DNA from: Plasmodiophora brassicae
Lineage: Eukaryota
NCBI GenBank assembly: GCA_036867785.1
Contig: CP145411.1
Span: 868,001-932,000, forward strand
Direction: 5' to 3'
Length of the DNA: 64,000 bases
The notes under the pieces are model-generated. The model ran no database searches, was not told the origin of the DNA, and worked only from the letters and a program-made list of their open reading frames with translations. The translations under genes were made by a program, and so were the position numbers. Shown one piece after another: positions 1-64,000 of the stretch (the first letter of the stretch is position 1; each line of letters begins with the position of its first letter).

Positions 1-3000
1 AAGCGCTCGATCAAGTTAACCAGAGGCCGACCGGCAGTCGACGTTTCGATCTGAGTGGAAACAAGCTGAGTCAACCGAACAAATGCATCGGGATCAGCCA
101 AGAGCCCCTGATCAAAATCGTGCGCTCGAGACAGGTGCTGCAGAAGAGAGATATGTTGCGGTCGTACTGGCTCATCAGATAAAATCGTCCTTACAGCGGA
201 CCCTACACTCTGCCAATGTGTGTGAGAAAGTGCCCTGGCAAGGCTCGCATCAGATGGGCATTCAATGATCAAATATTCCCTACGTACTCATAACAGGAAA
301 CCGGCGCGTCGTTCGCCATAGCAAGACGAAGAAACTGGGCAACGCTTTGTTCAACAGCAAAGATATGCGATACGGGCTGGCGAACGTTCGGGCCAGGACT
401 GCTGCTGCGACGAGTTCCACGAACAACTGGAGCATGAACGCCACCTGCAATAGCTAACAGCAAAGCCCTTCAACAGAGAAGCCAGTGAGCCAATTGATTG
501 ATACACAGTGTAGCAGACAAGGCGTCCGTACCCGAGATTAGGACGACAAGCCTCAATCCATGGCTCTGCACGTCCGGCCGAGAGCATGACGGAGAGAAGT
601 CGCCGAAGGTGGACTATCATGCCATCGTACAATTCTAAGTCTTCGCAGCACAATGTAGCGAACCTTGCAACTCCTTGGTAACGGTCACCATCAAGGTTGA
701 ACTCGTGGAGCAGATTACGAAGTGTCGGGCTTGCGGAGCGCTGTAGGATGTTTCGTGCCGCTGTTCGTAATCGAACATCGTGTCTCGTGAGTGCCATGAC
801 AGCAACAGCATCGAAGCGACTTTGCCACGACGAAGGATCAGGTTGAGGCACGTCCTGCGAGAAGAACTGCGGAATTCGATCCATTAACTGGGTCGCAAAT
901 TCCAGGAGAACAGTCAGACGCAACGTTGTCAACGCCTTCATCTCAGTGACCATCAGCGTTGCAAGTCCTTCGAATACTTGCGCCCTTTCAATGGGATACC
1001 TCTCAACGGTATTGCTAAGCGCGCTCCGGACAGACCGCCTTATTACTTCCTGATCGTGCAGAAGCAAACGAACAAGACACCTGCCACCCGATATACGAAC
1101 GTTTGGTGGTGTGGCAGCGAGGAGGGTCTCCGGCATGATGTCGGGGCATAGCCCAACGCACGCAGAATAGAGCCGGATGTAGAATTGTTGACGATCATCG
1201 GACTCGTTCACGTCAGATCCAGCATGTTCGCCAAAGTTCTTGTTATCGGATTCTGTAGGCCACACGGAGAGAAGCATCCCTTGGACATCGGGCCCAACCT
1301 CTCTTTCGCATACACTGATGACGTCCACGATGTGTCGAGATAGCGTTGACGACAGAACAGACACCCGGTCACTTAGTGGTTTGGCGTCTGAAGGGCGGCG
1401 AACCCGTGCCACCAGACAGGCGAATTGCCGATCAGAACTGCGACATCAGTTAGGCCAAATCAATAGCGATGACATTTTTCGAATCTTACTTCGTAATATG
1501 GGCGGCAGCCTCGATGCCGACCAGCAAATGATGCGGCAATGAAGATGCCAACGACTGGGGGACGTCACGAGAAAGCAGCGGAGTCAGCACTGTTTGCGCC
1601 GTAATTGTGAACTCATGGGTGGCCATTAAGGCGATGACAGCGGATGCAGACTTGATGCAGGACGCAAAATGTCGAGGGCCTGACATCAGTTACGTACAGT
1701 GTCAGACCACTGATGCGCTGAACCACATGAAGGCATACGTATGTAGGCTCCAACGAGCTCGTTAGCAATCATCCTGATGATGCGGGGTCGCACAGCACAT
1801 ACGCGCTCGTGTGGGTCTTTAAGGGTCATACCGCCTAACAGCTGAGCAATGCAGTCCAAGCGCCCACTACTGGTAGACCGATCTTTGAACAGGCCATTTA
1901 AAAGATGATCTTTCACAAGCGCATCGACGTGGCGCTCGAAGAAGTCGACTGGGCTTCGACATAGTATCGTCTGGCATTGCCGTTGTTAGTTCCGAAAATC
2001 AGTACGAGCAAGAGCTTGGTTTACCGTTGCGACTAGCAGCGCCCGGTTTCGGTCGACACTTGATGCATCGACTGGCAATACCAATACAGCGGCGTAGAGT
2101 GCGATAATATCAACAAAGAATAACTGATGAAGCTCCGCCGTTAACGAATGTCCACGAACGGCCACACCTTGGATATTCTGAAATGCACTGAAATCAAGGC
2201 GCGACACACACTGCTGCAGAGCAATCAGTAGAGGTGAAGTCATAGACTGCTGGCTTTGCAACAATCCAAGCAATGAACGGAAGAGCTGTGACAGCGCTGT
2301 GACGTCCTGACCGTTAGTCATGTTGAACCTTAAACGCGATAATCCCTCAACGACAGGTTCCGGGATTTGAACGCATCCAAGCGAATGGTCGACAGCAATC
2401 GCAGCAGCCCCACGAACCTGCTCCAGTACGCTGGACCATTTGTGATTAATATCCATATGCGTTTGTCGCCCAGGCGACTGTGAAGGAGATGCAGATAACC
2501 AGTGGCGAAAAGCCATTCCTGTCAGATGCTGGGTGACCGTATTCGATACGGACGCATGTGGGATGACGGTCAACAGAACGTCAAGGGCCATTGAGTCGAA
2601 GTGCAATTGTAGCAAGTCAAATGATGCAGTCGGTGATGACGACACCATGACGAGAAACCGGCCGAGCGTAAAGCACGACGATGACGACTGCAAGGGACGC
2701 GATCGGTCCATTACGGCACACACGATGGCGTGCACGACATCGACTGCACAAGGTCCCGAAACTTCGGCTATCAGCTTTAGCGTGGTCTCGTAGGACGACG
2801 GATGCGCACGTTCATGGCGAAGGGAATCCCCAGCAATACGCATCAGTCTTGTAAGGAGGCTTCCAACAAGCCCAGTTTCGCTTAGGATGTTGGACCAGAG
2901 CGAGTGTCGGCGCATATGAGCTCCGACCAGGTCACTGAGGTTCCAGGAGGACAGATCACGTCGGAAGGCCTTGGAGACATCGACATTGGTGAGATACTGC

Positions 3001-5350
3001 ATGAACGTGTTGATGGACGCTTGCAAATGCGCTCGCTTGCCCTGTACAAGACCAAGGCCGTCTTGCAGATGGGCGATGTCACGTTCGAGTCGCTTTTGAA
3101 CCGCAAGTCGAGAGGAAGTCAGCGAATGAAGTTCCGCAATAGCGTCCTCGATATCTCGAGTCTGGACGTCCTCCGCATTCGCGATCATCACAGAGAATCG
3201 CTCTGCCAACCTGAACATTGCACCTCAGTCAATCCCGATAAAGTCAATTCAGAGGGGACGGCTCCACCTACAGTGGATTGCCTTCCGATCGGCATATTTC
3301 GCGCGCCTGAGTAAACAGCGACACACACTGGGAAACCAGGGATTCCCGAGCGTTCTCTCCTCCATCGTTCAATTCCATTGACTCCAGTTCGAAGACCGCC
3401 TTGAACAAGGACGACATTTCCGAGGAACGGGAACGCTCCTGAGCCGCAGTGTTGAGTTTGGACATTGTCCTAGATCGAAAATACCCGTCAGGCATGATAA
3501 CTCGCAGCTTAAGCATTTGGTTGGGAAGAGTCCCATTGCGAAGAATCTCCGGATCCAGAGCGGATAATCTACCCCTCAAAGGATCACCATCGGCCGGGGC
3601 GATGACGTCGAGATGCTCCTTAACAACTTCATATAGGAATGACAATTCTTTCATCGTGATATACACAACCGATGAGGATAGCAAGGAGGACTCGCCTCGC
3701 CAAGACAGTTGCGCTTCGAGAGACTCCTCATCAGAGACAACGTCACTCAATTCAGCGATACCAGTGATGCGATCGAAAAACTCAACAACAGATGGTAACC
3801 TGTCCCGCAGATAATCGTTAAGCCGAATCATGTACGCCTCTTTCTCTCCAAACAGAACCCCGTTGCTCAGGTTCTGCAATAAATTTAGGACTTCAAGCGA
3901 TCAGTTGAAACAGAATCTAACCTGAAGAACCTTCGCAACCATTATCAGGTTCCTTCTGGTTCGAGGAGGCAAGGGCCCTGGATTCGGTTCCGAGAGCGAA
4001 GGATCGACAACTGACGGGTTCAAGAACCGCAAGAAGAGCAAACCGCCGACAATCCGGTAAGCCTGGGTCGCGTCAACGCCAAAGTGATTCATCGAAAGGT
4101 CTCGCAAGATCCTTGCGAGAACGCACAGGCCTTCAGGCATTTCCGAACCAAGAAACGGTTGCAGGAATGCATCCACAGTCGACGTAAGCTTTGCAAGGCG
4201 CTATCGAAACGCTTGTCATTTCCTAGGATAACCCGAAACAATGGACTTACATCTTCAACGGAGATGCTGTGCGTTCCCTCAATCTACACGGTCGGCGTCG
4301 GTCAGCTGATGCGAGGGCCACCGCGAATTGTTAAGTTACCTTAGACGGATCCAGTTCAAAATCAACATCTGTACACTGCAGCAGAGCACGTTGCGGTTTC
4401 GAAAGGGCCTCCTTGCATAGAAACGGACGGGTTACCAGGTGATTTAGCGATACCGAATCGACAACTTACCGCAAGAACAGCACGACACGGATCTCGTCGT
4501 GTATACCCAGAAAGAAGCTTGGCGCTAGCACTGTTGTCCCTCAGAAACGTTGAGATATCCGAGCAGTCATTCACATCCAGTTCCAGAACCCGTTGAATTA
4601 CACGGAGCAACAGACACTCCTCTTGAGCATCGTAAGGGTTCGCAAATCTGGCATCGAATGCACAGGTGATTGGGAATCCAGATAGGCATTGACCAGGGGC
4701 ATACGTACAGCGTCGATACGATCAACGGCACAACTGATGTAACTTCTTTCGAGCTGGCTGTACGCACTAACCGCGCCTGGAGAACCGACATATGGGTACT
4801 GGGACGCTTACGTCTGATCCAGTGTCGATATACCAAGTAGTCTGGCTCTTTTCTGAGGACGTATAAAAACGCCCCGAATGAATGCAACGCCTCCGCAACG
4901 TCGGCAGACTGTTGAACAGAATTAGGCGGTTCGGTTGTGAAAACGTCGAAACGAATAACACACCATCTCGGTGTCAACATGCTGTACGTCGTCTGGAATC
5001 TGTTGGCACTTTGGTTCGATGCGCTTGAGATTCTATTTGTTCGTCGTCACAAGCAGGACAACACTCGTATGGAGACGAATATACCTGGCCAGATGCCCTG
5101 CTGTTCAGCAAGACCTTGATCTGATCGTCAATCGTACGCAGCTCTTGCTCGAGAGCAGCATTCTTCTTCGTCTCGATGATAATGCTCGATTTAAGGGTGG
5201 CGCGCACCTCCAAATCTGCTCTAACGTCGGCGACCGACGGCTATCGCCACACACGCACTCGCCGATCTGCCTACCTGCAGCAATGGCACGTTCCTGTCTG
5301 ATGGCACTCGATGCTAAGGTGCGCAGCGTCTTGGCAAGTTCGATCGGCAT
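1..5350 (-). CDS. Multi-exon RasGAP (Gap1/Sar1/IQGAP-related) with RasGAP_C, followed by a Furry/MOR2-PAG1-like N-terminal region; runs off the left edge
   Basis: Exon ORFs carry LEVRATLK...LEQELRTIDDQIKVLLNSR, the Arg-finger FLRDNSASAKLL, GGLLFLRFLNPSVVDP...RRNLIMVAKVLQ and NLSNGVLFGEKEAYM. ORF 1986-3218 runs from RasGAP_C (FMQYLTNV) into Furry-like motifs. The last visible exon (137 to 1) is open to the edge. Confidence 0.75.
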
Positions 5351-5594
5351 TGCCTCTATTTTGTGGTGTGCCCAATGGTCACACCACGCGTAGCGCATGC
5401 GCAACAGACAGGGGCACGGCCCGCGGCGCCCAACAACACGTCCCTCCCTATCTCAAACGGACTTGACACGGTTTTTTTGTACGGGCACGAATCCGGCACC
5501 ACGCGCCTGGCTGCATGGCATGGGCGCGTGGCCCACGGGGTCCGCCGCAACTGCTACATTCCACTGCTGGCCTACCTACCCACTGCAGCGGGCA

Positions 5595-6950
5595 ATGGAG
5601 CTTGAAGAACCAGCGTCTAGCGCCGCGCAAGCGTTGTCAATTGATAAGCGGCACGTCTACCATGCTGTGCGCGATTCACTTGCGGGGATAAACGGTGCGG
5701 CAGCCAAAATGCTCCTCGGTCGGATGGCCTGCACCGTTCGTCAGCGGTACTGTCTAACTTGTACAACGTTCAGGGCATCCGTTCGATACTATCAAAGTGA
5801 GGATGCAGGCCTGCGAAGGCAACCGTTTTCGAACGCTGTTCGGGTCCGTTAGATCGACCTTACTGGTTGATGGGGTAAGCACTGTTGTGGGGAGCGGATA
5901 CGATTGCTCGATGACCGTTCCGCCAATTGTCATAGCCACTGGGATTTTATCGAGGTTTATCGGTTACTGTTCCTGGACTTTTCGTTTACAATACGGTGCT
6001 CTTTTCGTTTTATGGCTTCGCATGCGATGTCATCCGAATCGGTTCCGGCTCACCAACGTCCCAGCTCAGTCAACGAGAAATCGCAACTGCTGGGGTACGC
6101 CTGCTTTTCTCGTTCCTAGCATGTCAATCTCACCGCTGTCGTTCAGGCGCTTGCTGGGGCAGCCGCAAATGTTATTCATTCGCCGTTTGGTACCTGGGCT
6201 TCCAGTTCATCACAGGTCATGCTCCTGATGTAACTTGCAGAGTACGTTCGCTGTCGTTTGCAAGCTTCTCCACCTACCCAAGCGTCTTTAGTTGGCACCA
6301 TGCGCGCCGTTTACCGCTCCAGTGGCTTTGCAGGCCTGTACAGGGGACTGCATTTAACACTTGCTCGGGAAGTCCCTGCCAACGGTCATCTGCTATCCCT
6401 AATGGCAACATTGCGATCGGCTTTGTCTTAATTATTTGTGCACCACAGCACTCTACTTCTCGACATTTGAGTATCTCGTACGGCAGTACACGCCTCCGCA
6501 CAGTGGGCAGGACTCGGGCGATTTCAGGGTGCACCAGGTGCCGCCATACGTTATTGCAATTGCTGGAGGTCTGGCCGGTATTGCGAACTGGATGTTCGTG
6601 TTCCCAATTGACACCATCAAATCGCGCTGGCAGACTGATTCGTTAACATCGCCCAAATACGGTAGTCGAAGACGGCGGTCTTTAGTTTCCGATTCACCGC
6701 TCTCATTCCATTGGTTACAGCCTCGGTGCTGGATTGCATCCGCCAAACCTACCTGAAAGAACGCTGGAGCGGCTTCTGGAGAGGGCTGTCGTCGTGTCTG
6801 ACCAGGTACTTGGCAACGGTTTTCTGCGAATTTCGTTTATATATTGACGGGAACTGACTAACAACGCGCAGGGCATTCGTGGCAAACTCGGCGACGTTCG
6901 TAGCTGTCGAAGCCACGCAGCGAATCCTAAACTCACGGTCTAACGAATGA
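5595..6950 (+). CDS. Mitochondrial carrier family (SLC25) protein, multi-exon
   Basis: Carrier motifs HPFDTIKVRMQ and AGGLAGIANWMFVFPIDTIKSRWQ; last exon AFVANSATFVAVE...SNE* ends at TGA 6948-6950. Confidence 0.85.
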
Positions 6951-6980
6951 CTTTATGTATGCTTACGAATACAAAGGCGA

Positions 6981-8278
6981 TTATATCATTGGTGGGAGAG
7001 GCGCATAGCTCTGCACAGCATCGTACACGATCATCTGCGGTGCTCCATACGCAATCTGGCCACTAGCGTTGACGTTCGGCGACCCTCCAGGTGATTGCCA
7101 CAGTCCAACGCCGCTGTACGATGGGACGGCGCCTTGCGCGTTTAGCCTCACTGGGGCGGGCTGAAACGGCGACTTCTTCTCTCGGCGCAGCAGCGTTGAT
7201 TCAGACGACATCGACGTCGTCGACGTGCCAGATGTCGTCGCCGTCTTCATCGTTGTTTCATCATCCAGCTGCGTCACGGCAGCGGCTTGTTGGGACAGGA
7301 GATCGAGGGCGCCCGTGACCCTTCGTTCTGCAGCGCGACGATGCGTCCTGGTGTGGTTGGCGACGGATTTCGCGCTTCGAAACGTGCGATCGCATTGCCC
7401 GCAAACATAACAATCGGGGGCGGCGTGCCACAGCGCATGACGCCGCATATCGGACGCCTTCACCGTCGGTCGAACATCACACTTCGTTCCTTGGTCGCGG
7501 CACGTCGAGCACCAGAACATCCCTCTCAGGGCGCCTTCAGATTCGATCTTGATCAGCCTTGGATTGGCGGCGCTGACAATGACGGTATCGTTGACGCTGA
7601 TGACTTTCTCATCGAACGAGAAGTCGGACGACGTCGGTATTCGACAGCGGCCGCTGTGCCGCTGGAGTTCGAGGCGGGTCCTGCAGGATTCCCGACATCG
7701 GACGCAGCAATACGTGTGGGCGCCCGTGTGCGTCGCCAGATGGGCGATGACGCGCATGCGTCGATGCGTCGGTATCGTCAGCTCAGCCGGGCTCACGCCC
7801 TGCTCGTACTCCAGCCGGCAATACTCGCACCAGTACAGTCGCCGGGCGCCGGCGAACACGAACAGGACGCCGGGCGAATCGTACGGGCGCGAGTCGCCTG
7901 TCGACGCGAACAGTGGGATGAGATCCCGATCATCGGTACTGGCGGCAGCGCCGCCGACCGGCATACTGAGGGTGCCAACGGCGCCCACCTACGTAGACCG
8001 TCCTGGATCAGGCGCTGACTGACGGCGACGGGGTTGACCACGTGTGCTCCGAGTCCTCGTGTTTGCTTTGAGTCCCAGGCCGCCGTTCGGAAACTCCGTT
8101 CCGCTATTTCAGTCCGGCGTCGCCTCCAGTGCCCAACGGCCCAAATGGAAGGGGACACGGCGTCACGGCCACCGATGGAGGGCGGTCGCCGCCGCCGGCC
8201 CCCGCGCACTTTTTCAGCCGATCCGACGGAAGAACGCCGAAGAATGCGATGCCCAATAACGCGCTTCGGGTCCGACAT
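6981..8278 (-). CDS. Divergent C2H2 zinc-finger protein; 5' exon and start uncertain
   Basis: ORF 6981-7988 has CEYC...HLATH, CVRC...H, CSTC...HALWH and CGQCDRTFRSAKSVANHTRTH. Confidence 0.7.
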
Positions 8279-8630
8279 GTCACAAAAGGGGGGCCCGCAA
8301 CGAGTACGGGGGTCGTTTCAGGCACACCTGTCCTGCTGTCAAGCGGAATGTCGGCATGCTCGGGGAGGCAGATAGCCGTATGTACCGATATGCCGAATGA
8401 GCACACATGAGAGAGCAGGCTCATACACACGCGCTCGATTTGTGCCGGACTGTATCCCAGGATGAAATGACTTTGGGGTTGCGTCGGCGAAAGGTGGGCA
8501 TTCACCGGTTCGGAAGTATGGCGCGTCTGTGTCGATCGCAGGTGATGCCATCACCTGGACACGCTGCACCTGCACGTCATCAGGGGCGTGATGAGTGATG
8601 CGAGTCTCAGTGGGCGGGCGGGCATTCGTT

Positions 8631-11600
8631 ATGGCCATGGCGATCGATATCGAGCGGGCGTGCGAGGGCGCCCGGCTTGACCTGCCGACGCAGAGATCGG
8701 TCGCTGCGTTCGCCAGTCGCTTTCGCCGGCTGCTTCGTCCACTTAGCGAGGGCAGCAGCAAGTCTGAGCGCCCGGAAGGCACGGAGGACAGGGCATTCAG
8801 CGACACCGTATATGGTGCAGAGACTTTACTGCCTGCCCAGTTGCACAAGGACCTCGCCGATCTTAAGGCGGCCATCCCAACCGTGACCTTCCAAACTATC
8901 TCGCTGCAATGTGGCGACCTGCTGTACGACTTGGGCCAAGTTGACGCCGCGAGGACACTGTGCTTCGTGTTCGACTCCAGCGACGACGACGTAGTTGTGC
9001 GGACGCGATCAGTGTTCGGCCGCGCCCGATGCAATTACCGGGCGGCGCTGGAGATTGACCCCATGCTGAAAGACAGTGCAACCGTATCCGCTGCTCGCGC
9101 CAGCATGCTGGAGATCCAACAGCAAATGCGCCTCTTGCTGTGCCAACCAGACGGCGAACGTCTGTGCTGGCTGCTTTACAACGGGACGATCCACCTGTAC
9201 CGCATGTGCAAACCGCTTCTGGACCGTCGGGTCGCCCATGCCGCGTTGCCGTTCCTCAACTGGTCCATCGTCGCCATGGAAACGTCATTGCCGCTGTGTG
9301 CACCGCGGTACCTGTCCTGGCGTGTGACGCTGTATTCCACGGCCGTCGCCGCTCTGCTGGACATCGGGAAACCAGCGAACGCGTTGGCAGCGGTCGACCG
9401 CGCCGCCGCGAAGGTGCTGTAATGCCTACAATTCAGCATGGGCTCACTAACGAGTCGTACGTGCAGGTGGCCGAGCTAGGCAGGTGGCTGGAGGCTGATC
9501 CTCCAGTGCCGGCGGAACAGGCCCGGCTGCTTCGGGATGCAAGCGGTCGCCTGGACCTGCTGCGGCAACGCTGCCGATTCGTTGCCGGGCAGGTTCCCGA
9601 CGCCGGGAAGCTGGGCGAACTGCTGGTGCGGCCGGGCACCAACGAGAAGCTCGGCGATCTCCTGTCCCTGATCACGTTACCGGCCCCGGCCAGCGATAAC
9701 GATCCGCACGCGGCCCGCATGGAGTACGCCCTAGACATGGGCGTGCGACTGGTACGACGAGGCGTGCATTCCACGAGTGGTGATGGTGACCGTTCGTCGA
9801 ATGCGACAGATTCGATCCCAGCTCGAAGCGAAGACAGAAGGGTCGCCGAACGATGCTCCTATCGATGGCAAGTTCCACTGGGCGAAACGTTGGCGTTGTT
9901 TACTGAACGTGTTCGTCAGTCCTCGTCGATTGCGGCCTGCACATCCGCCTGCTCCTTCTGGCAGTGGCCTGGCGTCGTTGGCCGCTGGCCAATGCCCTGC
10001 TGCAACTCGTCGAGCAACGGAAGGCGATGCCGGACGGCCTTGCTGTGGACGTGGCGATCGCCCGCCTCGCGTGTCTGGCAAAGGACGTACGCGCTGCTGA
10101 TGGTGGGTACCGGGCAGGCCTACGTACAACAATTCGCGTCGTTCTCGACGCGACAGCAATCCCCGATACGTGCCCCGATGCAGTATCGTCCGCTTTACTG
10201 TCGATCTACGAGGGCATCGCGGTGCCCGCTCTTGCCGTTGACCTGCCCGATCGCCAGTACGTTCACGTTGCGGACGCGCCCGATGCATCCGTTCTGGACC
10301 TTCTTCAAGACGTCGCCCGCCTGTGGCTTCGTCTGGGGAATGCATCGGACCCCATGATCGCTGGGAAGCTCGTCCTCGACCTGTGCCCGCGAATCGAACC
10401 GTCCGCCGCCGTGTCCCTGCTCTCCAGCGCGATCGACGCCGTTGAACGGTACCGATCCGACGCCGTACGTCGCCTCTCACCGCGCCACTCTGTGCACGTG
10501 GACCTCTGGAGCACCGACACGGGCGCGTCCTACAACGTCATGGTCTGCCTGCACGCCGACCTCATGATGCAGTGGTTTCGGGCGCGCATCGCTGCTGGGG
10601 AATCATCGCCAGGCGCCATCCTCAGGGACCTGAGCGAGCACCGAGTCGCACAGGCGCTGCTGCTCGTGCAGGTCGCCGACCTCCGGCGAACAAGGCCCGA
10701 GAAGGTGGCCCGGTGGTTACATCGAGCCGAGAACCTGCTGCTGATGGAAACGGCCTACATCGACTCCCTCCGGGACGGTGACGAACCCGGCTGCCCTCGA
10801 CTTGTCTGGCATACGTCCACCTGCATCGCCCTTGACGTCGGCCGCGTGAACCGCCCTGCTCGGCTGTACGGCAGGGACGCCCTGCTGGGCACGAACGTCT
10901 CCATCAACAACGCCAAACACAAAGGACTCGGTCGCGACGTCGCCGACGGCGAGGTCGTCATCGTCAGAGGCCTATCGCCGAATCTCCCGTACGTGTTCGC
11001 CGCCCAACCGGCATCATCGCCCATGGGCCCTGCCTCGCCGGTCTACGTGGCGCGCTTCCCTCTACCTCTGGCGCTGGCCTGGGGCAACCTCGCTCAGGTC
11101 GCGCACACGACGAAGAACGACGGCCTGGCGCGATCCGCTGCCGCGCGCGTCCTGCACGATCTGTACGAGGGCCACGCGAGCCCGTTCCCGCTCTGCTTCA
11201 GGGCGGCGTACCCGTCGCTGCGATCGGATCGCGTCCGGGCCGGCCCACCACAGTTGCTGCGCCTGGCGGCCACCATGGAGGTCGTCCTGTCCGATACGCT
11301 GCGCCTGCCGCCGATCCTGTCCCACCTGACGCCCCACATGAAATCGCTCCAGCACGCCCAGCACTTCCTCGTGTCGCGCGCCGTGCACCTTGTTCGGTCG
11401 ATGCACCTGTCGGGGGCAACCGGCGACCGGCCGCGCGTGCTTGACACGGCCGCGCGCCTGTACGACGTCCTGGTGCCGATTCTGTCGACGCCGATGGCGA
11501 TCCCGATCGTCGTCCCGTCCCTCGAGCAGCTGTTCGACCTGGGCGTGGCGACCTGGACACCCGCCGTCAAACGAATCGTGCCCCGCCTCGCCCATGCCGT

Positions 11601-14600
11601 CATCGTCGCGTACGATCGGTACCGTCAGGCGGGCCTGGCGCTTGACGCCGACCGCCTGAAAGCGGTGCTCGCCTGCGGCACCGACGAATCGGCGGCGCTG
11701 GCCCGGTTCGTGGCCCGGCACACGTCCCTGGCCAAGCTGCCCACAGCCGGCGATGGCGCCAAGCTCGACATGCTGCTGGGTCCCGACCTGCAACCGATGG
11801 CGTCGGCACCAGACCTGCCCGACAGCGCCCGCGCCCTGCTCGCCCAAGAGGCGCTCGCTCGTGGGCAACCTCAGAAGGTGCCGGAATACATCGGGGCCGT
11901 CGTCGACGCCCAGGAGCCGACCGCGGCGCGCGCCCTCGCCCTGCTCCTGCGCGCGCAGGCCTCGTGGGCGGGCACATCGTCATCTGCCGCGACCGCGTCA
12001 GACCAGTTCGTGCTCGGGTCCGTCTCCCCCTCGTATCGAATCCGATGCCTGTCCCGTCCGCTCTGACCACGTCAGCAGGTGGGAATGGGAACAGTACCGC
12101 AACGTGGACGGCGGGCACCTCGCCGCCGACGACGCCATCGTCAAGGGTGCACCGGCGGCCCTGCCCGACCTGGGCGTGCCCGAATCGTTCTGGAGCGACG
12201 TGCGCGCGTCCGTCGCGATCGCCGCCCGGTCGCGCGCCTGGCAGCAACTTCAGAACGGTGTCGCCCTGGTCGTCGCCGCCCTCCGGCAGTGCCGACGGTC
12301 GGTCGTCGACCTGCGCCAGTTGCACACGATCCTGTCGCCGTTGCTCGCTGACGCGACCGACATGATCGCCTGGTTCCGCGAGCACCACGACGACGCCATC
12401 GCCGACGACGGCGTCGTCGTCCAGCGCCATGCGATCCACCTGTCGTACGGGTTGCGCTTCTCGTCGGCCCACGACCTCGTGTCGCAGGACGAATGGCTGT
12501 GGTCGCTCTGGTTCATGCCGATCGCCCGGCTCGACGTCGACCTCGTCTATTCGCTCCTGCAGTGGACGCTGTGGGCGCTGTTCCACGCCCGCGAATGGCA
12601 GACGCTGGTCGACCTGGCCGACCGGTTCGACGCGCTGACCGACGCGTTCTACAGCGCCCAGCACATCCACTACGTCATCTACGCGCAGGCGCGGCTTCGC
12701 GAGCGCGCCGAATCGGTGCTGAACGGGGCCGTGCACGACCTGGACGTCCTCGACCAGGACATGGCCCGGTTGCGGGACGAGATCGCCGCCCGGCGCCAGC
12801 TGAAACGCAGCCGCCTGGGCAAGATGGAGGAGGACCAGAAGCTGGCGGCCGCCACCGACGTGTACAACGGGAAGCGGACGGCGCTGAAGCAGGCCGTCGA
12901 CGACGCCACCGATCGGGTCGGGCGGGACCGGGCGCGACTGGACCGGTTCGCCCGGCTCCAGGACGAGGTCGAGCGGGACCGGAACGCGACCCTGCGGAAG
13001 CTGGAGCAGGCCAGGCACGCGCTGTACGCCGGCATGGACGGCGTCGGCCGCCTGCACGACGTCGTCCCGCTGTACGAGAAGCTGATCGAGTTCTGCCGCG
13101 CCAAGCAGGAGACGCTGGTCCTCCTGCGGGCCCTGCTGGACCTGGCCGCCGTCCTGCTGTGCCTTGGGCGGCGCCCGGACGCGATCGACATCTGGCGGAA
13201 CGTGGTCGAGACGGTGGACGCTGGCCAGGGCGACGCGTTCGAGCGCGTTGGCGTCTGGGGCTGCCTGTACGGTTGCATCGCGTATGGGCGCCTGGCCCAG
13301 CAGTTGCCGGGCGATCTGGGGGCGCGCGCCGACGCCGCCGATCGCATCTCGTTGATGGCGTCGGCGATCCTGTCGATGACGGGCGAGCACGCGCAGGTGG
13401 CCGCCCAGCTGGCCACGAGGGCGCTGCCGGCGCCCGTCTTCCCCGGCACCGACATCATGCTGCGACCCGACCGCGTCCACGTTGGCGACGCCCTGGCCGC
13501 CTTCGAGTTCGCAGGTCGCGAGTTGCTGGGCAGCGCCGACGACGACGGCGGCCTGAAGGCGTTGCCGGTCGTGTCGATCCTGATTTCTGTCGCGAGGACG
13601 TCGGCCGGCGACCTGGACAGGACCGTCGCCGGTCTGGCCATGCAGGTGCAGGCCTGTTTGCAGGTCGGGCAGCCTGCCGAGGCGGTCGACATCCTGTCGC
13701 GACTGTTCCGCGCCGCCGACGCCCCCGACGACGTCCAGGGCCGGCGCCGGTCCCGCTCGACGCCGCCAGACGCGCTGATCCCGCCATGGAAGAACGACGC
13801 GGCCGTATCGGAGCAGGACGCCTGCGTCAAAGCACTGTGCAACGTCGACGAGCTGCTGGCTGGGACCACGTCACCCGACGTCGTCCTCGCGTACGGGCGG
13901 CTGCTCGCCTGGCTCGTGAAGCAGGGCAGGGGGGATTGTGCTGAACCCGCGAACCGCGTCCTGGACAGGGTGACGGGCCCCCTGAAGCAAGAAGCGGTGA
14001 CGTGCAACGCAGCGCCCCCGTCGTACAGCTGGGTGCTGACGCGAGAGATGGCAGGTTGTCGTGTCCGCTTCGATAGCGTCGTCGGCAGACTGCGTCCAGC
14101 GCTGCGACGACGCGCTACGAAACGGTGCGGCCGTCGGTCGCCAATGGTTCACCGTCCGGATGATGCAGGTGGACGCGCTGCTGGCCATGGGCAACCTTCG
14201 CGACGCCGACACCATCGCGGGTACGGTCGTCGCCGCCGCTGACAGCGTCCACGAGCGATCCGTCCGACGACGTTGCCTGTTGGCGCGCGCCGAGGTCCTC
14301 GCCATCCGAGGCGACGAAGACGGCGCCGTCGCCGTCTTCGAGACGCTGGACGACGCGACGCTGGCCGCCCGGTTTTGCGAAGGGTACCTTGCGTTCGCCG
14401 GCGTCCTGTGCCATCGCCGCCAGACCGGCGACGTGCAACGCGCCGTTGATCTACTGCGGCAGGCGCAGGACGTGCTGGAGGGCACGTCGTCGGCCATGCA
14501 GGTCACCGTGTTCCGATCCCGATACTTCCCCGTCATACGCCCGATGATCCTGACGCGCGTCGCCCTGTGCGAGGCGACGGGCGACGGCGCCAACGCCAAC

Positions 14601-15700
14601 GAGGCAGCGCGTCTGCTCGCACTGCTACCCGGGCCAAGCCCATATCTCCAGGCCAAGGTCCTTCACCTACAGGTTAGCCGCCTCTCTCTCTATCGCTTCT
14701 GGCGATCTGTCGTGCTGACCGTACCGTCTCGCAGGCAAACGTGTGCGATACGCCAGCGGAAGCTGTTCGCCTCGCTCTGGAATCGGCGAATACGATCGTC
14801 GGGAAATGTGGGCAGGAGCCGTTGCCGTTGCAGCGTGCCCTGGTCCTGGCAGCGACGCGCTACTGGAAGGGGCTCGGCGATCGTGGCCGTTCGGCCTGCG
14901 CCCTGTACGACGCGTGCCGGGTTCGGTCGGCGGCCGTCAAGCTGGAGCGCGATGTCGTGGAGGCTGCGGCTGCCGTTGCCAACGTCGACAGGCTGGACGC
15001 GGGCGTGCTTCGCGACCTGCGCGATCTGTATGTGGCGTTCGTGCTGGAGAGTGGCGCCGCCGAGACCGAAGCGAACGCGAGGAAGGAGTTGAAGCTGACC
15101 GGGGCCGACGTGGCTCAGATGCTGATCTGCTGTCGAGCCGACCTGGAGCGTCTCAGCTGGCGGGATTCGTCATGCGAGGTGCTCAGGCGTCAGCTGCCGC
15201 TCCTGCATAGTTGGTTACGAGACAGCGTCCCCGCGTACAAGGCCACCACACTCGAGGCGATCAGTTACGACGGCGACGGGGCGGTCGCGTCCGTGCCCGC
15301 CGACACGGTCTGCATGTGCTGGCAACCGGCGGACGACACCAGCGACGTGTCGCTGCTATTCATGGCAACGGGCGCGCCTCTGGTTCTCGGTTCGCTCGTC
15401 GTTCGCCGATCTGCTGTCGCGAGCGTATTCGACGCCATCGGTCGGTGGAGACAGGAGGAGAACGCGCCGACCAGCGCGGCATCTCTCTGGCGCACCATCT
15501 CCAGTGCCCTTCTCGGCGACGGCGCCGAGTTCACCGTGCCGGACGGAGCGCCCCCGCCATCCGCCAACCTCGCGCCCATGCTGCAACGACTGTTCGACGT
15601 CGACGGTGCCCAGATGGCCACGGACCCGGCCGTCTCGTGCGTCCTGCGATCCATCCTGGCCAAGGTGCCTGCGGCCGGCACCAGCCCCGGCCAGTCATGA
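8631..15700 (+). CDS. CFAP54: Cilia- and flagella-associated protein 54 homolog, multi-exon
   Basis: N-terminal WLLYNGTIHLYRMCKPL...FLNWSIVAMETSLPLCAPRYLSWRVTLY matches the CFAP54 N domain. A chain of long helical ORFs joined by short introns reaches TGA 15698-15700. Confidence 0.8.
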
Positions 15701-15945
15701 TCAATAGACACGTCGCATCCAGTATGGTCTATAGCGGCCTGCCCCCCTCCCATGCGGTTTAGTAGCAGGTCGCGTTATCTCCGCCGTCGATTCGTCCACG
15801 AAGAAAAAGGCGTTAACTGCGTTGGCGGTTCCGGAAATAGCATCAGGCCGCCCGTCGTCGGGTTCGTTCACGGCAGCAACGCAGCGGCGGACTTTTTCTG
15901 CATTCAGGTTCACGAGCGCAAAGGGTCGTCATCGTCCTCGTCATC

Positions 15946-16527
15946 ATGGTGCATCGCGCGGCCCTGGTCCTTGCGGTTTGCAGCGCGGCGCTGATCGCGG
16001 TCGCTGCCGCCTCGGATAACGACACGTTCATGGCGAGCGCGCAGGAGCTGGTCCAGAAGCATCCGCGTGCGGCGGCCGAGGCGATTATGGCGCTGGCGGC
16101 AACGTCCCTGTTCGGCTTCCGCCGTGTCGCGACGGCATCGACGTTGTACTACCTGAACAAGAACGCGGCCGAGCGAGACGCCAACGGTGCAGGCGAACAG
16201 CCCGCGCTCGACCCGACCGAAGACCTGTTCACGATGAATGGCATGCACTCGCTGGCGTCGAAGTCGAACAACGAGCGTCTGGCTGCCGCGAAGAACACGA
16301 TCCGTCATCGCGTTCTGCGTCCATTGAACGAACGGTACTATCGACTGTACAAGCACGTCAAGGACACGCACGTCAAACCGGTTCTCGGGGTCCACAGTGA
16401 CAAGGCCATGGTCTTTGGAGCACCCGCCTCCGTCATTGCCATGTCGAAGACGGCTGCTACCGCAGCGGGTTTGGCCGTCGGCGCCTACGTCTACCTCGGC
16501 AACTCCAACAAGACCGCGACGCCCTAG
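15946..16527 (+). CDS. Intronless signal-peptide protein (193 aa) with C-terminal hydrophobic segment; paralog A
   Basis: Signal-like N-terminus MVHRAALVLAVCSAALIAVAAA; aligns along its length with ORF 16783-17376. Confidence 0.75.
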   Translation: MVHRAALVLAVCSAALIAVAAASDNDTFMASAQELVQKHPRAAAEAIMALAATSLFGFRRVATASTLYYLNKNAAERDANGAGEQPALDPTEDLFTMNGMHSLASKSNNERLAAAKNTIRHRVLRPLNERYYRLYKHVKDTHVKPVLGVHSDKAMVFGAPASVIAMSKTAATAAGLAVGAYVYLGNSNKTATP

Positions 16528-16782
16528 GCGAATCGCCCCAATACATACCTTTCGGTGACTGTCCACCAGCAGACTGGACTCATTAGCTGAGGCTGTTGGT
16601 TGCCTGACCGCCAACTCGATATCTATCCACCACGTCGGCGGCACAATGTCCCGCTGTCCCGCGAACTACCTAAAAATAGGTTTCAGCCACGCTCGTCGTG
16701 ACTCGTGACTCTCGCCGGAACCGGAGCCGCACTTCGATCTGGTCGGACAGAAGGGCCATAAGGCGACCGGGTCGTCGTCCTC

Positions 16783-17376
16783 ATGCCGCACAGGTTCGTT
16801 GTTATAGCGCTCTGCAGCATTGCTGCCCTCGCGCTGCAGTTCGCCGGCGTCAGGGCCGGTGGTGGTCCCGAAGGGTTCATGGACCATGCGCAGGACCTCG
16901 TCGTGAAGCACCCACGCGAAACGGTCGAGGTGGTTGGCATACTGGCTGCGATATCGGCGTTCGGCGCTCGACGTGTCGCCGTAGCAGCCGCGTTGTACCT
17001 CCTGAACAAGAACGCCGCCCAGCGTGACGCCAGAGGATATGTCGCGTCCACGCTCGCCCGAAAGAACGATGTGTTCACCACGGAAGGTCTGCGATCCCTG
17101 TCCTCAAAGTCGACCAGCGAACGCTTGGCATCCGTGTGGAAGACGCTCGGGCATCACATTATGCACCCGGTGAACGAACGCTATTACGGCTTGTACAAGC
17201 GCGTCAAGGGCAAGTTCATCCGGCCAGTGTTCGGGTCATCGGCGGACAAGGTCATGGTCTATGGCGGGCCGGGGGCCGCCTTATTCGCATCCAAGTCGGC
17301 TGCGGTCGTGCTGGCCTTGGGCGTGGCCGCATACATGTTCCTCAATAAGCCCACAGCACCAGGTTCAGCATCGTAG
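16783..17376 (+). CDS. Intronless signal-peptide protein (197 aa); tandem paralog B
   Basis: Signal-like N-terminus MPHRFVVIALCSIAALALQFAGVRA. Blocks shared with paralog A: FMxxAQxLVxKHPR, LNKNAAxRDA, PxNERYYxLYKxVK. Confidence 0.75.
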   Translation: MPHRFVVIALCSIAALALQFAGVRAGGGPEGFMDHAQDLVVKHPRETVEVVGILAAISAFGARRVAVAAALYLLNKNAAQRDARGYVASTLARKNDVFTTEGLRSLSSKSTSERLASVWKTLGHHIMHPVNERYYGLYKRVKGKFIRPVFGSSADKVMVYGGPGAALFASKSAAVVLALGVAAYMFLNKPTAPGSAS

Positions 17377-17424
17377 GCGAACGAACCCGCCCTTCGCAAT
17401 ACAAACTCGGTTACGTGTTGAAAC

Positions 17425-20400
17425 CTATGGTGCATTGATGTTCTGCTCAACGACAAGGTCGTGGTAGAGCCCACGCTTGGCGAACAAGTCGGCATGATTG
17501 CCGCTCTCGACGATCATGCCGTTCTGAAACACGAAAATAACGTCGGCATTCTGGATGGCGCTCAGGCGATGAGCGATCGCCACCGTAGTTCGACCCCGGG
17601 CGGCTTTGTCGAGCGCCTCCTGCACCACTCGCTCCGATTCTGGATCCAGGGCAGACGTTGCCTCATCTGTCCACCAAGCGGTCAGACCCCACGTGTGCAA
17701 CAAGCAGATCGACCGTGCGGACCCAGCAAGAGGATACGCGGCTGCCTGATCAGGGCGCGAGCGATAGCAATTCGTTGCTTCTGGCCACCAGACAGCTGCG
17801 TGCCCCTGGCGCCGACAGGCGTGTTGTAGCCATTTGGTAGCGACATTATGAAATCGTGGATGTTTGCCTCCTTGCAGCTTGCTTCGATTTCGGATTGGGT
17901 CGGTAGGGAATCGGCGTACCCAGCCCCGTATGCGACATTCTCGCCGATGGTCAACATGGCAAACAGGCTCGGTTCTTGCGATACGATACCAATCGCCGAC
18001 CGGTACGACGACAGGTGCAAATCCGCGATGTTTACCCCGTCGACGAGAATCGACCCACCGGTGACATTGTAGAAACGTTCGATCAGCGACACGACTGTCG
18101 ACTTTCCAGACCCACCTGCCAACGGCTCACATCGACAACGCCAGAGACGCAATAGAGCAACGTACTAGGGCCAACCAGAGCGACAAACTGTCCAGGTTTG
18201 ACATCCAGGTCGATCCCTCTGAGAACAGGAACCGTCGGGCGGAGAGGATAACAGAAGGCAACATTCCTGAATTCGATCGACCCACGAACGGTCTTAGGGT
18301 CGACGCGAATCCCGTCCGGGGAGTCACTATCGATAAGCGGCCGCTTCTCGAGCAGTCGTATGATGGCTTCTCCAGAATCTTTGGCGCGGTAAAGGTCGGG
18401 TGCATATCCAAACGCTCGTCCAGCAGACGTACTCCTACGTTGAAAACACTTAATGCTTCATGGCAAAGGGTTCTACACGAGTACGTCTTGATTGTACCCG
18501 AAAACGAGAGCGATAAACACCACCATCATCTGATCGATCTGGTAGCCCTCATATGCAATGAGGCGGCCACCATACCAGAACACCAGGGAGTTCACCAGGA
18601 AGATCATCGACTGTGACAAGGCGAACGCCCATGTCCCGAGAGTTGCATTGCGCACCCCATCCCGGAACGGTTCATCGAGCATCGCCACATATCGGTCATG
18701 ATCACACGACAACGACTGGACAGCCCGGATGGCAGCAACAGATTCGCAGGCCACCTGTGCTGAACGCGCATAGGCTAGATGTTCGCTGGGATTTCAGCAT
18801 ACGAATGCTACCGGGACTACGATGTACCTTCTTTCGACTTCTCTGAGAAATGCGCCAGTATTCGAACCCGGACCAGGCCAGATCCAATCATCAGAGGCAC
18901 TGTGCAGAGGGAAATAAGAAACCGTGATGCCAAATACAGCGGTAACTACAGACTGACGCCCGCAAACGCCAACCAGCGCCAGCTTCCACCCGTATGCGAC
19001 CGATACGGTAACGCAGGCGACGAGGTTCACTATCACTTGCAGGATGGTGGCCAGAATTGCCCCGGATGCGCCTTGTACTTGTTGTGCGTCTCTGGCGAGA
19101 CTTGCTGTGAGGGCCCCGACGGAATGCTCTTCGTAGTCAAAGAAGGAACTATCCTGACGAAGAATTGCGGCGAGCGCGCGTTGACGAATCCGTTCCGTCA
19201 GCAATTCGCCAGCAACGCCGAATCCGCCATTCTGCATAGCGGTGACGGCGACCGTCGCGATTCCTAGCAGCAAGAACGCCAACGACATCATGTTTGCATC
19301 GTGCTCTGTGTTCGGCCCAGGTTGGGCAAACAACTGAAACAGTCGTCAGCACGATTGATTAGCGCGACTAACGGAAACCACCTGGATGATGGTTGCGAAA
19401 ATGATGGCGAACGCTGGATATACCAAGCCGTTGGCGCTCGCTGCAAGGAAGGCGGGGATGGTGATTGTTAGCTCAGGACGGTTCATCCTGAACATGTACG
19501 ATAGAACTTTCCAAGATGATAGGCGGGGCTGGCGATCGGTGAGCTCAATCGTGACATCCTGGCTGGCAACTGTCTGTGGGGCGCGAACACCAGCATCGAT
19601 TCGCTCATCTTGGGCTTGAACAGGGTTCACACTGAACGTCTCAATTAACGGTTCGCTTGGTTGGGGTACCCGGTCGGCGCTCGCGATTTGCTGACTGCGA
19701 ACCATCTCTGCGTACACACCACCAGCTCGAATCAGTTCAACATGAGTCCCATCCTCAATGACGTGCCCGCCGCGTTCCAGAACGATAATGCGGTCTGCGT
19801 TCTTGACGGTCGACAAACGGTGTGCAACGACAACAGTTGTTCTTGACTTTGACGCAGCATCTAACGCGGCCTGAACAATTCGCTCGGACGCAGTATCCAG
19901 CGCCGAAGTTGCTTCGTCTGCAGAGGTTACTGTAAGACACGACACCAGAACGAGGACTCTCTCAGAGCAGACCAAGCAAGAGAATACGTGGATTCGACAG
20001 GATTGCCCTCGCAATTGCAATTCGTTGTTTCTGACCTCCAGACAGACGACCTCCACGTTCGCCCACTTCACTGTCATACCCCTGGGGTAGTTTCATAACG
20101 AAACCATGCGCGTTCGCCAGTTTGCACGCCTCCACAATGCGGTCGTGACGTTCTAATTGGGACATTTCCTTGCGCTGCTTATCAGTGAAGCCGAGCGATA
20201 TGTTGTCACTTACCGTTCCGTCGAATAGAACAGGTTCCTGCGACAGATTCAAGTGTCAGACTTCATTATACGGCTCCAGTCCTTGAATATACCTGAGAAA
20301 CCAGTCCGATCTGGCTGCGAAGCCATGACAAGTTCAAATCAGTAAGGGGGATGCCATCCAGTGCGACTGTTCCGGAATCAGGATCATAGAAGCGTTCGAT

Positions 20401-22120
20401 CAGTTGGACGATAGTCGACTTTCCACCACCGCTAGCACCTTACGATAACATCAGCCAGAGAGAAGATGTACAACATTGATTGCTTGATCGGACCTACGAC
20501 CGCGACTGTTGTTCCTGCCTTGATGTCCAATTTAAAGCCATCTAAGACGACTACGCCAGGGCGAGAAGGGTATGCGAACTGCCAAGGTGATCTATTTCAA
20601 GACAATAGTAGTAATTCTGAGCCATGTCTTCGTTTACCTGAACATCCTTGAATGTTATGTGGCCTTTCAGTTCGGATTCAGGAATAAGCTTTCCGTTGCG
20701 ATCGTAGGGATCAATCTTTGGGGCGATATCGATGGTTTGGAACAGTTTCGCACCAGCACTCTTCGCCATCGAAAACGCTTGAAAATCGGGTGCGACTTGT
20801 CCAAGCGCAAGCGACCCAATAAGAACACCGAAGAACACGCTCACAATATTGCCTGCAGATTTGTCAATGATTGCATTTGCGAGGCGAGGTTCCTGCATGC
20901 CTGCGGTGATTTCACCCTTCGACAGTAGTATATAGCCATAGTAGAATGCAAGTGAGTACGCGAAGTAGTTGAACCCAAATTGGATCCCAAAACCAATTCC
21001 AGTGACCTAAGCCGAGTATTCTGTTTAGCTAAATCCCATTCAGCATGCTGCACTCGTAGCCTACCATAGCTTTCTTCTTCCCTTGCTTTCGAGCCTTGGC
21101 GAGCTCTTCGTTATACCTCGTCGCGACACGTTGCTGAATGCCGAATGCTGTCACTGTTCTTACAGACGTAATGGCCTCTTCCGCGATGCTGCCTGCTGAT
21201 GCATAACTTGACAGGATACGCGTGTGGAACTTGCTGACAGCCAAGTTCGTAATAGAGCCGCTGAGTACCATAATCGGGACGACAGACGTCAGGATTAATG
21301 CGAGTCTCCATGAGCGACTGAATGCGACGGCAAAACCTGCCACGAACATGGTGATCTGTTGGCAGGCAAGCGGGACCTTGTCACTGATTCCGTCCTGGAC
21401 CAGTAGGGTATCTGACGTGATGCGCGTTGCGACTTCGCCCGCGCCAACCTTGTCAAAGAATGCAACCGGCTGTCTCAGAACTGCCTTCAGGTAATCGGCT
21501 CGCAGGCAGAACGTCTTCGGCAACCGTTTAGAACGCAGTCAGCGATGGATGTGCCAATTGCTCGGGGTCACCTGTCGCTCACCGGTGTATATGAACGGCG
21601 CCATGAAGAAGTATGTGGCCAGCAAAGTTAACACTAGAGTGGAAGAAGAAACGTCAGCATGTGGTTTGTCGATTCAGTTCCGGACAGTTGGTACCTCCAA
21701 GGTACAAGAAATACAGAGTGATGTGGGCCGTTCTCTGAGCCAGCTCGTCGGCAGTGATAATATCACCGACATGTTTCTGTGCCTCCCATTGTGCGAACGT
21801 ATCAATGAGCGCACCGAAGACGAGCCTGCAATCGGAGCTGAGCCACTATGCCTGACATTTACCAAGGCCGTACGATATCAGGGGACGAGCCGCTCCTGTC
21901 GCCATCGACATAATAATGCCGACCCCATTCATCAACCAGTCGCCAGATGTCGCATATCGCAACAGGTTCTACCACAGTGGCGTTTGAATGGGGCTCCATT
22001 CGAAACAGCGTACCCGAAACAAACCAAGAACCGTGTCGGTCGAACAAGGGCAACCGGGTCCGGTTTCGATGGCAGGATCGGCAAGGGGTCGTTCCCCTCC
22101 AGTTCAATCGAGGTCGACAT
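17425..22120 (-). CDS. Full-length ABCB (MDR/P-glycoprotein) transporter, multi-exon
   Basis: Two NBDs (GASGGGKST and [36 protein letters not shown]) and two TMDs ([26 protein letters not shown]). Confidence 0.92.
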
Positions 22121-22640
22121 GGTGGTGCGGCCCAGTCGTCGCAGAGTGTGGGGCGACTCGGATCGGATCACGGGGTAACAACCGTCACCATGTGCCGGCC
22201 GGATTCTTCGGAGGGCGTGGGCGCTGTCGATCGCGTGGCGGCCCCGAGTGACGCTGACTGCACCGTGCAGTTGCCAGAGGTCCAGGCAACACTTGTTCGG
22301 TATTACCCCATCCTGCATATGTAGTAGTAATACTACACGAGGGAAGGTCTGACATTGCGGGGTAGGCCAATCCAGCATATCGTGTGTATTGTAGCAGTGG
22401 TCGTGTAGTGGTGCGCGAGCAGAGTACGTACGTGCCGAGACAACGAGATTTCCAGATCCGGGTCTCGTGTTGCACTTGCACTATTAGTCTATTACAGTAT
22501 TACCGATTTACCGTACTGACGTGTGGGATAATTTCGATGCGGCGTCTGTGTCTTTTTTTTGTTGAGGGTGCACGACTGGGCCACCGGGGCTGCGCCAGGC
22601 CTATCTGCGGCCGGATCGAATCGACAGATCGCATCCGAAC

Positions 22641-25357
22641 ATGAGCCTGCCTCCGCTGGGCAGGGCGTTTCTTACGAACATCACGCTGTTTGAGACCGAA
22701 CACTGCTTCCTGCTGTGCGGTACCGATGAACTCAGGGAACGGTATCGCGTCCTGCACGTTGATTACAGCGACGTATGTGCCCATGGGTTTGTTCCCCCTC
22801 TTGCAACGTGTTGTACCTCATCCACGGGTTCCTAGGAATCAGCGCCTCAGCCGAACGTGATGGAATACCCAGACGAGTTCACGAAAGTATCGCTTCGTCA
22901 CTGGCTATCGACTCAGGCGGCCGGTAGCTCGTGCCGAATTCGGCTGAGAGCCGCTGCCTTCTTCGGATTCGTCCAGCTTCTGGATAACGACTGGCATATG
23001 CACTTTGCGATCGCTCGTTTGGAGCGCGGCCAGATTGCTAGTCGCAGCATCTATCAGGTCCGTATCGCTCTCTGCTCTACAGTACAGACTTTGATAGAAG
23101 TCAATCGGCAAGGTACAAGAGACGGCCCTCGTCAACATCAAGAGAGATGTCGACCCGATTCCGCTGAATATGCAACGATACCGTACCCTGTTTCAGGCCA
23201 CTGACATGTCAAAGGTATTTGGAATCGTGTCGACCAAATAGCTGGCACGTGTAACGAGCTGTGGGCCGCGTTCCACAGGACTTCTACATGTCTTCCGAGT
23301 ACGATTTAACGAGATCAATGCAGAGTAACGTCGGGGAAGACAGTGAACATGTGTGTTTCTGCGTTCAGGGGCTCTCCCAGCGCCTGACCCATCTACTCAG
23401 GTTAACGAAATGTATTGCTGGAACTGGACATCCATACAGAATGCCCTTCGACTATCATGTCCCAGTTACTGGGTCACCCCGGTCATCCATGGGTTCTTTC
23501 AACAAAAGCCTGTCGAACTGTTCGTCGGCATGCAGTGCATTAGAGCGCTTGCTCAACTGACGCTCGAGATAGGCAATCTAACGATGTCGTCACCCTTACG
23601 CTGCTCTGTCGACGTTCACGTTGGATGGCGGGGACACGGTACCAACGCCGAGGGCTGTCGTCCTCCGGCCGCGGCCATGTTGCTAACGAGGTGCAAACCG
23701 AATTGTTCATCTCACTGGGCGACTCCTGGTCGGAATTCTGCCAGTATGCGGCTGTCTGCTTGCATCGCGGCTCCATTCCGATCTTCTGGGGGCACGATCA
23801 ATCAACAATTACTCAACCTAAACCAGGTACCGACATGACAATGCCTTGTATTGTACCCTGAGCGAGTCCGTCCGTGCGATAGAATTTCGTCTCACCCGAC
23901 GAGAAACGGATTTCACTTCGACGGAAGTACACTTCCAAAGAATGCTCGACGAATATCATGCCCCGATCGTTTGCGTAAATCTGATTCGACAGGTGAAGTG
24001 CCATATTCGTACTTGCTGTCAGGCATCTGAACGTGCTCCAACTCATTCCACAGGGGGCGCACAAGGAGGCACTTCTGGGAGATCAGTTCCAGTTAGCCAT
24101 CCAGGCGTTCGCAGAGCGCTCGCGGTTTACGCCTAGGGATATCATTTACATGCCGTACGATTTTCTTGGTCGGCAGAAGGCTGGTTTCAGTATCGACGAG
24201 GAACTTCGGGATCTGCTTCGCGATAGCGTGAAGAACGTTGGGTTTCTTCACGACAACAAAGTAGTTCGTGCGGGGTCTCGCCCTAAGCAAATGCAAGCTG
24301 GTGTTATCCGGACGAATTGTAAGTTGGCTGGACTCTCAAAGAGGCCGATCGTAATTTGTCGCATTAGGTGTTGACTGCCTGGACCGCACCAACTTCGCCC
24401 AGTACACGGCAGCGTGCGCTGGAATACCCGATCTGTTGAAAGCGCTCGGCATTGCGCGTGGTGATGACTGGGAGGTTACCGATCCCAGCCTTAGCGTTGC
24501 CCTAAAAGGTTGAACACGTCACCGTTGTCGTGGTCGGCTGCTACTGAAGCCCTCCTCGTGCCAGATCTGTTCATGAGCCACGGCGATCGCATTGCCAACC
24601 AGTACGCAGGTCAGCTCTCCTGCAACGGTGCGTCTGAAACAATAGCTAATTTGCAGAGTCTAATCACAGGAAGTGGTGCAATGCACAAGCACGCATTTGG
24701 CTCGCGAGACGTACCTCCGTCTCCTACAGAGGATACTGAGCCGCAAGGGGATACCCTTTCCCCCACTGGACTGAATGGAAAGTCGCCTGGTAAGAAAGGC
24801 GCACAAGTAACGGTCGACCAAGTGAAGGATAAGGTTTTCACGACGTTCGGGAAATTGAAGACCAACGCTGTCAACCACAATGCAGTTACAGCCATCAAGG
24901 TTTACTCATGCGTTGGGTGACATCTACGCGTAACGCCAACTGATCGGGTTCCTAGCGATTCTACAGCAACGCTGTAACCGATATCGAAAAGAACCGAGCA
25001 ACGCAAGTCTTCCTAGGGCATTTCAGGCCCGTGTCGGGCGCTAGTCCAATATGGTTCGTCTCCTCTGTGCGTCTCTGATACTGGCCATAACGAGCTGAAC
25101 GCGTTTAAATGATCAGGGAACTTCCAAACGATGCGGTTTGCAAAGAAGAGCTGTTATGGAGTCCGGACAGCGGTTGCTCGCTTCGGCACCCGTGGGCCGA
25201 CACGTCTCAACAGCAAGACATCATCGTACTAGATTTCGCATCGGCATCGAACCCTCAAACAAGCGAACCTCTGATTGACCTGTCGTTCTTGACGGCGACA
25301 CAGGAACGATCGACCAGCAGTCAGCCAGCGGTAGACGATTCGGGGTTTCTAACATGA
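22641..25357 (+). CDS. FIG4: SAC-domain phosphoinositide phosphatase, FIG4-like, multi-exon
   Basis: AGTRYQRRG, HVANEVQTE, RGSIPIFWGH, spliced catalytic RTNC-VDCLDRTN (CX5R), HGDRIANQYAGS, RFYSNAVTD...VFLGHF. Confidence 0.82.
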
Positions 25358-25441
25358 CTGATTGATTGCACTTCGTGAATCGTTTGTGGCTTCCGCCAGT
25401 AGGGATTATACTCAACCGGAGAATTTATACAGACCAGTCTT

Positions 25442-26787
25442 CTACGTGGCATAGATTTCGCTGAGCTTGGTGCAAGCAGTGAGGGGGCGCTCATGGGCTG
25501 CGTGAAGGTCGCCATAGTTAACGGTCGCCGCCTCCTTGGCACGCTCAATGGCGTCTTCACGCTCCTGAGTCTGCTTCGTGCACTCCGCCTTCAAGGCCGC
25601 CATGTGGGAGACCGTAACAAGACGATCTATTCTTGCCAGGGCTCGTTTATCGTGCCCGTACCAGTGCACGAACTGTGGCTTGACGTAGTAGACCAGGCCC
25701 TGATCCGCCGTAGTCCGCTGCGTGATGAATCCATTGCCGGGAGCCAGAGTGAACACCTCGCCCTCACCTCCAGCAACGCCCACACGTCCCGCCCCGCTGC
25801 TGCTTGGACCAGACCACATCGAGAACACGAACAGAAGGATAATCGGCAGGAATTGCATCAGCAGTTGCCGCAACGACGCGGATTGGTCAGCATTAGCGTT
25901 CGTGGCATGGGCCCAAGGGCCAGGCCGGGCTCGATGGTGCCCTCTTCTTCGATGAGGCATGCCATGCGCGCCACCACTGAAGAACATGTGAAGAATGTCC
26001 TCGGGCGTGAGCACGTCGTCTTGCGGGTGGAACATGCCGCCGCTGAAGCCGCCCCTCATCGGCGACGACGACCGGTTCGGATCCTCTGACCCATACCTGT
26101 CATACGCGGCTTTACGATCAGGATCAGTTAGGCACTCATGCGCCTGATTGACGGCCTTGAACGCGTCGTCTGCCGCTGGAGCATGGTTCTTGTCGGGATG
26201 GAACTGAAACGCTTTCTGCAGGGACGTCAGCGGGAAGTCAGACGAAGGAAAGCGTCCACCTCACCTTCTTGTATGCCTTCTTAATGAGCTCAATGTCGCT
26301 ACAATTCTTCTCGACGCCAAGGCGCGCATAATAGCATTTCGTACTGCGGATCTCGACAGCAAGTCGCTGCTGTTCCCTGCATGGACGAAATACAAATCAC
26401 GGTTAGATGGCGATCGGTACAGCATCGAAATACATACTCTGTATAGTCGCCACGAACTGGACCATGCTTCCGATGATCGTTCTCCTCAGAAGAACGCGCA
26501 TCCTTCGATGTCTGCTGGGACGATTGCGACCGTTGCTGCTGCTGCTGCTGCTGTCGTTCCTTTTCCAATTTCAGCTTGATAGCATTTAAGAACTATGACA
26601 TCAAATTGGCATCAGCGAACAAGGTGGCGCTGTTCAAGGCCCAGCATACAGTTTTAGCTTCTTCGATGGGATACAGTCTGACGGATTTCTCGCACAGCGC
26701 CAGCGCCTTTGCCAGATCGTTCCTCCTGAACGCCTCCCTGGACTGCGCCAGGCACTGGACGCTGGCGTCCCGGTTGGCGATGGACAT
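25442..26787 (-). CDS. DnaJ protein, DNAJB12/14-like (J domain, TM helix, DUF1977-like tail)
   Basis: N-terminal NRDASVQCL...KSVRLYP; J domain FHPDKNHAP...AFKAVNQAHECL; PEDILHMFF; QFLPIILLF; YYVKPQF. Confidence 0.85.
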
Positions 26788-27194
26788 CGCGGCGGGGCGG
26801 CGCACGGAGGCGGGTATCCGACAGCGCCGTGGGCCGCGTACGCGGTACGACCTACCCACACGCAACGCCGCGCAAAACGACGCAGTCGCAGTCACTGTAA
26901 CGCGACGAAAATGGGCACACTGACACGCGACAAGCGGCAGCAGCAGCAGCAGCAGCAGCACGACCCTCCCCCGGAGTTCACCAGAACCTGCATGTCACGA
27001 CCGCACACAAACCAACTAACCGGGTTGAACTGGACACCTGCCGATATGACAAGATCGTTTGGGCGTGGAATCACGTAGAGTCGTGAGCGTGTGGGGATCT
27101 CGTTGCTGTGCCTGGCGCGTGCCCTGGCACATTGCGTCAGATAGGTTTCGATCTAGGACGTAACGAGATTGTTGCTTTGCGGGGCAGGTACGCG

Positions 27195-27909
27195 ATGGTG
27201 CAAGGTTGGGCCACGTTGGCGATTGCAATCCCCGTGCTCGTGAGCGCTGCCGTCGACTACTCGTTTCCCGATCTGGATCCGTATTGTGCTAAGTTCGCCG
27301 ACATGACGACTTGCACTACGGGTGAGCCCGGCCAGACGTGTACTATTCGTTTCGTGCGGTGACGGTTGGGCAGGCATCGGGTGCACTTTCACCAATGGCG
27401 CCTGCGAGTTCGATCGGGCGATGGCGTGCACCCCGAGGCTTGGGCCGGGGTTCCAGAAGGCGATACAGGACACAATGAGCTGCGGTGCGACGGCCGCCAA
27501 CAAATGCCCCGATTCGTGTGAAGGCCCAGCCGCCCAGATGTACGCGTACATGCGCATCTACTTGAACATTACGAGCACCGCCGGCTACAACGACGTCCTT
27601 TTCGCCGTCCAAGGCCTGAAGGACCCACAGAAGCAACAGTTCCTGGCCGATACATCGCTCTGCACCGCTGCGTTGACGACGTACGTGTCCTACAAGGTGT
27701 CACAATGGGACCCAACCTACTGCATGCCAACTGCCGCACAGATCCAGGCCGCGAATGCGGATGCCTCCGCAAGCGTGAACGCCAACAGCAATGGCAACAG
27801 CAACGGTTCTGGCGGTGCGCACAGCAGCGGCGCTGTCGCGGTTCACGTCCTGTACTCACTCTGTTGGGCCGTTGTCATGCTCTTCGTGTTCCGAACGTTC
27901 GACGTCTGA
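27195..27909 (+). CDS. Secreted Cys-rich protein with probable GPI/TM anchor, two exons
   Basis: Signal-like MVQGWATLAIAIPVLVSA; about 10 Cys; N/S/G-rich stalk and hydrophobic C-terminus; intron about 27322-27373. Confidence 0.65.
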
Positions 27910-28006
27910 ACAATGCGCGATGTTGGACTTTGAAACGAGACGCTATTCGATACAATGACGACCATGATGACGAAGCGATCCGCACATCCGTTTATCATAA
28001 CCGTGG

Positions 28007-29951
28007 TCACATTGCAGCGACGCGTGCAATGGGGGTTTTGACTATGCTGAATGCGTCCTCGAGAAGGTCGGAATCTGCAGAGTAGAACTGCCAGCGAAGG
28101 CAGGTATGGTTGAAGATGTCGAGAACGCCGTATCCGTACTTGTTCGATAGGCGAAATGCTGACCAGCTAGGGGCATCGTCAGGTAACGGATCATGTCCTT
28201 CAATGTTCCCTGCAGCGCCGTTGACAACGTATACCGGAGCAGCAGGGTTCGTGTAATGAGCGCCCAGCGTTTGCGACTTCGCCACAGGGTACGAGCGCTC
28301 GTACGAGTGAACGTGCCCGCTGAGGTACAGATCTACTTTAAACTCCAAGAACAGGCCCTCAAAAGTAGCTCGTGTTTTCTCCTGCTGCCGTCTGGGGAAG
28401 TCATTGACGTGACTGGAATACAATGGCCGATGACCCATGACGATGATCCATGGTCTCGCCTTCCGATTCGCGGCGGCGCGCTCCAAGTCCTTTCGCAGCC
28501 ATGCAATTTGATTACCAAATCCACCACCTGGGACCAAGCAACAATTAGATACCACCGCGCATACCACAGAAAGAAGAGATGGATCACCTCGGTTCCCGAT
28601 GACGGTGCGAGGGGTTGTTGGCGCACCTTCGTAGTCGGACTCGGTGTTGATTGCAATAAAGTGTGCTGGACCATAGTCGAATGAGTACCATAGGTTCAAG
28701 ACGCCTCCAGACTCGAGAGAAGGCATTCTGAACCGGGTATTGAATACAGTGAAATTCGTCATTGATTTGTGGCACCTGTACGACTATATTGGGGAAGTGT
28801 TTACGAGGAGCGACGTCAAACGTGATACCATATGTCTCCGAAAGAATGACATGACACGTCGTGGTTGCCTGGAAGTACCATGTACGGCTTGACCGACGCA
28901 ATCGGTGTTATTGCTGCCTGCCAGTCGTTCCATATGACCTCGAAGTCTGGATTGGATCCAATGTGGTCCCTGTCATCGGCGTAAGCAAGATCGCCCTACC
29001 AACGGGGACACGGTTAGATCGCAAGAGACCTACGAAGAGAAATGCGGATCACCTTACCACGTGCATGAAGAAACTCGAGCTGTCACGCCTCTCAAGCATA
29101 CGCTTCAGGGTTGATTGGCTGTTGTCAGTGCCCATGTCGCCAACAACAACCGCAGTGAATGGTGCGTTCCCGTCAGGTGGCATCTCGAACGACGCTTCGA
29201 TGGATAGGCCGCGGCCCTCGTCACCGCATCGGTAAAAGTACCGCCCGTTGGGTTTCAGCCCAGCAATAACGACGTCGTGATGGTAGTCGGAAGAGTACGA
29301 GCGCGTCGTACCTGCCACCTTCTCATCGTGTCGCCCGGTCCCGTTCCCAAATACGACCACTGGATTGTACAACGCCGACGATGTCAACCCGCGCCAAGTT
29401 GTCCAACTGACCGACACGGCTGTCTGGTTGATAATCGCAAGGCGCATCATGGCAGGTGGGGCGGCCAAACTGCCAGCGACACAGAGGAACGCAGACGTTG
29501 AAGTAATCCACCCGGCATTGAGATTCTGGGACATCTGGGTGAAACCGTGCGGACATGGATCACCACCAGTGACGACGGAAAGGTCTTCGATGCCGTGCTG
29601 GTCAGGCGAGTCGTAGGACACGCAGAGCAGAAGCCAGTAGGAGAAGCGTCGACGATTAACAGCGCCGATACGCTCCCATCCCGGAGGGCATCTCGCGACG
29701 CGACGCTGCCAAACCGATTCGATAAACGTCAACGACGTTATGTGGGGTTTCGCCGGGTCACGCCCCAGGCACAAGTAGACGAGTGGACCGGGCCACAACC
29801 CTGGAGACCCGAGCGGGTCCGACATCCGCGTTGTACCTTCCGGACAGGCGCTGTCTGGACCGACGACCATGGTCATTGACGTGATCGGATACGACGCATA
29901 GCAGTTGACGAGCACTGTCAGCAGCACAATCCCCCACATCATGACCAGCAT
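28007..29951 (-). CDS. Secreted purple acid phosphatase with N-terminal MABP-like beta-prism domain
   Basis: Signal peptide; FN3-like HHDVVIAGLKPNGRYFYRCG; metal motifs GDMG, GDLAYAD, PGNHD, VMGHRP, GHVHSYER. Confidence 0.88.
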
Positions 29952-31245
29952 GCGAGAACAAAGTGCTGTCGCCCGGAGGTCGGCCCTTGCCGTGACGCGA
30001 ATTTATGCGCGGCCGGTTGTCCACGGCACGTCCGCCATGCATGCCGGTCATGCCGGTCATGCATGCCTTCAAACGCGCACGGGACCCGCGCTCGATGCCA
30101 ACCAGTGAGGGACCCGTCCCGAAACGGCTCACCGCTGTGGTGCGGGCCGGTAACGTTTCGGAGCCGCACTCCCAACGGACTTGTCTGCGTCGCCGGGCTT
30201 GTGCGTTGGGACTTGTGACTTGCCGGTACATGGGTGTCCTTGGGCGATGACGTGAGAGATCAGACGAGTTCACGTTGCAAGCGTTGTCCAATACGATCTG
30301 GATGTTGCCGACTGCAAGACGCATCCTGCAGAGGCATTTCGTGCTGTCGCCCGACGAGCCATCGCGCCTTCTATGCTCTCGAACATGTCCAGCCCAGGGT
30401 TCCACTGCCGGGCAACGCGCGTTCGCCCTGTTAAATGCGGTAGCTCTGCCTGCCACTGCTCAGGTTGCAGACGCAATCTCGAATTCGGAATGGGCGCTTG
30501 TCACGGCTGGTAACCGCCATTTGCACATCTGAATCCGTCGCCTGTGATTTCGACGACCGAGGCATTCCGAATATTCTGCTGTTGATCGTGATCGCGCCGT
30601 GCTCCAAGCGTGTTCCAAGTATTGCCTCATCCGATCAATGAAAAGTCTTTGCTCTGGTCGCTGCTAACCTGTGGCAAGCCGAGGTGGCGTTCACAGGAAT
30701 TCAGTCCTATGACGTTCTGTCCAACCACCTTCCACGAGCTGGTCGCTTGCCTGCTTCACCACACGTCCTAATGGAAGGGACTCCAGATCCTGCGTTAGCT
30801 TGCACCTGACTGTCAGCGCACAAATCCCTATTCGTCTTGTCGACTACGCCTCTGCCATCATCGCGAGTTGCCCCTAGCAAATCAGGCAGTCTGCCGCCGC
30901 ATTGCCAGGGATATGGACAACGACTTCATTCCAGAAACCGCGTTCGGACAGACGAAGTATTCGTTTGACTATGACGACCAGGAGTCGCACGTCAGTTCAG
31001 AGGTTGGACGGCCCAGGCGCCCAGCACACTTCATCAAGCGGCTGGCTGGCGTCCGCTGCTGAGACAACGCCTGTTTGCACGAGATTGCACAGCGATAAAC
31101 CAGAATATAAACGCCCGTATCGCCCCCCGGGCGTATAGTATAACTTCTGTATGTCGTCATCAACTGCTGGGTGCTTCCGCATCTGAGCTTGCTCGGCAGC
31201 GGGACACGGCGATCACGCTGTCAAGTCCGTGGCGACTGGAACGGT

Positions 31246-32726
31246 ATGTTGGCGGCGTCGGCAGCCGGAGCCACGTCGGCCACCGCCGCCGACGATGCCA
31301 GCGGTGGCGGCGTAGAGGGCGCCATCATTCGATCCGATTCCGTGCGGGCAATCGCTGAGAATATTGGCATTGAGAACCTGGATGCGGCCCTGGCCGAGGC
31401 AGTCGCCGCCGAAGTCGAGTATCGCCTGAGACAGATCACGCAGGACGCGCTGAAGTTTGCCAACCACTGCTATCGAGACAAACTTCTCGTGCAGGACGTT
31501 GACAGCGCTTTACGCCTCAGAAATGTTCCTGTATGTGTGTTATGCTCTGGACGCTTCACTGCTCCGCTGATCAAAGTTTTAGCCACTGTATGGATACAAC
31601 TGCTCCAATCAACTGTCGTTTCGACGAGTTGAAGGGTCTGCCGTCTCACCGTTTGCGGACAAGGGAAGATAAGGACTGATCATTGGCATGTAGGTACCCG
31701 GATCTGTTCTACGTGTGCGATGATGACGTCGCACTGGAATCAGTGTTGACTCAGGGGCTGCCTCCTGCACCTGCTGATACGACGTTCTCTGTCCATTGGC
31801 TTGCCGTCCATGGGGTACAACCAAGAATTCCACCGAACCCAACGCCATCGTCTCAGGCTGATAACGTGCCCAATGGCGACGGCGAGCAGACAACTGTGAA
31901 GAGCGTTGTAAGACATGTACTTTCCAAGGAACAGCAGATGTATTACGAGCAAGTGACGCTTGGCTTACGCTCGGGCGATGCTCAGCTACAGCGTGCGGTT
32001 CTGTTGAGCGTCCAACGTGATGCGGGCCTGCACCAACTCGTTCCGTACTTTGTCCAGTTCATCGCCGACCAAGTCAACTCCAACCTGCGTGACTTGCTTC
32101 AGCTCAGGGCGGCCATGCGTCTGGCGCATGCAATGCTGTCGAGCCCGCACATGCAGATTGAGCCCTACCTGCATCAGCTGATGCCGCCGATCCTGACCTG
32201 TCTGGTTGGCAGACATCTGTGCCGGCTACCCACTGAAGATCACTGGTCTCTGCGCGACACCAGCGCAACACTGGTCGCCCACATCTGCAAACAGTACGGC
32301 CCGCTGTACCAGAACCTGCAGCCGCGAATCACCAAGACGCTTGCCAAGGCGTTGCTGGATCCGAAACGGCCTCTAACGACCCATTATGGCGCAATACGTG
32401 GGTTGGAAGCGCTGGGCCCTAACGTCATGCGGGTTCTTGTTCTTCCGCATGTCCCTCTGTTCTATCAGCTGCTAGAACCGGAATTGCAGAACACCAAGAA
32501 CCCGACGAAGCGCCTTGAAGCCGAGTACTGCACCGGTGCTCTTCAGCATGCGTGTGGCGTGCTGTACCGATATCACATCCTAGAGAGTCCCTCGTCCGAG
32601 GAGATCAGTGCTGCGGACGCTGAGGATGGCTTTGAAACGATCGGCGTTCTTCGCGACTTATTTGGCGAAGCCATGCACCCCTACATGCTGAATTCAGATT
32701 CCCAATTGGCTACTACCTTTATATAA
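31246..32726 (+). CDS. TAF6: TFIID subunit 6
   Basis: Histone fold SVRAIAENIGI...VEYRLRQITQDALKF; HWLAVHGVQPRIPPNP; HVLSKEQQMYY; GLHQLVPYF; DHWSLRD; THYGAI. Confidence 0.95.
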
Positions 32727-33080
32727 ATTCAGTCTGGCGTTCCCTACGTCAGCGTTGCTGGATGTCGACCACAGTGACCGAGAGTTTCCAGCTTGCACCA
32801 TGGTGTAACAAATATGTGGTGCAGTGGTACGAAGCGCGTTGCTGCAAACGATATGCACTGAGCTTGCCTCGGATGTTGTTCATGCGACGCGCCCACGGCG
32901 AAAGCCATTCCGGCTGGCTACGTCCCGGAACCGTCGTGCCCTTGTGAGCGCTCATCGTGAACCCTCAACCCTCTCTGCTGCGGGGTGCCCCGCCCGGGGG
33001 CGAAAACAGGTGCTGCATGTCAGCGACTCCGCACGGACTTTGCAGGGGACAATCGTCAGAGCTTTGAAGAATCCTCATCG

Positions 33081-35724
33081 ATGGTCCGGAAGGGTGGCCG
33101 CGGTGCTCGTGGCCAGGCATCCGCCGATGCAGCGCCCCAGCAGTCGGGTTCGGCGGCGGCGCCCGCAAAGGCCGCCCCCGCGGTGGCCGACCAGAATCTT
33201 CCGTCCAAGCACCAGACGCTGTTCAAGCAGGTCGTCAAGGCCTACGAGACGAAACAGTATAAGAAGGGTCTGCGAACATGCGATACGATTCTGAAGGCGC
33301 ACCCGCAACATGGCGAGACGTGTGCCATGCGGGGCCTGGTCCTGAACTGCCTCGGACGTGGCGATGAAGCCCTTGAGGATATCAAGCGAGGGCTACGTTT
33401 CAATATCAAATCGCACGTTTGCTGGCACGTCTTTGGCCTTTACCATAGAGCCAATAGAGGTACTGACACCGGTTGATTGACTACGTCCACCGCATTGTTC
33501 GCTAACGATTCGTGCTTCTTCGGCATGTAGATTACGGTCAGGCGATTAAGTGCTACTTGAACGCATTACGTATCGATCCTGAGAACGTGCAGATCCTTCG
33601 TGACCTGTCTCTGCTTCAGATGCAGATGAGGGACACACCGGGATACGAGGAGACGCGAAGGAAGATCCTCGTCATGCAGTCCGCTCAACGAATCAACTGG
33701 ATTTCGTACAGCGTCGGCGCCTACTTGAATGGTCACGTACAGAGTGCCCTGTCGATTCTGGACACCTACCAGTCCACTCTGACGCTCGAGCGATCCATCG
33801 AGCATTCCGAGATGCTCATGTATAAGCTTCGACTCGTTCGACAAACGGGCGACTTGCAAAAGTCCCTGGAACTGATCGACCAGATTCGGCCGTACGTCCT
33901 CGATGAGTTTGAGCTGTCGCTCAATGAGGCAGACCTTTACCGATCGATTGGCGATATGGAGCCCGCCGAGCGCATCTACAAGGATCTGATCGAGAAGAAC
34001 CCCGATTATCAGGCGTGCCACGACGGATTGGTCGAGTGCCTACGCTCTCGCCAGTGCTCGGATGACGACGTTGAACAAACGTACGCGCGGCTGTCCAGCT
34101 CGCACCCCCAATCGAATCTCTGCAAGATTGTCCCGCTTGATGTCATTACCGATGACGGTATCTTCCAAAGAATTGCTGCTGATTACATTGCGACTGGCGT
34201 CCGCAAAGGGATCCCTTCGCTCTTCCGATCGCTGCGACGTCTCTACGCCGACCCTGCTAAACGCCAAGCCCTTTCCGATATCATCCAAGCCGCCCAAGCC
34301 GATGAATCTAGCGTTTGGGCTCTGGCCTTGCTTGCGCAGCATTACGATTTCGTCGGTGAGCCGCGACGAGGTCTCGATGCGCTGGAGTCGGCAATTGAAC
34401 ACGCGTCGGCATCTGACCGCATCGACCTCCTGATCCTGAAGGCGCGCTTGCTGAAGCATTGCGGCGCGCTTGCGAAAGCCCATGAAACGATGGAATCCGC
34501 GCGCGTCAACGATTTGCAGGACCGGTTCCTGAACACGAAAACCGTACGGTATGCGTTCCGTTGCGGTCTCATCGACGAAGCCGCCCGTGTTGTTGCCCTG
34601 TTCTTGAGAGACGGCGACACGCTCATATCCCTCACTGATATGCAGTGCATGTGGTACGAGCTTGCATTGGCCGAAGCGCTGGTTGCATCGAAGGAAATCG
34701 GTCCGGCCCTAAAGAAGTTCACATCGGTATCGTCATCGTTCTCGCTGTCAGAGGACTCACGTTTCTGATGGTTTCGTGTCAGGTGTTCAACCACTTTGCG
34801 GACATCCAGGAAGACCAGTTCGATTTCCATACGTACTGCATTCGTCGGCAAACTCTCTCATCCTACATCTCCATGTTGCAGTGGGAGGATACGCTCACCG
34901 GTCATCGATTCTATCGTCGGGCAGCGAAGGGTGCCATTTCTGCCTACATCGGCTTGTTCGACGAGTCGCTGCGAGCGGCATCGTCTGCAACAGACGGTAG
35001 CGGCACGCCGAACGGATTGGACAAACGAGCAGCGGCGAAGGCTAGACGCGCCGCGAAGAAGGCTGAAGAGGCAGCTGCCCAGAAGGCGACGGCCTCATCG
35101 AAGCCGTCTGATCCCGACCCTCTCGGTGAGAAGTTAGCCAAGACGGCGACCCCACTGGCCGATGCCACGAAATTGCTTCATGGGCTCCAGTCGTTCTCTG
35201 CGCAATGGCCCACAACCCATCTCCTGTCGTGTGAGGTCTACTCGCGGATGAAGCGCCCCCTTCTCGTGGTTCGCCATCTCCTTCAACTTCGCGGTCTCGT
35301 CGGCGTGACATCTCCTGTGTACGAGCTTGCTGCCATCGATGCTCTCCACAATCATCTCCAGGCAGTGGACGACATCGTCTCGACCGTTATCGATGCCGAA
35401 CGTGGCGGCCTGCTCCCGCCGTCCTTCTCGTCCGTCGAAGCCTGGGCTGAGAGCGTTGTCAAGCGTTGTCGCGATGGCGAGTACCCAGATCGTCTGCATG
35501 CCGCCCAAGTCCTTCTAGTGTCCGGTGGGGAGTCCAGATCAGCGCTGTCACTGATAATGCCGCTCCCGAACGATTCGTCGTCGGGTGGTGCGTCCCTCGA
35601 TGTATGTCGCTCGGCTAGTGGCGTTCTTCAGAAGCACTTTGAACGGTCGGACGTCGAGGAGTTCATGCGCCGCGCGAGTGCAATTCATCCGCTGGCTGAT
35701 GAGTTCCGCGTCGCCGTCGAGTGA
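33081..35724 (+). CDS. NAA15: NatA auxiliary subunit
   Basis: LPSKHQTLFKQVVKAYETKQYKKGL, SHVCWHVFGL, ILRDLSLLQMQMRD, DRFLNTK, MQCMWY, EDQFDFHTYCIRR. Confidence 0.95.
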
Positions 35725-35839
35725 TAGACGTGCACGCGAACGCTTCATTATTCTACAGGAACATACACAACCACGGTTGCAATGTACCTCATCGTTTGAT
35801 TTTGTATTATGTACAAATGATTTGTGTTCCAGCGCGACT

Positions 35840-37738
35840 TTATACAACACCAACCAGATCGACCTTGGGCGGTTCAAGGCGCTGAATGTGCCAGCGGCCA
35901 TCGCGGTCGATCTTGACTAGATCGTGGTGAAATCGTAGGACGGTTGATCGATGCGCAACTGACAGGAGACCGGCACCGCTGTTCAGCAGCAGCTGGTAAA
36001 TGTCCTGCTCGACGTCCTCATCCATTGCCGACGTGCATTCGTCCAGAATGGCGAAACGCGGTTTGTGGAACAGAAGCCTCGCAACGCCAAGGCGCTGCTG
36101 TTCGCCGACCGACAGGATCTCCGGCCAAGGGCATACGACGTTCAGGTCCCTTGCCCGGTTCGACAGCTGGACGGCCGTCAGCAATCTGGTCGCCTCCGCA
36201 TCGCTCAGGAGTTCCTCGCCGAGCGGGTATACAATCTGCTCGCGAAGCGTGCCGAGCGACAGGTAGGGGCGTTGTGGGAGATAGTACACGCCAGCGGGCG
36301 GCTTCATGATGCGGCCCGAATGGATGGGCCACAGGTCGCCCAGAGCGCGCAGCAGGCTGGACTTGCCGACGCCGTTCGGGCCCATCACGAGCACGTTTCG
36401 TTTGCCACCGGCTTCGACCGCGAAGCTGACGCCGCCGGGGAACAGGATCCGCCCAGTTGGCGTCTTCAACTGGACCATATCGAACACGATGCGATCGTAG
36501 GCGACAAACTTGCCCGGGCTGGTCCTTCGAAGCGGGGTCCGCTTCCCGTCCACCTGGATCCGGATCATCGCCGTCATTTCCTCGTCGGAGCTGTCATCGG
36601 TCAGCAGGTCGTTGCGCTGGTTGGCGTCCGCAATGTCGTCCAGGACGTCGAGCAGTTCGGCAACGCGATCGGCCACGGCCAGCAGCTGTGTGATCTCCTG
36701 GGACAGCTGGATGAGGTACGCGAGCTGGTACAGCATCGACGAGATGATCGTGGCGACCGCCACGAACGTGTTGACGTCGAGGTCCTGCTTCAGCATGAAC
36801 CACGCCAGGCCAGGGACGATGTATGCGATGGCGCCGGTGCCCCAGTAGAACGCGTTGGCGTTGAAGTTGATCGGCACATGCCATCGCGATTCCTGCATGG
36901 AGTAGTCGAGCACGTTGTCCAGGCAGGCGTCGCTGCGTTGCCGTTCCCGATCGTGGCCGGCCAGGAACGCGACCGTCTCGGCGTGGAGGCGGAGGTACGT
37001 GTGGGCGAACCGGTACGCGCCGATGGCGCCCAGCCCCTTCTTGACGACGTCGTGGACGCGGGTCATCAGGACCCGGTTCACCCCAGCGAAGACGAGGAAG
37101 AACGCGATCGACGCGATCGGGCAGAACCATCCGACCTTGATCCAGAGCGTCGTGCAGAACCAGGCCGTCGATATGACGACGGGCAGGACGCCCATGTACA
37201 TGGGCGCGCCGAACACGACCATCTTGCAGTGCTGGCAGAGCGCCGTCACATCGGACGCGATGCGCTGGTCGGCGTCACTGATACGCCCGTCCAGCAGCGT
37301 CATCTGGAAGCTGACCCGGGGGCGGAAGTACCGATCGGCGATGTGGTCGGTCAGGCGGCGACGCCAGACGCCCAGCGTCATGCGCTCGCCGACGTACAGC
37401 ATGGCGGTGGACGCCAGCGACCCGATCACGATGGTCAGCGCCAGCCAGAACAGGGCCGCCGAGAAGCGCCGCGTGTCCCGGTCGACGACCGCTTGCGTGA
37501 AGTCGCCGGTCAGCTCGGCGAAGTAGTTGTACGACCAGGCGTACATCACGGCGAGCGCGATGCTGACCGCCCCCAGCTGCCAGGAGCGCCCCGCCCAGAC
37601 CACGGCCCCGATCCGCGCCAGCGCCGACGACGACGACGCCGTCGCCCGCCCCCGCACCATCCGTTTCGACCTGCGCACGTAGATCGGCTCGTCCAGGCGG
37701 TTGTCGGACGACGCCACGTCCGGTCCTGCATCGCCCAT
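35840..37738 (-). CDS. ABCD (peroxisomal-type) half transporter, intronless
   Basis: WRRRLT, DADQRIASD, HAETVAF, GPNGVGKSSLLRALGDLWP, YLPQRPY, LSVGEQQRL, ILDECTSA. Confidence 0.92.
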   Translation of the reverse strand: MGDAGPDVASSDNRLDEPIYVRRSKRMVRGRATASSSSALARIGAVVWAGRSWQLGAVSIALAVMYAWSYNYFAELTGDFTQAVVDRDTRRFSAALFWLALTIVIGSLASTAMLYVGERMTLGVWRRRLTDHIADRYFRPRVSFQMTLLDGRISDADQRIASDVTALCQHCKMVVFGAPMYMGVLPVVISTAWFCTTLWIKVGWFCPIASIAFFLVFAGVNRVLMTRVHDVVKKGLGAIGAYRFAHTYLRLHAETVAFLAGHDRERQRSDACLDNVLDYSMQESRWHVPINFNANAFYWGTGAIAYIVPGLAWFMLKQDLDVNTFVAVATIISSMLYQLAYLIQLSQEITQLLAVADRVAELLDVLDDIADANQRNDLLTDDSSDEEMTAMIRIQVDGKRTPLRRTSPGKFVAYDRIVFDMVQLKTPTGRILFPGGVSFAVEAGGKRNVLVMGPNGVGKSSLLRALGDLWPIHSGRIMKPPAGVYYLPQRPYLSLGTLREQIVYPLGEELLSDAEATRLLTAVQLSNRARDLNVVCPWPEILSVGEQQRLGVARLLFHKPRFAILDECTSAMDEDVEQDIYQLLLNSGAGLLSVAHRSTVLRFHHDLVKIDRDGRWHIQRLEPPKVDLVGVV

Positions 37739-37894
37739 CGGCCCGCCCCCCCAACCCCGAGCGTGGCCCACGGCGGCCTCAGCACACGACGACGGCCAGT
37801 TTTGATGGGACCGCGCCACCCGCTCTGCACAGGCGGGGCGGCGCCGCCTGTGCATCCCTCCCCCCCCCCCCCGTCCGCGTTCGTTCGTCGTGTA

Positions 37895-39311
37895 TTAGTT
37901 GCCGACCCAGTGGCGGATGCGCCGCGACCGGAACGACTTCTTGACGACGCTGCTGGCGGCGACGTCGTACTGGGCGGGGCCGGGGCCGCCAGTGTCGTCG
38001 CCGCCGCTCTGCTTCGGGTGCGTGTCGGGGCGGAACGCCCGGGTCTCGCACCCGCGCCCGTCGCTCTGCATCTGCATGACCTTGATCTGGCGCGGATGGC
38101 ACCCGATGGTGCGGCCAGGGGGCGGCTTCTCGTATCGACGTTGCTGCTGGGCGGCCAACGTGGCCTGCATGATCGCGCGACGTTCGTTGTCCTGGTCGGT
38201 GCGTCGGCGACGGACGGTCGTGGACGAGAACATGGAGGAGAACCCGACCGACCCTCGTTGGAACAGGTCGGACCCGAACCTCCTGTCGACGTCGTAGGAG
38301 GCGGGGCCCGGTCCCGGCCTACAACGTACACAGCTGTCAGGTCGTGGACGATGGGCGGGCCGGGTCACGTGCGGAACGTACGCGGGCGATTTCTTCGGCG
38401 ACTCTGCTCCCATGAACATGGAGGACGGGTGAGGAGCCGGTGGCTGTCGCTGCGCCTCGTCGGCGCCTTCGTCAAGGACGTGCACGTCCGCGCCGAGGTC
38501 CACAGGTCCCGGCGGTGGCGCGTCCTGCTTGTTGGCGGCGGTGAACATCTTTCGCGGCGCTTTGCTGAACGAGATGCCCGGGCTCCTCCCGGGCGGTCTC
38601 TCTGACTGTCAGGGTAACCGTCAGCCGCCGTTCGAATTGCTTCACGTGATCGCGACCGACGTGGTAGTCTTGCGGGCCGGGACCGCTGGGCGTCGTGCTG
38701 CGAAAGCGCTGATCGGAGCCGAACGTGACGTTGCTGCGCCGGTTGAAATGTCGGCGCCGGTTGTCGATTGTAAACGACGTGCTTTGGTCGACATCGTACG
38801 ATCCCGGGCCGGGCACCTGGGCGCCTGTGCTAGCCGCAAACGACAGGGAACGGACGGTCTGCGTCAAAAGGATTCAGAACGCACGATCGCCCGATGCGCC
38901 TGACTGCCTGGCCTGCCTTCGATGCGAACCCAGTTCCAAATCCCTTCTTCGAAAGGGATACAGAATCCCACACCGCTGACGTCGGCGTATGGTATTGTCC
39001 TGGTGCCGGTCCGTCCTCCCGCTGCAAGCATGAGCCACGTAACTGGAAGGCCTTCAAGCATGCACGTGTGTGCCGACGACGCTCACCTTGTCTTTGGGGA
39101 ACCTCTGCGTCGTGCTACTGAATCCCTTCTGTAGTGGGCGTTTAGGCCGCGTGAACACGGTCTCGTATCGAGACGGAATCGATGCGACCGAACGCGACGT
39201 TGACGATTGGTCTTTACTCCCCACCGGGCGAGCAGGAGGCGGTCCTCTGAATAGCGCCCCATGGCGAGGCGTCCCCGCCTGTCTGTAGGTCGCTGGCCGT
39301 TCCGCCATCAT
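37895..39311 (-). CDS. Sperm-tail PG-rich (SHIPPO) repeat flagellar protein, STPG1/ODF3-like, multi-exon
   Basis: Repeated PGPGxY/PGPxxY motifs; SIPSRYET...KGFSSTTQRF; SLSKKGFGTGFASK. Confidence 0.75.
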
Positions 39312-39524
39312 ATCGTCGCGCCGTCGACCAGTACCTGTGCTATGATGAGCAAACGGGCAGCCTTATCGCCATGCGGCGGGGACCGAAGACTGTACCCCTG
39401 CCCGTCCATTAGTAACTGGACCCGGTACATGCAATCCTCCTGGCGCTCCTGGCCACCACCACCGGCTGCCGACGAGGGCATCTGTATACTACGTACTACT
39501 ACCGTCACAGTCATTTGATCGAGC

Positions 39525-42500
39525 ATGTCGGAAACGGCGTCGATTGCGACGCATGCCGGCCCGGCGGCGACGTCGCTCATTGTCACAATGACGTCCGACT
39601 GGACATCACGCGACGTCCGCCGGCGCGTACGCCTGACCGAATGGGTGAACGCCCAGCTGTCACTGAACATCGATCCGGACAAGCTCATCGGCGAACTCCA
39701 GAACGGCGTCGTAGGGTTGATCCACCCTGGGGGTTGCCGAACGAAACGCTAACGATACGCGCGCCTGGCAGGTGCTGTACCAGCTAGTACGGGCAGTGGA
39801 CCCCAATGCCGACGTTGTCGACATATCGTATTCGGCTCCTCCTGGGTCGATTCGTGCGCGCGAGAACGTCGACGCCCTCCTGGAGTACCTGCGGCGCGAA
39901 ATGGAAACGGTGCGAACGTTCGAGGCGGACGACCTCCTCAATGGGCGCGCGCCTGCCGCCGTACTGGATTGCCTGGAGGACCTGATCGTCATCGGGCACC
40001 AGGAGCGTGGTCTCCTGGCGTACCAGCCGGTGGACGATGCCGCAGCAGCGCGTTACACGCCGAAGGAGCTTGCTCTCGCTAGAGCGTCCATCTCGCAGGC
40101 GCGGGGGCCTTCCGTCTCACACAGTGCCCTGGTGGGCGTCAGCGGGACGCCAGTGGAACCTGTTCCCGTCCTCGGGCGCCTGTTCCCGATCATGGACGAT
40201 AGCGGTGACGATGACGACGCCGGCTCCAGCCGACTCGACGAGTCGGTCACATCGTCGGCGTCGATGACGTCAGCCGCCCCGCCAAGGCAGAGCCTGGCTC
40301 GGAAGACGATCTTGAACCTGCAGGCGACGGCCTCCAGGCTCGTCCGCTCCTCCATAGTGAGCCTTCCCAGGTCACCCGACTACAATGCCAAACGACCCGA
40401 ACGGGGCCTTCTGCACGTGCTGAGGCAGCTCCATCACATGCTGTTAACGCTGGACGCAGGTGGCAAGCTCCTGGAGGCCACCGAGATGGTCATGCAGAAC
40501 AATGGGCGGTTTCGCGACCAGATCGAGGGACTGGATCGGGGCGATCGGCTCCCCATCACGCGTATTGATATTGTTATTCACTTCAAAGGCGAGGTACCGC
40601 ACGAGGACAGCGAACTGGTTTATCACGAGGGCGCTCCAGCGGACCTGAATGCCACCTGCCCCGATCGCCAGCTCTACCTGGCCGTCAGTCGGCAGCCGGA
40701 TGAGGCCCCGATCACAGACGTTGCTCTTCAAGTTGCCGATCTGGATACGCCACCGCCGCCGGGATTCCAGAAGGTACGCGATGAAGCGTCGCGCCGATGA
40801 GCTGTGTGTCTGAGAGCGGCCCCCGCCCGTTCGCAGATCATTCGTTCCGTATCGGGCCTGCCTGCGTCGCTCAACTTCGGTTCCGGCGGCAAGCCCGTCT
40901 ACCTGTGCTACCGGCAAGGTGGCAGCGCGCCGATCACGTCGATCACCCTGGCGCCCGACTGCCCAGCTGGCTACCGGCCGGTCAAACGGACGACCACGGG
41001 CAGCTGGGCGAACCTATCGAGCAACTTCGACGACGACGGCTCCGACGACCGTATCCCGGTCGGCCGACGGTTCCTGCATTACGAGAGCCGCCCCAGGGAC
41101 GTCCTCGCGCGCTTCACACAGGGCGACCAGGAACCTGGCGACCTGGGGGAACTGTCCCCCGACGACGTCCAGGACCTGTACTTCCGGCAGGCAGCGGCCC
41201 TCCTCAGTACGCGGATCGTGATGCGATGAGGGCGCACAGAGCGCTCGGTGAACCTTGCCTGACCCTTATCGCAGGTGCCTGCGTGATGACGCCGAATTCT
41301 GTCCTGACGCACGCGTCGTTGCAGTCGATGCTGAGGATCGGGTGCAGCACCAGCGTCCCGTTGACGCCACTGACGATGACGGGCCCGTCGATCAACATCA
41401 TGCTGCAAACGCTGCTGGACCTGTGCCCGTCGCTCCTGTCGGGGCACGGCGAGGGCCGCCAGCTGCATCGGCTGGCCCTGAAGACGGCGCGACAGTTGTA
41501 CCAGGAGAACGTTCGCAGCATCGACGCCCGCACCGCGATCCATTTCCTGCAGACGACGATGACGTATTCGACGGACGACGTCGAGCTCGGGCTGTGCGAT
41601 TCCGTGATCGACCGGCTCGTGGAGTCGTCGCCGGTTCGCAACGCGTGCACGTGCTCGCCGGTCGCCGACACCGGGCGATGCAAGCAGCGGTGCCAACGGT
41701 GCCAGTCCACAGCGGGACTCGGTCGCAACGTGCGCCGCTGGATCCGAGAGTCCGTTCTTGCCGACATTGTCGAGGTACGCGACGTCGTGTGCGACGGTGA
41801 CGCTCGCCATGCCGGCTCTGACGATGCCCACACAGACGGTGGTCATGGTCAAAGAGGCCGAGAACGACGTCGTGACGTTGCACGAGTTCGACGCGGTGGA
41901 CGAACGGTGCCGCGATCACATCTGCGCCATGCTGTCGCGCCTGCGCGCGTTCCCTCGCAACGAGGAGGCGCAGCTGCTGGCCATCACGATCGCGATCTGC
42001 AAGCAGGTCTCCGAACCTCCTGCGTCGTACACCAGCGAGGACTGTTCGCGACCGGAGGACGGGCGCCTGCTGGACCACCTGCTTCGCATCCTGGACAAGG
42101 CCGACGTGTTCCTGCGCGCCTCGCCCCACTGCATTTTCCTCCTGCGACGCGTTCTCGTCCCGAACCTGATCGAGTGCTGCATCACCGGTTTCTATCGACG
42201 CGGGGAGTTCCAGCGCGTCCTGAAGTGCTTCATCCACATGTACAAGCACTACGCCAGAGAGCTGAACGTCGAGCTGGGCGCATGGATCGACTCCGTCCTC
42301 CTGGAGCTGTTGGACCACCGATCCTGCTCCTCCCTTCAGCGAACGGACATTCTCGAGGCGTTCGAGATCGTCCTGAACAGCGCGCCACAGCTCATGGACC
42401 TCTATGCCAACTACGACGCCGCTGGCGATCAGGTCTTCATCTACGAGCGCTTCATCTCCATCCTTGCGAAACTCGCAGCACCTTCGCAGGGTACCCTAGC

Positions 42501-45039
42501 CCCTGATGCCGGCTTGCTCCAGCAGGCCGCGCTCGACATGATGGTTCGCCTTCTGGAAACGCAGTCGCGTTGGCTGGCAAGCAAGTCTCTTGTGAACGAC
42601 CAATCCCAGCCTTCTCGGATGCGACCAAACCCGCCTGCATCGGTCTCGCCGAGTGCGTCCCCGCCTCTGTCGCCGTCGAGTCCCACGAAATCCAGCGTAC
42701 GACCGAACGTCTGCTCTGTTGGTTGGCCACAGACTAACGCCAACGTTCTTGCAGGCGGACACTCCTAAATCGCTGAAGGCCCTGCATGATTCCGTGTCCA
42801 TGAAACGTGACCTATCGCCCAGGAAATCGATTCGCAAGACGACGCTGACGATACCGTCGCCTAGCGAGAGCAGGAGACGGTCGTCGTGGCGCGAACGCGT
42901 CGAGAAGGGCAACGCCGATGTAGGTGCCGCCTACAAGAAGGCCTTGACGATTGCGTCGACAAAGTCGCTGAAGGACGCCGTCCGGTTCCTGGTCCTATCT
43001 GAGAACGCGCGCCGCCAACAAGGCAAGCGGCCCGGTAAAGGGATTCACTGGCGACCGATCGCCGTGTTCCTCTACAAGAGCTCGTCGCTGTCGCAGGCCG
43101 ACGTCGGGCTGCTGCTGTCGTCGGACGGCGACGAAGTGTTCGAACGGGACGACATGCGCGATCTTCGGCGCGCCTACATGGACATGCTGGACTTCACGTC
43201 GCGATCGTTCACAGCGTCACTTCGCACGTTCCTCAGCGATTCCGGGTTCTGGATCCCGGACGACGTTGCCGCGCGCGATAGGCTGGTCGAAGCGTTCGCT
43301 GAAGCGTTCTGTCGTGACAACCGGGGCGCGTTCGGCACCGTGCAGTCTGCCATCCTGTTCGCCAACAAAGCGATCGAGCTGAGCCAGAACACGCACGATA
43401 GGGGCGAGGCATTGCCTGACCGGGCCGCCTGGATCGCCGCTCGTATCAGCGACGGCGTTCCCGAATCGCAGGTGGCCGACCTGTTCGACCAGATCGCATC
43501 GGAGCCGCTGAACGTTCGAGCGGATCGTCTGTCCGCTCGCAAGTTCGAGGTACCTCGGCCTGGCATCGTTGTACACCCAATTCTCATATTCGCGGGCAGG
43601 CCTCCCAGGTGGCGAACGCTTTGCTGATGCACTCAGAAACCGCCGTACACAACGCTCTAGCCGTTATCAGGAACGAGGCACGTCATCACGATATGGCATA
43701 CAATGCAGGGCACTAATGGGTGCTCTTCAGGCGTACTTCCGACGACGCTTCACGCAAAGCGATACCCCATCGATCATGCTGGCGATGTTCAAGGCGACCT
43801 GGGTCCAATTCCTGGGGTGCTTCGCTGCCCATGTAGAGGGGAACATTCGGAACAAATCGTCGCAGTCGTTCTCTGTCGCGACGGGCCTCATGCATGGCGT
43901 GATTCTTTCGACACTGTCCGTAACGCGACATCCGTGCCATCGCGCCCGTGCCCTGACGAACCTGAACGCAGGTTGTCGCTGCCTGAGGAGACGCAATCGT
44001 TCCTGTCGATACTGGCTCGGGTGTCGTACATTTACACGACGAAAGACAGCGCTGATAAGCAGAAGCTCGTGTTGCTGTCAGGAGATTACATGTCGCAGGA
44101 ATGGGTCGTCAAGCACGCGGCTTCATGTAAAACGTCTGTCAAGGCGGCATGCGAGCAGCTCGTGGACGTTATCCAGACAATCAAGGCCAACATGACCCAG
44201 TCGAGCATGATGGAAGCACTGAACCAAGTCCAGCTGACGCTTTCCGCCCCAATAGTATGTTATCTGCTCTGTGGTCGCTGAACTTGGGGGACACGCTGAC
44301 ACCTGTCAAATAGGCGTTGCATCAGAGCGGCAGGCAACTGGTGATGACGGGTGAATTCTTACGTCTATGCCAGGGCGGCCGTGCTGCGTTGCTTCACAGG
44401 GTGCACCTCTTCAACGATGTCATCCTGTACGGCAGCATTGAGAAATCGTCGACGATTATCAAGAAGCCGCGCGTCATCCACCTGATCCTTTGCCGCGCCG
44501 AGCCTGTTGAAGTTACGAGCGGGATGCTGTCGCGCCTGCGCTCGTCCAACGCGTCTGCGCTGCAACTTGCATTGCAAATCACGAACGTCAAGAAGACGCT
44601 GATCCTGTTCTGCAAGTCTGAGCAAGAGCGGTCCCATTGGGCCAAGACCATTACCGAACTGGCGCCAGTGGCCGTCCACAAGCACACTGCTCGGCAAGAA
44701 GGTCAGGCTCGTGCGGGCGTCAGACGATGTCGCCTCTAACATATCTCTGGCGTAGCGGTAAAGGCGAAGACGGGGCGAACCCACTCATCCGCCCTTCCTG
44801 ACACGTGCGCGCTGTGCCTCAAGTACTTCAACGTGTTCAACCGCAAGCATGTCTGCGTCATGTGCGACCAGGCCGTGGACTCGGCGTGCCAGTCGCGACG
44901 CGTCGTGCTGCCCAAGTTGAACAAGGACGGCAAGCTCATCGAGATGTCGTCTGTGAAGGTTTGCGACGCCTGCTACACAGCGGGGCGCAAAGTGTCCATT
45001 TCGCAGTGCGACCCAACAGAGGAATCACAAGATGACTGA
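39525..45039 (+). CDS. Large trafficking protein: CH - MABP - DCB/HUS - degenerate Sec7 - PH - FYVE-like, multi-exon
   Basis: CH (LTEWVN...LQNGV/VLYQLV...ENVDALL); MABP (PITDV...PPPGFQ...LNFGSGGKPVYLCY); HUS (LYANYD); Sec7 (SLRTFLS..FWIPDD..RDRLVEAFA); PH (HLFNDVILY...SEQERSHW); FYVE (CALC..F..FNRKHVC...VKVCDACY). Exon joins inferred. Confidence 0.7.
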
Positions 45040-45106
45040 ACCTATGTACGTTTTACGCTAACTAAACCAACGACAATGACGTTTCCAGGCCTGCCCTTGT
45101 ACCAAT

Positions 45107-46278
45107 CTACTTGTGGACCCGGTCCATATGCTTCCTCAGGACGCCGCTCCGGCTGAAGCGTCGAAAACAGGTGGTGCACTCGAACGGGCGCACACCCGTG
45201 TGGACCCTCTCGTGCGTCCTGAGATCGCCTTGTCGACTAAAGGTCTTGTCGCATGCGGCGCATCGGTACGGCCGCAGTCCAGTGCTGTATGTGACAGCGT
45301 TAGCAGATGGCGATCTCAGGCGACCAGGGCGCGTCGCGACTCACTGCACGTGCATGTGGATCTTTAACGATGAACCCTGCGTAAACGACTTCTGGCACGT
45401 TGAGCATTTGTACGGCCGCTCGCCGGTGTGGATGCGCATGTGAGTCTTCAGGTGGTCGCCTTTGGCAAACGCTTTCTTGCACACCGTGCACTCGAACTGT
45501 GTGCCGGCAGCAACCGCAGAGAATTAGCGAACCTGGATCGCCCGATGTCCCGGTGCGCGTTTCTGTTACCGGACGCACTCCTGTATGGATCCGCTCGTGG
45601 GTGGACAGGTGCCCGCTCCGTGTGAACGTCTTCTGACAGACGGGGCATGTGAAACGCCGTTCTCCCGTATGGATTACCTGTAGGGAAGCCACCTTTACGA
45701 CCAACGCGCAGACATCGCAATCATGGTCGGCGTACCAGGTGATTCTTCAAGTCGCCACTGCGCAGGAAGGCCTTGCCGCAGTGCGAGCACTTGAACCTCT
45801 TCTCACCGCCATGCACCCTGAAATGTGATACTGTTGCCATCGTTATAGGTCATCGGGTGCACCAACACTGACGCATCGGCTAACCCATATCGCCCCGTCT
45901 TGTGAACGTTTTGGTGCAGACCGGGCATTCGTGAGCAGGCCGCCCAGGGTTCTCTAGGACAGGATTAGAGCCGGCGTCCTTCAGCGAGGCCTGCTTCGAC
46001 GTGTAGTTGATCCGTTCGGCCACTCGGGTACGATCAGTAAGTTCGGCCTGCTCCCCGGCTTCCTGGTAATGCCGCGGAACCTCACGTGGTAGCTGAACAT
46101 GGGCCGGCGCCTGCGTATGACAGTGCGGGATAGCAAGCGTTATCGGAGTCGGCACCAGAATCGGCGGGGCACGCGCCATCATCTTGACCCGGGTAACGAT
46201 CGGCACAACGGGCAGGTGGCAGACAGCACGGTCCCGCCCATTCATGGACTGGATGCCCTCGAGAGCGCAGGACGACAT
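45107..46278 (-). CDS. Kruppel-type multi-C2H2 zinc-finger transcription factor, multi-exon
   Basis: Repeated CxxCxKxF...HxRxH fingers with HTGERR/HTGERP/HTGVRP linkers; stop TAG at 45107-45109; start uncertain. Confidence 0.85.
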
Positions 46279-46571
46279 GCGTTTCGTAGGTAACTCCGAG
46301 TCTAAGTCTGCTGGCGCGGTCCCGGCTGATTCCGATGAGGGCCCCCGTCGCCCCGTCAACACAGCGTGATGACGGACCCTCCTACGTGCCGCGTCGACTG
46401 GGGTACGTCGCCATGTCGTCGACGGTTTTTTTTGGCGGAGCCCCCCGCACAGGCGTTGCCGCGTGGGCGACGTCGTGGCGCCCAGGGTCTGCCGAAGGCC
46501 GACGACCCCCTGCACCGTCCCGCAATAACTGACGAAGTTCTGCCAAATAAACAGTAATGACCACACGAGGT

Positions 46572-47949
46572 TCACTGCGGGCAATTAGCAGGGCCGACAG
46601 CAGGATAGGCGGACGAACTGGCCAGCCGGGCGCTCTGGATCATCGCGGCGTCGGCCAGGACAAGCGCGGTCATGGCCTCGACAATGGGGACGGCACGAGG
46701 GACGACGCAGGGGTCGTGACGGCCCTTGGCTTCGAGGACAACGTCGTTGCCGCTGAAGGTGGCTGTGCGTTGGGCCTTGCCTATAGTAGCCGGCGGCTTG
46801 AAGGCGACGCGGAACACGATCGGTTGACCGTTCGAAATGCCGCCTTGAACGCCCCCGCTACGATTCGTCCCGGTCGCCAAGGTGGAAGAGCCACCTGGAG
46901 CCGGCGCCGCAGTGAACATGTCATTGTGCTGGGAACCTCTCATGCGCGTCCCCGCGAACCCGGACCCGATCTCGAAACCCTTAGTTGCAGGAATGGACAG
47001 CATAGCGTGCGCTAGGCTGGCTTCCTGTTCATTTGATCAGCAACCGCCCACATGGAGGAAACATGCCGTACCAGACGGTCGAAGCAGGGTTCTCCCCACC
47101 CACATGGCACGTTGTTCACAACGCATGTGATGACGCCCCCAATCGAATCGTTGTCGGCCTTGACGGACGCAACCAGCGAGACCATACGAGACGATATCTC
47201 ATCATTCGGGCACCGTACCGGTGACATGTCAACGAGTTCGCGCGTGAGCGTTTTCGCGTTCGCCTCGACTGCCTGAAAAGCGGTCAGCGATGGTCGACGG
47301 CATATGGAGCTTCCAGAAGCAACCGACATCGCCGCCCAGGCTAATGTCCCCGACCGATGAGACAAAGGCGACAATTTCGACCCCGAATGCTTCACGAAGC
47401 CATTTCTCGGCGATGGCACCGGCGGCGACCCTGCCGATTGTCTCGCGGGCGCTCGATCGACCCCCGCCGCTTGACGCCCGGATCCCATACTTCATCTACA
47501 TTCACGAACGGCAATGCCCAATGTCGTTATTATCAATCGTTTCGCCTCCGCATGTACCTACCTGGTAGGTGAAATCGGCATGCGACGGCCGCGGGATGTC
47601 AGCCATTTCGGAGTAATCCCCAGGACGCTGGTCCAAATTCTCGACGAACAGCGCTACGGGCGTTCCCAGCGTCCACCCATGCTCGACACCCGACAGTATC
47701 TTCACCGCATCCTTCTCATCCCTGCGTCGGCTCCATCAACCTGTATCCTACCAGCAACCTCCGAGCGCGTCGTCGTCACCTCGCCGTCGTCATCGCCGAC
47801 TGCCCCGGGCGCCGCCGAGACAGCTGCCCCTGGATATCGCCCTCACACAAGCGCATGCGCGGCGGCACCCCATCGACGATGCACCCCACGCCCCGACAGT
47901 GCGACTCGCCGAACGTCGTCACGCGGAACACGGCACCGAACGTGCTCAT
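46572..47949 (-). CDS. aroC: Chorismate synthase, multi-exon
   Basis: [68 protein letters not shown]. Confidence 0.95.
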
Positions 47950-48079
47950 CGTCGCCGCCCACGCAGTTGCCCGAGACGGCACTCCAGTCCAGGCCCGAGT
48001 CCAGCTGTGCCAGCGGGATCATCACCGCCGCGTGCCGACCCGTGCAGATCGATGACAGCCCCCCCGTTGTTCGTATTTC

Positions 48080-48970
48080 CTATTCTATTCTGTGCTGCAA
48101 GCGGTAGCGTGGCCAGTGCCGTTCCAGGTGGCCAATGCGGGACTGCAGGGCGGCGATCTCGGCGCATCGGGACTGTCGCTCGTCGACGATGTGCTGTTCG
48201 AGCTGGCGGGACTGGGCGGCGGCCTGTCGCAGGCCGTCGGCGACCTGCGCGAACTTCCGGTGCCATCTGGCGGCGTCGTCCAGGGCGGCGTCCCGGTCGG
48301 CGCAGAGTTCGCGGGCGCGCGTGCGCTCCGATTGTAGCTGCTGCTGCAGGGAGTCGCGTTCCACGATCAGCCTGGCGTTCGCGTCGAGCAGCCCGCCGAG
48401 TATTTGTTCCATTTCGTCGCGGATCGCGGCCAGAGCGAGATCCTGCCCTCGAAGGGTCTCCCGGGCCCGGCCTAAACGCTCGCCTGTACGCATCTCGGCG
48501 TCGAGCGCCAGCTCCAGGTCCTGTTCCAGCTTGCTCTGCTTGCGCTCGGCACCGGTACAGTGCCCCACCGCTTCTGACATCCCCGCAAGGTCCGTTTCTG
48601 GATTGCCGATGGCAGTGGAGAGGGCCACTGGAGTGGAATCACGCCCGCCTAGCTCGTCATCGGCCTGCTGAGAGCTGACGGATATGTGATCGGGAGCACT
48701 TGGCCTCGTGTCATGCACTGGTCGATGTGTTGATGCGACTCGTGTCGGGACGATGCCATTGTCCACATGACATTCGACGATTCGGCCCCGAAAGACGGTC
48801 CGCCTATCGTTCAAGCATTTGTCGCAACGGCCGCCTTCGACGAGGGACAGGTCGCGCGCGAGGACGAACCCGGCGGCGATGCTGGCCCGGGCGGCGGCTT
48901 CCGGCACGAACTTCCTCTCCAGGGTCTCCCGAACATAGCAAGCTATGCATCGGGAAGACATCATACTCAC
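48080..48970 (-). CDS. Coiled-coil protein of unknown function
   Basis: 296-aa ORF whose C-terminal half is heptad-rich (E/R/Q/L). Confidence 0.55.
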   Translation of the reverse strand: MSMMSSRCIACYVRETLERKFVPEAAARASIAAGFVLARDLSLVEGGRCDKCLNDRRTVFRGRIVECHVDNGIVPTRVASTHRPVHDTRPSAPDHISVSSQQADDELGGRDSTPVALSTAIGNPETDLAGMSEAVGHCTGAERKQSKLEQDLELALDAEMRTGERLGRARETLRGQDLALAAIRDEMEQILGGLLDANARLIVERDSLQQQLQSERTRARELCADRDAALDDAARWHRKFAQVADGLRQAAAQSRQLEQHIVDERQSRCAEIAALQSRIGHLERHWPRYRLQHRIE

Positions 48971-49038
48971 TACACAGTAGCGTACCCGAAGGCGATCGCA
49001 CGAACAACATGGTTCGGAATCGGTTCTACTGCATTTAT

Positions 49039-49454
49039 TTACTCTTCAGTCGCGTCGTCAGCGGATGCAGGTGGTTCAGCCGATGACGATACCGGTGGTG
49101 GCGACGGGTGCGGTTTGCTCGGCGGAGACGGTGAGCGAGCCGGCGGCAACGATTGCGGAGGCTGGGGCGCCTGCTGCACGGAAGCAGGCGCGGCTGCTGG
49201 TTTGACAGCAGCGCTGGCGGCTGAACTTGGCGCTGAATGTAACGGAGCCTGGCGTACTGGAGCACCCGTTGCGTCCATCTGTCTGGCTGCTTGAACGTGT
49301 GTAGAGTGATCCCGCAAAGTCTGGGAGAATCGAGCCTGGGCCAGTGCCACGTGCTGGGCGTACGCGTTCTGAACTGTGAGCAGCTGTTCAGGGCGAAGCT
49401 GGTCAGCCTGGGGTTGCGTTCCCGCAAGCTGTGGGACGGCACCGCCACCGCCTG

Positions 49455-49486
<32 letters not shown>

Positions 49487-50649
49487 ATGTGGTGCTGCAT
49501 CATTTGCTGTTGTTGATGCTGAGCGGCGTAGGCAAGGTATTGGTTGGTGAGTTGCTGGTTCGGTTGCGCGGGAATCGCTCCGGCAGCGTAGTAGGGTGAC
49601 GCGTAGGCATGCATGTACTGCTGTGGCTGCTGCATCATCGACATTTGGAAGGCCTATGCAACGTCAGCATCAGCATTGGAGGCTCGTAACGACAAACGGG
49701 ACCTTACCTGTTGCTGTTGGGCGAATTGCGTTGGAGCGCCATACGGACCCTGTCCATATCCCATGATGTACTGGGCCCCAGGTGGAATGCCCTGATCAGC
49801 AGCGATTTGCTGCTGCTGAGTCCGTTTCAGCCACTCGCTCTTCTCCTTGAGACGCCGGGCTTCAAGCGTCGGGTCCATAATAACTTGAGTGGCGCGTGCT
49901 CCCTGTTGCTTCATCAGCGCGGCTCGTTGCTGGTAATATATGTAATATGCAATCGCAACATGACGACTGCATCTGTTATGAGCTGGCATCACAGACGCAT
50001 AGGCACGTGACCCTGTGGCCCCGGTCGCAGCAGTAACGCTGGGCTGAGCAGCGCCCGCCTTTCGAGCCTGTCCATTTGAAGTAACATCAGAACGTTGTCA
50101 TCTGAACCAACGGTAACAAAGTACCATTACCTGTTGCTGTTGGTGCTGCTGTGGAGGCGGTAATTGCTGCTGCTGGGCTTGTTGTTGTTGCTGCTGCTGG
50201 AATTGTTGCTGGGCTTGCTGCTGTCTCCACTGTTGTGCCTGCTGCTCAGTGTAGGCGGCGGCCTGCCCAACAGCGACCGATTTCGCTGCTGCACTCGCTG
50301 TACTCTTTGGTTTCTTCTTGTCGACAGATCCAGTGCTGCCCTGTTCAGCGATTCGAGGACGCTTTTTTGTTGCGTCGGCCACCGCCGGTGCAGACGCAAA
50401 CTCAGCAAGCGCCATCAAGGCCTCGATATCTTCGCTTTCAACACCCCGCTGCTGCCCACCGGACGGCGCGTTCGATGTCGCCGGTGCCGCGTTCGAACGC
50501 ACGGCGGGAGTCACCGTGTCGGCGCCCACCAACTCGTATTCGTCATCGCTGCTGGTTTCAGATCCGGGCCCGTTACTAACCGGGACCGGATTGGCGGCCG
50601 GCGGAGCCGGGCTGGTTGCCGTGGCCGCTGCTGTCGCTGTACTGGCCAT
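49039..50649 (-). CDS. Gln/Ala/Pro-rich low-complexity protein with basic NLS-like motifs, multi-exon
   Basis: Exon ORFs 50098-50700, 49654-49992 and 49039-49644 contain polyQ, KKRPR and KKKPK. Confidence 0.6.
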
Positions 50650-50908
50650 CGCGTTGCCTGCTGGCAATGGCAGTCCCGATGGCGATGCGCGGTTAGCCAC
50701 GATTTAACACCTCACGGGCGCCACGGAGACCGGACGACCCGCGACAATGGATTGACGCCGTCTCGCAGAAAATCATCGCGCCGAGTCCGTGGGACACGGC
50801 ATTGGTGCCAAACTGCGCGCATCTGCCAGAACTATTTTGCCCGGTCGGACGGATTGGGGTCATAAACTCATATACCATGACCCCTTGGTCTGCGCACATC
50901 ATGTCGCA

Positions 50909-51233
50909 CTACAGGCCAAACATCCGATACTGCTTCTCGACGAACACGTCCGGGTACCGTTTTAACGCCTGTTTGCGAATCTCCTCTGGCAATAAGCTCT
51001 GTTTTGTCGAATCTGACGGAGGTTCCAATGTCGACGTGGTTGCGAGTTTGCCGGTTGATATGCGGGCAGACGGGTCTGCCGTGACCACTACTGTATCGGA
51101 AGCAACTAAGGAAAATGGTTAAACAGACCCACACGGGGACCGGATGACGGGGCGCACCCACATCAGCAGCGTTCGCCCTCAAACCGCAGAGGCGCCTGCT
51201 CTGCACCCACTCGCGATTTCGGCCGTTGACCAT
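50909..51233 (-). CDS. Possible small two-exon protein (~90 aa)
   Basis: Splicing gtgcgc...ccttag joins MVNGRNRE... to ...SLLPEEIRKQALKRYPDVFVEKQYRMFGL* in frame; no homology recognised. Confidence 0.3.
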
Positions 51234-51312
51234 ACAATATTTTGGTGAGACTCCGCTCTGATTCCGTGGCGGACTCCGCCACGGACTTGCGGGAGACGCG
51301 TTGACGCTGCAG

Positions 51313-54074
51313 ATGTCCAGCCAAGGTTCCAGGCTGCTGAGCCCTTACCGGGCAGTCGGGCTGGTGTCCGGGTCTGTGCCGTTCCATGTGACGAAACTCG
51401 GCACGGAGCATTTCGTGACGGTTGCGCTCGACAAGTTCTTCCATGTCTACAATGTCGGTTGGATCTATGTGAGGTTTCTGTCCGCGTCGATCTTATTGGA
51501 ATCTCGGCCAACAGTGTGACCGACTCCGACTCGTGAATGTTGGGCGCTCCGTTCCCCATCGCATTTCGTCGATTAGTTCCGGCCCGCGTGGCGATCTTAC
51601 GTTCACCGCGAACGGCCCCGATGTAACCATCCATAGGCGAAGCGATATCATTGCTACCCTGTCCTGCCATACTGCGGATGTCACCCATCTTTACTCAATA
51701 GGTCCGTCAGTTCCTGTGCATTGTTTTCTCTGGGTTGACCGTTGCTCGAACAGGGTCGTCACTACTATCCATGGGTTCCGACCGGAAACTGTGCGTCTGG
51801 GACATCGCTGATGTCGTTTCGGCCGTCGACGCGAAGTCCGACCATGCCCCGCATCCGATCCGCGTAATCGACCTCCCACATGACGATTCATCGTCCTGCA
51901 TCTGTCACCCGGAAACCTACCTGAACAAGGTTGTCATCGGGTTCACGTCGGGTGCGGCCCAAATCTACAACATCCACTCCGGTCGACTAGTCTATCGGAT
52001 TCGGGAGCCGTTCCCATCTGCTATCCTGCGCATGGCGCAATCGCCCATCGTCGATGTTATCGCGTTCGCTCTGGCGAATGGCGACATCGTTATCCACAAC
52101 ATCCTGACCGACACTCATGTTGCCACCTTAACACATGGCACGGGCGTGCCCGTCACCGCTGTTGCCTTTCGAACCGACGGTGTGGCAACGATGGTATCGG
52201 GAGGAGCCGATGGATCCCTCATCGTGTGGGATCTCGCCCATCGCCAAATGCTGTCTCGGCATGCCTCTGCGCACAACGGACGCGTTGTCTCGTGTGCCAC
52301 GTTCCAAGGGGAGCCCGTTCTCCTCACGTCCGGTAGCGACAACCGCTTGTCCATGTGGGTATTTGACGGCGACGGTATCCGCCTGCTGAAATCCCGTTCT
52401 GGTCATACGTCGCCGCCGTCTCGCGTACTGTTCCATGACCGCAGCCAACTTCTTTCCTATGCGGGCACCGACCTTCGAACAATCTCACTGATTCGCGACG
52501 AGCGTAACTGCCGTTTGTCTGATGGCGGCACCAAGTTGCCTCCAATCACTGCTGTTGCATGCAGCGACGCCAAGGAGAAGCAATGGGACAATGTGCTCAC
52601 CTGTCATGAGGACCACGCCACCGTGTACACGTGGTCGTACGCCCGTATGGCTCGAGGCAAGAAATCGTTCACGTGCCCGAACAACGATATCGCCACCTGT
52701 GTCTGCATCTCCGCCTGTGGCAACTTTGGGTTCGTCGGGACCGCTGGCGGTGCCGTCCACAAGTTCAACATGCAATCGGGCATGTTCAGGGGGTCGTATC
52801 CGACCGTGTCACAGGGTATCACCGGTGTTGCATGCGACGCGATGAACACGAACGTCGTCGTGACCGATTTGGGTGGCAGCGTTCGCATCTGCGATTTCCG
52901 TCGCCTGTCCGTTATCGAAACGCTGCCGATGGGCAGCCCCATCGCGCTCCTGCGAATTCATCATGCGAGCGGGTTGATCGCCGTTGCGTGCGACGATATG
53001 ACGATTCGCATGATCGACCTGGCCACGCGCAAGATCGTTCGACGGTTTTCAGGCCACACACGAAGTCTGACCGATGTGGCGTTCAGCGCTGACGCCGGCA
53101 TTGTCGTGTCGGCGTGCACAGGTGGCAGTGTTCGGGCGTGGGATATGCCCACCGGGGCCTGCTTCGACTGGATGCAATTCACGAAACAGGTGACGAGCCT
53201 GTCGGTGTCACCCGCGGGTGACTTCGTCTGCACGACCCACGCCGGTAGCCCTGCTGTCTTCGTCTGGGCCAACAATGCGCATTTCTCGACTGTCTTCATG
53301 AAGCGATGCTCGAGCCCACGATCCATGGCGATATCGACGAACTCCCGCGATATGATGGAGACGGCCGATGGCGACGATGTCGACGTTGATGGTCCACACG
53401 ACGATGCCGATAACATCGTCGCGTTTGAGCAACTCCTCCCTGCGCGAGGTCCCGTCGCCAACATGCTGACGTTGTCGTCTGTACCGGAATCTGCCTGGCG
53501 GAACCTTGGCGTTCTCGATGAAATCAAGAAACGCAACCGGCCGACGCAACCTGTTCAGGCTCCACCGACGGCTCCGTTCTTCCTGCCGACCGTGTCTGGG
53601 CTAACGCCCTCTTTGGCACTTGCCGAAATGAGGAAGAATGTCGATGGCGCGCAGGATGGTAAATCGAAGCGCATGCGGTCGGATGCCGCTGACGAGCTGT
53701 CGTCGAGTTTCAAGGCTCTGGTCCAGTCGGGACGGTACGAGGAAGCGACCGCGTTGCTCGCGTCGGTGCAGTCGGCGTCTGCGCTTGACCTGATTGTTCG
53801 AAGCATTGGACTCGACGTTGACAGCGAGGGGGACGAATTGCTGGGTGCCGTTGAGTATCTGATCCACGCGGTTGAGAAGCGTTCCAGCTTCGAACTCGTA
53901 CAAGCGTTCTTGGGTCGCTTCCTGTCTGTTCATCAAGGCTTGCTGTCCAGCGCGGCATTCGCTTCTCGAATCAGCGTCCTGCACGACCGTACGTGCTCTG
54001 CATGGCGTCACGCGGAAGAGATGCTTCATTCCGCCCAGGCCATGCTGGCGTTCTTCAGTGGAATACAACTTTGA
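51313..54074 (+). CDS. UTP21: U3 snoRNP WD40 protein UTP21/WDR36
   Basis: SRLLSPYRAVGLVS..VPF, HPETYLNKV, RLLKSRSGH, REKQWDN-like KEKQWDNVLTCH, SACGNFG, FNMQSG, KKRNRP...APFFLPT. Confidence 0.95.
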
Positions 54075-54170
54075 GACTGGACCATTCTGTACATTTGAAA
54101 CTGTGTTTGTTGGACATGTGTTTATTAGGAAGATTCCGGGGAATTTGATTTTTCACCATGAGGACACTTA

Positions 54171-54397
54171 TGTCGCTTCGAACGTCTGTCCGGACCAGAC
54201 GAAGAGTTCGAAGAGCGGGAACGGTATCTGACCAAGCTGCAGCGAGGCGCCTGTGTGAAAAGCGCGAAACCGCCGAGCTGAAACAGAGGGCATATAGCAA
54301 ACAACCAGGTGAGGCATAGCATCTGTTTGAGCTCGGTCAGATACCGTTCCCGCTCTTCGAATTCTTCGTCAGTGCCGGACAGACGTTCGAAGCGACA
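54171..54397. repeat. Long inverted repeat: 68-bp arms (54171-54238 and 54330-54397), 63/68 complementary, 91-nt loop
   Basis: Direct base-by-base comparison of the two arms. Confidence 0.9.
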
Positions 54398-54526
54398 CCA
54401 TCTCTTTCTGACGGAAGGTCTTCATCAGCATGTCAAACCGACGCTGTGCCGCAGTACTTGGCATGTCAGCGTCGAGGTACCGCGGAAGATTATCACTTAT
54501 CAGCGATATAAACTGCCAGGACGCAG

Positions 54527-54598
54527 GAATTTGGGAGGCAATAGGGTCTCGACGATCCCGTCGGAATTCTTTACCGAGCTGTCGCTGCTGACGGAACT
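54527..54598 (+). pseudogene. Orphan 72-nt LRR exon (NLGGNRVSTIPSEFFTELSLLTEL) with AG/GT boundaries
   Basis: Same size, phase and consensus as the downstream LRR exons, but lies upstream of that gene's ATG. Confidence 0.55.
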
Positions 54599-55310
54599 GT
54601 TCGTACCGTTGGGTTGTATTGCGAGTGCGCTAGGAAGTCCGGATTGGGGAGACAACCATGCAATGATGATCACGCTTGGCAGCGGCTCTGGATTGTCATC
54701 GGCTCGATATCTTGTTCGCAACCGGATCTTGTCAGCCGCAACGCGCTCTTTACCGAGCTGCCCATCACAAAAGTTATCCCAATGGGGCTCGCTATCGCTA
54801 ATCTAAACGCTGCTCGTCGTCGCACGCGCCGTTGCCACTTCCTATCAACGTTTGGCCAAATGGTGCGAGCGTTGAATTGCTCAGGAATTTGCAAGAGAAA
54901 TCACGGCGAAGACAATAGCAAATCTAAGTGTGCTCGCTGTTTCACTGCGAGACGCATGCAGGTCCGAGACAACGAGGAACGCCTCAGTGGAGTGGTGCCT
55001 AATCAACGTGCGCGCAGGTCATTGCTTACCGAGTGCAAGAACGAGATGTCTCATACATACAATCGAATAAGAAAATTGCAAAACCAGAGTATGGGCATGT
55101 CACAGCCACGCCATTCGGTTGCCTACATGGTGAAGGTAGACCAATGGGCATAATGGCCGATGTTCAGTGTGGCCAACGGCCATAAACCGAACAGTCGGTC
55201 TATTTTAAGAGAAACGGCGGCATCCACCTGATGGAGCTGAGCAGTCTGAAAATCGAGCTTGGACGTGCGCCGCGCGATCAGTGGCTGCTGCTGCAGGTTC
55301 CGCTGGACCG

Positions 55311-57798
55311 ATGTTCCCAAAGATGGCCCTACCGCATCTGACCGTGGCGATGCTGTTGGTGGTGATTTGCTCGTCTCCGAACAGCACAGCGATTCTTGGG
55401 AAGCGCACCTTTGAGGTCATGACGTCGCGGCCGCGGGAGCCGTACGTTTCATTGCGCCTGCTTGTCAGTAGATTGCGACATTTGATCGGTACCCAGAAAT
55501 GCGTTAAGCACACGTACCGTTTACCTGGAGGCGACAAATGGCGACACGCGTGCCATCCGCTTTGATGTCGCGCGACGATACGAATTGCTACGCGGGATGA
55601 TCGATTTGTCAGACCCAGAGGAGGATAATATCATCATTCGGGTCCCTGTCGATGCTGCGTTGATGGAATCGGTGCAATGTGCCAGAATTGTCATGTCGTA
55701 TGTCCAACTGATGCTAGCACAGCTGATTGAACTATTGTCAAGCGACCGTATTCCATCTCATGTGAACCATAAGGTTCTGCTGCAAATGGCACCAGCCATT
55801 CTGTTCGTCAATGGTGACCACGTTCTCGACCGCGTCTGTATGGCACTTGAAGGGCAAATCGCAATTCCGAACGGCCAGTATTCGGCCTCGATTGTCGCGC
55901 AGCTTTTAGCAGACTATGCTATCACGTGTGCATACTTATTCGCGTACGTTCCCAGGCCTAATATGATAACAGTATGGATGCAGGTTGGGCGTTTGCGATC
56001 TGCCAGATAATTTCATCGAGAAGTGTACCTCTCGAATAGCCGTGATGTACTTTCGACGAAGCTGCCCACCCATTCTGGATGGCAAGACCCTCTTCTGCCG
56101 CGAGAAGGGTATATGGGGCTTCCTGCAGAAAGACTGGTTTTCCAACCTGACGTGCGCAAATGTGGAACATGTGTACAATGCCAACCCGTTACCCGATGTT
56201 TGAGTGCGAGCAATCGTTTTGACTCATGGGCGCCCTCAGGGATGTCGGCGTCAACAACATCGGAGCAATCGTAGGCGAACGCGTTTTCGACAGATTTCGC
56301 TCGTTGCGGGCGGTGTATGTACTTACGCCTGCCGGCCAGTGACCGTCCTGACTGGTGCACAGGGATTTATCGCACAACCGAATCTCGGCTATCACGGACG
56401 GCGCCTTCGCTGGATTGTCGTCGTTGCACACACTGTATGCGTCACTCGTGCCCGCCTGATCAAAGGATAGCACACATGTAACTGCGTACAGGGACTTGGC
56501 CAGCAATCAGATCTCGACTGTCTCGAGGGGAGCTCTGACCGGCCTGCCGTCGCTGAAGGACCTGTGCGTCCGCTGTGTCTTTCCGTAAAGCGCACGGTTC
56601 TTCTGATCGATGTGCAGGTCTTTGGCCGTAAATGAGATCGTGACGATCGAGGCGCTTGCCCTGGACGAACTGTCATCACTGGAATTTCTGTATGTGTTTG
56701 GCTTCCTCCAAGGATATCGAATCGTTATTGGTGTACAGAGATTTGGAGGGCAATCAGATCTCGACGGTCGAGATAGGTGCCTTCGCGACGTTGGCGACGC
56801 TGAGGATCCTGTCCGTTAAACCGAGACAGTCTAGCTACCGATGGGCCGGGCGTATCTAACTGGTAGTTAGGCGTCTGACTGACAATTCGATCTCGATGAT
56901 CTCGACGGGCGCTTTCGCCGGATTGCTGTCTCTGGAAGTCCTGTATGTATCAGTGTGATGCTATTCGAAGCAACCGACCTAAATGGGCGCTGTGCAGATA
57001 TTTGGAAGACAACCTGATGTCATCCTTCCGAATGGGTGTCTTTGCGGGATTGCCATTTCTTCGTTATCTGTATGAGCCATTTGAGCCTGTGTGCAAGTAA
57101 AAACACTAGCTGATTAATGCAAAGGGATCTGGGCGGCAACCAGATCACGACGATCGCGATGGGAGTCTTCGGTCGGTTGCCGGCGATGCAGACGCTGTAT
57201 GCGTCATTGTCATGCCTGCCGAACTGTGTAATTGCTTGAACGAATGATGCAGGGATCTGGAGTGCAATCGGATCACGCGGATCACGAGGGGCGCCTTCGC
57301 TGGAATGCCGGCTCTGGCCGTCCTGTGTGTGCCCTTGTGACGACTTGCCAGTACTCGGTACGGGTGTCTGACTTGTATATAGGCAATTGGCCCACAATTT
57401 AATGACGACCATTGCTACTGGCGACTTCATTGGATTGCCGTCGCTGAAGACTCTGTATGAATAATGGCTGTATTTACACTCCACTGGGGCACCCTTATCT
57501 AACTGCTGTACAGGTTGCTCGGGCACAATGATATTTCGGCGATCGAAACGGATGCTTTCAAGGGATTGCTATCTTTGCGCGTATTGTATGTATCGTTGGA
57601 TGCCCTCAGATTGCTTTTCGTATCGTTGAATATGCTTTCAAGGGACCTCACTGGTAACCCTGTGTGCAGGAACTGGAATGACTCGTATCGCGTTCCTAGG
57701 TACGTGCCGTCGCTATCAAGTACGAGGTCTTTGTGAATCTGACAGGCAAGTGGGACTGATGCAGCGGCCTACGGAACGACGCACTCGTCGTATGCTAA
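55311..57798 (+). CDS. Secreted protein: signal peptide - SKP1/BTB-POZ-like domain - Cys cap - 11 LRRs - C cap
   Basis: MALPHLTVAMLLVVICSS splices in frame (55441/55497) to VYLEATNGDTRAIRFDVARRYELLRGMID...IIIRVPVD. One 75-nt and ten 72-nt LRR exons follow, then DLTGNPVC and TAA at 57796-57798. Confidence 0.8.
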
Positions 57799-58130
57799 TG
57801 TCGAGCAAGGGCAACAACAGTACCTAGTCGAGCATAGTCATCATTTACGTACACGGCCCTATGCCTCTATGAACTATATGCCTGCGAGTGCGCGCGTGCA
57901 AATGCCCGACCTTCAAGATACAGGCGTCTGCCAACGATAACCCGAACACACTCAAATATCAGCTGGCACGGTCGCTCCCAGCAGTATACGGTCGTTCCCA
58001 GCAGTATACGGTCGCAGTGGGGTTATCCTTCGAATACGTCCCTCCCGCAAAACGGCCAGGGGCGCGTTTTGTGAGTGGTTGGTGCGGGAGGCGCGGTTGT
58101 CCAGATCGCCAGTCCGTCGTCCTGTCAGAA

Positions 58131-58659
58131 ATGCGGGCGTCACCAGCACGACGGAGGCAACACCAGCCCGTGTACGTCGTCGATGACGACGACGACGACG
58201 ACGACGACGACGATCTTGAGGTGGTGATCATTGAGGACACGAGGAGTCCGAGGAGGCGTAGGCAGACGTCGTCGTCGAGCGCGTCGTCGGCGTCTCGGCC
58301 GTCGCGACGGAAGAGGTCGAAGGTCAGGGCGGCGACGATCGACCTGACCGTCGAATCAGATGAAGACGGGACCAAACCGAAAGCAAACCATGTAAATGGC
58401 CTTGCTGACGGCGTCAGCGATCAAATCCTTAGACAACTGTCGTGCCCGATATGTTTGGATCCAATCAAGGAACTCTCCAGTTCCACCTGCGGCCACGTCG
58501 TAAGCTCATTACGGTCGATGCATGGGTCATTATTCTGACTGCTCGCTGTTGCTCCAGTTCTGCCACACCTGCATACGGGAAGCGGTCCGCATTCACCATC
58601 GGTGTCCTTCCTGCCAACGGAAGCTCAATCTACGTGACATCCATAGAATCTACTTGTAA
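58131..58659 (+). CDS. RNF4-like RING E3 with SUMO-interacting motifs, two exons
   Basis: SIM-like VYVVDDD, LEVVIIED, TIDLT; RING CPICL...TCGHV/FCHTCI...CPSC...IHRIYL*. Confidence 0.8.
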
Positions 58660-58959
58660 TTGTAAATTTAATCGATATCGCAAATCTCGATATGCTCAGT
58701 ACCGCTGCTGTCGAGAACCTCGACCCGCCAACACGTGTCAATCCTGACGTCTAGTCCGGCGATGGAATCATGTTTCGTTGCGGAATGCAGCATGAGCGGA
58801 CCCGATCGGTTGATTGTATCCCATCCCCGGCCTGTCAGGACCGGCTGTCGATCAAATGATAACATTTGCCTGGTCTACGGGGAGACTCTGAACGGGACCA
58901 TATTGTGCCAGCTGCATTGTCGTGAGGAGGGAACGAATGGTACTCCCAGGGATTCGGAC

Positions 58960-59139
58960 TGATTCAAGCAGTTCGAAGCGCTTAGGAAAGTGAAAGTCCC
59001 CAGTGTATCTAACGTGGGGGAAGCCGACGTCCCCATGACGTCGCACACACAGTGGCACGGTCGCCACTGTGCACCAGTTGCGTCACGTCGTCGTGACTCA
59101 TGGGTCGGCCACTGTCGCTAGCCTTCCCATTATGAATCA
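58960..59139 (-). repeat. 3' LTR (180 bp)
   Basis: Identical to 63511-63690; terminal inverted repeats TGATTCA...TGAATCA. Confidence 0.95.
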
Positions 59140-59145
59140 GCCGCC

Positions 59146-59748
59146 CTAAGGCGCCAGCGACAGGTCCACCCGACCCATCCCGGCCGCCCTCTTCATGACC
59201 TCCACAGGTTCACGAGTGGTCGGCTTGGTGAGCGCGTCCGCCGGATTGTTCTTTGACGCCACGCGCTCGAACCGGAGCAGTCCCTCCTGGACGCACTCTC
59301 GCACATAGTGCCATTTCACCCGAATGTGCTTGTTCCGGTCCGTGACCCCGAGCGTCTTCACCATCTGCTCGGCAGCCGTGTTGTCCTCCAGCACAATCGA
59401 CGGGTCCGTCAGAGTGAACCCGATGTCGGTGAGGAGCATCCGGACCCACACTACTTCACGCGCCAGCTCGCTGGCCGCCACGTACTCCGCGTGCGCTGAG
59501 GAGGTCGCCACCAGGCTTTGCTGCTTCGATCGCCAGCTCACAGCTGCGTCCATCAGCGTGACGATGAATCCCGTGACCGACTTGGATGTGTCCGGGTCCA
59601 TCGCAAAGTCCGAGTCGACCGCCGCCCGGGGCTCCGACTCCTTCACGTTGTCTTTGTTCAGTGCCATCGGGTCGAATTCAGTCGCCGGTGTCTTGCTCTT
59701 CGCGTAGATGATGCCGACATCCGTGTTGTTCTGGACATATCGCAGCAC
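59146..59748 (-). pseudogene. Copia RT-end/RNase H segment, detached from RT
   Basis: VLRYVQNNTDVGIIY, VDSDFA...KSVTG, SWRSKQQSLVATSSAHAEY, EDNTAA, KHIRVKWHYVRE, NPADALTK. Confidence 0.9.
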
Positions 59749-60109
59749 GTCCCACAAGGCGCACTTCGAGGAGCTGGACTTCATCGCCGACAAGGACCGG
59801 CCGACGATCGGCGGCATCGGCCCGCAGCGAATCAAGGTCCATGCCAGGGGCAACGTCCGCCTCAAGCTGGCTAACGGCAAGTCGATCACGCTGACAAACG
59901 TCGCGTACGCGCCAGATGCATCCGCGAACATCTTCGCGGTGCGTTCGGCACTCCTGCAGCTCGGCAAGGACGGCAAGACGGGCGCGGAGCACCATGAGCA
60001 GACGCGCTCAGCCCGGCTCCTGGACGGGGCCGGAAGGACGATCGTGACCAGTACGGTCCGCAAGGGCCTGTACTACCTGGATCTGCACAAGGTCCAGGAT
60101 TTCGAGTAG
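59748..60109 (+). pseudogene. Copia protease, C-terminal part (catalytic DSG motif missing)
   Basis: TSHKAHFEEL...IGGIG...GNVRL...LTNVAYAP...NIFAV...GLYYLD, ending at TAG 60107-60109. Confidence 0.8.
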
Positions 60110-60133
60110 CGGGGGTGGCGCTGGCCGCCCCCG
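60097..60133 (+). promoter_or_regulatory. Candidate programmed -1 ribosomal frameshift signal
   Basis: G_GAT_TTC at 60097-60103 in the protease frame; 6-nt spacer; stem CGGGGGTGGC-gctg-GCCGCCCCCG; the -1 frame is the IN-RT ORF. Confidence 0.7.
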
Positions 60134-62670
60134 ATCACGATCATCCAAACCAGCCAGAAAACAAGAGCCCGAGCAAGGAGGAGCCGGCCGAGAAGAAGGA
60201 AACGCGCAAGCCCGCGGACGTAAAGCGCGACAGAACGATATCATTGGCGGAGGCGCACGCGAGGTGCGGCCACCTGTCCACGATCACGATCAGAAAGGCA
60301 GTCAAGAACGGGGCAATCACCGGTCTCAACATCGACGAGGCCGACCTGGCGAGCGACGAGGTGCCCAGGTGCAAGGTGTGCATCGAGGCCAACCTCAACC
60401 GAACGGCGATCCCGCGGAGACGGACACGGACGGTGCTCTCGAAGCTGCAGATCGTCGGGGCGGACCTGCAGACGTTCGACACCAGGTCGCATGACGGAAA
60501 GACGTACATGGCGTGCTACGTTGACCACGCGACTGGTGTCGGTGCCACGGTCAACCTGGCAAATAAGGGTGACCAGGAGCAAGTCGTCATGGACGTGCTG
60601 ACCCGGCTCGAGGTCATGGGCGGCACACGCGTCGACACGTTCCGCGCCGACCAGGGCGGCGAGTTCACCTCGACGCGCCTGGCGAAGCTGCTGCGCGAGC
60701 GGGGAATCGCACAGGAGTTCAGCGACACGGACCGCCCGCACCAGAACGGTCTCGCGGAGACGTTCGGTGGCAAGATTGTCAAGATGATGCGCGCAGCTCG
60801 TGTCCAGTCAGGCGTCCCGCGCAAGTACTGGACCGAGAACGGGCGGCATCAGACGTGGGTAGCCAACCGCGTGCCGCTCCAACGACACGGCCACCGGACG
60901 ACGCCAATCGAGGAACTGACGGGGGAACAAGCAGACCTGTCGAGGGCGATGCCATTCGGTTGCGAGGCGTGGGTCAGGATCCGGCGGCAAAAGAAGTGCA
61001 AGCTGGACGCCAGGGCCGAGCGCGCGGTCCACATGGGGGTGTGCATCGACAAGAAGGCGTACCGGCTGCTGCTGTGGCACAGCCGCAAGATGATCGAGTC
61101 TTCGGACGTGGTCTTCTTCCCCAACGAATTCCCGTTCAAGGATGACAGCGGCTCCCGCGGAGAGGAGACCCGCAAGCGCCAAGAGACGGCGCAAGCCCAG
61201 CTGCAAGGAGGCGGCGATGGCGGTCAAGACGATCGTCATGGGCAAGAAGACGACGGCGGTCGGGACGATCGCGTCGCACGACAAGACGACGGCGATCGAG
61301 AAGGTCGCGTCGGTCAACAACAGGGCGGCGGCCAGGATGGCCGCGCCATTCAGCGAGGCGGCGGCGGGGACGACCGTGCCAGGGAACTCGCAGGTGCCGG
61401 TGAAGACCGGCATGACGGACGCGATGAGCAAGCAGCTCAGGGCGGCGGGGATCGAGGACCTGCTGCTCAAGGCGTCCCTGAACCGAGGCGGTCGACGCGC
61501 ATCAGAGGAGCGCCCGCTCGGTTTGCCGACGTGGACTACGACGGCGAAGCGCGGCGCCAGAGGGCGGCCAGCGCCAGGGCGGCAGCAGGGGCTGCCGACA
61601 ACGTCGACCAGGCGGCAGCAGCAGATGCTGTCGACCACGACAACGAGGCCAACGACGACCCGGACAACGAGGACCAGGTCAACCAGGACGAGGCGCTCGA
61701 GAACGAGGACAGCTACCTGGAGGAGGAGGACGCTGGCAACGCGTTCCTCACTGAGTACGAGGCCGAGAACGGGCCTGACCGGGACAAGTACCTGGCGGCG
61801 CAGGTCGAGGAGATGCAGTCGCTGAAGGAAGCGGGCACGTATGAGATCGTGGACCGCCCGACCGACGCTCAAGTGCTGCCAACAATGTTCGTGCACACGA
61901 CGAAGCGCGACGAGGACGGGGAGATCACGCGCCACAAGGCCCGCTTCTGCGTCAAGGGATGCTGCGACAAGTTCAAGGGCCAGAAGGAGACGTACTCGCC
62001 GACGCTCCGGTATGCGACGTTGCGCATCATGGTGGCGCTGGCGGCCATGCTGGGCGTGGTCATCCACCAGCTGGACGTTAAGACGGCGTTCCTGAATGGA
62101 GACCTGCCGTACCCGATCTACTGTGAACAGCCGAAGAACTTCGTGGTCGGAGGACGCGGCAAGGTGATGAAGCTCCTGAAGGCGCTGTACGGCCTGGTCG
62201 AGGCGCCGAAGCTCTGGTACGATAAGCTCGTATCAGTTCTGTTCGAAATCGGCTTCACAAGGGTGACCGGCGACCCGTGCCTGTTCGTTATGTTCACGAC
62301 GAAGGACGGCCGCAGACAGATCACGATCCTCGGGGTGTTCGTGGACGACTTTATGATGTTTGGCACGGATCCCGACGTCATCGAGTACGTCAAGGCAGCG
62401 TTGGGCAAGAAGTTCAAGATGAAGGACCTCGGCATCGCGAGATGGATCCTGGGGATGCGCATCAAGCAGGAGGCAACGCGCATCACGATCGACCAACAGC
62501 AGTACGCCAAGGAGGTGGTCGCGCGGTTCCAGACCGACATCGACGAGGCAGCCGCCGGGCGCCGCTTGCGCGCGCCGGCCACGGCTCTGCCTGTCGGGCA
62601 GATTATGCCCCGGCGAACCGACGGTGTTCCGCACCAGCATGAGCGGTACCGCGAGGGCGTTGGTTGCCTG
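60103..62670 (+). CDS. Copia integrase and reverse transcriptase (inverted block, RT C-terminus truncated)
   Basis: HARCGH...CKVC, RADQGGEF, QNGLAE, KLDARAE, HKARFCVKG, HQLDVKTAFLNG, LLKALYGL, FVDDF, MKDLG, YREGVGCL. Confidence 0.9.
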
Positions 62671-63489
62671 GCGCATCGCTCCCCGCTTGTACTGAGCGAG
62701 CACTTCTGCGCGGACCTTGCTTTGCGTCAGCTCTCCGATGGGACCGCGCAGCATCGCGTTGACTAAGTCCTTGTACTCGGTGTATGGCAGCGAGATAAGG
62801 ACCTTCGTCGCCATGTCCGACTCAGTCTTCGTCCGATTCGGATCCGCCCGGGCCAGGTTGATGCCCAGGTCGCGCATCGCCGTCAGGTGCGCCTTGGTCT
62901 CCGTGAGGTCGGCGCCCGCCTTAAGCTTTGTTGTTGACAGAAGAATGTCGAACATCGCCAGGTCCGTGCCCGTTTGGCCGGAATACTCCGTCTGGATGGC
63001 GCTCCACGCCAGGTCCGGACGGTCGTCGGGTATGTCGAGTATCAAGGGAAGTTCGTCTTCATGCACGTTCTTCTTGATAGCGTACATTGCGTGGAGCCTC
63101 TCTTGCTCCGACGCCGGCTCTTCGTTGTGCCCGCGCGTCGCGGGCTCCACGGCCTTTTGCAGGCCCGACTTCTTGAGCATCGTCGTCATCGACGACGCCC
63201 AGACCAGGTAATTGTCCTTGCCCTTCAGCTGGACGGAGATCTTGATGCCGGACTCCTTCAGGCCCGTCAGCCTTTCCTTCTGCGCAGCTTCCAGCCGCGC
63301 CAGACGATCCTTGAGCGCCGCGTTCTCGCGCTGGCCGGTCCCGCTCCCGGCCGCCGCTGCTTGCAGACGTTCAACCTCCGCCTCCAGCCGATCCTGCTGC
63401 CGCTGGGCCTCGGACAGCGCAGCGCTTATCTGGGCGATCACGGCCTCTGCTTGGGCCAGGTCGGCTGGGATGCTTGGGATCGTCGCCAT
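62650..63489 (-). CDS. Copia Gag (capsid/UBN2-like), zinc knuckle absent
   Basis: LKGKDNYLVWASSM...KVLISLPYTEY...VRAEVL; the ATG lies right after the PBS; the ORF reads on into antisense RT to 62233. Confidence 0.85.
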
Positions 63490-63490
63490 C

Positions 63491-63510
63491 AGAGAGTGGG
63501 ACTCTTAATC
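63491..63510 (-). promoter_or_regulatory. Primer-binding site complementary to the anticodon arm of tRNA-Lys(CUU)
   Basis: Plus strand GTGGGACTCTTAATC abuts the LTR and resembles the tRNA-Lys(CTT) anticodon stem-loop GACT-CTT-AATC. Confidence 0.7.
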
Positions 63511-63690
63511 TGATTCAAGCAGTTCGAAGCGCTTAGGAAAGTGAAAGTCCCCAGTGTATCTAACGTGGGGGAAGCCGACGTCCCCATGACGTCGCACACA
63601 CAGTGGCACGGTCGCCACTGTGCACCAGTTGCGTCACGTCGTCGTGACTCATGGGTCGGCCACTGTCGCTAGCCTTCCCATTATGAATCA
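63511..63690 (-). repeat. 5' LTR (180 bp)
   Basis: Identical to 58960-59139; followed on the minus strand by the PBS and the gag ATG. Confidence 0.95.
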
Positions 63691-64000
63691 CGGACACGCC
63701 ACAATCACCTGTAAACTGGACGCACGACGTTTGCCCGCGAACCATGGACTGGGTGCTGGCGAACGTCGTCCATGTCAGTAAATCCAAATGTGGGCGCGGT
63801 CCCACTTCCCCGAATGCATGTGGACATGTTCTGCAGGGTGCTCATCGTTGCTGCGAAGTGCGGTCTGCTCAAGAACAACTACAGGAGAGTATCGTAATAA
63901 ACACCAGCGACGAACGAAAGTCATTACCGACGAAAGCGTCATGCAACGACAGGATCGGTGGACTCGTCGGCTTCGGCAATCTCTGACGATATCTGACATG

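Follow-up and report, generated by a model that had tools for sequence, protein, structure and literature searches.

The window analysed here is a stretch of 64,000 nucleotides of the Plasmodiophora brassicae genome (assembly GCA_036867785.1, contig CP145411.1, positions 868,001 to 932,000 of the forward strand). One copy of an LTR retrotransposon lies near its end, oriented on the minus strand and carrying an inverted internal segment. The features of this copy are listed below in window coordinates.

58955..58959, no strand: target-site duplication (TSD) of 5 bp, partner at 63691-63695
58960..59139, minus: 3' LTR, identical to the 5' LTR
59146..59750, minus: C-terminal part of pol (RNase H region), in the original orientation
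59751..62677, plus: internal inversion of 2,927 nt, private to the window copy by BLAST against the 8 other copies
59751..60109, plus: C-terminal part of the protease and end of the Gag-PR ORF (Pfam Pol_BBD; the catalytic Asp is missing here)
60097..60103, plus: slippery heptamer G_GAT_TTC, in phase, with Asp in the P site and Phe in the A site
60103..62677, plus: integrase-RT frame (-1), with rve, SH3_retrovirus and RVT_2
60104..60109, plus: 6-nt spacer GAGTAG, one sense codon and the TAG stop of the Gag-PR frame
60110..60133, plus: candidate stimulatory hairpin, 10 bp with a 4-nt loop, -23 kcal/mol
62675..63489, minus: N-terminal part of gag with its ATG at 63489, in the original orientation (Retrotran_gag_2)
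63489..63510, minus: primer-binding site, able to pair at 21/22 nt with the 5' half of tRNA-Lys(CUU) as far as the anticodon stem
63511..63690, minus: 5' LTR, 180 nt, TG...CA

At the breakpoints of the inversion, 296 nt are missing on one side, which removes the zinc knuckle and the catalytic Asp of the protease, and 96 nt on the other. The first-pass annotation had not noted this rearrangement. The window copy is dead, since the inversion and the deletions prevent it from expressing Gag-PR, and the frameshift claim made below therefore applies to the family and not to the window copy.

Nine copies of the family are present in the host genome. Seven are 5,126 nt long and retain two uninterrupted ORFs between identical LTRs; one of the remaining two has a deletion and the other is the window copy. 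Identical LTRs of 180 nt flank all nine copies, and a 5-bp TSD is found at seven. The family belongs to the Ty1/Copia LTR retrotransposons and, to judge from the identity of the LTRs, was amplified in a recent burst. Two full-length copies, L015 (G000:C6) and L016 (G000:C2), are without a matching 5-bp TSD, possibly as a result of recombination between copies. Older remnants in the host, at ~90% (C5) and ~36% (C11), do not include the PR/IN junction; these loci, L080 (G000:C5) and L079 (G000:C11), retain only gag and contain fold-back inversions, so that internal inversions are seen in three members of the lineage, the window copy included.

ORF1 encodes Gag (with a CCHC motif) and the protease in 489 aa, and ORF2 encodes IN-RT-RH in 1,126 codons from stop to stop. 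The domains detected are Retrotran_gag_2, zf-CCHC and Pol_BBD, and rve, SH3_retrovirus and RVT_2; the order PR-IN-RT-RH was read in the un-inverted copies. The structural model of ORF1 matches the Drosophila Copia capsid (8vvw, the best structural match) and retroviral proteases of the retropepsin fold, and the terminal QDFE is positioned after the last strand. A single-sequence model of the protease was poor (pLDDT 52) and was left out of the analysis. No AUG is present upstream of the HHCC motif of ORF2 in the family. The public gene model PBRA_002079 (956 aa) begins at an internal Met and thus misses the zinc finger of the integrase.

The open frame encoding the protease (59708..60109, plus strand) terminates as CAG GAT TTC GAG TAG, with its last base at 60109 by direct reading of the window. 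The open frame for IN-RT (59998..62766) is offset by -1 relative to it. The first-pass annotation had proposed an in-phase G_GAT_TTC followed by IN-RT in the -1 frame, and direct reading confirmed both. It had also described a stem of 10 bp (9 GC, 1 GU) with a 4-nt loop, 6 nt downstream of the heptamer, and this was recovered exactly: the arms 60110-119 and 60124-133 form nine G-C pairs and one G-U pair. The frame that is rich in third-position GC changes from 0 to -1 across the junction, both in the element (0.85 in frame 0 before the junction and 0.88 in frame -1 after it) and in the divergent relative described below. In the IN-RT frame the first His of the HHCC motif is encoded at 60256, and the first in-frame ATG is located at 60508, beyond this motif.

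The hairpin is present in both the MFE and the centroid structures, with pair probabilities of 0.93-1.0 for the stem in a 300-nt context. A fold z of -3.06 was obtained over 60085-60180 (96 nt), and a modest value of -1.66 over 60104-60175 (72 nt), where 14 of 200 shuffles were equally good. The combination of heptamer and stem was then scored with a broad definition of the heptamer and a strict perfect-stem filter (at least 9 bp at a distance of 5-9 nt), which misses bulged stems. Of the 116 slippery-type heptamers on the two strands of the window, a single one passed, namely the site at 60097. The same filter was passed by 4 of 304 heptamers in 20 other host retroelement loci, the best of which gave -10.7 kcal/mol versus -23.0 for the junction hairpin.

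Two other interpretations of the junction were rejected. Readthrough of the stop codon was discarded: it would require an integrase in frame 0, and the integrase lies in frame -1. A pseudoknot is unsupported; a partner for 5 nt of the loop was found downstream in the window, and none in the divergent relative.

All nine host copies have the -1 offset. They are 100% identical to one another over 59800-60500 and therefore amount to a single observation of the junction. An independent DNA sequence was obtained from a scan of one metagenome, in which one locus among 483 pattern matches was confirmed. This metagenomic contig, L039, is 46% identical to the family at the amino acid level. Its junction reads CAG GAT TTT CGT TGA, with the heptamer G_GAT_TTT at the equivalent place, CGT TGA as the spacer, a G-rich stem of ~-23 kcal/mol in the same register, and the integrase in the -1 frame. 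Alignment of the family copies had been proposed as a check for a private indel, and an indel of this kind is refuted at the DNA level by the offset in 9/9 copies and in L039. GAT is a minority codon for Asp (20/121 in the element and 6/20 in L039), and both sequences use it at the junction. Among the 10 pairs of the stem, 7 are unchanged between L039 and the family, one has changed in a compensatory manner (C-G to G-C), one on one side only (U-G to C-G), and one is broken. As the signal was obtained from just two different DNA sequences, with one compensatory pair, the covariation carries no statistical weight, its score being reached by 273 of 500 shuffles.

Further relatives were sought in sequence collections. 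Scans of viral contigs with two alignments and one protein gave none, and a degenerate DNA pattern matched 23 viral loci, 0/23 of which were related by tblastn. No relatives were found in genome contigs, and a search of the Atlas returned generic Copia clusters only. In each of 4 runs, which are guessed to be of RNA origin, one assembled contig spans the junction without a joint or an indel, a result that bears neither on splicing nor on transcription.

At the protein level, two relatives with 45-47% identity end in QDFQ and QDFA at the same column as the QDFE of the family. A profile seeded with three QDFx-ending proteins was used for further searching, and 51 of the best 150 matches reached the end of the protease. 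A QDF or QDFx terminus was found in 23 of 169 proteins, where x is C (10), Q (4), absent (4), A (3) or E (2). A protease tree was constructed from 46 regions from which the last 6 residues had been removed; 3 rows short of the protease end and 2 QDF-stop rows of <90 residues were excluded. One clade (100/98) of 28 rows was obtained, comprising 21 QDF(x)-stop rows, 6 that end nearby with other tails and 1 that runs on. Termination at or near the C-terminus of the protease is thus a property of 27/28 clade members, and 17/18 run-on rows fall outside the clade. The 7/28 clade rows that lack a QDF(x)-stop include P0020, P0057, P0051 and P0053, which show no DF ending. The break falls at the same residue across proteins that are 24-45% identical to those of the family. 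The exception, P0022, continues as QDF-L-LRGGALALL into the integrase, which is the register that a -1 slip on QDFC-stop produces; its continuous frame may stem from a natural fusion, from an error in assembly or from a correction by the gene caller. The Q of QDF is conserved in 26/30 rows, though any codon that ends in G fits the heptamer. Since Q is more conserved than the heptamer alone requires, selection on the protein may contribute to the retention of QDF as the C-terminus of the protease.

The second half of the element was examined in the same way. Matches to ORF2 at E <= 1e-100 comprise 12 proteins, including that of the family itself. Six of the 12 are near-full IN-RT-RH proteins of 43-49% identity that start at the N-terminus of the integrase and have no PR or Gag domain. 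The others are 3 partial matches and 2 fused proteins, the latter only 31-32% identical. A search for longer, fused forms gave 1 distant protein (29%), which is weak evidence. P0018 (ending in QDFC) and P0008 (starting with MLRG) come from contigs of equal size (4,677), as do P0017 (QDFQ) and P0009 (MRG; 15,278). If these equal sizes, the sole basis for the pairing, denote the same contigs, the only codon-compatible out-of-frame overlaps for both pairs are -1.

These data were considered against three other explanations for the split. Splicing could excise the stop and join PR to IN in frame, for example through a 62-nt GT-AG intron at 60092-60153, leaving the unspliced RNA to encode Gag-PR. 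It is a common regulator of Gag excess in Copia elements according to the accessible text of PMC5580714 and PMC11835246, and GT-AG pairs 40-400 nt apart that join the frames number 16 in the family and 3 in L039. By eye, however, the candidate donors GTCCAG, GTAGCG and GTACTA are unlike the donors seen in one neighbouring host gene and the candidate acceptors are purine-rich, and the donor of the 62-nt intron is missing from L039. The known Copia cases encode the enzymes on the unspliced RNA and not on the spliced one. Splicing also leaves the conserved heptamer, spacing and stem unexplained. Immediately downstream of the stop, the -1 frame encodes conserved residues (RG, ALA-like), and P0022 reads across them. 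We consider it very unlikely. Equally unlikely is the separate synthesis of IN-RT-RH by re-initiation after the stop, from a near-cognate start or from an internal transcript. De novo initiation of pol from the Tca2 junction is described for a yeast reporter in the accessible part of PMC2194720, the predicted starts of P0009 and P0168 overlap the stop (NTG-A, which could be AUGA), and L039 has a Met three residues ahead of the first His. In the window family, on the other hand, there is no AUG until 60508, and no AUG is conserved, the PR-IN overlap codon being GTA here and TTG in L039. Separate initiation has no need for a strong hairpin at the stop or for a conserved heptamer upstream of it, and free Pol would presumably require its own route for packaging.

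The offset could also be an inactivating indel in a non-autonomous family, with heptamer and stem present by chance. A single founder mutation could suffice for the host copies, which are identical at the junction, and the D[ST]G triad is missing from the protease in 20/22 clade rows. This reading is nevertheless barely credible and is largely refuted by the junction of L039, the termini of the proteins and the clade, in which the same residue marks the break at 24-45% identity; in addition, both ORFs are open and the codon bias changes frame at the junction. No close helper family was found in the host genome. Other integrases of the host reach 28% identity at most, so help in trans from other host elements appears unlikely, and the recent burst was probably driven by the family itself. 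The other legible Copia-like families of the host have PR and IN in a single frame.

The coding region of this apparently undescribed lineage is split after the protease, the split is conserved, and heptamer, codon, stop and hairpin follow one another in that order. With regard to the criteria for -1 frameshifting, an in-phase heptamer and a stable structure 5-9 nt downstream are present in both DNA sequences, and the -1 offset is conserved between two ORFs that are both needed; the XXX portion of the heptamer is non-canonical, yet the same as that of pea enation mosaic virus 2 (PEMV-2). On this sequence evidence, the Copia lineage very probably produces abundant Gag-PR and rare Gag-PR-IN-RT-RH via -1 ribosomal frameshifting. 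The first-pass annotation had arrived at this expression strategy for one family from the window, and the offset, L039 and the clade now support it as an inference and extend it to a lineage. In the proposed mechanism most ribosomes would terminate after QDFx and release Gag-PR. A minority would be held up by the GC hairpin while tRNA-Asp and tRNA-Phe occupy GAU UUY, and the two tRNAs would re-pair in tandem on GGA UUU, so that translation enters IN-RT-RH. The rare slip would yield the full polyprotein Gag-PR-IN-RT-RH and would set the ratio of capsid to enzymes, while protease and Gag would be produced in equal amounts (1:1), as they are in Rous sarcoma virus. By analogy with PEMV-2, slippage may be aided by the position of the stop at the base of the stem.

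The signal of PEMV-2, an umbravirus, consists of G_GAU_UUU, a stop 3 nt further on and a stem whose base adjoins this stop, and was tested by mutagenesis; conversion of the stop to a sense codon lowered shifting in vitro by 72% (accessible text of PMC4737148 and PMC5009743). The likeness extends to the heptamer, the single codon, the stop and the stem at its foot (PMC4737148, in the part accessible). In PEMV-2, however, the shift gives the RdRp of an RNA virus and uses a large bulged stem-loop, long-range 3' pairing and a 5-nt spacer, whereas the Copia element has a 10-bp hairpin and a 6-nt spacer. The resemblance is confined to the signal and is presumably convergent.

The arrangement of the coding regions is closest to that of Rous sarcoma virus/ASLV, where the protease lies inside the Gag ORF (PMC12789967) and the polymerase is fused on by a -1 shift where gag ends (PMC5009743), as far as the accessible text of these sources goes. 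Rous sarcoma virus is, in contrast, a retrovirus in which RT precedes IN and a pseudoknot stimulates the shift; in the Copia element IN comes first, the stimulator is a simple hairpin and the heptamer is G_GAU_UUY. MMTV and HTLV, in the accessible descriptions, also shift by -1 just ahead of the protease stop at pro-pol, but with two shifts, a separate pro ORF and the retroviral domain order.

Within the Copia elements, the ICTV profile assigns PR to Pol or to one gag-pol ORF (PMC8515867), and the strategies described in the accessible text of PMC2194720, PMC5580714 and PMC5009743 are +1 shifting, a gag stop, single ORFs and splicing. In Ty1, Tca2, EVD/BARE1 and the sireviruses, as far as the accessible accounts go, recoding or splicing likewise sets the excess of Gag over the enzymes; the +1 shift, gag/pol stop or intron is located at or before PR, and the protease is outside the abundant product. 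The short spliced RNA of Drosophila copia, a Hemivirus, encodes Gag and protease, so that its abundant short product is also Gag + PR (accessible part of PMC11835246). Drosophila copia achieves this with one ORF and splicing, and the present family has two ORFs and a -1 signal. No Copia element with a PR/IN frameshift was found in the accessible literature; the accessible text of PMC5445492, PMC12440569, PMC5911963 and the preprint bioRxiv 10.64898/2026.10.14.759018 contains nothing on one. The strategy had been regarded at the outset as undescribed for Copia. Within this literature that holds for the -1 ribosomal shift between PR and IN; it does not hold for the excess of Gag-PR, which is known from copia splicing (PMC11835246) and from the -1 shift of Rous sarcoma virus, judging from the accessible portions of those papers.

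The primer-binding site abuts the LTR and matches neither the 3' end of a tRNA nor tRNA-iMet; the tRNA-Lys(CUU) that it matches is that of the host. Drosophila copia is primed by a tRNA-iMet half. The capsid and a primer site for part of a tRNA are further likenesses to Drosophila copia, and the identity of the tRNA is a difference. Priming by a tRNA segment is a Hemivirus trait, and the site predicted here is a half-tRNA-Lys(CUU) site (21/22 nt) and not one for iMet.

The protease triad differs from D[ST]G, which is typical of Pseudoviridae. The Asp is invariant (18/18 rows), and the triad of the window family is DNA(A). D[ST]G is present in 2/22 clade rows with an aligned Asp versus 15/18 outgroup rows; the other 20/22 clade rows have DNA, DGA, DSA, DCA, DHA or DGG (residues 361-363 of P0001 and the corresponding positions of its relatives). 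The altered triad may weaken an enzyme that would now be made 1:1 with Gag.

The element is a member of the Pseudoviridae by its LTRs, domains and domain order: it has two identical TG...CA LTRs with a TSD, the order PR-IN-RT-RH, and Gag, PR and RT of the Copia type. It departs from the usual layout of the family, which is descriptive and no demarcation rule, in that PR ends the Gag ORF and IN opens a second ORF. It is possible, if not quite probable, that the clade represents a widespread, undescribed genus-level Copia lineage with PR in the abundant capsid ORF, an umbravirus-like -1 gate, a weakened D-N/G/S-A protease and, in the window family, half-tRNA-Lys priming. If so, a lineage of genus rank has converged on the alpharetroviral expression plan.

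The lineage-conserved PR/IN -1 frameshift would add to the Pseudoviridae a strategy not encountered in the accessible literature, convergent with the Gag-PR/Pol plan of alpharetroviruses and with the signal layout of umbraviruses. The junction offers a natural cassette of ~40 nt for studying how a stop at the foot of a stem promotes slippage, and a testable link suggests itself between the dosage of the protease and the loss of the D[ST]G triad. Annotation pipelines would class such elements as broken.

Several other elements were noted in the host genome. Chimeric LTR elements, L028:1173-5746 (G000:C6) and L029 (G000:C12), join a Ty3/Gypsy-type Gag and protease (Retrotrans_gag, Ty3_capsid, RVP_2) to a Copia-type IN-RT-RH (SH3_retrovirus, RVT_2); there are at least 9 similar host rows, 2 of which were inspected. 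Between gag and a -1 pol frame, the chimeric element has a G_GGA_AAC heptamer in phase as well as a hairpin with a bulge. L019, L020 and L023 (G000:C15, C14 and C11) have ORFs of 1131-1309 aa with an integrase-like HHCC region and a common C-terminus, in which none of the scanned RT motifs was found. In the window itself, a 68-nt inverted repeat at 54171-54397, with arms 93% complementary and 91 nt apart, is possibly a MITE. A small RING-finger gene (57873-58660) with SUMO-interacting-like motifs, possibly RNF4/Slx8-like, lies ~300 nt upstream of the retrotransposon copy.
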